Of a DNA stretch of 44,220 nucleotides, positions 1-44,220 are shown in pieces (within the stretch, counting starts at the first letter, position 1; each line of letters starts with the position of its first letter). Under the pieces are notes generated by a model. It worked only from the letters and a program-made list of their open reading frames with translations, ran no database searches and was not told where the DNA came from. Source of the stretch: Akkermansiaceae bacterium (GTDB lineage: Bacteria > Verrucomicrobiota > Verrucomicrobiia > Verrucomicrobiales > Akkermansiaceae); contig JBNABE010000001.1 of assembly GCA_049631945.1 (NCBI GenBank), positions 1-44,220 on the forward strand, given 5' to 3'. A program made the translations under genes and the position numbers.

Positions 1-91
1 GTTCTTCAGTAAGTTGCTTCCTCGGAAGGTCTGGTTATCAAATGCCGTGACACAGGGCACTTCACGTTGTTGCGTAGTGCGCTCGAACTTC

Positions 92-181
92 GTTCTCATC
101 CTGTCGTCCCGAGACAAAAAAACGGAACCACCCAAAGGTGATTCCGTTTTTTTTAAATGGTCGGGACTACAGGATTCGAAC
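92..181. repeat. Imperfect inverted repeat pairing the tRNA-Pro 3' end with a downstream antisense copy
   Basis: GTTCTCATCCTGTCGTCCCGA (92-112) is the reverse complement of TCGGGACTACAGGATTCGAAC (161-181) at 18 of 21 positions; the two arms enclose the terminator hairpin. Confidence 0.75.
116..154 (-). terminator. Intrinsic terminator of tRNA-Pro (bidirectional form)
   Basis: A7-CGGAACCACC-CAAA-GGTGATTCCG-T8 hairpin immediately after the tRNA CCA end. Confidence 0.8.
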
Positions 182-234
182 CTGCGACCTCTTCACCCCC
201 AGCGAAGCGCGCTACCAAACTGCGCCAAGTCCCG
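158..234 (-). tRNA. tRNA-Pro (anticodon GGG)
   Basis: Reverse complement CGGGACTTGGCGCAGTTTGGTAGCGCGCTTCGCTGGGGGTGAAGAGGTCGCAGGTTCGAATCCTGTAGTCCCGACCA: 77 nt cloverleaf, GTTCGAATC T-loop, GGG anticodon, encoded CCA. Confidence 0.97.
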
Positions 235-279
235 ATGTTGTTTTGCCCTCAGATTCAATAGCTAAAGGCAAGGGGGCGC

Positions 280-308
280 AATTAACCCCATCACTTAGGA
301 GTTGGCAA
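280..308 (-). promoter_or_regulatory. Putative sigma70 promoter of tRNA-Pro
   Basis: Minus strand TTGCCA-17 nt-TTAATT followed by GC-rich discriminator GCGCCCCC, typical of stable RNA promoters. Confidence 0.45.
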
Positions 309-339
309 GCACGTATTTTCATGGCATTGCCAACTCCTC

Positions 340-1377
340 ATGAATCGTGCCAAAATAGCCGTTATCGGAGCCAGCGGTTACACGGGATTGGAACTCCTCC
401 GCTTACTTCTGACTCATCCACATGCCGAAATCGTGTGCGTCACCTCTCGCCAAAATGCAGGCAAGAGCATCGAAGATCTCTTTCCTCGATTCAGCGGTGC
501 TACCGCAGCGAAGCTGACATTTATCGATCCTGATCCAGAAGCCGTTGCCGCCAGTGGTGCAGAAATTGCTTTCCTGGCGCTCCCGCATGGAGTCGCTGCT
601 GGATACGCATCAAGCCTGCTTGAGAAAGGCCTGAAAATTGTAGATCTGAGTGCAGATTTTCGAATCGATGACAAAGAGGTCTACAAGGAATTTTACGATG
701 CAGATCATCCAGCACCTGAGCTTCTTTCTGAAGCAGTCTACGGGCTTCCAGAAGTGCACCGTGAGGCCATCGTAGGTGCGCGCCTGATTGCATCACCTGG
801 CTGCTACCCAACCAGCATTAGCCTTCCACTCATCCCTTTACTCAAAGAGAAGCTAATCGATCCTGCCAGTATTGTCACCTGCTCCATGTCAGGAGTCAGC
901 GGCGCTGGACGTAATGCGAGCCTGCCACTGATATTCTGCGAGGCCAATGAGAGCGCGCGTGCATACTCCGTACCTAAGCACCGTCACCTCTCCGAAATTG
1001 AGCAAGAGCTCAGCAAGGCGGCTCAACAACCCGTTGTGATTTCTTTCACTCCACACCTGATACCTGTTCACAATGGTATTTGCACCACTACCAGTGCCAC
1101 GCTCAATGCTGATCCCCAGCAGGTGCAGCAGGCACTCGAGCAGGCATATGGTGATGAGTTTTTTGTCCGGCTTCTAGGTAAAGGAGGCTGTGCCGACACA
1201 AAGAATGTCACTGGCACTAACTTTATTGATATTGGCTGGGACTACGATTCGCGTACTGGACGTGTATTGCTGCTCAGTGCTGAAGATAATCTCGGCAAGG
1301 GTGCTGCAGGTCAAGCAATCCAAAACTTCAATCTGATCTGTGCATTTCCTGAAACTGACGGGTTGCAAAATTTTTGA
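340..1377 (+). CDS. argC: N-acetyl-gamma-glutamyl-phosphate reductase
   Basis: GASGYTG Rossmann motif, IASPGCYPT catalytic Cys motif, SGVSGAG, HRHLSEI, DNLGKGAAGQA. Confidence 0.96.
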   Translation: MNRAKIAVIGASGYTGLELLRLLLTHPHAEIVCVTSRQNAGKSIEDLFPRFSGATAAKLTFIDPDPEAVAASGAEIAFLALPHGVAAGYASSLLEKGLKIVDLSADFRIDDKEVYKEFYDADHPAPELLSEAVYGLPEVHREAIVGARLIASPGCYPTSISLPLIPLLKEKLIDPASIVTCSMSGVSGAGRNASLPLIFCEANESARAYSVPKHRHLSEIEQELSKAAQQPVVISFTPHLIPVHNGICTTTSATLNADPQQVQQALEQAYGDEFFVRLLGKGGCADTKNVTGTNFIDIGWDYDSRTGRVLLLSAEDNLGKGAAGQAIQNFNLICAFPETDGLQNF

Positions 1378-1402
1378 ATTAGCGTCAGGCTAGAGGTTCG
1401 TC

Positions 1403-2656
1403 ATGGCTGCTAACATCAAGAGAATCAAAAAGGGAGTCTGCGCCCCTCGAGGGTTTCAGGCGTCTGCTGTTAGTGCTGGCATTAAAAATCCAGACGACCC
1501 CAGACTCGATCTAGCACTAATCTACTCAAAGCACCCATGCACTGCAGCAGGTGCTTTCACCACCAATCAAGTCAAGGCGGCACCCGTCAAGGTATCCCAA
1601 GCGTATTTAAAAGCGGACAAGGTGCAGGCTATTGTCGCCAATAGCGGTAATGCCAATGCGTGCACAGGTGTAGAAGGTATCAGTGATGCTCGCAAGACAT
1701 GCAAGCTTGTCGCCAAGGGTCTTGGACTTAGACAGCGTCAAGTCGCCATCTGCTCAACTGGGGTGATTGGGCTACCCATGCCGATGATGCGTATTGAGCC
1801 AAAAATAGATGATCTTGTTACTAGCCTAGATATTAACAAAGGAGAAGACGTCGCTCGTGCTATTATGACCAGTGACACCTGCAAAAAGGAAATCGCAGTT
1901 TCGCTCGAAATCGGAGATCATCGTGTCCGCATTGGTGCCTGCGCCAAGGGAGCGGGCATGATTTGCCCAAGCATGGCTACCATGCTCTGCTTTATAACGA
2001 CTGATGCTAAGATAAGTGCCGCATGTTTCCAAAAGTCACTGCTCGAGGCCGCCGATGCCTCGTTCAATCGCATCACCATCGATGGTGACATGAGCACCAA
2101 TGATACTGTCATTGGCTTAGCCAATGGGCAGAGCGGCATGCCATCCATCAAGCGTAACAGCAAAGAATGTCGCCTGTTTCGTGAAGCCCTCCAATACGTC
2201 ATGCTTGAAATGGCTAAAGCCCTAGTCCGCGATGGCGAGCGTGTCACCAAATTTGTCACCGTCGAAGTCAAAGGCGCGCGGACTTACTTGGACGCGCGAA
2301 AAGTAGCCGAGGCTGTGGCAAATTCCGCACTCGTTAAGAGCTCATGGAATGGCAATGATCCTAACTGGGGCCGTATTATTCATGCCGTGGGTTACGCTCA
2401 GGCTATGGTAAGGGAAGAGCTCATAGATATTCACATCAATGGCAAAGCCGCCTGTCTAGGTGGCTTACAGGCCAAAACCTCAATGCACACCCTTCGCAAA
2501 ATTGTGGCAAAAGATGCGTTTACGATTACCATCAACCTGCACCTTGGTAAAGCCGAGTACGAAGTTTACTCGAGTGATCTATCTCCGGAGTATATCGACT
2601 TCAATCGCTCTGAGTATGCCTACTGGAAACAGGCGCGTAAAGACGGACTGACCTGA
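1403..2656 (+). CDS. argJ: Ornithine acetyltransferase / N-acetylglutamate synthase
   Basis: NSGNANACTG, STGVIG, KGAGMICPSMATML autoproteolysis site, DGDMSTND, DPNWGRI. Confidence 0.96.
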   Translation: MAANIKRIKKGVCAPRGFQASAVSAGIKNPDDPRLDLALIYSKHPCTAAGAFTTNQVKAAPVKVSQAYLKADKVQAIVANSGNANACTGVEGISDARKTCKLVAKGLGLRQRQVAICSTGVIGLPMPMMRIEPKIDDLVTSLDINKGEDVARAIMTSDTCKKEIAVSLEIGDHRVRIGACAKGAGMICPSMATMLCFITTDAKISAACFQKSLLEAADASFNRITIDGDMSTNDTVIGLANGQSGMPSIKRNSKECRLFREALQYVMLEMAKALVRDGERVTKFVTVEVKGARTYLDARKVAEAVANSALVKSSWNGNDPNWGRIIHAVGYAQAMVREELIDIHINGKAACLGGLQAKTSMHTLRKIVAKDAFTITINLHLGKAEYEVYSSDLSPEYIDFNRSEYAYWKQARKDGLT

Positions 2657-2667
2657 TAAACAGGCCT

Positions 2668-3714
2668 TCACATCTTAGTCTCTTCTTTGGTTGAGCGCAG
2701 ACGAATAGTCTTGGTACTCAAGTCGTGATGTGCTTCGACAAACCGAACCGTCTTGCTCTTGATGCGCATCAATACTGAATGAGTCACCGCGGTCTTGCCC
2801 TCAATGTGTACGCCTTGTAACAATGGGCTTGGACTAATGCCCGTAGCGCAGAAGATGATGTTATTGCCAGACGCCAAATCCTTGGACCTGAAAACACGAT
2901 CCAACTGATCACCCCAACCATCTTTGATGAGCTGTTGTTTCTCAGCTTCATCCGCAGGCCATATTTTAGCCTGCTGACCTCCGCCTAAGCACCTCTGGCC
3001 AGCTGCTGAAAGCACTGCTTCTGGTGCTCCTCCAATACCAGCATAAAGATCCACGTCGGTGCTCGATAACGATGGCGCCATGGCTGCAGTGATATCACCA
3101 TCAGCAATCATGCGCAATTTACTGCCAAGGCTTCTCACTTGCTCGATAATATACTCATTACGCGGGCGATCCAAAACCATTACCGTTACGTCGCGAACGT
3201 TCTTACCAAGTAACTTTGCTGAAACTTTGATGACCTCAGAGATAGGGGCCTCAACACTGATAGGTAACGAAGGATCTTTGATCCATGCCTGCCTAACCAC
3301 CTCCGGATAGGCTAGCTTATTCATATAAAAGGCGGGTATCTCTTGCAGTGCGCAATCCTCGCCATCTTCAGGAATAGCAGCAGCAATGCAGCTGATTGAG
3401 TTAGGCATTCCTTTGGATACGTTTGTCGTACCATCAACTGGATCAAGCGCTACGTCAAAACGAGGACTTCCTTCAGCCCAAGTACCTACCTTCTCACCTA
3501 TAAACAAACCTGGCGCCTCGTCCTTGATCCCCTCGCCTATGACGATCTCTCCTTTAATGTCCATGAGATCGAACATTCCGCGAATCGCATCGCATGCAGC
3601 GTAATCTGCAGCTTCCTTATCTCCGCGCCCCATCCAATGGGAACTGTGCAGGGCCGCATTCTCTGTGGCTCTTAGAAACTCAAGTTCGATCACACGTTCT
3701 TCGTCTTTATGCAT
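2668..3714 (-). CDS. glpX: Class II fructose-1,6-bisphosphatase
   Basis: VIGEG, DPVDGT, LDRPRN, DGDI, GIGGAPE, FCATGI motifs. Confidence 0.93.
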   Translation of the reverse strand: MHKDEERVIELEFLRATENAALHSSHWMGRGDKEAADYAACDAIRGMFDLMDIKGEIVIGEGIKDEAPGLFIGEKVGTWAEGSPRFDVALDPVDGTTNVSKGMPNSISCIAAAIPEDGEDCALQEIPAFYMNKLAYPEVVRQAWIKDPSLPISVEAPISEVIKVSAKLLGKNVRDVTVMVLDRPRNEYIIEQVRSLGSKLRMIADGDITAAMAPSLSSTDVDLYAGIGGAPEAVLSAAGQRCLGGGQQAKIWPADEAEKQQLIKDGWGDQLDRVFRSKDLASGNNIIFCATGISPSPLLQGVHIEGKTAVTHSVLMRIKSKTVRFVEAHHDLSTKTIRLRSTKEETKM

Positions 3715-3853
3715 TTACTTTCCCTACACAAAAAAACACAGAGTGTCACCGATAAGAATCAAAAAAAATACAGGATGCCCAACTGAACACAATCTTTCCA
3801 CCACTCCCTCCTTGACTCAGCACGGCGTATTCATGATGTTTGCTTTCAGCACT

Positions 3854-4588
3854 ATGAGTAGTTCCAACAATGCCCGTTCCTTCAAGCGTGTGATTTTAAA
3901 ACTCAGCGGCGAAGCCCTGAGAGAGCCCGGAAGCCAAGACAATATCTCGCCAGAGATTGTCGAACGTGTTGCTAAGGAAATCAGTAAAACTGCCTCCAGC
4001 GGCATCGAAATTGGAGTGGTCTGTGGTGGTGGCAATTTCTGGCGTGGGGCCAGTGCAAGTGCCCGCGGTATGGATAGAGCTACGGCAGACTACGTTGGCA
4101 TGATGGCCACTGTAATGAACGCGCTGGCTCTTCAGAGCGCCCTCGAAGCTGAAGGGGTTCAATGTGTTGTGCAGTCTGCTATCGAAATGAAAAACGTGGC
4201 TGAGCCATTTATTCGCCGCAAAGCCAACAGATTACTTAGCGAAGGTAATGTAGTTATTTTTGCCGCCGGCACGGGTAGCCCCTTTTTCTCGACAGACACC
4301 ACATCTGCACTGCGAGCCAGTGAAACCGGAGCTGATGCCATCATGAAGGCGACCATGGTGGATGGAGTTTACTGCTCTGACCCCAAGAAAAATCCAGATG
4401 CCCAGCGCTATGAAACCGTCACCTTCCAAGACTGTCTCAGCCAGAACTTGAAAGTCATGGACTCCACAGCTTTCACTCTTTGTATGGATAACGACATTCC
4501 CATCATTGTATTCGATATCGGCGGCAACGGTAATATCACCAAGGCCTTGTCCGGCGAAGATATTGGCACCATCGTCTACAAAGGCTAA
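3854..4588 (+). CDS. pyrH: UMP kinase
   Basis: KRVILKLSGEAL, GGGNFWRG, DYVGMMATVMN, PFFSTDT; start reassigned to ATG 3854 (MSSSNNAR). Confidence 0.96.
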   Translation: MSSSNNARSFKRVILKLSGEALREPGSQDNISPEIVERVAKEISKTASSGIEIGVVCGGGNFWRGASASARGMDRATADYVGMMATVMNALALQSALEAEGVQCVVQSAIEMKNVAEPFIRRKANRLLSEGNVVIFAAGTGSPFFSTDTTSALRASETGADAIMKATMVDGVYCSDPKKNPDAQRYETVTFQDCLSQNLKVMDSTAFTLCMDNDIPIIVFDIGGNGNITKALSGEDIGTIVYKG

Positions 4589-4616
4589 TCACCATTTAAC
4601 ACATACTACTCTCATT

Positions 4617-5183
4617 ATGGAACCAACCGAAGCACTCAATAATACTCAAGACAGCATGCAAAAGGCAGTCGAATATGCTGTTCACGAATTCGCGGCAATC
4701 CGCACAGGGAAAGCTAGCCCCGCATTAGTCGAGAACATCGATGTCAGTGTGCCCAGCTATGGTAGTAACATGAAAGTCAAAGCACTTGCTGTTATCACCG
4801 TGCCAGAACCACGCATGATCATGGTTCAGCCGTTTGATCCATCAACTACGGGTGATATTGAAAAAGCCATTTTGGAGAGTAATACTGGTCTCAACCCAGC
4901 CAACGAGGGTAAGCACCTCCGCATCCCCGTCCCTGAGCTGTCTGAGGAACGTCGTCGCGACATGGTCAAAATGGTCAAAACACAAGCTGAGGAGGCTCGT
5001 GTTCGTGTCCGCTCATGCCGCAAGGACGGAATGGATGCCGCAAAGAAAATGAAAGCGGAAAACGCACTCACTGAAGATGGTATGCACGACTTTGAACAAG
5101 ATATTCAAGAACTCACGAACAAGTTCATCAAGGAGATCGACGAACATCTCGCTGCGAAGGAAACCGAGCTGATGACCGTCTAG
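4617..5183 (+). CDS. frr: Ribosome recycling factor
   Basis: IRTGKASP, LNP, P.LSEERRRDMVK; follows pyrH; start reassigned to ATG 4617. Confidence 0.95.
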   Translation: MEPTEALNNTQDSMQKAVEYAVHEFAAIRTGKASPALVENIDVSVPSYGSNMKVKALAVITVPEPRMIMVQPFDPSTTGDIEKAILESNTGLNPANEGKHLRIPVPELSEERRRDMVKMVKTQAEEARVRVRSCRKDGMDAAKKMKAENALTEDGMHDFEQDIQELTNKFIKEIDEHLAAKETELMTV

Positions 5184-5195
5184 ACTCGCGCTCCT

Positions 5196-6143
5196 CTATG
5201 CGCTCACCACATTTTCTGGTGCCCCTGCCTTGAATGCTTCGATATTGCCAGCCACGCCATCAAGGAGCTTGCGGCGTGATTCAATTGAAGCCCATGCGGT
5301 GTGTGGCGTGACCACAAGGTTTGTCAGAGTTCGGTCGAGTAGCACATGATCGGCTTGCGGTGGCTCTACCGTGAGAACATCTAAACCAGCTCCTGCAATG
5401 CTACCTTTTTTTAAGGCCAAAGCTAGGTCATCCTCATCAACCAACTGACCACGACCGGTATTGATCAAGAAGGCGCTCGTCTTCATCATATCAAGTGTCT
5501 CGCTATTGATTATTTTCTCCGTGTGTGGGGTCAGCGGGCAGTGAAGTGTAACGACATCAGCTTGAGCAAAAAAGACATCTTCTTGTAAACGCTCAATTTC
5601 ACCTTGCTGTGCTCCATCTCGGGCCAGAGCAATCACTTTCATGCCAAATCCCTGTGCAGCTCTTGCCACTGACTTTCCAATTGTTCCCAGACCGATAATG
5701 CCCAAAGTCTTGCCTGCCAAATCGACTATCGGATGATCCAAGCGGGTAAAAATCGGAGACTGCGCCCATTGAGCTGATTCACCAGCGTAACGATGCATGC
5801 CGGTGGCGAGATTAACCAACAGCCCAAAGGTGTGTTGAGTCACACTCGCGGTAGAATAGCCCGCCACATTGCATACTACTACTCCTGCGTCCTTTGCTGC
5901 AGCTAAATCGACACAGTTAGTTCCTGTCGCAGCGATGCAGATAAGCCTCAGATCCGGTGCTTTTTGCAGAGCCTCGGCATCAATAACCACTTTGTTGGTT
6001 ATCGCGATACTCGTCTGCTGCAACCTATTCTCTAGCTGCTCAGGAGATGTCGTTGGATAGACCTTAAGCTCACCATGAAGGGCGAGCGGACTTAGGTCAA
6101 CATCTCCAACAGTGGAAGCGTCAAGAAAGCTAATATCATGCAT
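5196..6143 (-). CDS. D-2-hydroxyacid dehydrogenase (glycerate dehydrogenase / hydroxypyruvate reductase-like)
   Basis: TNKVVI, ATGTNCVD, GLGTIG, LHCPLT, INTGRG, LDVLTVEPP, TPHTAW motifs. Confidence 0.88.
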   Translation of the reverse strand: MHDISFLDASTVGDVDLSPLALHGELKVYPTTSPEQLENRLQQTSIAITNKVVIDAEALQKAPDLRLICIAATGTNCVDLAAAKDAGVVVCNVAGYSTASVTQHTFGLLVNLATGMHRYAGESAQWAQSPIFTRLDHPIVDLAGKTLGIIGLGTIGKSVARAAQGFGMKVIALARDGAQQGEIERLQEDVFFAQADVVTLHCPLTPHTEKIINSETLDMMKTSAFLINTGRGQLVDEDDLALALKKGSIAGAGLDVLTVEPPQADHVLLDRTLTNLVVTPHTAWASIESRRKLLDGVAGNIEAFKAGAPENVVSA

Positions 6144-6289
6144 ACACAATCTTTTATGATAAAATCATGCTGATACCAGTGAATATTGATACAACCGCAT
6201 CAACATAGCCACTATTTCAGCACAAAACTCACGGCCATATAACAGCGCAAATGCTTGTCAACGTGCTTTTTATATCCTATCTCCAATGA

Positions 6290-7603
6290 ATGTCTGCTGA
6301 GATGGAACACACAGTCGCCTCGAGTGCTACGCTAGAGGGCACCTCTCTCCACACGGGAGAAAAAGTAAGCCTGACCTTAAAGCCTGCTCCGGCAGGACAC
6401 GGTTTTAAATTTCGTCGTATCGACCTCGATGACCAGCCCTTCATCGATGCTGATGTCGCCAAGGTGCAAACCGTCGAGCGCGCAACCACTCTTGCAGAGG
6501 GATCGGTCAAAGTTCACACTGTTGAGCACATTCTATCGGCCCTTTGCGGTATGGGTGTGGATAATGCCATCATCGAAATGGATGCCAACGAGCCTCCCAT
6601 TGGTGATGGCTCATCCAAGCCCTATGTCGAGCTCATCAAACAAGCAGGTATCGAAGCTCAGGACAAACATCGCAAGGTATATGAAATTCGCGAACCAATT
6701 CATATGGAGACCAAAGGTGGATCATTAATCACCATCGTTCCTGACAAAAAATTTAGAGTATCCTGTACGAATATCGGGCCAGAGGGTCGCTTTACACAGT
6801 ATTTCTCCAGCGAGGTCACCCCTGAGCTCTACGAATCAGAAATAGCACCTGCACGCACCTTTGTTTACTACGAAGACGTAAAGCCACTGCTCGACAAAGG
6901 TCTCATCAAAGGTGGCAGTCTAGAAAACGCAGTCGTCGTGCGTGGGGACGAGGTGATGAGCAAAGAGCCGATGCGCTTTGACAATGAATTTGCCCGGCAC
7001 AAAGCCCTCGATGTCGTAGGAGATCTTATGCTCAGCGGCAAGCGCATCATGGGACACGTAATCTGCGTAAGACCGGGACACGGTCCTAATACTCAAATGG
7101 CCGCGACTCTGAAAGAGGAGTATCTCCGTATGCGCACCATGGTGCCACCTCTGAAAATCCCTGAGGGTGAAGGTGTGCTCGACATCAACGAGGTTATGCA
7201 AATTCTGCCTCATCGTTATCCATTCCTGATGCTAGATCGAGTGGTCGACTTCGAGGGAGACAGTAAGTGCACCGGAGTCAAGAACGTGACCATCAACGAG
7301 CCGTTCTTCCAAGGACATTTCCCGGGCCACCCTGTTATGCCAGGCGTGCTTCAAGTCGAAGCAATGGCACAGGTTGCTTCTATTCTGCTACTGCGCAAAC
7401 CAGAGAATCAAGGTAAAATCGGCTACTTCATGAGTGTCGACAAGGTCAAGTGGCGTCGCCCAGTACTACCAGGAGACACCTTATTTATTGAGGCTGAGAT
7501 CCTTAAAGTTCGTCGTAACATCGGTTCTGCCGTATGTCGTTGTATCGTAAATGGCGAGGTAGCATCCTCTGGCGAACTGAAATTCGCCTTACTCGATAAC
7601 TAA
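6290..7603 (+). CDS. lpxC-fabZ: Bifunctional UDP-3-O-acyl-GlcNAc deacetylase / 3-hydroxyacyl-ACP dehydratase
   Basis: LpxC motifs TVEHILSA, PIGDGSS, ARTF, HKALDVVGD, GHGPN, followed by FabZ motifs LPHRYPFLMLDRV and FFQGHFPGHPVMPGVLQVEAMAQ. Confidence 0.95.
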   Translation: MSAEMEHTVASSATLEGTSLHTGEKVSLTLKPAPAGHGFKFRRIDLDDQPFIDADVAKVQTVERATTLAEGSVKVHTVEHILSALCGMGVDNAIIEMDANEPPIGDGSSKPYVELIKQAGIEAQDKHRKVYEIREPIHMETKGGSLITIVPDKKFRVSCTNIGPEGRFTQYFSSEVTPELYESEIAPARTFVYYEDVKPLLDKGLIKGGSLENAVVVRGDEVMSKEPMRFDNEFARHKALDVVGDLMLSGKRIMGHVICVRPGHGPNTQMAATLKEEYLRMRTMVPPLKIPEGEGVLDINEVMQILPHRYPFLMLDRVVDFEGDSKCTGVKNVTINEPFFQGHFPGHPVMPGVLQVEAMAQVASILLLRKPENQGKIGYFMSVDKVKWRRPVLPGDTLFIEAEILKVRRNIGSAVCRCIVNGEVASSGELKFALLDN

Positions 7604-7629
7604 GCTTACGCTCAGAAGATTACGCCCCG

Positions 7630-8415
7630 ATGTCAGATTCCCTGATTCACCCTACAGCGGTCATTGACTCATCAGCCGAGCTTGCTGAGGGAGTCAGTGT
7701 TGGCCCTTATTCGGTAATCGGTGCCAATGTAAACATCGGAGCAGGCAGTGTGCTAAAATCACATGTCGTTATTGAGGGACATACCACCATTGGTGAGAAC
7801 AATACCTTTTTCCCCTTCTCGGCTATTGGTCAAATCACTCAAGATCTCAAGTATGTCGGAGAGCCTACCGCATTAATCATTGGTGACAACAACACCTTCC
7901 GTGAGAATACCACCATACATCGTGGCACGACTGAAGAAGTGCCCACACGTATTGGTGATCACAACCTGTTCCTCTCCTACTCACACGTCGCTCACGATTG
8001 CCAGGTAGGCAACCACTGTATTTTATCCAACAACGGCACCCTTGGCGGGCATTGCCAAGTTGGAGACCACGCGATTATCTCTGGGCTATCTGGAGCTCAT
8101 CAGTTTTGTCGAATTGGCGAACACTCCTTGGTAGGCGGTTGTACCAAAATTGTCCAGGATGTACCACCATTTACGATTGTCGATGGAAGCCCTGCCGCTG
8201 TCAGAGGCCTCAATTTAGTGGGCTTGCAACGAAGAGGTTTTGACGAGATCACTCGCCGCGCATTGAAACGAGCCTATAAGAAGCTCTTCCTCAGCAAGAA
8301 AGTAAATCTCGCCCAGCTTACGGAAGAGTTAGCCGATTCCGATTTGGCAGAGGATGTCAACGTCACCCGACTCATTGAATTCATCCGCAGTAGTAATCGC
8401 GGAGTCATTCGCTAA
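7630..8415 (+). CDS. lpxA: Acyl-ACP--UDP-N-acetylglucosamine O-acyltransferase
   Basis: Hexapeptide repeats, QDLKY, TIHRGT, HVAHDC, HQFCRIG, QDVPPF, LNLVGLQRRGF. Confidence 0.96.
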   Translation: MSDSLIHPTAVIDSSAELAEGVSVGPYSVIGANVNIGAGSVLKSHVVIEGHTTIGENNTFFPFSAIGQITQDLKYVGEPTALIIGDNNTFRENTTIHRGTTEEVPTRIGDHNLFLSYSHVAHDCQVGNHCILSNNGTLGGHCQVGDHAIISGLSGAHQFCRIGEHSLVGGCTKIVQDVPPFTIVDGSPAAVRGLNLVGLQRRGFDEITRRALKRAYKKLFLSKKVNLAQLTEELADSDLAEDVNVTRLIEFIRSSNRGVIR

Positions 8416-8503
8416 CATAATCTCCCTGTGCAATCTGAGCATAGCGTCGCTACGGTCAGTCTCAGCTTATTAACGAGAATACTTTTTTCTGTAAGCTGAA
8501 GTG

Positions 8504-8542
8504 AAAAAACCCTCCAGCACACATTCGCACTGGAGGGCTTTT
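8504..8542 (-). terminator. Intrinsic terminator between convergent lpxA and nrdA
   Basis: AAAAAA-CCCTCCAG ... CTGGAGGG-CTTTT hairpin, with a U-tract on the minus strand. Confidence 0.75.
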
Positions 8543-8563
8543 ACTATGAACAAATGACAATTG

Positions 8564-11500
8564 TTATTGGCAAGCTTCACACTCGCCACCGTTGATCATG
8601 GCATCGATACTACATGCCTGCTTTTCAGCCGCTGTGTATTCCTTCTTCTGCTCGGCTACTTCCCCGGCTACACCGCGGACCTCCTTCTTCACGGAAATCG
8701 TTGATTTCTCGATGTTGGATGCCTGCAGGGTGCGGAGGTAATAAGTGGTCTTAAGTCCCGTATGCCATGCATGACGATACATATGAGAAAGGGTTTTCAT
8801 GTCTGGCTCGGCCAAGAACAGATTCACACTTTGTGACTGGTCAATCCATTTTTGTCTGCGTGCAGCGGCATCAATGATCGCCTTGTAGCCTACGCTGAAG
8901 ACGGTTTGATGCTTCTCCTTCAGGCTTTCTGGGATGTCTTCAATGTCGCTGAGTTCACCATCAAAGTATTTTAGCTGGTCGAGCATGTCTTGATTCCAGA
9001 GGCCCTCTTTCTTCAGGTCATTTACGAGCTCACGGTTGAGCACAATAAAGTCACCAGAGAGGTTCGACTTCACATACAGGTTCTTGTAATTCGGCTCAAT
9101 ACATGGAGTTGTGCCCATGATATTGGAAATCGTCGCCGTGGGTGCAATAGCAAGCACGTTGGAGTTGCGCATGCCGTGTTTGGCGATCTTCTCACGCAGG
9201 TGAGTCCAATCCATTTTAGCTCCGCGAGGCACATCAACGTCAACACCACGTTCATCTTCGAGGAGATCAACAGTGTCTTGTGGCAGAATACCACGATCCC
9301 ACTTTGATCCCTTGTAGCTGGAATAGGTTCCAGACTCAGCAGCAAGGTCAGATGATGCATTGTAAGCATAGTAAGCGATGGCCTCCATGAACTCGTCATT
9401 GAAGTCAACCGCTGCATCCGATGCAAATGCGATGCCTTTCTTATAGAGTGCGTTTTGTAGCCCCATCACACCCATACCGATCGGGCGGTGACGACTGTTT
9501 GCCGTCTTGGCCGCTTCTGTTGGGTAGAAGTTAATATCAATGACATTATCGAGCGCACGGATGGCAACGGTAATGGTCTCTTTGAGCATCTCGTGATCCA
9601 GCGAGCCATCAGCTGTAATGTGAGTATCAAGCACAACCGAGCCAAGGTTACATACAGCAGTCTCTTCGTCTGAGGTATTGAGTGTGATCTCAGTGCAAAG
9701 ATTACTGGAGTGAATCACTCCACAATGATCTTGCGGGCTACGGAGGTTACAAGGATCTTTAAAGGTGATCCATGGGTGGCCGGTTTCGAAGATCATTTTC
9801 AGCATGCCCTTCCAAAGCTCGATCGCAGGAACTTTACGCGTCCAAATTTTACCCTCCTCAGCCATTTTCTCATACTCTTCATAGCGAAGCTCAAATGCCT
9901 TACCATATAAATCGTGAAGATCCGGTGTCTCATTGGTGCGGAACAAAGACCATTCTTGGCGAGCCTCCATACGCTTCATAAATAGGTCTGGAATCCAGTT
10001 TGCCGTATTCATGTCATGACAGCGGCGACGCTCGTCTCCTGTGTTCTTGCGAAGCTCAAGAAAGTCTTCAATATCGTTGTGCCAGGACTCAAGATAAGCA
10101 CAGCCAGAACCGCGGCGTTTGCCACCTTGGTTGACAGCAACTAGCTGGTCATTGTGCAACTTGAGGAATGGGATGATGCCTTGTGACTCGCCATTAGTGC
10201 CTTGGATGTAACCACCCGTGCCACGAACTGCTGTCCAAGAACCTCCCAGACCGCCAGCCCACTTACTGAGATATGCGTTATCTGCAATACCACGCTGCAT
10301 GATTGACTCGATGGAATCATCTACCTTGTAGAGATAGCATGATGATAGCTGTGAGTGTAGCGTGCCTGAGTTAAACAAAGTCGGCGTGCTCGAACAGAAG
10401 CGACGGCCCTTGTAAAGTGAGTAAAGACGAATCACCCAGTCCTCACGATCCTCTTTCTCCGCACGGAATAGGCCCATCGCCACACGCATCCAGAAGAACT
10501 GAGGGGTCTCAAGGCGACGTTGTTTGTCCCCAGTCTTATCGACAATGAGGTAACGATCGTAGAGTGTTTGAATACCTAGGTAATCGAAATCAAGGTCAGC
10601 TGTTGGGTCAAGTGCATCTGCGAGCTTATCGATGTCGTATTGAGCAACAACATCTGGGGAAATGCGCTTAATTTTGACGCCATGCTTAAGATATTTATTG
10701 AAGTGTTCGCGGTGTGCCACCTTGAGGGCACGAATTCCATCATTGAGAATATTCCAGTCGAGCACTTCCTCATAAATGTAACTAAGTAGAATACGGCCAG
10801 CAAACTTGGCAAAATCTGCATCACGCTCGATGAGAGACTTGGCGTTAAGAATCACAGTCGACTTTAGAGCTTCACGTGTAATTTCAGCTCCAATAGAACG
10901 GCGTAGCTCTTGCTCAATTTCCTGCTCGCTGAGGCAAAGACTTAAACCAATAGAAGCAAACGAAATACGCTTTTTAAGCTCAGTGCCATCCCAGAACTCA
11001 GTTCCTCCATCCTGCTCGGTAACCACCACCATGGACTCCTGGTTGGGATCCTCCGCTGGCTCCTCGTCGATACGCATTTGAGCACGTTTAGCACGATAGA
11101 GAATATAAGCTTCAGCGGCTTTGAAATAGCCTTGGCGCATGAGCTCCTCTTGGACGAGGTCTTGCACGTTTTCGATATGCGCAAATGCTGAATCACCATT
11201 CCTGATGCTCTCCGTAACCCCGTGCGCTACTTTCACAGCTGCCTCGGGGTCCTCCTTGATGGATAAAAATGCTTTTCTGACCGCAATCTCAATCTTTGTC
11301 TGGCTCCATGGCACAACGTTGCCATTTCGACGAATCAGCCTCACGGGCATTGTCTGTGGCTCTTCGGAAACAATAACCTCACCATTTTTTTCCAAGGAGC
11401 GGGAAAACACCAATGACTTGGCAACATCGTGCGCATCATTCTCAATCAGTGCCTTCTCAATCAGCAAGTAAAGATCATTACGAGACAGGCGGAGCTGACC

Positions 11501-11836
11501 ACCTTCATGAACTTGCTCCGTAAGGGACTTGGCCACACTGTTGGCAACATTCGATACGAAGTTGCGGTTCTCCTCATTGAAGATCTTCTCCTCCTGCTCT
11601 TGGCGAGAAATCAAAAGGTCGGTAAGCGCAACACCGATCGTGTCTGCAACTTTAGCGAGTGATAATTCTTCTTCCTCTTTTCCCCGGGTGACGAGAATTT
11701 GAGGAACACGGTCAGCAGTTTGCTCACCGAGGACAGCACGCCAATCAAAACGATCAGTATTTTCGGTGGATGCAGCACGGTCTGTGATGACTTTTTTAAG
11801 AGCGAGATCTTCTTCTAGAGAGATGGAGCGATACAT
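8564..11836 (-). CDS. nrdA: Class I ribonucleotide reductase alpha subunit with extended, apparently multi-ATP-cone N-terminus
   Basis: SSTPTLFNSG, LSSCYL, SSNLCTEI (thiyl Cys), AVCNLGS, AIAPTATIS, KTTYYLR, C-terminal CEACQ. Confidence 0.96.
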   Translation of the reverse strand: MYRSISLEEDLALKKVITDRAASTENTDRFDWRAVLGEQTADRVPQILVTRGKEEEELSLAKVADTIGVALTDLLISRQEQEEKIFNEENRNFVSNVANSVAKSLTEQVHEGGQLRLSRNDLYLLIEKALIENDAHDVAKSLVFSRSLEKNGEVIVSEEPQTMPVRLIRRNGNVVPWSQTKIEIAVRKAFLSIKEDPEAAVKVAHGVTESIRNGDSAFAHIENVQDLVQEELMRQGYFKAAEAYILYRAKRAQMRIDEEPAEDPNQESMVVVTEQDGGTEFWDGTELKKRISFASIGLSLCLSEQEIEQELRRSIGAEITREALKSTVILNAKSLIERDADFAKFAGRILLSYIYEEVLDWNILNDGIRALKVAHREHFNKYLKHGVKIKRISPDVVAQYDIDKLADALDPTADLDFDYLGIQTLYDRYLIVDKTGDKQRRLETPQFFWMRVAMGLFRAEKEDREDWVIRLYSLYKGRRFCSSTPTLFNSGTLHSQLSSCYLYKVDDSIESIMQRGIADNAYLSKWAGGLGGSWTAVRGTGGYIQGTNGESQGIIPFLKLHNDQLVAVNQGGKRRGSGCAYLESWHNDIEDFLELRKNTGDERRRCHDMNTANWIPDLFMKRMEARQEWSLFRTNETPDLHDLYGKAFELRYEEYEKMAEEGKIWTRKVPAIELWKGMLKMIFETGHPWITFKDPCNLRSPQDHCGVIHSSNLCTEITLNTSDEETAVCNLGSVVLDTHITADGSLDHEMLKETITVAIRALDNVIDINFYPTEAAKTANSRHRPIGMGVMGLQNALYKKGIAFASDAAVDFNDEFMEAIAYYAYNASSDLAAESGTYSSYKGSKWDRGILPQDTVDLLEDERGVDVDVPRGAKMDWTHLREKIAKHGMRNSNVLAIAPTATISNIMGTTPCIEPNYKNLYVKSNLSGDFIVLNRELVNDLKKEGLWNQDMLDQLKYFDGELSDIEDIPESLKEKHQTVFSVGYKAIIDAAARRQKWIDQSQSVNLFLAEPDMKTLSHMYRHAWHTGLKTTYYLRTLQASNIEKSTISVKKEVRGVAGEVAEQKKEYTAAEKQACSIDAMINGGECEACQ

Positions 11837-11902
11837 GGGCGCAGGTTATTCTATGGTGTTTTTGTTATAAGTTATAAAGATGATTGTTAAATCAAGGGGG
11901 TG

Positions 11903-11937
11903 TTCGTCTCAGGCCGGATATGCCGACCCGAGACGAA
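11903..11937 (-). other. Intercistronic stem-loop between nrdB and nrdA
   Basis: Minus strand TTCGTCTCGGGTCGG-CATAT-CCGGCCTGAGACGAA, 15 bp stem with G-U pairs, no 3' U-tract. Confidence 0.6.
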
Positions 11938-11950
11938 AAAAGTCGATGGA

Positions 11951-13027
11951 TTAGAGCTCGTCGTCGTCGATACTGCCGAGTGCTGTCGATTTTTGATACT
12001 CGGTGACGCGACCTTCAAAAAAGTTTTGCTCTTTTTTGATGTCCATCATTTCAGCAAGCCAAGGGAATGGGTTTTCGATGTTGCCTTTCAGTGGCTCGAG
12101 ACCGCATGTCTCAAGACGGCGATCGGCAATAAAGTCAATATACTGTTCGAAGTCTGCTAAGTTGAGGCCAACGGACGAAACAGGCAGGCAATCACGAATG
12201 AAGTTTTTCTCAAGCTTGAGAGCTTCTGCCATCGTATCACGCAGCTCATTTTTAAACTCATCCGTCCAAATTTCAGGGTTCTCGTTGATGAGATCCATCA
12301 GTAAATTGCGTAAAAGTTCGATATGATTGGATTCATCGCGCAAGGTGTAGCGGAACATCTGGCCAATTCCTGGGAATTTGTTCTGGCGATAGAGGCTGAG
12401 AATCATGCCAAACAATCCATAGAACTGGGTTCCCTCCATGCACTGACCAAAGATGAAGATATTGCGGGCAAGCGCCTGCTTGTTTTCGACAAGTGACATA
12501 TCCATGTCGCGTCTCAGTGAGCGGCTATTCGATACCACAAAGTTTGTTTTTTCCTGCACGGTCTGAACGCCTTCGAAAATAGCTTCGCATTCATGCGGGT
12601 TGAGACCTAATGAAGAGACCATGTATACCAATGAATCGGCATGGATATTCTCTTCATGCGCATGACGTCGGAAAACAAGCTCTAGCTCAGGTGCGGTCAC
12701 TTGATCTCGGATAACGTGAATCATATTGTCGCCCACAATGCCTTCCGCGGCAGAAAAATAGCCAATGCCCATTTTGATAATCCAACGCTCCACATCGGAA
12801 ATTTCATCTGAGCGCCACTGTTCGACGTCCTTCTGCATTGGGATATCCTCTGGCTCCCAGTGGTTGGCACGCATGTCGGAATAGATGTCCCATGCCCATG
12901 GGTATTTGAGCGGCAAGAGGCCGAAGCCACTGATCTTATCTCCTCCAATAACACGTTTGGACTCTAGGTTTTTTTTAGCTTTTGCCTCTTCAAGCGGAAT
13001 TGTTAAATCATCAAGTGTAGCATTCAT
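11951..13027 (-). CDS. nrdB: Ribonucleotide reductase beta subunit, class Ic-type (Tyr-less, likely Mn/Fe)
   Basis: Ligands E95, E126/H129, E198, E232/H235; Leu133 at the radical Tyr position; W57; C-terminal NFFEGRVTEY. Confidence 0.92.
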   Translation of the reverse strand: MNATLDDLTIPLEEAKAKKNLESKRVIGGDKISGFGLLPLKYPWAWDIYSDMRANHWEPEDIPMQKDVEQWRSDEISDVERWIIKMGIGYFSAAEGIVGDNMIHVIRDQVTAPELELVFRRHAHEENIHADSLVYMVSSLGLNPHECEAIFEGVQTVQEKTNFVVSNSRSLRRDMDMSLVENKQALARNIFIFGQCMEGTQFYGLFGMILSLYRQNKFPGIGQMFRYTLRDESNHIELLRNLLMDLINENPEIWTDEFKNELRDTMAEALKLEKNFIRDCLPVSSVGLNLADFEQYIDFIADRRLETCGLEPLKGNIENPFPWLAEMMDIKKEQNFFEGRVTEYQKSTALGSIDDDEL

Positions 13028-13167
13028 TCGTTTAGGGTGTTCGTTGTATGTTAGTTAGTTGTTGGCGGAGGGAAGTTGTTCGTTGTTTTGAGGTCTTTTT
13101 CTAAATCTAGCTGGTCAGAAGTATTTCAGCTTACTGTAGCATCATGAATGCCACATTGGTTAGCATT

Positions 13168-14226
13168 TTAGAGATCGTCGTCTTCGAAGCTGGTCGCAAG
13201 CGATGCACTACTGGCATGCAAAGGCTCTGATGATGTAAGGTGAATCTGTTCATCCAGCCAAGGGAATGGACTGGTGGCATGATGGAATTGGCGCTGCAGG
13301 CCACAGGCTGCAAGTCGATTGTCGGCGAGATACTCAATATATTTGCTGAGTGCTTCAGGATCCAGACCTGCTGCAGCCACTGGAAGCGTAGTGATAAGAT
13401 CTTGTTCCATTTTTACTGCCTTGAGCATGTAATCAATAAGCTCTTGCTGGAATGAGCTTGTCCATGCTTCTGGGTTTTCTTCAGCCAGCTCTTTGATTAA
13501 CTTGTCGAATAAACTAATACGGAAGGAAACATCTTGCAGTAACTTGCTAAATATCTCGCCAGATCCGGGAAGCTTGTTCTGTGCCGCTAGTGAGAAAATC
13601 GAAGCCCACAGAGAGAAATATTGCGTTCCCTCCATACATTGACTCATCAGGAAAATGTTGCGCACAATACCCTGTTTGTTTTCTAAGATAGTTGTGTCTG
13701 TGTCGCGATCAATTGGACTGAGATTGTCAGTCATAAATTGCTGCTTGGCAGCCATTGCAGGAGTGTTGGCAAGTGCCGAGCATTCCATTGGATTGATCGA
13801 AAGAGAACCGTGCAGGTAGACAAGAATGTCACTGCGAGTGTTTTCCTCATGAACAAAACGACCGAATACAAGCTTGAGCTCAGGAGCAGTCAAAAGGTCA
13901 CGAATGGTGTAAATCCCCCCTGATTGTGCAATTTCTTGAGACTTGGCGAAAGCACCCAAAGCTACTTTGTACAACATTTGACTTGGTTCATCTAGATTAG
14001 CCCACTGGGCAATGTCGGTCTGCACAGATGTCTCTCCTGGCTCCCAATGAGAATTTTTCATCTCTTTGTAGAGCGCATATGCCCATGTGTATTTTAGAGG
14101 CAAGATATTGAAGAACATCGAATTCCGACCATTGATCACTTTCTTTGCGGCGTAAGCCTCCTCTGCTTTCTCACGATCAAGGTTAAAAGTACGCTCGCCA
14201 AGTTTGATGCTTATTGTGTCTGCCAT
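13168..14226 (-). CDS. NrdB paralogue lacking most metal ligands (putative pseudo-beta / beta' subunit)
   Basis: Nearly colinear with adjacent NrdB (LPLKY.WA, HWEP, TAPEL.LVF, HEEN, QCMEGTQ, QNK.PG, PFPWL, acidic C-terminal end) but with Q97, R131, V233, R236 at ligand positions. Confidence 0.88.
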   Translation of the reverse strand: MADTISIKLGERTFNLDREKAEEAYAAKKVINGRNSMFFNILPLKYTWAYALYKEMKNSHWEPGETSVQTDIAQWANLDEPSQMLYKVALGAFAKSQEIAQSGGIYTIRDLLTAPELKLVFGRFVHEENTRSDILVYLHGSLSINPMECSALANTPAMAAKQQFMTDNLSPIDRDTDTTILENKQGIVRNIFLMSQCMEGTQYFSLWASIFSLAAQNKLPGSGEIFSKLLQDVSFRISLFDKLIKELAEENPEAWTSSFQQELIDYMLKAVKMEQDLITTLPVAAAGLDPEALSKYIEYLADNRLAACGLQRQFHHATSPFPWLDEQIHLTSSEPLHASSASLATSFEDDDL

Positions 14227-14493
14227 TTCAGTAAGGGTTGAGTTGTGAAAAAAAGGTTTCGAAAAAGGTTTCGTTGATGAGTTGAATTTGATTTGTATGC
14301 GATGTTAAGTCTTTAGGAATCAACAACTAGCTGTATTAGATCTGATTTTTTGCGCTTTATTTGGCCCGTTTTGAATCATCATGGTGGGCTCACACAGCTA
14401 CACTTTACGATCGCGCAGCCTGATTATGATGCCAATAAATGAGGGTTTTGGTCAATCAGATTTTGCTCATATAGTATCCACAAATTATTAACA

Positions 14494-14509
14494 ATACAAC
14501 ATGTTGTGG
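14494..14509. promoter_or_regulatory. Putative NrdR box upstream of the nrd operon
   Basis: ATACAACATGTTGTGG, with perfect palindromic core ACAACATGTTGT, fits the NrdR consensus acaCwAtATaTwGtgt. Confidence 0.65.
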
Positions 14510-15038
14510 TTTTTGTTTTTTGAGCGAAATCCCTCTTTTTTCTTGTGAAGCCTTCAACCCTTGAAAAATGGACTTTCACAGAGCTATTCTAGCAGACCAG
14601 CCATCGACCACTGCTACTTCAATAGGGGCAAAAAAAAAGATGTTCTGTTAGAAGTCATTTCGCAGCAGAAGCAGTTTTTAAAAAAACTTGGCTCACAGTT
14701 CAAACCAGCGCACTCCCCGCCCGCCTAAGAAGCACTTTTCCCCTATTTTAAAGAAGTAAAAATTTATACTAGAATCCTGCTTATGATTGACAACACGTAA
14801 CGCTTTTTTGTAGCAAACTTCATTAATTTACTGGTTATCAAACAGATACATCGCATTCCTTAGCAAAGTGCCTATTTGACCAATATGACATCTCGTTGAA
14901 GGCTTGGGCACCAATAGAACGCAAGCTACGATGATTTTCTCAACACAGAGGTCCATTAACTCACAAAACAATGAATGAGGGTTGCTATTATAGGTAATTA
15001 GCTTTAGTGAACGATTTCCACCAAAGGACCAATAAACA

Positions 15039-16619
15039 ATGTTTCACTTATTTACCCAAAAAAATAGCAGCCTCAAGGATGACTCGTTGTCAGGTTTAAC
15101 CGTAGCCCTTGCCCTGGTGCCGGAAGCCATCGCCTTTTCCTTTATTGCTGGCGTCGATCCCTTGGTTGGCCTCTGGGCAGCGGTGTTCATGGGCTTTATC
15201 ACCGCAACTTGTGGTGGTCGTCCAGGTATGATTTCTGGGGCAACAGGCGCCATTGCTGTAGTTGCAGGCAAGGCAGTTGAATATGGTAATGAGATCGCCC
15301 CCGACCTTGGCTATCAGTTTCTCTTTGCCGTTATTATGGTGGCGGGAGTGATTCAGATTCTCTTTGGCGTACTCAAGCTCGGGCGTTTTATACGGCTCGT
15401 CCCTCACCCTGTTATGATTGGCTTCGTCAACGGCTTGGCGATTGTTATTTGCATGGGCCAGTTCGGCTTCTTCAAATCAGGAGGCGAATGGCTTCAAGGA
15501 GCCTCACTGGGACTGATGATCGGGCTTATCGTGCTTACTATGGCGATCATCCACTTTTTACCAAAACTCACCAAAGTGGTGCCATCCACCTTGGCTGCTA
15601 TTATTGTTGTTGGCCTAATCGCCTATTTTCTGCCCGATACTAGGACCATTGAAAATGTCCTCAAAGATGGCGGAGGGGATGGCTCACTGAGCGGCAGTTT
15701 CCCGCTACCCGCATGGCCAAGCGATATCGCCTGGGGCGATCACTGGCAGTTTATTCTCAAAACAGCTTTCGTGGTAGCCATGGTCGGCATCATTGAATCT
15801 CTGATGACACTGCAGCTCATTGATGAAATTACCGAGACACGCGGTCAGGGTAATCGCGAATGTGTCGCCCAGGGAGGCGCTAACTTCCTATCCGGCCTTT
15901 TTGGTGGCATGGGCGGATGTGCGATGATAGGCCAATCCCTCATCAATATCAAATCCGGTGGTCGTGGTCGCACCTCAGGAATCGTTGCCGCCGTGGCACT
16001 CACCTTTTTCATCATGGTGGGTGGACCAGTTATCATTCAAATCCCTATTGCGGCTCTAGTGGGCGTTATGTTCATGGTCGTCATCGGCACTTTCGAATGG
16101 TCCACCTTCAAGAGCTTCGGCAAAATTGCTCCATCCGAGATGCTCATCATCCTTACTGTCACCCTAGTGACTGCCATCATGCATGATCTAGCTCTCGCTG
16201 TATTTGTGGGTGTTATTCTCTCTGCCTTAGTCTTTGCTTGGGAAAGCTCAAAACACATTATTGTTACCATGCATAAAGACACTCCCGAAGAACGCATCTA
16301 TGGCGTTGAGGGAATGCTTTACTTTGGATCAGTGCGTGAATTCTCAGACAAATTTCAAGCAAAGTCAGATGTCCCCAATATCGTTATCGATTTTGAAGAG
16401 GCGCGGGTATGTGATTTATCCGGTTTGGAGGCCATCAACGCCCTAGGAGAGCGTTACCGCAATGCTGGTAAGACGCTACACGTACGTCACCTTTCCCCAG
16501 ATTGCCGCCAGATGCTCGAGAAGGCTGGGACCCTCGTCGATATTGAGGTCCTTCCTGATGATCCTCACTACTCGGTCGCTCACATTCGAAGTGAAAACAG
16601 CAAAATCATCGGCTCATAG
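15039..16619 (+). CDS. SulP/SLC26 family anion permease with C-terminal STAS domain
   Basis: GLTVALALVPEAIAFS, GGRPGMISGATG, GIIESLMT, GMGGCAMIGQS; STAS-like YFGS...DLSGLEAI. Confidence 0.92.
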   Translation: MFHLFTQKNSSLKDDSLSGLTVALALVPEAIAFSFIAGVDPLVGLWAAVFMGFITATCGGRPGMISGATGAIAVVAGKAVEYGNEIAPDLGYQFLFAVIMVAGVIQILFGVLKLGRFIRLVPHPVMIGFVNGLAIVICMGQFGFFKSGGEWLQGASLGLMIGLIVLTMAIIHFLPKLTKVVPSTLAAIIVVGLIAYFLPDTRTIENVLKDGGGDGSLSGSFPLPAWPSDIAWGDHWQFILKTAFVVAMVGIIESLMTLQLIDEITETRGQGNRECVAQGGANFLSGLFGGMGGCAMIGQSLINIKSGGRGRTSGIVAAVALTFFIMVGGPVIIQIPIAALVGVMFMVVIGTFEWSTFKSFGKIAPSEMLIILTVTLVTAIMHDLALAVFVGVILSALVFAWESSKHIIVTMHKDTPEERIYGVEGMLYFGSVREFSDKFQAKSDVPNIVIDFEEARVCDLSGLEAINALGERYRNAGKTLHVRHLSPDCRQMLEKAGTLVDIEVLPDDPHYSVAHIRSENSKIIGS

Positions 16620-16689
16620 ACAGGCCTTCCCTGAGTTGTTTTGGTCGGTTTTGAGGTGACAAATGCCTATTTTCAGGTAATCAGCCGTC

Positions 16690-18294
16690 GTGCTGATCAT
16701 TAGAAAACTTACCAAGACCGTCGGAGGGCGCACGCTTTTTGAGGACGCAGACATGACGATCAACTGGGGCGAGCGCGTCGCTTTAGTTGGACCCAATGGG
16801 GCAGGCAAGTCGACACTCTTCAAAATGATCCTCAAAGAGGAGGATGCCGATTCCGGCAGTGTCGAAGTTGATGATTATGCCATCACGGGCTACTTGGCGC
16901 AGGAAGCGGGAGACCCTGGTGACGAAACTATTCTGGAAATAGCCATCGGTATCACGCCAGAGCTTGCCAAAGCTATCCGCATACTACGCGAAGGCGACGC
17001 ATCAGGTGCAACCGACAGTCCTGAATATCATGCTGCACAGGATAGCTTTGACGCAGCCAATGGCTACCAACTTGAGCCCAAGGCAAAAAAAATTCTTGCA
17101 GGGCTTGGCTTTGAAGCCGATGCCTTTGACAAACCAGCCCGCGAATTTTCTGGTGGTTGGATCATGCGTGCACACCTAGCTAAGCTCTTGGTCATGGAGC
17201 CTGATCTCCTGATGCTTGACGAGCCAACGAACCACCTTGACCTGATGGCACTCATCTGGTTGCAGCGCTATTTAAAGAACTATCCTGGTGCCTTGCTCAT
17301 GATTTCTCACGATCGCGACTTCATGGACGAGCTTATTGAAACTGTTTATGAAATTGATGAGGAGCAGCTTATCTCATACACAGGCAATTACACAGCCTAC
17401 TTGGATCAGCGTACCAAGCGTTATCAGCAAAAAGTCCAAGCTTATCGTAATCAAAATAAAGAAATCGAGCGTATTCAGGAGTTTATCGATCGCTTTCGCT
17501 CGGTTACCTCCAAAGCGGCCCAAGTACAGAGCAGGGTAAAGCAGCTCGAGAAAATGAAACGTCTGCCCAAGCCAATTGCTCCGCGCAAGGTCTTCAAATT
17601 CAACTTCCCTCAGCCCAAGCGATCAAATCAAAAAGTCATTGAGCTTGAGAAAGTCCACATGGCTTACGGTGAAAAAGTCATTTACGATAGACTCGATCTT
17701 ACTATTGAGAGAGGTGATCGCATGGTATTAGTCGGTCCTAATGGTGCAGGTAAATCCACCTTGCTAAAAATACTCGCTGGCCAACTTGAATTTCAAAGTG
17801 GCGAGCGCAAAGCGGGATTCAATACCAAGCTTGGTTATTACTCTCAACACCGTACCGAAAGCATGGATGAGTCGAATACTGTGCTTGAAGAAGTCATGGC
17901 AAGCGGCGGAGACATGCGCGAAGACGAGGCTCGCTCTATTTTAGGATCTTTTCTCTTTAGACGTGCCGATGTGCACAAAAAAATACGTGTTCTCTCAGGT
18001 GGCGAAAAATCACGACTTAATCTCGTTAAGTTTTTGGTCAATCCGCCTAACCTATTGCTAATGGATGAGCCTACCACTCATCTAGACATCATATCCATTG
18101 AGGCTCTGCTACAAGCACTCAAACATTACGAAGGAACTCTGGTCTTCATCTCCCACGACGTTCACTTCATTCGTAACCTTGCGGAAACCACTCTTCACGT
18201 CGATTCTGGCAAACTCACACGCTACGCAGGTGGCTACGACTATTACCTTGAGAAGTCAGGACTATCTGATGATCGTGGTTCTGTGACTGCCTAA
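16690..18294 (+). CDS. ABC-F family ribosome-associated ATPase
   Basis: Two ABC domains (GPNGAGKST twice, FSGGW and LSGGE, LDEPTNHLD and MDEPTTHLD), no TM segments; GTG start. Confidence 0.92.
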   Translation: MLIIRKLTKTVGGRTLFEDADMTINWGERVALVGPNGAGKSTLFKMILKEEDADSGSVEVDDYAITGYLAQEAGDPGDETILEIAIGITPELAKAIRILREGDASGATDSPEYHAAQDSFDAANGYQLEPKAKKILAGLGFEADAFDKPAREFSGGWIMRAHLAKLLVMEPDLLMLDEPTNHLDLMALIWLQRYLKNYPGALLMISHDRDFMDELIETVYEIDEEQLISYTGNYTAYLDQRTKRYQQKVQAYRNQNKEIERIQEFIDRFRSVTSKAAQVQSRVKQLEKMKRLPKPIAPRKVFKFNFPQPKRSNQKVIELEKVHMAYGEKVIYDRLDLTIERGDRMVLVGPNGAGKSTLLKILAGQLEFQSGERKAGFNTKLGYYSQHRTESMDESNTVLEEVMASGGDMREDEARSILGSFLFRRADVHKKIRVLSGGEKSRLNLVKFLVNPPNLLLMDEPTTHLDIISIEALLQALKHYEGTLVFISHDVHFIRNLAETTLHVDSGKLTRYAGGYDYYLEKSGLSDDRGSVTA

Positions 18295-18378
18295 TTCAAA
18301 GCACCTCAGGTCCAGCTATTGAGCTGCTCAAATCTGGGAGAAGCCCAGCTAGCCAGCAACAAGTGTTGCCTTTGTAAC

Positions 18379-18430
18379 GAGAAAAAGCCCCAGCGTGCTC
18401 GACCTAAATCGAACGCGCGAGGACTTTCTC
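18379..18430 (-). terminator. Intrinsic terminator facing the minus strand
   Basis: Minus strand AAAGTCCTCGCGCGTTCGA...TCGAGCACGCTGGGGCTTTTTCTC; G-U wobble pairs and U-tract fit the minus orientation. Confidence 0.6.
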
Positions 18431-18523
18431 AATCACAGATGGGGGGTTTACTTTGCTGTCATTTAGACTCTCGCTATTGTGTGAGTTGTCCTCACACAAA
18501 CAACAAGTTTGGTGTCATCTAGT

Positions 18524-18563
18524 GGTTTTTTGGGGTTTTTGGGGTTTTTGGGAGTTTCCTGGG
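18524..18563. repeat. Tandem GGGGTTTTT 9-mer repeat / G-tract array
   Basis: GGTTTTTT GGGGTTTTT GGGGTTTTT GGGAGTTTCCT GGG. Confidence 0.8.
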
Positions 18564-18752
18564 ATTTTAGAGAAAAGCTTGCAACTGTGTCCTCTTGGTA
18601 TCCTTAGTGTTTTGGGGGCATCTAGGGATACTCACAACCTTTGGGGGTTTTGGTTGTCAAGAAGACAGCTTAGACCGGTGAGGAGAGGTTCCTTAATGCT
18701 ATGTTGGCTTTGCAAAGGATGGGATCAAAGATTCTATCCCTCGCACATCGAT

Positions 18753-18781
18753 AATATGGCTTAATTTATATTTAATTGCAA
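18753..18781 (-). promoter_or_regulatory. Putative sigma70 promoter driving the candidate ncRNA
   Basis: Minus strand TTGCAA-17 nt-CATATT, with a very AT-rich upstream tract (18782-18860). Confidence 0.5.
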
Positions 18782-18950
18782 CACATTATTATATTTTTTA
18801 TCAATAAAAGCTAAATACTATTGATAATGAGGCCGTTATAGCCGTTTATTTATGAAATAAAAAAGCACTTTAAGGCTGTTTTATAGAATATTACGGCAAC
18901 ATACATCATTTCGCCCTAAAATACGCCACCGATCAGCAACAGCCACTGAT

Positions 18951-21362
18951 TTAGCGATAGGAGACAGGCAGGACCTTGGCCAGCTGATCCAAGAGCTTCT
19001 GATGAGCTTGATCTACCTCTTTAGCCTTCAATGTGCGCTCTGATGAACGATAGTGGAAGCTGTAGGCTATTGATTTCTTGTCGGCAGGAAGCTTCACACC
19101 CGATGGGTCCTGAAACACATCAAAACACGCAGAGGATACCAAAAGTTGCTCGTTGTGCTTCTTAATAACTTTTTCGATTTCAGCATTAGCCAATTCGACC
19201 GGTGCCTCCATCGCAGCATCACGACTGGAGCCAGGAAACTGAGGAAGCTCATCAACCTGCTTAATCCCACTACTTAGCTGCTGGCACTTTTTGAGATCAA
19301 GCTCGACAAGGTAAATAGGTGTATCGCTCCCTAGGTCTCTACACTTGGAAGGACTGAGCTGGGCAAATACGCCCACAGGTTTACCCTCGCATTGAACATC
19401 AGCTGCAATGATAAAACCGTCACGCTCACGCTGCGCAAACTGGATACCTTTATTAGGTAACAATGCCTCGATCGTAGCTTTAACATCAAAGGCATCAATG
19501 CGGCCCTGACACCCGGCTTTTACAGACCAAGTCGCAGGGCGACGCTCACCACCCAATAAAATAGCAAGGGAATCAGACTCCAAGTCACTTGCCTTGCCCC
19601 CACCGACATTACGAAACTGGCGTCCAATCTCAAAAAAGCGTAATGACTTAGCTCCCTGACGAATATTACGTGCTGCGGTCGCTACAAGCCCAGGTGTGAG
19701 CGATGGGCGCATCACTGCATGATCTTCACTCAAAGGAAGAGCGACTCGAATCAGATCCCCTTGTTGTAGAGGACGCAATGGCAAAGCTGTATCCATCTGA
19801 GCCACCGTGAGGTCGGTCGAGCTCTCAGCAATCAACTTAATCGTCTGCGTTTCGTAAAAGCCTATAGCAGACAATTCTTTCCGAAGTGACATCTGATAAT
19901 CATAAGACGCATCAACATCACTCTCTTGTGCAAAACTACCTGCAAAGCGAGATGGCACATTGCTGAGACCATGCACACGGGCAATCTCCTCCACCAAATC
20001 AATATGGCGATGGAGATCTAAACGGAAGCTGGGCACATCCCACATGCCACCCTCGCGCTTTTCAAGACCAAGGCGTGTGAGAATATCTTCGGCAGCGTCT
20101 AAGGCGATCGACCCTCCCATCAGCTGATCCAACTTGGATGGATTGAGCTCAACTTCCCCTGTCAGTTGTGGAGCTTCCCCTGCAGAAGCAGTAGCACCTT
20201 GGATCTCACCGCCAGCTAACTCAACAATCAGGCGAGCAGCAAAGGCAGATGCCTTGAGCACCGCTTGCGCATCACTTCCCCGCTCAAAACGGTAGGAAGA
20301 ATCAGAGCTAAGAATTAGGCGACGAGAGCTACGCCGAATTTTTGATGGGATGAAATACGCTGACTCAAGAATGACATCCGTGGTGGCATTACCTACACCA
20401 CTGTCTAGCCCACCCATAATACCACCGAGAGCCAGAGTCTTACCCGATGCATCAGAGATCACAATATCCTCGCTGTTCAAGGTATAGTCGGCTTCATCAA
20501 GAGCCTTGAAAATTTCGCCATCGGCAGCCATGCGGATATCAAGCGCACCATCTACCTTGGCGGCATCAAACGCGTGCAAGGGATGACCAAGCTCATGCAA
20601 CACATAATTCGTGATATCGACCACATTGTTAATCGGTCGAAGGCCGATCGCCTCAAGCTTTGTTTGTAGCCAAGCGGGTGAATTTGTGACCTGCACGCCC
20701 GAGATCTTGACCGCGGTATAGAGAGGACAGGCATCAGGAGCAGAGAGCTTGATGAGAGAATCATTAACCTCAGTCTGCGGCTCAGTAAGATCAAGTGCCT
20801 TACGCTCAATCCCAGCCAAAGCTGCTAGCTCACGCGCCATTCCTGTGTGTGACAGTAGATCCGGCCTGTTCGGGGTTACTTCGACTTCAATGATGGTGTC
20901 AGTCTCAAAGAGCTCTTGCAGTGGCTTTCCGATTTCAAGATCCTGCGAGAGAATCATCAAGCCATCATCTGCTGAGGCCAGCCCTATTTCATCAGGTCCA
21001 CAGAGCATGCCCTTGGATTCGACACCACGAAGCTTTCCGTCCTTGATCACAAAGCCACCACCGAGGTCAGCGCCCGGAAGAGCACAGGGAACCTTATCGC
21101 CTACTGAGTAGTTCTGTGCGCCACAAACAATCTGACGCAGCTCTGCCTCCCCAGCATCTACCATGCACACTTTCAGCTTATCGGCATCGGGGTGTTTCTC
21201 AGCAGACTTAATCTGGGCAACAACGACTTTATCCGACGGCACCCCCTTTTGCGAAATACCTTCTACCTCAACTCCAGCAAAGGTAAGCAGGTCATCCATG
21301 TCCTGAATAGACATATGATCGAGGTCGAGATGCTCTTTGAGCCAGTTAAGGGAAACGTTCAT
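18951..21362 (-). CDS. pheT: Phenylalanine--tRNA ligase beta subunit
   Basis: MNVSLNWLKE start, HPDADKL, QIVCGAQN, TPNRPDLLS, SSYRFERG, DLVEEIARV, C-terminal anticodon-binding domain; start reassigned to ATG 21362. Confidence 0.96.
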   Translation of the reverse strand: MNVSLNWLKEHLDLDHMSIQDMDDLLTFAGVEVEGISQKGVPSDKVVVAQIKSAEKHPDADKLKVCMVDAGEAELRQIVCGAQNYSVGDKVPCALPGADLGGGFVIKDGKLRGVESKGMLCGPDEIGLASADDGLMILSQDLEIGKPLQELFETDTIIEVEVTPNRPDLLSHTGMARELAALAGIERKALDLTEPQTEVNDSLIKLSAPDACPLYTAVKISGVQVTNSPAWLQTKLEAIGLRPINNVVDITNYVLHELGHPLHAFDAAKVDGALDIRMAADGEIFKALDEADYTLNSEDIVISDASGKTLALGGIMGGLDSGVGNATTDVILESAYFIPSKIRRSSRRLILSSDSSYRFERGSDAQAVLKASAFAARLIVELAGGEIQGATASAGEAPQLTGEVELNPSKLDQLMGGSIALDAAEDILTRLGLEKREGGMWDVPSFRLDLHRHIDLVEEIARVHGLSNVPSRFAGSFAQESDVDASYDYQMSLRKELSAIGFYETQTIKLIAESSTDLTVAQMDTALPLRPLQQGDLIRVALPLSEDHAVMRPSLTPGLVATAARNIRQGAKSLRFFEIGRQFRNVGGGKASDLESDSLAILLGGERRPATWSVKAGCQGRIDAFDVKATIEALLPNKGIQFAQRERDGFIIAADVQCEGKPVGVFAQLSPSKCRDLGSDTPIYLVELDLKKCQQLSSGIKQVDELPQFPGSSRDAAMEAPVELANAEIEKVIKKHNEQLLVSSACFDVFQDPSGVKLPADKKSIAYSFHYRSSERTLKAKEVDQAHQKLLDQLAKVLPVSYR

Positions 21363-21456
21363 GGATTGATAGGCGAGTAGACAGTATTCAAAGGGCAACT
21401 ATGCGGAGGGGTTTTGATCATAGAATGGCGGTTTTTTACAGTCTTTTTTGTCGATG

Positions 21457-21491
21457 AAAAAACCCCAAGGGCTCATGAGCTCCTTGGGGTT
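21457..21491 (-). terminator. Intrinsic terminator of the atp operon
   Basis: AAAAAA-CCCCAAGG-GCTCATGAGCT-CCTTGGGG-TT hairpin downstream of atpC. Confidence 0.8.
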
Positions 21492-21513
21492 GATAAATTG
21501 ATTTGTTGCTTTC

Positions 21514-21930
21514 TTAGATGTTTCGACGCTTGCGCTTGAGCTTGAGCTTCGCCATGGATTGGGCGATCATAGCTTGCAAGTGAGCAATTTCCTCGGCGTT
21601 CTCATCGTGCTTCAAACCGTGTAAAGCATCTTCAGCACTCTTAATAGCAGCTTCTACAGCTGCCTCATCGATCTCGTCCTCTCCTAGGGCAGTGTCGGTC
21701 AGAACACTGACCTTTTCTTGGGTAACCTCCGCAAAACCACCGCCTACAGCAAGCTCGTAAACCTCACCATCCTTACGGTAGCGTAGCTCCCCTGCTTGGA
21801 GAGAAGTTACCAGCGCTGCGTGCATCTCAAGCACACCCATCTCACCATCTTCACCGGGGAGATATACATCTTCCACAGTATCGGAGAAAACTTTCTTCTC
21901 AGGAGTGACGATTTCGAGGTGAAGCGACAT
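21514..21930 (-). CDS. atpC: ATP synthase F1 epsilon subunit
   Basis: LEIVTPE, GEMGVLEMHA, GGFAEV; last gene of the operon. Confidence 0.95.
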   Translation of the reverse strand: MSLHLEIVTPEKKVFSDTVEDVYLPGEDGEMGVLEMHAALVTSLQAGELRYRKDGEVYELAVGGGFAEVTQEKVSVLTDTALGEDEIDEAAVEAAIKSAEDALHGLKHDENAEEIAHLQAMIAQSMAKLKLKRKRRNI

Positions 21931-21965
21931 GATAAATTAAAGGTTAGCGATGATAGGGTACCTCT

Positions 21966-23390
<1,425 letters not shown>

Positions 23391-23444
23391 TCAGTTAGAA
23401 GTGTTTGTAAATATTTGAGTAAGTCTGTGATGATCGACCTGCGA

Positions 23445-24341
23445 TTATTCCATTGCTTTCTGGGCAGTAGTAATTTCAAGAAGCTCTGAGGTAATGGCTG
23501 CTTGACGAGCCTTATTGTATTCGAGCGTGAGGTCCTTGACCATTTGCTCGGCGTTATCGGTAGCTGACTTCATCGCTACCATACGCGCAGAATGCTCAGA
23601 GGCGAGGGACTCAACCAACATCTGATAGATCTGGAAGTTCACATAAAGAGGCAACAATGTGTCGAGGACAGCCTCTGGGCTTGGCTCAAAAATATAATCG
23701 TTGGCAAGCGCTGCCTCCTTGTCTGTTTCTTGAATGGCATCTTTGCCCACGCCTTCATAGGCACGTTTCTCAGCTAGGGTGTCAGCCTCAATGGTAAGCA
23801 GCTGAGATACCCAAGGGTCTTGGCGCAGCGTGCTAACGAAGTTTGTGAAAGCAACATGAACGCTACTGTATTCACCACTGAGGAACTTCTCGGTAAGGAA
23901 TTTACCAATCGGGCGAGCCTCTGAAAATGGCAGCGGATCTGTGATTTCAAAATCGGCGATCAATGTTTCACCGCTCTTAGCAAGTGCTGTGCGCAATTTG
24001 CGACCGACGGTCACAAAATCAGTGTTTTCATCAGACTCCTCACGAACTTTCTTTAGAAGGTTGGTGTTGAGTCCACCACAGAGGCCCTTGTCCGTACTGA
24101 TGACGAGCATCAGCTTTTTACCACCCTCACGCCTTTGCAGCAGAGGATGCGCGTCATCATCGACATTCTCTTTGAGATTGGCCAACACCTTATTGAGCTC
24201 ATCAGCGTAATCGCGGCCAGCAAGTGCTTGGTCCTGCGCCTTTTTCATCTTAGCAGCTGCAACAAGTTGCATTGCTTTAGTGATTTGTGAGGTGCTTTTG
24301 ACCGACTTGATACGTCGGCGAATGTCGCGAAGGTTAGCCAT
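23445..24341 (-). CDS. atpG: ATP synthase F1 gamma subunit
   Basis: QITKAMQLVAAAK, DKGLCGG, SEHSARMVAMKSATDNA, RQAAITSEL. Confidence 0.97.
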   Translation of the reverse strand: MANLRDIRRRIKSVKSTSQITKAMQLVAAAKMKKAQDQALAGRDYADELNKVLANLKENVDDDAHPLLQRREGGKKLMLVISTDKGLCGGLNTNLLKKVREESDENTDFVTVGRKLRTALAKSGETLIADFEITDPLPFSEARPIGKFLTEKFLSGEYSSVHVAFTNFVSTLRQDPWVSQLLTIEADTLAEKRAYEGVGKDAIQETDKEAALANDYIFEPSPEAVLDTLLPLYVNFQIYQMLVESLASEHSARMVAMKSATDNAEQMVKDLTLEYNKARQAAITSELLEITTAQKAME

Positions 24342-24397
24342 AGCTCAGTGGGCGAATGTCAGATATCAAATGATAGTGATCGGATTAAATCGGGAAA

Positions 24398-25930
24398 TTA
24401 CTTCCAGGAGGCTTTGAAGTCTGTGAGCGCTTGGGTGAGGCCAGCAGTCACATCGTCAGTGAGAGCTTTCTCTTTGGCGATCAGCTGAAGTAGATCTGCC
24501 TTGCGGCTATCGAGATATTCTTCAAGAGCGTCTTGGCATTCCTTGACGCGGTCGACTTCGACATCATCAAAGTAACCATTTTGCATCGACCAGAGCACAG
24601 CAACCTCGATCTCTAGAGACTTGGGACTGTATTGGTTTTGCTTGAATAGCTCAACAATACGCTGACCACGGTCAATCTTGCCTTGAGTCGCCTCATCAAG
24701 ATCGGATCCAAAAGCGGCAAACGCCTGCAATTCACGGAACTGAGCGAGGTCGAGCTTAGTGGTTCCAGAAACTTTCTTGATCGCTTTGGTCTGAGCGGCA
24801 GATCCAACACGAGAAACTGAGAGACCCACCGAAATCGCCGGGCGAATACCTTGGTAGAAGAGGTCCGTCTCGAGGAAGATCTGACCATCAGTAATAGAAA
24901 TCACGTTGGTAGGAATGTAAGCTGATACATCACCAGCTTGAGTCTCAATGATGGGCAGAGCTGTCATTGATCCACCACCTGCATCTTCAGAAAGACGTGC
25001 AGAACGCTCAAGAAGTCTTGAGTGTAGATAGAAAACATCACCAGGGAATGCTTCACGTCCGGAAGGACGGCCAAGAATCAGAGAAACTTGACGGTATGCA
25101 ACGGCGTGCTTGGAAAGATCATCAAAGACGATGAGAACATCTTTACCTTGATCCATGAGATACTCACCAATGGCGCAACCAGTGTAGGGTGCAAGATATT
25201 GGTTAGCAGCAGAGTCGGATGCAGAGGCCGCGACAATGCAGGTGTTCTCCATAGCGCCAGCAGCTTCGAGTGTTTGAACAGTACGAGCGATATTGGAGCG
25301 CTTTTGCCCAACAGCAACATAAATACAGTAGAGTGGCTTGTGACCTTCAAGACGACCCTCAGCAGCAGCTTTGTTCTGCTGAGCCTGAGCGATGATGGTG
25401 TCAACCGCGATGGTTGTCTTACCAGTGGAGCGGTCACCAATGATGAGCTCACGCTGGCCACGACCAATTGGAATCATGGCATCAACCGACATAATACCTG
25501 TCTGCACAGGAACCGAAACAGACTTACGTTTAATGATGCCAGGTGCAATTTTCTCAACAGGATACTGGTCTGCCGCTTCGATGTCACCCTTGCCGTCGAG
25601 AGGACGCCCAAGGTTGTCGACAACACGACCGAGCATGTTCTCACCAACTGGAACGGATAATAGCTTGCCAGTTGTTTTGCACTCGTCGCCTTCTTTAATG
25701 TGAAGGGAGTCTCCGAGCAGAACAACTCCGACCTCTGCCTCTTCGAGGTTAAGAGCTAGTCCGACGAGACCGCCGGGGAATTCGATCATCTCGTTGAGTG
25801 CCACGTCACTTAGGCCTTCGACCTTGGCAACACCGTCACCAATTGTGCGGACTGTGCCGACGTTGCTTTTTTGCACCGACGATGAAACGTTGGCGATTTC
25901 TTTTTCAAGTTCCTGGAGGATACTGCTCAT
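24398..25930 (-). CDS. atpA: ATP synthase F1 alpha subunit
   Basis: [46 protein letters not shown]. Confidence 0.98.
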
Positions 25931-25974
25931 AGCTGTGTTAGTTTGAAGTTAAAAATATTTGGTATGAAGATTGA

Positions 25975-26367
25975 TTAAAATGCGTCGGCAAGACGCTCAA
26001 GGCGGGATTGGACACTACCATCCCACACGTCGTTACCGACGCGAATTTTGACGCCGCCTAGTAGCTTAGCGTCTGTGTTGTATGTGAAAGACAGGCCTCC
26101 ACCATATTGCTCATTCAGATTACCCTCAATGCGCTTGCGGCTATCAGCATCAAGTTCAGTGGCACTTTCGACAAGCGCCTGGCGGCTTTTGTCATCCAGC
26201 CTGACAAGATTCATGAGTGAGTGCAGGATAGCCTGGTAGTCACGAGGTTTGCTTTCAGCGATTTTTTGGAATGCCGCGCGGATCTTAGCCTCGTCGACTC
26301 GACCCTCTGGTGCGCAGAGACGATAGATCCGACGGGCGGCACTGGCTGCATCCTTGGAGACTTTCAC
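25975..26367 (-). CDS. atpH: ATP synthase delta subunit (short form)
   Basis: LLGGVKIRVGNDVWDGSV C-terminal motif; lies between atpF and atpA; GTG start. Confidence 0.9.
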   Translation of the reverse strand: MKVSKDAASAARRIYRLCAPEGRVDEAKIRAAFQKIAESKPRDYQAILHSLMNLVRLDDKSRQALVESATELDADSRKRIEGNLNEQYGGGLSFTYNTDAKLLGGVKIRVGNDVWDGSVQSRLERLADAF

Positions 26368-26411
26368 GTTATCAGTTGTCGGTTAAATGGGTGTGCTGCA
26401 AGGGGTATCAA

Positions 26412-26951
26412 CTAGCTCTCAACACTAGCGAGCGCTTCTTCGTTGATGCGCTTCTGGTCGTCTTCGTTAAGAACTTTGCCAGTGACGTTGGCTGTTGTCG
26501 CTGTGACTAGACGGCCAAACTCCTTCTTGAGCTCAGCTGTCATCGTCTTGCGCTCAGCTGTAGCTGCTTCCTCGGCCTTGGCCAAAATTTGCTGGGCTGA
26601 GGCAACGGCTTCTTGAGCCTTTTTCTCGGAGAGTGATGCAGCGCTCTCTTTCGCCTCGCTAATCAGGCGAGCTGCGTCGGCATTGGCCTTGTCGATAGCC
26701 TCTTGAGTGCGCTGCTCAGAGTCTGCGAGCTGTTGCTCGATGCGCTTCAGCTTGTCCTCGCCCTCAGCGATGCGCTTGCGGCGTTGCTCGAGCATTTCTT
26801 GAATAGGGCCGAAGGCGAACTTTTTCAATACAAAGAGCACGATGACGAAGTTCACAAGCTGTGCGATGAAAAACGGCCAGTTTATGCCAAAGGTCTCAAG
26901 GAAGCCGCCTGAGGCTGCTTCGGTTCCGGCTGCTGCGAGAATGGAGATCAT
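26412..26951 (-). CDS. atpF: ATP synthase F0 b subunit
   Basis: FIAQLVNFVIVLFVLKKFAFGPI single TM followed by a coiled coil. Confidence 0.94.
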   Translation of the reverse strand: MISILAAAGTEAASGGFLETFGINWPFFIAQLVNFVIVLFVLKKFAFGPIQEMLEQRRKRIAEGEDKLKRIEQQLADSEQRTQEAIDKANADAARLISEAKESAASLSEKKAQEAVASAQQILAKAEEAATAERKTMTAELKKEFGRLVTATTANVTGKVLNEDDQKRINEEALASVES

Positions 26952-26978
26952 TGTAAGAAAAAGTTAATTGAAAGTAGA

Positions 26979-27016
26979 TATCAGGTGCCGCCGACAGCGC
27001 CAAACGGCACCTGATA
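26979..27016 (-). other. Stem-loop between atpE and atpF
   Basis: TATCAGGTGCCG ... CGGCACCTGATA perfect 12 bp inverted repeat. Confidence 0.7.
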
Positions 27017-27045
27017 AGAATTTGGATTAGATCCGCTGATACTGC

Positions 27046-27275
<230 letters not shown>

Positions 27276-27319
27276 AAAAAGCCCCCACGGTTTGCCTATG
27301 GTCAGACTTTCAAAAGTGT

Positions 27320-28183
27320 TTAGTGTTCCTCGCTATGGCTGCACATGAGTTTCAGGAATACTGCACAGAGCAGTGTGAATACCAGTGCTTGCACCAGACC
27401 GACGAGAAGCTCCATAAAGTAGAACGGCAGAGCCGGCAGAAAAGCTAGTTTCTCCGGCACCAGAGCCATCAAACCTTCAAGGGTTTGCTCACCACCATAA
27501 ATGTTACCAAAAAGACGGAAGCTGAGGGCTACTGGACGTATGAAAATGGATACAACCTCGAGAATACCGACAAGGAAAAACATCACGATCATGCCCACCT
27601 TCATGAAGCCAGTGAATGTGCCTTGCGGGGCAAAAATGTGCGCAAAGAAGTTTTTCACCCCGATCTCGGTGAATGACCAGAAGAGCCACAGTAAAAAGAA
27701 GCTAATTGACATCGCTGCGGTCATATTCAAGTCAGCATTGCCACCACGCAGAAGGCCCTTGAAGTGGCCAGCTGAGTCGGTGACGCCCATTGTGCCCACT
27801 CCGGGAATAAGTCCAAGGTAGTTGACAACGAGAATCAGCATGAATGTAGCGCCGAAAAACCAAAAAGTCCTCTTAACTAGGTGCTCACCAAGGATGTTAC
27901 CAAAGAAATCGTAGAGGCTCTCAACCAACCACTCAGCAAAGTTTTGCACTCCGCTTGGGATGAGCGCCATTTTTTTGGTGGCCGCGCGGCAAAAAACAAC
28001 AATCAGAACAGCTGCAAGCCATACCATGATCATGGAGTTTGAAATCCAAGAGAATCCAGAACCCTTTGGAAATGGAGATTCAGGGTACAGTGGCAATTGA
28101 TGGCCACCGGCCGCAAAGGCCGACCCCGACAGTAAGAGAAGGAGGACTGGAATAAAAATGCGCACTGGGAATAGCTGAGCCAT
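27320..28183 (-). CDS. atpB: ATP synthase F0 a subunit
   Basis: PSGVQNFAE, NYLGLIPG, RPVALSFRLFGNI, ELLVGLVQALVF. Confidence 0.96.
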   Translation of the reverse strand: MAQLFPVRIFIPVLLLLLSGSAFAAGGHQLPLYPESPFPKGSGFSWISNSMIMVWLAAVLIVVFCRAATKKMALIPSGVQNFAEWLVESLYDFFGNILGEHLVKRTFWFFGATFMLILVVNYLGLIPGVGTMGVTDSAGHFKGLLRGGNADLNMTAAMSISFFLLWLFWSFTEIGVKNFFAHIFAPQGTFTGFMKVGMIVMFFLVGILEVVSIFIRPVALSFRLFGNIYGGEQTLEGLMALVPEKLAFLPALPFYFMELLVGLVQALVFTLLCAVFLKLMCSHSEEH

Positions 28184-28335
28184 GGAAATGGAAAAAGGGT
28201 GTCTTTATTTAACCGGGCGGGGGGGACATATCTTGCTCGCCATTGCTCTGCAAGACTATTTGTGAAATTTTTCACAATCTCATGGGAAAAGCGCACAAGT
28301 GACTGCATCGCAAGCATATACAATGCTGCTATTTA

Positions 28336-29700
28336 TCAGAAAATTCTGAGCACGTCAGCATCAACACCAAAGTCGGCCACCTTTATAAAACGGCGCGACT
28401 CTAGCGCCTGCTCAATCAAGTCTTCAGCCGAGATACAGGGCCTCCCTGCATGTCGCTTCAATTCGAAACGAACCCCATCAGCGTTTCCCCCTATGCCGTG
28501 ATAACTACGGTAAATGACTTCTGTGCATGCCAAGCGGTCTGCCACACGAAAATCGAACATAAAGTCATAGAGCTTTCCTTCGTGTGTCAACCCACGCGAC
28601 AAAGCCTCAATGAGCAATTCCCTGCTCAGCCGTGGGCGCAGCACCATGAAAGCATCTACATGCAGCGTCTCTTCGATCGGCCTGAATAACACCCCATCTT
28701 TTTTGGCTTCCAGAAAATGGATTTCTCCCATTGTCTTCTCGACAGACTGAGGGAGTCGTAAACCCATTTGATCACGCTCCTGAGCATTACCTATGTATAA
28801 TGCTGCATGGGGCCAATAGCCGGGGAGAAATAAATTACTCATCGCATCATCATGGCGTGTGATCACTACGTCGCCTGCACGTAACACAAGTTTCAGCTCA
28901 CCTAAGACATCAGCATGAACTCGCTTACCTTCGCCGGTTGCCTTTACAAAAGGCTGCTTCATTTCCGAGACCACTCGCCCACTCAGCTTTAATAATTGGA
29001 ACATCACCTTCTTGTATGCGGATACGTGGCGACGTTTCAGAGAAAAAAGCCGGTACAGTAATTTACGGCCAATGTGCCCGCGCTTGCTACATTGCACGTA
29101 TTTCACCTCTTCATCTAAAAGATTTATTAAATCCTTCATTTCAGAATTTTTAGCCAATGCCAGTATATCCTCAGTATGCAGCTTATAAAATCTGAGAGCG
29201 GACATGAAGCGCCACATACTTCGGTGAGAGCTTAGACTTTTATATATGTGTGCAAAACTTTTCGCTGGTATACCGTAGCGAGGTTCGGGCTCATCGAGCT
29301 TTTTCCTGACCACCGATCGCCTGCCTGCTAGGTCGACAATAAAAGAAGCCGCCCGCATCAGCATTGCTGCCGCCAAAAAGCCAACAACAAAGGCGCGCAG
29401 CCTAATATCCCAATGTTGCTCGGCCTGCTGATCGTCCTCAGTTCGACTCAAGCCATCTAGGACCTCTTGGATTTCGCCAACAACATCGATGAGTGTCTGA
29501 CGTAAGGTGAGGTATCGCACATAGATGTCACGCAGTCGCTCATCCTCGTCAGGCAAGAAATAACCTCTTTTTTGAGCTGCCTGAGCATCTACCAACTCTT
29601 GTTGTATCTGGCTCGGCTGAGGCATCGCCTTGGCCACCGAACTCACAGATGCGGCCGCACGCTCAATAGCAATACTCATACGACCAGGATCAGTGTTCAT
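28336..29700 (-). CDS. YiiX/YebB-like permuted papain-like (NlpC/P60 superfamily) protein with long N-terminal helical region
   Basis: GDVVIT..., PGYWPHAALYIG (His), FLEA, YDFMFDF...LACTEVI (Cys after His); start uncertain (29754/29700/29679). Confidence 0.75.
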   Translation of the reverse strand: MNTDPGRMSIAIERAAASVSSVAKAMPQPSQIQQELVDAQAAQKRGYFLPDEDERLRDIYVRYLTLRQTLIDVVGEIQEVLDGLSRTEDDQQAEQHWDIRLRAFVVGFLAAAMLMRAASFIVDLAGRRSVVRKKLDEPEPRYGIPAKSFAHIYKSLSSHRSMWRFMSALRFYKLHTEDILALAKNSEMKDLINLLDEEVKYVQCSKRGHIGRKLLYRLFSLKRRHVSAYKKVMFQLLKLSGRVVSEMKQPFVKATGEGKRVHADVLGELKLVLRAGDVVITRHDDAMSNLFLPGYWPHAALYIGNAQERDQMGLRLPQSVEKTMGEIHFLEAKKDGVLFRPIEETLHVDAFMVLRPRLSRELLIEALSRGLTHEGKLYDFMFDFRVADRLACTEVIYRSYHGIGGNADGVRFELKRHAGRPCISAEDLIEQALESRRFIKVADFGVDADVLRIF

Positions 29701-29926
29701 CACGGGTATTTTGTCATGATAGAGCTTACACGTCAACGAATCATCGATCACCATGACCGGTCTAACAAAATCTAACAGCCTGACAACCCCATAAAATAGG
29801 CTTTTTTATTTCAGCCCCGCACATGGCGATCAACCCCAACCACCGCTCAAGTCAAGCAATCCCTAGGGAAAATTCGCAATTATTTAACTTTACAGAATCA
29901 AATGAGAAGTTCATAAGAAGGGCGTT

Positions 29927-30202
29927 ATGAATAAATCCGAACTCGTCGAAGCCGTTCAAAAATCCCTCGGGAATGATGCAACTAAACGTTGCGCAGAAGA
30001 TGCACTTGCAGCTGTCCTTGACAGCATTGCTGCTGGTGTAAAGAAAGATGGAAAAGTCCAACTTATTGGATTTGGCACTTTCGCAGTCAAGAAGCGTGCA
30101 GCCCGTCAGGGTCGCAACCCTAAGACCGGTGAAGCAATGCAAATCAAAGCCTCCAAGACTGTTGGCTTCAAGTGTTCTTCCAGCCTCAAAGGGTCCCTGT
30201 AA
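29927..30202 (+). CDS. hup: DNA-binding protein HU
   Basis: MNKSELV, VQLIGFGTF, RAARQGRNPKTGE. Confidence 0.95.
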   Translation: MNKSELVEAVQKSLGNDATKRCAEDALAAVLDSIAAGVKKDGKVQLIGFGTFAVKKRAARQGRNPKTGEAMQIKASKTVGFKCSSSLKGSL

Positions 30203-30256
30203 GTATTAACCTGAATTATGCGGTAGATCTATTCTACCCTAAATTCAAACAATCTA

Positions 30257-30290
30257 ACCCGTGTCACTTGCGTGACACGGGTATTTTTTT
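30257..30290 (+). terminator. Intrinsic terminator of hup
   Basis: ACCCGTGTCAC-TTGC-GTGACACGGGT-ATTTTTTT. Confidence 0.88.
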
Positions 30291-30353
30291 GTCTACAGAA
30301 AGCTGATGCATTTTGATGTTTTGCTGGAGAGGATTCACCCCTAGACTCAATCC

Positions 30354-31145
30354 ATGTTATTGCAGCTCATCGGGCGTCCAGCATTGTGGCTCAACGACTA
30401 TCTCGGCCAACTCGCCGGGCTTGTATTTGATATTGTCGAATCACTGGTGCGGGGGAAGCCAAGGTGGCGTCGATTTTTCGACCAAATTGTCGAAATCGGC
30501 TTCAATTCCCAACCAGTGGTATTGATCACTGGTGCTTTTGTAGGTGCTGTACTTGCCGCCCAGGGGCTATTCCAGCTAAGTGGATTACAGATGGAGTCAA
30601 TGGGAGGAGCTCTCGTCAGTGTCGGCATGCTCAGAGAACTTGGCCCGGTTCTCACGGGCATCATGCTCTCTGGTCGCGTTGGTGCCTCTATGGCAGCGGA
30701 AATAGGCACCATGAAAGTAACAGAACAAATCGATGCCCTCAGATCCATGAGTGTAAATCCTATTGACTATTTGGTGACACCTCGCTTTTTGGCCATGCTC
30801 GTGTCTGTTCCGCTTCTTATCACTGAAGCTGCCGCACTCGGCATCGGCGCCGCATGGATAGTAGGCACTCAGGCCTTTGATGTATCAGAGGCTTGGTGGA
30901 GTTACCACACCATGATGCACACTGAGCTTGGCGATATTTACATTGCCTTAACCAAAGGCACGGTCTTCGGGATTTTAATTGTTGTAATCTCCTGCCATCA
31001 GGGCCTCAAGGCTAATCAGGGTGCCGTCGGAGTTGGTAGAGGAACAACACGCGCGATGGTCTACTCTTCTCTGGCCATTCTCATCACCAACTTCTTTCTC
31101 ACCATGCTAATGAATATCTTTTTACCTCTGGGCATTGGCAGCTAA
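30354..31145 (+). CDS. mlaE: MlaE-family lipid transport ABC permease
   Basis: RELGPVLTG, GRVGASMAAEIGTMKVTEQIDAL, GAVGVGRGTT. Confidence 0.9.
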   Translation: MLLQLIGRPALWLNDYLGQLAGLVFDIVESLVRGKPRWRRFFDQIVEIGFNSQPVVLITGAFVGAVLAAQGLFQLSGLQMESMGGALVSVGMLRELGPVLTGIMLSGRVGASMAAEIGTMKVTEQIDALRSMSVNPIDYLVTPRFLAMLVSVPLLITEAAALGIGAAWIVGTQAFDVSEAWWSYHTMMHTELGDIYIALTKGTVFGILIVVISCHQGLKANQGAVGVGRGTTRAMVYSSLAILITNFFLTMLMNIFLPLGIGS

Positions 31146-31220
31146 CACAATAACACTACGCAATTTGACAAATGCTCTCTCAGAAGGAATACTAGAAATG
31201 TCAGGACGTCCTACCGCTCT

Positions 31221-31757
31221 ATGAAAAGTTCACTACGTATTTTATTAATCGCTATCACCGGTATTGCTGGCGCCACCTTGATAATCCAAGCTCAAACACA
31301 ACAACCCATGGCAACTGCAAATAAAGCACCTGAACAACCGCAAAAACCTGTCACAAAAACGGATGCCGAATGGCGCGAGCAACTCACCGCCGAACAATAT
31401 CGTATCGCTCGTAAATCTGGCACCGAGAGACCCAATGGGGAAGTGTATCAGACTTTCAAGAAGCAGGGTGCAGGAACTTACTATTGTATCGGCTGTGATG
31501 CGGAACTGTTTTCATCAAATGAAAAATTTGATTCTCACTGTGGATGGCCGTCATTCTACGATCCATCTAAGGCAAAAAACGTTAAATCGATTATAGATCC
31601 AGACGGCTCCCGAATTGAAGTTCGTTGCGCGGTCTGCGATGCCCACCTCGGCCATGTCTTTACCGGAGAAGGATTCCCCACCCCGACGGATAAGCGCTAT
31701 TGCATTAATGGCACGATATTAAAATTTGTGCCCGCAGAGACCGAAAAATCGGACTAA
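31221..31757 (+). CDS. msrB: Peptide-methionine (R)-S-oxide reductase with N-terminal signal peptide
   Basis: GTERP, CIGC and CAVC Zn motifs, KFDSHCGWPSF, HLGHVF, RYCING; hydrophobic N-terminus ending IQA. Confidence 0.93.
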   Translation: MKSSLRILLIAITGIAGATLIIQAQTQQPMATANKAPEQPQKPVTKTDAEWREQLTAEQYRIARKSGTERPNGEVYQTFKKQGAGTYYCIGCDAELFSSNEKFDSHCGWPSFYDPSKAKNVKSIIDPDGSRIEVRCAVCDAHLGHVFTGEGFPTPTDKRYCINGTILKFVPAETEKSD

Positions 31758-31921
31758 TTATCCCAAGCTCATCATAGCGCTGAGCCTTGATGGCGGTCAT
31801 CACAGCCTACTCACATTGTGCATCTTATGTATTACTTTATGTGCAATTTTTGCATGAAAGGTTCTAGACCTCACATGCAAAACAATAGTAAAATGGTTAC
31901 CCATCGCCAAAAACCTTTATT

Positions 31922-33454
31922 ATGTCAGACCAAGCCGACACCCAAGAACTAGCTGAATCCTATCTCCGTGAACTTGTAGAAACAAATCCAGATGATTGGG
32001 ACAGCAGAAAAAAGCTGGCTCAAATTCTCTACAACGAGGGCAAGACCAAAGAAGCCGCCGCGATCGTGTGGGACGCGCCTGAGATACCCTCTATCGATCT
32101 TGAACTAGGCTTCGCTATTAAAGTGCTTGGCAAAGGAGCACCCAAAAAAGCCATACGTCTGCTGAGTAGTATTCAGGAACTTAATAAGGGAAAAGCCGTG
32201 CAAAATTTGGCGATAGCGAATGCACTCATGCATTACGGCATGGTCATGCAAGCCGCCCGCTTCTATGGCGCAGCCTTTGCTGATGACACCAGCCTAGTCA
32301 ATGCTGACCTCGAGCACTTCCTGCTGTGGGTGGATGATAAGGAAAAGATTTGGGGCGATTTTGAAAAAGATAAACCCAACCTCGCGGAACTGCCATGGAT
32401 GAAGCGTGATGCCAAAGAAGCAGAGTCACTAAAAATGGCTATGCAAGGACACACAACACCCATCAAAATACCAAATTTAGCAGAAGTTACCGCAGAAACA
32501 GTGGTCAACACTATGTATTCTCAAGCTTCACAGCTCAATGTGCAGTCAACACCACCACCCGCGGTTACCATACCAATGGATCGTGTGAACCCCAAGGATG
32601 TCATCGTCGACTCTCAGCTGGGAGCAGCTCAGCCCGCGTCGCCACAGCCAACAGGAGGTAGCACGGGGCAGGCTTTACCAGCAGCTCCTCAACCAGTAGT
32701 GGCCGAGCCGGTGGCTCAGCCAAAATCATTAACCCCGCCTAAACCATTAGCTCCACCCAAACCCCTCGCGGCCCCCAAACCCCTCGCGGCCCCCAAACCC
32801 CTCGCATCACCCAAACCCTTGAGCCCCAATATCGCTCCAGCCCAAGAGGAAAACCCAATTCAGCCACCCAAGCCCCTCATCAATCCTGCAGCTACTGAGG
32901 CTCCCGCACCAGCGGCCCCAACTCTCATTACACCAGCAGCAAAACAAGAGCCCTCTACTAATCCCGCAACTACTCTGCCCGACACGGGGCCTGCTCCTGA
33001 GGGCAAGCCCGCAGTCCCACTTACGGTTAACACCATTGCTATCCCCACGAAAGCGGACGCTCCTACCGCTCCTACGCTGCACATACCCAGCCCGCCCGAC
33101 GATACAGCAAGCCCACAGAGAGAAAAAGAGTCTGATGCATCGAGTCTACCCTCGGCATTGAAATCTTCAGAGGCAAGCCCTGCTAAAACAGCTCCTGAAA
33201 ATTCTCCATCGCCCCTCACTCCGCCTGCTACTGGCGAGGAAAGCTCTGATAACAACGAAGCCGCCTCCCCGCCCGTCTTACAGGCCAAACCAAGCAACAC
33301 AGACGCGAACGGAGAAGTTCAACCCATGAAGCTCAAGGCCCCAGGCCTAAGCGGCGCAGACGCCCCTCTGCTCAGACCAGTCAATACATCAACTCTGGTG
33401 GACGGCAAAATCGTCATCAACAAGCCCTCTAATGGTGACGATGCCGCTAATTAA
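31922..33454 (+). CDS. Hypothetical protein: TPR-like helical N-terminus plus long Pro/Ala-rich disordered region
   Basis: 510 aa ORF; TPR-like NPDDWDSRKKLAQILY and AARFYGAA segments; low-complexity C-terminal half. Confidence 0.75.
   Translation: MSDQADTQELAESYLRELVETNPDDWDSRKKLAQILYNEGKTKEAAAIVWDAPEIPSIDLELGFAIKVLGKGAPKKAIRLLSSIQELNKGKAVQNLAIANALMHYGMVMQAARFYGAAFADDTSLVNADLEHFLLWVDDKEKIWGDFEKDKPNLAELPWMKRDAKEAESLKMAMQGHTTPIKIPNLAEVTAETVVNTMYSQASQLNVQSTPPPAVTIPMDRVNPKDVIVDSQLGAAQPASPQPTGGSTGQALPAAPQPVVAEPVAQPKSLTPPKPLAPPKPLAAPKPLAAPKPLASPKPLSPNIAPAQEENPIQPPKPLINPAATEAPAPAAPTLITPAAKQEPSTNPATTLPDTGPAPEGKPAVPLTVNTIAIPTKADAPTAPTLHIPSPPDDTASPQREKESDASSLPSALKSSEASPAKTAPENSPSPLTPPATGEESSDNNEAASPPVLQAKPSNTDANGEVQPMKLKAPGLSGADAPLLRPVNTSTLVDGKIVINKPSNGDDAAN
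32720..32827 (+). repeat. In-frame 18 bp tandem repeat (about 6 units, PKPLAA)
   Basis: CCCAAACCCCTCGCGGCC exact at 32756 and 32774, with degenerate copies on either side. Confidence 0.85.
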
Positions 33455-33497
33455 TGTATTTTAGCCGACAGAAAGCACACGGTTTTATATTTCCAAT

Positions 33498-33527
33498 ACC
33501 ATCATATATTTGCGCATATATGATGGT
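33498..33527. terminator. Perfect 12-6-12 inverted repeat (terminator or operator)
   Basis: ACCATCATATAT-TTGCGC-ATATATGATGGT followed by CTTTTT. Confidence 0.55.
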
Positions 33528-33562
33528 CTTTTAAAGTGACAAAAAGTTCACAGATCGGAATC

Positions 33563-33603
33563 TTGACTTTTGAGTCCCACCTGTTATTTCCATAAATATG
33601 GAA
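33563..33603 (+). promoter_or_regulatory. Putative arsR promoter and ArsR operator overlapping the start codon
   Basis: TTGACT (33563), TGn-TATTTC (33582-33590), palindrome TTCCATA-AA-TATGGAA (33588-33603) spanning the ATG. Confidence 0.55.
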
Positions 33604-33942
33604 TTACAAGATGCATCAAATGCTTTATCTGCACTATCGCAAACATCACGCCTCGAGCTATTCCGCCTACTTGTCATCTCGGGAGATGAGGGTTTGGCTG
33701 CAGGCAATATATCGGTCGAGCTGGGTATACCCAAGCCGACGCTTTCCTTTCATCTCAAAGAGTTGAGCACAGCTGGATTGATCACCTCCAAGCGCCACGG
33801 ACGCTCCATCACCTATAAAATAAACATTGATGGCATTCGTGACCTCATGGCGTTCCTGACCGACGACTGTTGCCAAGGTCGACCTGAGCTCTGCAACTTG
33901 CGAGACGAGCCCACCAACAGCTTACCCACCAACTTACTATGA
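33598..33942 (+). CDS. arsR: As(III)-sensing ArsR repressor, C-terminal vicinal Cys type
   Basis: [29 protein letters not shown] wHTH; C-terminal CCQGRPELC. Confidence 0.9.
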
Positions 33943-34937
33943 ATGTAGCAATCAATGGATTTGGCCGCATCGGACGCCTTGGCTTTCGCGCGGGCTGGAC
34001 GCATCCTGAATACAACATCACGTCCATCAACGAACTTCATGGAACAGCCGAGACCGGCGCCCACTTACTGGAATTTGATACAGTACATGGCAGGTGGGAT
34101 CGTCAAATCTCTCACGACCAATCAAGCATTACGGTAGAGAACAAACACATTACATACACCAACGCCCAAACGCCAGCAGAGATAAACCTCAATGGAGTTG
34201 ATATCGTCATTGATTCCACCGGCGCCTATCGCACTCCTGAATTACTGCAGCCCTATTTTGATGCTGGAGTGAAGAAGGTCATTGTTGCGGCCCCCGTCAA
34301 AGAGGGCGCACTCAATATCGTAATGGGTTGTAACGACCACCTCTACCAGTCAGATGAGCACCACTTGCTAACGGCAGCATCCTGTACCACAAACTGCATC
34401 GCACCTGTAGTGAAAGTCATTCATGAGAACTTGGGCATCAAACACGGCATGATAACAACTATGCACGATGTTACCAACACTCAGGTAGTCGTCGACGCAC
34501 CGCACAAAGATTTAAGGCGTGCTCGCTCATGTCTGAACTCGCTCATTCCAACATCAACAGGGTCTGCAACCGCCATCACAATGATCTATCCTGAGCTTAA
34601 AGGTAAATTAGATGGTATTGCTGTCCGCCTACCCCTACTTAACGCCTCGCTTACTGACTGCGTCTTCGAACTTCCAAAGCCTACCACCGTAACAGAGGTG
34701 AATACGTTACTCAAAGATGCCTCTGAAGGTCCACTGAAGGGAATTCTTGGCTATGAGGAACGCCCACTCGTCTCGACAGATTATACCAATGACACCCGGT
34801 CTGGAATCGTTGATGCACAATCAACAATGGTGACAAATGGGACTCAGCTCAAGCTACTCGTCTGGTATGATAATGAGGTAGGCTACGCTACCCGCATGAT
34901 GGAATTAGTCGCCAAGGTCGCCACATCTTTATCATAA
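33939..34937 (+). CDS. gapdh: ArsJ-associated glyceraldehyde-3-phosphate dehydrogenase
   Basis: [22 protein letters not shown]; translationally coupled to arsR (ATGA overlap) and upstream of arsJ. Confidence 0.92.
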
Positions 34938-34961
34938 GCTAGCGCTTGCCAGACTGATTGC

Positions 34962-36146
34962 ATGAATACTAAAAGTTATGCTGTTGTCACGGCTTCCTAT
35001 TGGGGCTTCACCCTCACGGATGGAGCTTTGCGCATGCTGGTTTTACTCCACTTTCACCAGCTTGGCTATTCACCGCTGAACTTAGCCTTTCTCTTTTTAC
35101 TCTATGAGTTTTGCGGAGTGCTCACCAATTTTTTAGGCGGCTGGATTGGTTCAAGAGTAGGCTTAAGAGCGACACTTTACACTGGGCTTGCCATTCAAGT
35201 CTTTGCCTTGCTGATGCTCTCTTTTGTAAATCCTACATGGGCCATGACTTTGTCTGTTAGTTATGTGATGGCGTCCCAGGCTCTCTCAGGCATTGCCAAA
35301 GACCTTACCAAGATGAGCTCCAAAAGTGCAGTGAAACTGCTCGTTAATGAGGGTGATGGCGCTCTATTCAAATGGGTTGCCATCCTGACAGGCTCAAAAA
35401 ACGCCCTCAAAGGAATTGGCTTCTTATTAGGTGGTGTATTGCTCACATGGCTTGGCTTTGCTTGCTCACTTTGGCTGATGGCCGCTTGCCTTGGCTTGAT
35501 ACTGCTTGCCGCCTTGTTCGTCCTTGATCAAGACATGGGCAAAAGCAAAAAAAAGGTGAAGTTTACTCAACTCTTCTCCAAGTCACCGGAAATCAACCGA
35601 CTTTCAACCGCACGCTTCTTTTTGTTTGCCTCACGTGATGTTTGGTTTGTGGTGGCTCTTCCTGTATTCTTGAAGTCTCAACTCAGCTGGAGCTTCAACC
35701 AAGTTGGCACTTTTATGGCCGCCTGGGTAGTTGGGTATGGTATCGTGCAAGCCTCTGCACCTCGTTTAGTCAGTTACAAAAATCTAGCGCAAAGCGCCGC
35801 ACGCTGGGTAGGTCTACTCGCTCTCGCTACGGCTATACTTAGCACCTCAATCACACTGGAATTTTACCCTGTCACTTCGATCTTTGTAGGCTTAGCCATC
35901 TTCGGCATTATTTTTGCAATGAACTCGGCCATACATTCTTACATGATCCTCACATTGACCTCTGATGATCAAGTGGCACTCAATGTAGGTTTCTACTACA
36001 TGGCAAATGCTTGGGGCCGCTTGGTTGGCACCTTACTCTCTGGCCTTGTTTTCATATACGGCGGTTTGGCCGCCTGCCTATGGGCGAGTGCTATCATGTT
36101 GATAGCAGCTTTCGCAATTACCTTATCACTAAAATTCAGGAGTTGA
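34962..36146 (+). CDS. arsJ: Organoarsenical (1-arseno-3-phosphoglycerate) efflux MFS transporter
   Basis: YWGFTLTDGALRMLVLLHFH, SGIAKDLTKMSSKSAVK, LTGSKNALKG, RDVWFVVALPV, VGFYYMANA.GRL. Confidence 0.92.
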   Translation: MNTKSYAVVTASYWGFTLTDGALRMLVLLHFHQLGYSPLNLAFLFLLYEFCGVLTNFLGGWIGSRVGLRATLYTGLAIQVFALLMLSFVNPTWAMTLSVSYVMASQALSGIAKDLTKMSSKSAVKLLVNEGDGALFKWVAILTGSKNALKGIGFLLGGVLLTWLGFACSLWLMAACLGLILLAALFVLDQDMGKSKKKVKFTQLFSKSPEINRLSTARFFLFASRDVWFVVALPVFLKSQLSWSFNQVGTFMAAWVVGYGIVQASAPRLVSYKNLAQSAARWVGLLALATAILSTSITLEFYPVTSIFVGLAIFGIIFAMNSAIHSYMILTLTSDDQVALNVGFYYMANAWGRLVGTLLSGLVFIYGGLAACLWASAIMLIAAFAITLSLKFRS

Positions 36147-36773
36147 ACTGAAGGTCAACTCTTCACCCGTCACGGGGTGTGCAAAGCTGAGTTCACAGGC
36201 GTGCAATTTCAATTGCCCTGAGCCTGTTCCGCGCCCATAGAATGGGTCACCAACAATCGGAATCCCGAGACCTTTTTCATGATAGGCGTGGAGACGAAGC
36301 TGATGTGTTCGCCCAGTAATCGGGGTAAACTCAACCCGTGTTGTTTGACCCTCTAGAGCTATTTTACGCCAATGCGTAATACCTATTTTGCCATGTAGCT
36401 CATCGTAGATTTGAATAGGTCGATTATCAACATCGAGACGAAAGGGCAGCTCGACCACACCACTTTGATGCTGCAGCACGCCATCCAATAAAGCGATGTA
36501 TTTCTTTTTGGTTTGCCGTTCGTGAAATTGCCTCGATAAATTGCGATGCGCTTCCGCACTGAGTGCAACAACCATCAAACCAGAAGTGTCCATATCGAGG
36601 CGGTGCACGGCTGGCTGCTCAATACAGCTCGGAAACATTCGCCTCACACGGTGGGCAACACTGTCTATCTTATCAGCACCACGCCCAGGCACAGCAAGCA
36701 TGCCGCTTAGCTTATTAACCACGACAAAGTCGGGATCAGTGTGCAGAATATCTAGTAGCTGTTCAGAATTCAT
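36129..36773 (-). CDS. RluA-family RNA pseudouridine synthase
   Basis: HRLDMDTSG, TGRTHQLRLH, IVGDPFYG, LHA; start reassigned to ATG 36773. Confidence 0.9.
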   Translation of the reverse strand: MNSEQLLDILHTDPDFVVVNKLSGMLAVPGRGADKIDSVAHRVRRMFPSCIEQPAVHRLDMDTSGLMVVALSAEAHRNLSRQFHERQTKKKYIALLDGVLQHQSGVVELPFRLDVDNRPIQIYDELHGKIGITHWRKIALEGQTTRVEFTPITGRTHQLRLHAYHEKGLGIPIVGDPFYGRGTGSGQLKLHACELSFAHPVTGEELTFSSTPEF

Positions 36774-36874
36774 TGCCAAAAGAATCAGTGACCGAGCCGA
36801 TGCCAAGTGTCAAGATCAGCGGATGGCACAGATCAGGATTGCCCGCCAACGCTCTCACAAGGCATGCTGTAGCC

Positions 36875-37462
36875 ATGAACGAAACTATGCTCCGAGATGC
36901 GTATCGCAGATTTGATGCTGCCAATGCAGAAGACCCCAATACCCTTGAGGTCAATGGACGACTTCAGCCTAAAGAGCTAGTCTTTGCAAAGCGTCTTAGC
37001 GAAGCGGTTTTGAGCCTAGACCCCGATGCCTCAACCGCCCTGAGACTGGCTGCACGCTGCCAGCATATCAGACGCTGGGAAATGCCGCGCTCGACCCAAC
37101 CCATGGGACGCGCAGGCTACCTAAAGTGGCGCACCCTATTGAAGAAATTTCATGCAGAGCAATCAGCAAACATCCTCGCGGCTGTAGGATACGACACAGA
37201 ACTTATTGAACGCGTGCAGAAGCTCAACCTAAAGCAAAATTTAAAAACAGATCAGGATTGTCAAACCTTGGAAGATGGCCTCTGCTTGGTATTTCTGGAA
37301 TACCAATTTGACGCACTGATCGCTGATACCGAGCCAGAAAAATTACTTGGTATTGTTCGTAAAACTTGGGCCAAAATGAGCCCTCGAGGTCAGCAAGCCA
37401 CGAGTAAAATTACATTCTCTGAGCAAGGCACTCGTGTTCTCCAACAGGCCTTGGCACAATAG
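36875..37462 (+). CDS. DUF4202 domain protein
   Basis: DAANAEDPN, LAARCQHIRRW, GRAGYLKWR, QTLEDGLCLVFLE, KTWAKMS; start reassigned to ATG 36875. Confidence 0.82.
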   Translation: MNETMLRDAYRRFDAANAEDPNTLEVNGRLQPKELVFAKRLSEAVLSLDPDASTALRLAARCQHIRRWEMPRSTQPMGRAGYLKWRTLLKKFHAEQSANILAAVGYDTELIERVQKLNLKQNLKTDQDCQTLEDGLCLVFLEYQFDALIADTEPEKLLGIVRKTWAKMSPRGQQATSKITFSEQGTRVLQQALAQ

Positions 37463-37532
37463 GTCTCGTCGAAATGTAAGCTAATACTCTAAAAACTCGA
37501 CTTTTCTGGGTAATTATACTATCCCAATCGCC

Positions 37533-38729
37533 GTGAGTAATACCGAACCATCACTCAAAAAAAGCCCTGATTTAGAAGTTAAAGATGCACAACTCATCTT
37601 CAATTCTGTCTGGGAAACCCTAGAAGCCGAACGCGGACGGGAAAAAATGCGCTTCCCCAAAGAGCTTATTTTACTCGGCGGGGCGCCCGGCTCCGGTAAA
37701 GGCACCAACACTGCCTACATCTGCAAAGTTCGTGATATTGCTGCTGACCCGATTGTTGTCAGCGCTTTACTCGATACTCCAGAAATGCAAGCGCTCAAAG
37801 CAGAGGGCCATATGGTGGGAGATCGCGAGGTCGTTGATATCTTGTTTCGTAAAATGCTCGATCCCGAATATCGCGAAGGCGTCGTGCTCGATGGATTTCC
37901 CCGAACAACAGTACAGGTGGAGTGCATCAAGATGCTTTACGATAAGATGGTCACCTTACGTCGAGAGTTTGAAGACACCCCGCTTAAAGTTCACTTCAAA
38001 CAACCGATTTACCACATCATGGTGCTCTTCGTTGATGAGGCTGAGAGTATTGCGCGCCAACTCAAACGTGGTCGTGAAATTATTGCTCACAACGAGGAGG
38101 TCAAGCGCACAGGTAACGGCATTATTTTGGAAGAGCGCCCAACCGACACTAGTGAGGATCTTGCGCGTAACCGTTACCGCACCTTCAAAGAGCAAACCTA
38201 CGATGCGCTGCTCTCGCTTAAGCAAATCTTTCACTATCATTTCATCAATGCTCAGCTGCCACTGGATGCCGTGCAGAGCAACATCTTGCAAGAACTGGAG
38301 TACCAAAGCTCGCTTGAGCTTGATCCCCGTACCTACGACGTATTACGCGGATTACCAGAGGCTGCCGATATCACCAATCACGCCCGCCGTGACTTAGTCT
38401 ATCGCCTGGACCGTTACAATCTTGAGCATCCGGAACTGTTCCGTGACGTCGTAGAAATGATCGATACAAAAATCATGTCGATCATTAAGCCTCACGCCAT
38501 TTCTGGCAGAGCTCATGTCAACACAGAGGACTCCTTACTTTCCAAGCCTAAGGCACTTGCTATGCTCATAGATGTGTTTTCAGAGCGTGGCTTCTTCGCT
38601 TCTGTTGACATCCACCTGATGGAAATTCCTAATCGTGTTGATCTCAATACAGGCAAAATCGAGTGCCGCGAAAAGAAGGTGTTCCGCATCACTGTACACT
38701 TCAAAGGCTCAGAGATCCGAAGAGGCTAA
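37533..38729 (+). CDS. Long-form adenylate/nucleoside monophosphate kinase family protein
   Basis: LLGGAPGSGKGT P-loop, LDGFPRT..Q; N- and C-terminal extensions; GTG start. Confidence 0.8.
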   Translation: MSNTEPSLKKSPDLEVKDAQLIFNSVWETLEAERGREKMRFPKELILLGGAPGSGKGTNTAYICKVRDIAADPIVVSALLDTPEMQALKAEGHMVGDREVVDILFRKMLDPEYREGVVLDGFPRTTVQVECIKMLYDKMVTLRREFEDTPLKVHFKQPIYHIMVLFVDEAESIARQLKRGREIIAHNEEVKRTGNGIILEERPTDTSEDLARNRYRTFKEQTYDALLSLKQIFHYHFINAQLPLDAVQSNILQELEYQSSLELDPRTYDVLRGLPEAADITNHARRDLVYRLDRYNLEHPELFRDVVEMIDTKIMSIIKPHAISGRAHVNTEDSLLSKPKALAMLIDVFSERGFFASVDIHLMEIPNRVDLNTGKIECREKKVFRITVHFKGSEIRRG

Positions 38730-38744
38730 GCCTTGATCACACCC

Positions 38745-39488
38745 TTATTGGCCAAGCACCTTAAGCTCTATCTTACGAAATTGAATCGGGTAGCTACTCG
38801 CTTGCAATGCTATTGTTCCACTGTGATGTGCACCCATTTCCGTTAGAGTCGGCCTCTTATATTCCGCGATCAGCTGCCCCCCTGTTTTGTAACGAATCAC
38901 CTCACCGCCATGAACCTCCACCTCGATGCTGGTCCATTGACCCTCCTGATTCTGATTACCACGTCGTTCATTAGCATCAATGACTGTAACTGAAGCGTCG
39001 GCCGCTACTTGCTCACCCTCGTCGTAAATATTTTTTCGCCCAATACACAGCTGTGCCTGCAAGGATACAGGCTTAAGCTGCTGCTTGCCCATGCTCTCAG
39101 GGCTCTGACCATGCAGTATTAAACTACTCATCGACAATAAGGACTCGGGAGCATCTCGCACTTGATCTCCTGCAAGCCTGTATTCCACTCTCAAGATATA
39201 ATGTGAAAATGCATCTTTATAAAATAAGTGCCCCATATTGTTATGCCAACCCTCCTTGTACTTATCGTAACAAACCATCAACACGCCATTTCTAACAATA
39301 AAAGTGTTTTTATAATTAACCCCCAAGTCATGCCCTACAAACTTGGGCGTCCAACCATGAAGATTTTTACCGTTAAAGAGCTGTATCCATGATTGCTGAG
39401 TCTCAGACTTTTCCTTCGCACGCAAGCTAGGCAAGAACAAACCCGCTATGATACAGGCCAGTATGAAGTGGTTAACATAAACTTTCAT
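38745..39488 (-). CDS. DUF1080 (3-keto-disaccharide hydrolase-like) exported protein
   Basis: WIQLFNGKNLHGW, GHLFY..FSHYILRVEY, GTIALQ, FRKIELK; signal peptide after start ATG 39488. Confidence 0.8.
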   Translation of the reverse strand: MKVYVNHFILACIIAGLFLPSLRAKEKSETQQSWIQLFNGKNLHGWTPKFVGHDLGVNYKNTFIVRNGVLMVCYDKYKEGWHNNMGHLFYKDAFSHYILRVEYRLAGDQVRDAPESLLSMSSLILHGQSPESMGKQQLKPVSLQAQLCIGRKNIYDEGEQVAADASVTVIDANERRGNQNQEGQWTSIEVEVHGGEVIRYKTGGQLIAEYKRPTLTEMGAHHSGTIALQASSYPIQFRKIELKVLGQ

Positions 39489-39648
39489 CCATAAAAGAAT
39501 ACGCCTTCTGTTCGCCCTAAATTTCATGACGTCGAAATTTTTGTCCAAATCGACAGCATGACCCTACCTACATTCGCTATTTAAAACTATTATCACTAGC
39601 TAATGGTTGCCATCGCAAGATATGCCGTTTACATATTTAGCACTCCAC

Positions 39649-40257
39649 ATGTCTAATTTTTCCCATGCTCATACTGATCAGGATCTCATCCGACTCAGAC
39701 AATTCCTCAAAGAGACCTTGAGCAAATCGGGGGCTGACATTATCGGCCACTCATCTGAGAATAGGCAGGTTCTTAATCTTGCTTGTGGCCGCGCTGACGA
39801 AACCAAAGTCCTGGCAGACGTCTTTGGGCGTGGCGCCGAATCCATCCATCTTACTGGCATTGATATCCGGACACGTGAAATAGGAGAAGCAAAAGAGCGA
39901 TGGGACAAAGTCTCAGACAAGGCAACTGCCGATTTTCATGTTCAAGATGCGTCCCAGCTCGCTCAACTCAAAGAGCTGGATCATCAGTTCGATATTGCCT
40001 TTATGCGCCACCAAAATTTCTGGAATGGCGACACCACCTGGACAAAAATTTACGATCAAGCTTTGCATCGTCTTGATGAAGATGGGCTGCTTGTCATCAC
40101 CTCTTACTTCGACCGCGAACACCGCTTGGCTTTGGACGCCATTCAAGGACTAGGGGCTGAGCTGATCTGCTCAGAGCGCAATCGGAACTCTCGTATTATT
40201 ACCGACGCTCCCAATAAGTCGGTTGACCGCCACATTGCTGTATTCCGCAAACCCTGA
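39649..40257 (+). CDS. Class I SAM-dependent methyltransferase
   Basis: VLNLACG motif I, LTGID motif II, QDA, FDIAF; start reassigned to ATG 39649. Confidence 0.7.
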   Translation: MSNFSHAHTDQDLIRLRQFLKETLSKSGADIIGHSSENRQVLNLACGRADETKVLADVFGRGAESIHLTGIDIRTREIGEAKERWDKVSDKATADFHVQDASQLAQLKELDHQFDIAFMRHQNFWNGDTTWTKIYDQALHRLDEDGLLVITSYFDREHRLALDAIQGLGAELICSERNRNSRIITDAPNKSVDRHIAVFRKP

Positions 40258-40272
40258 ATGACCGTGCCCCCA

Positions 40273-40881
40273 TTAGGCTTGTGACTGATTCGGCCTCCAA
40301 CACATCAACCATTCCTCTCCCTCACGCGTTGGAAAATGGTTTTGGGGCAACCGGCCCCACTCCAAGGTAAAGTATTTCTTAAAGTGCCTTTCTATACTCT
40401 CAATATTCGTTTTATAGGGTGGTCCAACATCTTCTGGGGGTTGAGCAAAAGCAAAAAACACACCAATCAGAATACCCTCAGGCTTGAGTAAGCGATGTGC
40501 GGCATCAACGTATCTGTCCCTCTGATCAGGTGTGATTGCACAGAAGCAAGTATGCTCCCAAATGACATCGTAGCGCTTAGCCTCCGCATGAGCTAAATCA
40601 AAAAAATCGCCCAGTTCATAGCGTGCCCCATCAGCACTATTCAATGACTTTGCCCCTGCCAGTGCTAATTCTGAGATATCCAGTCCCGTCACCATGCAGC
40701 CAGCTTTTGCTATTGCCGATACATCGTGCCCATAGCCACAGCCAGGCACTAAGACTTCAGAACCAGCTGGCAATTCTTCACTATCAAGAACTTCCAATAA
40801 AGCTGGCGACGGTGCTCCTTTATCCCAAGGAGTCCGCCCTACAGAATAATCTTGGTTCCAGTCACGCTGTTCGGTTGCCAT
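40273..40881 (-). CDS. Thiopurine S-/thiol/halide methyltransferase (TPMT family)
   Basis: TPWDKG.PSPAL, VLVPGCGYGHD, GDFF, EHTCFCAI.P, GPPY. Confidence 0.85.
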   Translation of the reverse strand: MATEQRDWNQDYSVGRTPWDKGAPSPALLEVLDSEELPAGSEVLVPGCGYGHDVSAIAKAGCMVTGLDISELALAGAKSLNSADGARYELGDFFDLAHAEAKRYDVIWEHTCFCAITPDQRDRYVDAAHRLLKPEGILIGVFFAFAQPPEDVGPPYKTNIESIERHFKKYFTLEWGRLPQNHFPTREGEEWLMCWRPNQSQA

Positions 40882-40911
40882 AATATAGATTGAGAGATTT
40901 TGCCGTATGTT

Positions 40912-41265
40912 TTACTCAAAATACGTATCATCGTGTGAGTAAACAGGGGCACAACAGCAAAGAAAACGAATGTCGGTAAGTGCTTTGACCTGATGCCATG
41001 CATTACGTGGGATCAGAATGGCATCATTCGGTCCTACATCACATCTGTCACCGTCAATTTCCATTGTAGCCTTGCCCTCAAGTATGAAATAAATCTCTTC
41101 ACTCAATTGATGGTAGTGGCGCTGCGTTTCACCACCCTCAGCTAAACTAGCCTCTGCGAGACTCTGTTTTTCCACGGGGGCATTGGTAGCATCCAAAATA
41201 CTACGAATAGTAGAGCCATCGGCAGTAGTAAATGGAATCTGGTCACGAAGCTGGTTGACGATCAT
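40912..41265 (-). CDS. Cupin domain protein
   Basis: FTTADGSTIR, HYHQLSEEIYFIL, P..WH metal motif, CCAPVYSHDDT; start reassigned to ATG 41265. Confidence 0.82.
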   Translation of the reverse strand: MIVNQLRDQIPFTTADGSTIRSILDATNAPVEKQSLAEASLAEGGETQRHYHQLSEEIYFILEGKATMEIDGDRCDVGPNDAILIPRNAWHQVKALTDIRFLCCCAPVYSHDDTYFE

Positions 41266-41462
41266 GCGTCTTGGTAACAAATTAAACGCGTGGAGACAAC
41301 TTCCGTTACCTGCCCAGCGTGTTTTCAATCCTTTGAGGTTGCCCTTCCTCCATTCGAGGAATGCCCATGTGAAGTTGATTATGATTGCGAAGTATGTTGC
41401 CGCCCGATGATCATCTTTTTCTCTGATCAAAACGCTGATGCACGCAGCCTCGATGACTAGTG

Positions 41463-42026
41463 ATGCCTGTTCGTCAACACATCGCTAACCGAGAAGCCTG
41501 CCCTTTCTTGCCTCATGTCAATGAGCCAATGAGCCCGTCAGACTCTCGTGCGAGTCGCAACTGCGGCGATCAAAGCAAATACTACTTGAGTGCACTCACC
41601 TGCGCTCAATCACTATGGCTACAGGGAAAACCTGCCCAAGCACTGCTTCAGCTCAATCATGCACTTGCGGTTCAACTTTCTAAAACGCACCCTCTTCAAA
41701 ATCAGTGGCCACCACCTTATCAAGCCATCGTCTGGATTCTAAGCCGCCGGCATGAGAAGGGATTCATGGGAAACCCCGTTCGTCACTATCAACACCTTGC
41801 AAGCCGTATGAGCGGCCCCAATAGAGAACAACGCACATGGCGAGCTTGGGCTTGTTTCCACCTGGCTCAAGACATATTGCCACCAGACTTGTATCCCCGT
41901 GACCAAGACCAAATCGATAAAGAGCAGCTCACGATTCCATGCTGGAATGTTGTGATCGAACAACTTGAAGTCATCGATTCTAATACCGACAGCCTTATTC
42001 TCAAATCGATGAAGTATAGCAGATAA
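41463..42026 (+). CDS. Hypothetical protein
   Basis: 187 aa ORF with motif-like AQSLW..GKPAQALLQLN, FMGNPVRHYQHLASRMSG, WRAWAC; no family recognised. Confidence 0.7.
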   Translation: MPVRQHIANREACPFLPHVNEPMSPSDSRASRNCGDQSKYYLSALTCAQSLWLQGKPAQALLQLNHALAVQLSKTHPLQNQWPPPYQAIVWILSRRHEKGFMGNPVRHYQHLASRMSGPNREQRTWRAWACFHLAQDILPPDLYPRDQDQIDKEQLTIPCWNVVIEQLEVIDSNTDSLILKSMKYSR

Positions 42027-42086
42027 GCGCAGCAATAAGTGCTTACCGCTTGCCTTCCATCTGCATTGTTTTACAAGCCTCTAAAG

Positions 42087-42809
42087 ATGCCAAATCTCTA
42101 CGAATCAGATCAAGCCCTCAGCGAATACCTGCTCATGCACTATGGCACGGATGCGGAACTCATGCCATGGCCCTTCGGTCCTGCTGACGCCATTGGCTTT
42201 CCAAGTCGCACAGTCAGTCATTTGCCGAATCAACAGGTATCACGCGGCTTGGATATTGGCTGCGCAGTCGGCCGGTCATCATTTGAGCTCTCTAAAATAT
42301 GTGATCAAGTCATTGGCATTGATTATTCCGCCAGTTTTATCGAAGCCGCCAATGAAATGAGACTCAATGGCAATATTAGTTACAGGATAAAAGAAAGCGG
42401 GCAAGTAGGGCATACTACCGTCGCTCGTATTCCCAAACACAGCCAGCCTGAGAACATACAATTTCTTTGTGCAGACGCCATGAATCTACCCGATGACCTT
42501 GGCCAGTTTGATTACGTTCATGCCGCAAACCTCATCTGTCGCCTGCCAGATCCAGCTCTATTACTCAAGCGCTTACCCAGTCTGGTTGCAACAGGTGGTT
42601 ATCTGGTATTGGCAACACCCTGTACCTGGCTCAATGAATTCACTCCACCAGAGAATCAACCAAGCAATGACACCTTTGCATGGCTATCAGAGCTACTTTC
42701 GACTTCTTTCAAGCTGGTTAAGAAGAAAGACGAACCTTTCTTGATCAGAGAAACGGCGAGAAAATTTCAGTGGAGTGTATCCATGGTAACCTTATGGCAG
42801 CGGTTATAA
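42087..42809 (+). CDS. Standalone methyltransferase similar to the OvoA C-terminal (mercaptohistidine N-methyltransferase) domain
   Basis: YESD..LSEYLLMHYG, LDIGCAVGRSSFELS, GIDYSASFI, ANLICRL.DP, P.TWL.EFTP, PFLIRETARKFQ; start reassigned to ATG 42087. Confidence 0.8.
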   Translation: MPNLYESDQALSEYLLMHYGTDAELMPWPFGPADAIGFPSRTVSHLPNQQVSRGLDIGCAVGRSSFELSKICDQVIGIDYSASFIEAANEMRLNGNISYRIKESGQVGHTTVARIPKHSQPENIQFLCADAMNLPDDLGQFDYVHAANLICRLPDPALLLKRLPSLVATGGYLVLATPCTWLNEFTPPENQPSNDTFAWLSELLSTSFKLVKKKDEPFLIRETARKFQWSVSMVTLWQRL

Positions 42810-42859
42810 TGACCCGTAATTACGCTAAATAGGGCAAACTAGCAAAAAATGTCACGAGC

Positions 42860-42888
42860 TTGACTTTATCGGCTATGACGTGTAGTGT
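42860..42888 (+). promoter_or_regulatory. Putative sigma70 promoter of the desaturase gene
   Basis: TTGACT-17 nt-TAGTGT. Confidence 0.5.
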
Positions 42889-43041
42889 CCGCCAATCCTT
42901 TTTGGGATGTTTTTCAACCTTTGCCAACAAAGCAAGCCCGCCCTTACCTATATCGATATTCTCGTTACTTCTTATTTACTAAACACGTAGACTCCTTTTC
43001 TACTATTTGCGGAACAAACAACCGCTACTCCCCAAGTCATT

Positions 43042-44151
43042 ATGCCAAAAATACCTTTTAATCGCGTTAACTGGATCACTAGCATCTTCCTGATCTCTAC
43101 TGCTCTCATTGCCATCATTGGCGTTCCCATATACCTATTCAAGTTCGGTATAGACTGGTTCTTGGGAGGAATGTTCTTTTTCTACGCAGTGGCAACGACC
43201 ATGAGCATTACACTCGGTTATCACCGCCTCTTTTCTCACTTATCCTTCAAAGCCAAGTGGCCGGTGAAGTTCTTCACCCTTTTATTTGGCGCCTGCGCAT
43301 TCGAGAACTCTTGCCTAGATTGGTCTGCCGACCACCGCAAGCATCACAAACACGTCGATCACGATGAGGATCCCTACGACATTTCCAAGGGCTTCATGTG
43401 GGCACACATCGGCTGGCTTATGTTCAAGCTCAAGCCAGAGCAGCCAGTAAACAACGTCAATGATCTGCTTAAAGACCGCATGGTCATGCTGCAGCACAAA
43501 TACGTTCACTGGATCGGGTTTTTTGTCGGCCTGGTACTCCCAGCAGTGATTGCCTACATGGTTCAACCCACCTGGCAGTACGCCTTGGGCGGATTCCTTC
43601 TTGCTGGCATTCTCAGAGTCGTAGTCGTTCAACACTGCACATTCTTTATCAATTCGTTATGCCACACCATCGGCAAACAGCCGTATAATACTGAGAACTC
43701 TGCTCGTGATTCAGCGATCATGGCTGTTTTCACATGTGGAGAAGGTTATCACAACTACCACCACGCTTTTCAACACGACTACCGTAATGGTGTGAAGCCG
43801 TGGCAATTCGATCCCACCAAGTGGATGATTTGGACGCTCTCTAAACTCGGTCTTACTAGTGACCTACGCCGTGTGTCCGACGAGAAGATCTTACTCGCTG
43901 AGATGCGTGAGGCATGCCGTCAAGCAGACCGACTCAAAGCGATTGAACCAGAAGCCGCCCTGTGCGAGAAGGCCATGGAGGTGTTCCACAACTTTTCCCA
44001 ACGTCTTACCGACAGCTACTCCGAGCTGGAGGAAGCTATATCGGGAAAGGTAACGGTGTCGAAGCAAGCCATGGCACAATGGCAGAGAGAGACACGCGAG
44101 TTTGTGCGTCACGTATCTGTAATTAACCGCCAGCTCCAAAGTCCTGCTTAA
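43042..44151 (+). CDS. Membrane delta-9-type fatty acid desaturase
   Basis: His boxes HRLFSH, HRKHH, GEGYHNYHH; FFINSLCH; DYRNG..WQFDPTKW. Confidence 0.92.
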   Translation: MPKIPFNRVNWITSIFLISTALIAIIGVPIYLFKFGIDWFLGGMFFFYAVATTMSITLGYHRLFSHLSFKAKWPVKFFTLLFGACAFENSCLDWSADHRKHHKHVDHDEDPYDISKGFMWAHIGWLMFKLKPEQPVNNVNDLLKDRMVMLQHKYVHWIGFFVGLVLPAVIAYMVQPTWQYALGGFLLAGILRVVVVQHCTFFINSLCHTIGKQPYNTENSARDSAIMAVFTCGEGYHNYHHAFQHDYRNGVKPWQFDPTKWMIWTLSKLGLTSDLRRVSDEKILLAEMREACRQADRLKAIEPEAALCEKAMEVFHNFSQRLTDSYSELEEAISGKVTVSKQAMAQWQRETREFVRHVSVINRQLQSPA

Positions 44152-44179
44152 TTGCCCAGAAAGACATCAATCTCTATTC

Positions 44180-44213
44180 AACAGGCCCGCACAGTGTGCG
44201 GGCCTGTTTGTTG
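44180..44213 (+). terminator. Intrinsic terminator of the desaturase gene
   Basis: AACAGGCCCGCAC-AGT-GTGCGGGCCTGTT-TGTT. Confidence 0.8.
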
Positions 44214-44220
44214 TATACCG

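Follow-up and report, generated by a model that had tools for sequence, protein, structure and literature searches.

Dead ferritin-like paralogues are permanent partners of a dimetal subunit in the sMMO hydroxylase (its beta chain) and in phenylacetyl-CoA epoxidase (PaaC), although these are oxygenases with ancient splits and not ribonucleotide reductases (RNRs). Within RNRs, yeast Rnr4 is reported to lack three iron ligands, to keep the dimer surface and to be required for the activation of Rnr2, the heterodimer being the dominant form (PMC2704937, PMC3824934). Class Ie small subunits, as described in PMC8463856, have three Glu replaced, carry a Tyr-derived DOPA radical, need NrdI and are class Ib-like. 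In bacteria, extra beta copies without a metal site are described in Candidatus Liberibacter asiaticus, where a heterodimer of truncated nrdB products is speculated (PMC5154197). A natural dead beta' partner is already established in yeast. A literature search, for which subscription papers were mostly outside reach and RNR database surveys could list such sequences unremarked, found no description of a full-length bacterial dead beta'.

We analyzed a window of 44,220 nucleotides from an Akkermansiaceae bacterium (GCA_049631945.1, contig JBNABE010000001.1). An earlier note on this DNA had proposed that the first gene of its nrd operon encodes a metal-site-dead NrdB paralogue (beta'), which may pair with the adjacent NrdB (beta) as a scaffold, a chaperone or an inhibitor. 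What is new in this locus is that beta' keeps the ancestral dimer arm and that the adjacent intact NrdB has altered the same arm.

The nrd operon and its metal-site-dead R2 paralogue

The ORF of beta' runs without interruption upstream of nrdB and then nrdA, as had been read before (Table 1). Its domain is PF00268 (E 4.7e-46; 157.8 bits against a cut-off of 33.6), and it shares 39% identity with the adjoining NrdB. An alignment-based model of beta' (pLDDT 87.3) has the ferritin-like R2 fold, with a TM of 0.79 to 4D8F, and its closest fold match is the NrdB of C. trachomatis. The adjacent NrdB has the ligands E95, E126, H129, E198, E232 and H235. By the class Ic sequence criteria found in PMC4118035 it is of class Ic type: the first ligand is Glu (E95), there is no radical Tyr (L133), and W57, Y227 and Y344 are the equivalents of W51, Y222 and Y338. 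In two loci (L063:5468-6594 and L087:5935-7061) an intact-type nrdB is frameshifted near ligand E95 and beta' and nrdA are whole, which is probably a sequencing error. NrdD was not found in the genome of the window (G000), which is 85% complete. Among carriers of the pair, two single-contig genomes have one RNR alpha each, and a second alpha occurs in two of five carriers checked. In NrdA (8564-11836) the Pfam ATP-cone (168-252) is preceded by an additional stretch of about 165 residues, which is also found in relatives and is possibly a degenerate first cone.

Table 1. Coordinates of the nrd features in the window
Feature	Position	Strand	Remarks
NrdR-box-like palindrome	14494..14509	(-)	~280 nt upstream of beta'
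nrdB' (beta')	13168..14226	(-)	352 aa, metal-site-dead R2 paralogue; first gene of the operon
beta' residues 1-62	14041..14226	(-)	ancestral N-terminal dimer arm, almost unchanged in comparison with single-copy NrdBs
Q97	13936..13938	(-)	replaces ligand E95; Q in 64/66 clusters
E128..R131	13834..13845	(-)	first Glu kept, His->Arg; both Gln in the second beta' type
E199	13630..13632	(-)	kept carboxylate; E or D in 78/78 clusters
V233..R236	13519..13530	(-)	replace ligands E232 and H235; R236 in 78/78 clusters, 233 never Glu
nrdB (beta)	11951..13027	(-)	358 aa, intact class Ic-type: six ligands, L133, W57, Y227, Y344, DDDEL end
beta residues 1-56	12860..13027	(-)	altered N-terminal arm against single-copy NrdBs: F10I, F34G, N36G, I37L, L48I, K53R
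beta R120	12668..12670	(-)	Gly in single-copy NrdBs and in beta' (G122); predicted packing against beta' 125-129 near the two-fold
nrdA (alpha)	8564..11836	(-)	1090 aa, with ATP cone; sole class I/II RNR large subunit found in G000

The ligand changes of beta' agreed with the earlier reading, E95/E126/H129/E198/E232/H235 of NrdB facing Q97/E128/R131/E199/V233/R236 (motif numbering). Likewise, beta' has no NFFEGRVTEY, and it retains LPLKY.WA, HWEP, PFPWL and a DDDL end. The best 120 of 1259 protein matches comprised 66 with Q/E/R/E/x/R, 12 with G/Q/Q/E/x/R (a second beta' type) and 42 intact. Counts of beta' clusters include P0067 (585 aa), which looks like a beta' fragment continuing into unrelated sequence, and P0062, which has a frameshifted tail. 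Nearly all of the 66 related clusters have Q/E/R/E/(V,I,T,A)/R, with H129R in 66/66, H235R in 66/66 and E95Q in 64/66, so that the ligand pattern is not a matter of chance.

Two residue claims had to be revised. The change of RDE to QDV is seen in the beta' of the window, but Arg230 to Gln is not conserved among beta' clusters: position 230 is G in 32, S in 12, Q in 6, K in 5, R in 4 and another residue in 7 of the 66, and R in 12/12 clusters of the second type. Leu135 had been pointed out as a missing radical Tyr in beta'. As a loss of beta' this does not hold, since the adjacent intact NrdB has Leu133 at that position, facing F127 of C. trachomatis; a Leu common to both copies is a class Ic-type trait and not a loss by beta'.

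An additional loss concerns the equivalent of Y222, which in class Ic helps to reduce the Mn(IV)/Fe(IV) intermediate according to PMC4118035. This residue, Y227 in NrdB, is Lys (K228) in the beta' of the window, and it is Tyr in 1 of 78 beta' clusters versus all 42 intact clusters. The tail after PFPWL mostly has 28 residues in beta' instead of 34, with the motif of the Y356/Y338-equivalent deleted, and it ends in DDDL in 72 of 78 clusters. Of the residues found in an active class Ic R2, beta' therefore has neither the set of four Glu and two His ligands nor the Y356/Y338- and Y222-equivalents. Position 98, Gly in intact NrdBs, is E or D in 74 of 78 beta' clusters, and W61, H126, E127 and D232 are invariant or nearly so.

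The earlier suggestion of a charge-compensated, plugged site received support from covariation: E128 and R131 change jointly to Gln in the second type, where E199 and R236 stay. The invariant H235R (78/78), the acidic residue at 199 and the joint switch at E128/R131 fit a charge-paired filling of the site, as far as aligned residues can tell.

RNA-library contigs of a close relative (about 91% alike; four RNA runs from one study) cover nrdB', nrdB and nrdA, in line with expression of the operon. One contig of 5785 nt spans 8589-14296 and in two runs contigs start at the nrdA stop, neither strand nor a single transcript being deducible from such contigs; a fifth run, probably DNA, was left out. 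A control stretch in the RNA runs had patchy cover with empty bins. The palindrome ahead of beta' resembles what we take to be the NrdR box consensus. With a pattern tuned after this site had been seen, which gives 26 matches in the 2.03-Mb genome, NrdR-box-like sites were found within 500 nt upstream of 24 of 29 beta' loci of the genus versus 0 of 27 nrdB genes paired in those loci. An nrdR gene is present in G000. A scan for promoters and terminators stayed at chance level (6 versus 9.5 expected).

Dimer arm and body in the two copies

Single-copy NrdBs allowed the changes in the two copies to be assigned. Of 264 columns conserved in 48 single-copy NrdBs, 98 were lost by beta' only and 17 by paired beta only, and 13 of these 17 lie within the first 55 residues. 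Each change in the altered arm is derived and has reached fixation among the paired NrdBs (at least 95% of 34). Beyond the arm, beta has also fixed G120R. When interface zones were drawn, after the data had been seen and with related sequences that are not independent, the single-copy consensus was retained at arm interface columns by beta' at 0.93 versus 0.51 in paired NrdBs, and at body interface columns by beta' at 0.30 versus 0.91 in beta. Losses of paired beta are enriched at the interface (16/72 versus 19/192, p 0.013). Near-invariant beta' residues are enriched at the predicted interface as well (37/63 versus 102/352 overall, p 6e-8), where they belong mostly to the arm and the central helix; beta' losses are not significantly depleted there (32/72 versus 107/192, p 0.13).

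Modeling of the beta-beta' complex, which had been put forward as a check, gave 0.86 versus 0.01 for the best control; the complex passes with its controls, though likeness to solved beta2 (R2) or Rnr2-Rnr4 dimers could explain the pass. Of 157 solved pairs, 116 reach the mark used for complex models, as do 2 of 215 mismatched ones. Contacts agreed between runs to at least 72%, with a partner pLDDT of at least 83, and the model was used mainly as the source of the interface residue list. The predicted interface takes in beta helix 92-104, with ligand E95, and beta' residues 98 and 126. Read from the residue lists (25 contact pairs), the beta' arm would pair with beta helix 92-104.

Because each arm meets the body of the partner in a two-fold dimer, we infer that half of the ancestral interface survives only as the beta' arm on the beta body. 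This half-interface needs the beta' arm, and an altered-arm beta is therefore predicted to be unable to stand alone.

Conservation, co-occurrence and recurrence in Verrucomicrobiota

In the loci examined, gene neighborhoods are consistent with this prediction, which holds throughout. A search with the altered-arm query gave 160 loci (the best 80 of 595 plus the best 80 of 565 candidates). All 24 altered-arm NrdB loci among them have beta' or its 3' end upstream, and a dead copy adjoins none of the 135 ancestral-arm NrdB loci, 116 of which have at least 1.3 kb upstream. One further locus has only beta', at a contig end.

Full-length beta' without an internal stop is present in 27 of 30 same-genus genomes. 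In the other three, one beta' is cut by a contig end, G026 shows no more of the gene than its 3' end, where a contig begins, and G025 has no match to either subunit; G025 and G026 were not counted as losses for these reasons. Wherever a same-genus contig reaches, nrdB follows directly after beta' and then nrdA, and the Q/R/x/R pattern is kept in relatives with position 233 varying between V, I, T and A; both had been named as checks and both came out as predicted. The third such check, dN/dS, points to purifying selection, with values for beta' of 0.01-0.19. Its pairwise median is 0.089 and its maximum 0.19, with a median of 0.050 for beta, in the 48 of 325 pairs that could be used, as dS was saturated or outside 0.1-2 in 277. 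The second beta' type, found in 8 of 19 genomes of one genus, has dN/dS of 0.04-0.09.

Three genera in all have kept beta'. Among carriers of the pair, Rubritalea profundi, Rubritalea marina and Persicirhabdus sediminis are named, and the named proteins close to beta' point to Akkermansiaceae, probably Oceaniferula and kin. In a sample of 401 genomes of the phylum, 101 had a match, and two adjacent copies occurred only in G000 and two genomes of genus g76. Five other genomes of the family gave extra matches, with ligands read for all but four copies. Some are duplicates of intact-like sequence on separate contigs and the rest are fragments or distant R2s, and none adjoins nrdB. In genus g3, the genomes searched had no R2 match or at most a weak one (E about 1e-22) and thus seem to be without a class Ic-type NrdB of this kind.

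In trees, beta' forms one clade (support 100) and paired beta another (99), and both have the same three-group internal order. A common origin of the two appears in the best tree with a support of 27. In the genus with both states, NrdAs form one clade (100) beside a single NrdB or a pair alike, so that, next to one kind of alpha, the pair and the single NrdB are exchanged for each other as whole units. An arm-based tree (80 columns; three rows with incomplete arms dropped) nests beta' among Akkermansiaceae NrdBs (95), apart from other dead copies. The whole-length tree places all dead copies together (98, with a long-branch warning), and since the arm-based tree separates them we read this grouping as probable long-branch attraction. 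For the window type and for g76, the live partner falls within the lineage of its host. Together with the separation in the arm-based tree, this makes at least three origins likely, although the whole-length grouping leaves the number unproven.

One of the other forms is a tandem fusion. Eight of the 16 matches in a search for longer proteins are fusion clusters of 751-790 aa (P0122-P0129; loci L244-L254 and L264-L270; P0124 is named Prosthecobacter sp.) with a linker of about 45-70 aa. Their N-domain has intact ligands and an altered arm. Their C-domain is dead, with RDRKEY or PxRKEY at the ligand positions; it keeps the ancestral arm, lacks NFFEG and ends in an acidic tail, which the live half does not have. 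Fusions occur in 11 of 105 genomes of genus g16 as extra copies, away from nrdA in the seven loci that were read. Each of the 11 genomes also holds another nrdB match, which in the three that were read is an ordinary nrdB-nrdA. As accessory genes that do not adjoin nrdA in those seven loci, in genomes with another nrdB match, the fusions may differ in role from the operon pair. The matches P0130-P0135 were rejected as fusions: they are intein-bearing intact NrdBs of Verrucomicrobiota type, in which some 330 aa, bounded by C and N and intein-like by eye, are inserted immediately behind the RDE ligand motif.

A tandem nrdB pair lies directly before nrdA in two of nine g76 genomes (L239:5131-7532 and L240:6893-9423; G528 and G694). 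Here the arm of the first copy is altered, and the second copy has six ligands and the ancestral arm and has lost NFFEG and the Y222-equivalent. By its sequence features this pair looks like an intermediate stage, and a beta' with six ligands suggests that the interface split can precede ligand loss. A further adjacent dead/live pair was found in 2 of 134 genomes; in G1057 a dead beta' (L301:2-1998, P0153 type) lies directly upstream of an altered-arm intact beta (L301:2306-3322, P0139 type), and the representative P0139 has no acidic tail. Upstream of this pair, on the same strand, is a MerR-type regulator (by eye), possibly LitR/CarH-like. In all of these forms, live copies are 67-85% like single-copy NrdBs in the body versus 47-66% in the arm, and dead copies are the other way round (59-83% in the arm, 32-57% in the body), against averages of 83% and 87% in single copies.

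Other full-length R2 homologues also have 2-4 ligands replaced. There are 13 such representatives (P0174, P0185, P0196, P0214, P0222, P0223, P0228, P0233, P0245, P0255, P0280, P0282 and P0283), mostly of Chlamydia- or Proteobacteria-like lineages. In P0222, about 180 aa are added at the N-terminus as a domain that is TIR-like by eye. A search of the context of the 13 found no viral locus, and plasmid and phage matches were at only 31-46%.

The proposed heterodimer, its alternatives and known systems

We consider it likely that beta' is a dead R2 in an obligate class Ic-type beta-beta' heterodimer with NrdB, acting like yeast Rnr2-Rnr4. After duplication, the metal ligands, the two relay tyrosines and the body of the interface stayed with beta. 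Of the ancestral features beta' has retained the N-terminal arm and the acidic C-terminal end, the others being lost. The enzyme would be alpha2-beta-beta', with one metal cofactor per small-subunit dimer. The beta' arm would wrap the beta body, including the E95 helix, and supply the ancestral contact that beta could no longer make with itself. The other half-interface (altered beta arm on altered beta' body; R120 versus G122) would have co-diverged and would disfavor homodimers. Arg-Glu pairs may fill the empty metal site of beta', and its DDDL tail may provide NrdA with another anchor point. Only beta would take part in radical transfer, as the half-of-sites working of class I enzymes would allow. 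According to PMC8463856, class I RNRs engage just one half of the interface at once, for which class Ic also provides evidence, and the Y356-equivalent is needed or conserved in all characterized class I enzymes; one live beta should thus be enough, and beta' could not relay the radical. The arm/body partition, the strict co-occurrence and the single-chain fusions support the proposal independently of the checks that had been named. Among the three roles that had been left side by side, a scaffold is favored.

It is unlikely, in our judgment, that beta' is instead a transient assembly chaperone that helps apo-beta to fold or to load Mn/Fe and leaves an active alpha2-beta2 enzyme. Such a role has been suggested for yeast Rnr4 (PMC3824934), class Ic subunits are described as prone to mismetallation (PMC8463856), and the modeled interface holds beta helix 92-104 with ligand E95. 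However, the altered arm of beta and R120 at the two-fold argue against a good beta2, beta' has kept its DDDL end in 72 of 78 clusters, and covalent 1:1 fusions exist. We give slightly less credence still to a regulator or decoy that titrates beta, or occupies NrdA through its tail, with beta2 as the working form. A kept tail and lost relay tyrosines would suit it, and a regulatory beta-beta' is speculated in PMC5154197 for the truncated nrdB copies of Liberibacter; but beta' opens the operon behind a shared NrdR-box-like site and is covered by the same RNA contig, so that no separate control of beta' is visible. An inhibitor would also leave unexplained why the arm of the live subunit is altered in each dead-copy lineage and why such an arm is never found without the dead copy.

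It is improbable that beta' is newly active, with one metal bound through E98, E127, E128 and E199 or with an organic radical as in class Ie. The acidic residue at 98 (74/78 clusters) and the (near-)invariance of W61, H126, E127 and D232 might hint at this, but no His is left in the site, a Tyr at the radical position and the Y356-equivalent are absent, residues 98 and 126 fall in the modeled interface, and the replacement sets vary by lineage (QEREVR, GQQEAR, RDRKEY). A decaying duplicate or an assembly artefact has a negligible chance: beta' does evolve faster than beta (median dN/dS 0.089 versus 0.050, 48 pairs), but it is full length without an internal stop in 27 of 30 same-genus genomes and occurs in three genera with dN/dS of at most 0.19, and these intact orthologues and low ratios exclude decay.

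The heterodimer may be one case of a wider pattern, a proposal to which we give about even chances. Class Ic-type RNRs would have split their small subunit into an obligate beta-beta' at least three times in Verrucomicrobiota by the same route, from arm/body partition to a plugged metal site and on to fusion, or to an alpha-anchoring tail left to beta' alone. The products would be natural, genetically hard-wired half-of-sites enzymes with one radical-carrying beta and a partner that serves for anchoring alone, and other bacterial NrdBs with dead ligand sites may also belong here. The split may have been adaptive (half the metal demand, better loading) or a neutral entrenchment. If the proposed heterodimer is real, it is a fixed asymmetric alpha2-beta-beta' enzyme that makes three points directly testable: a need for the halves to alternate, the function of the second beta tail and the dependence of Mn/Fe loading on the partner. 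It would also be a replicated passage from homodimer to heterodimer of which the ancestral state, intermediate, end state and fusion are all living, and Rubritalea marina and Persicirhabdus sediminis are harmless carriers that can be cultured. For annotation, caution is needed, as nrdB' and nrdB are both labeled merely as beta subunit.

With respect to known systems, the Liberibacter copies are 125-aa fragments that match the 3' end of the complete gene at over 99% identity, and for which the available part of PMC5154197 reports no co-evolution with a partner, whereas beta' is a diverged full-length paralogue. Class Ie NrdB/NrdF resembles beta' in the loss of metal-binding Glu from an R2 fold. 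As the earlier note had argued, beta' is nevertheless not of class Ie, because both His are replaced, Leu135 stands at the Tyr position and the Y356-equivalent is absent; no candidate nrdI ORF of at least 80 aa was found between or beside the three genes on their strand.

The best sequence and fold match of both copies is the class Ic NrdB of C. trachomatis (1SYY, 4D8F, 4M1I), with which the intact NrdB shares the Glu first ligand, the non-Tyr radical position and the W51/Y222/Y338 equivalents. C. trachomatis has a single homodimeric beta with Phe127, whereas here Leu occupies that position and there is a second, dead copy. In this second copy the locus resembles Saccharomyces cerevisiae Rnr2-Rnr4 (1JK0, 1SMS), a duplicated R2 with ligands lost and the dimer surface kept: beta' has lost ligands under purifying selection beside an intact paralogue and has a conserved predicted dimer surface. 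It is not an Rnr4 orthologue (E 1e-10 to 1JK0_B versus 5e-37 to the C. trachomatis R2) and does not descend from a eukaryotic class Ia R2, as it nests among Akkermansiaceae NrdBs and its nearest solved relatives are of class Ic. Unlike the yeast pair, the beta' system is bacterial, class Ic-type and operon-encoded, recurs as a fusion and has lost 4-5 ligands plus the motif of the Y356-equivalent. The N-terminal arm differs as well, being kept by beta' and altered in beta, whereas Rnr4 has a long terminal deletion.
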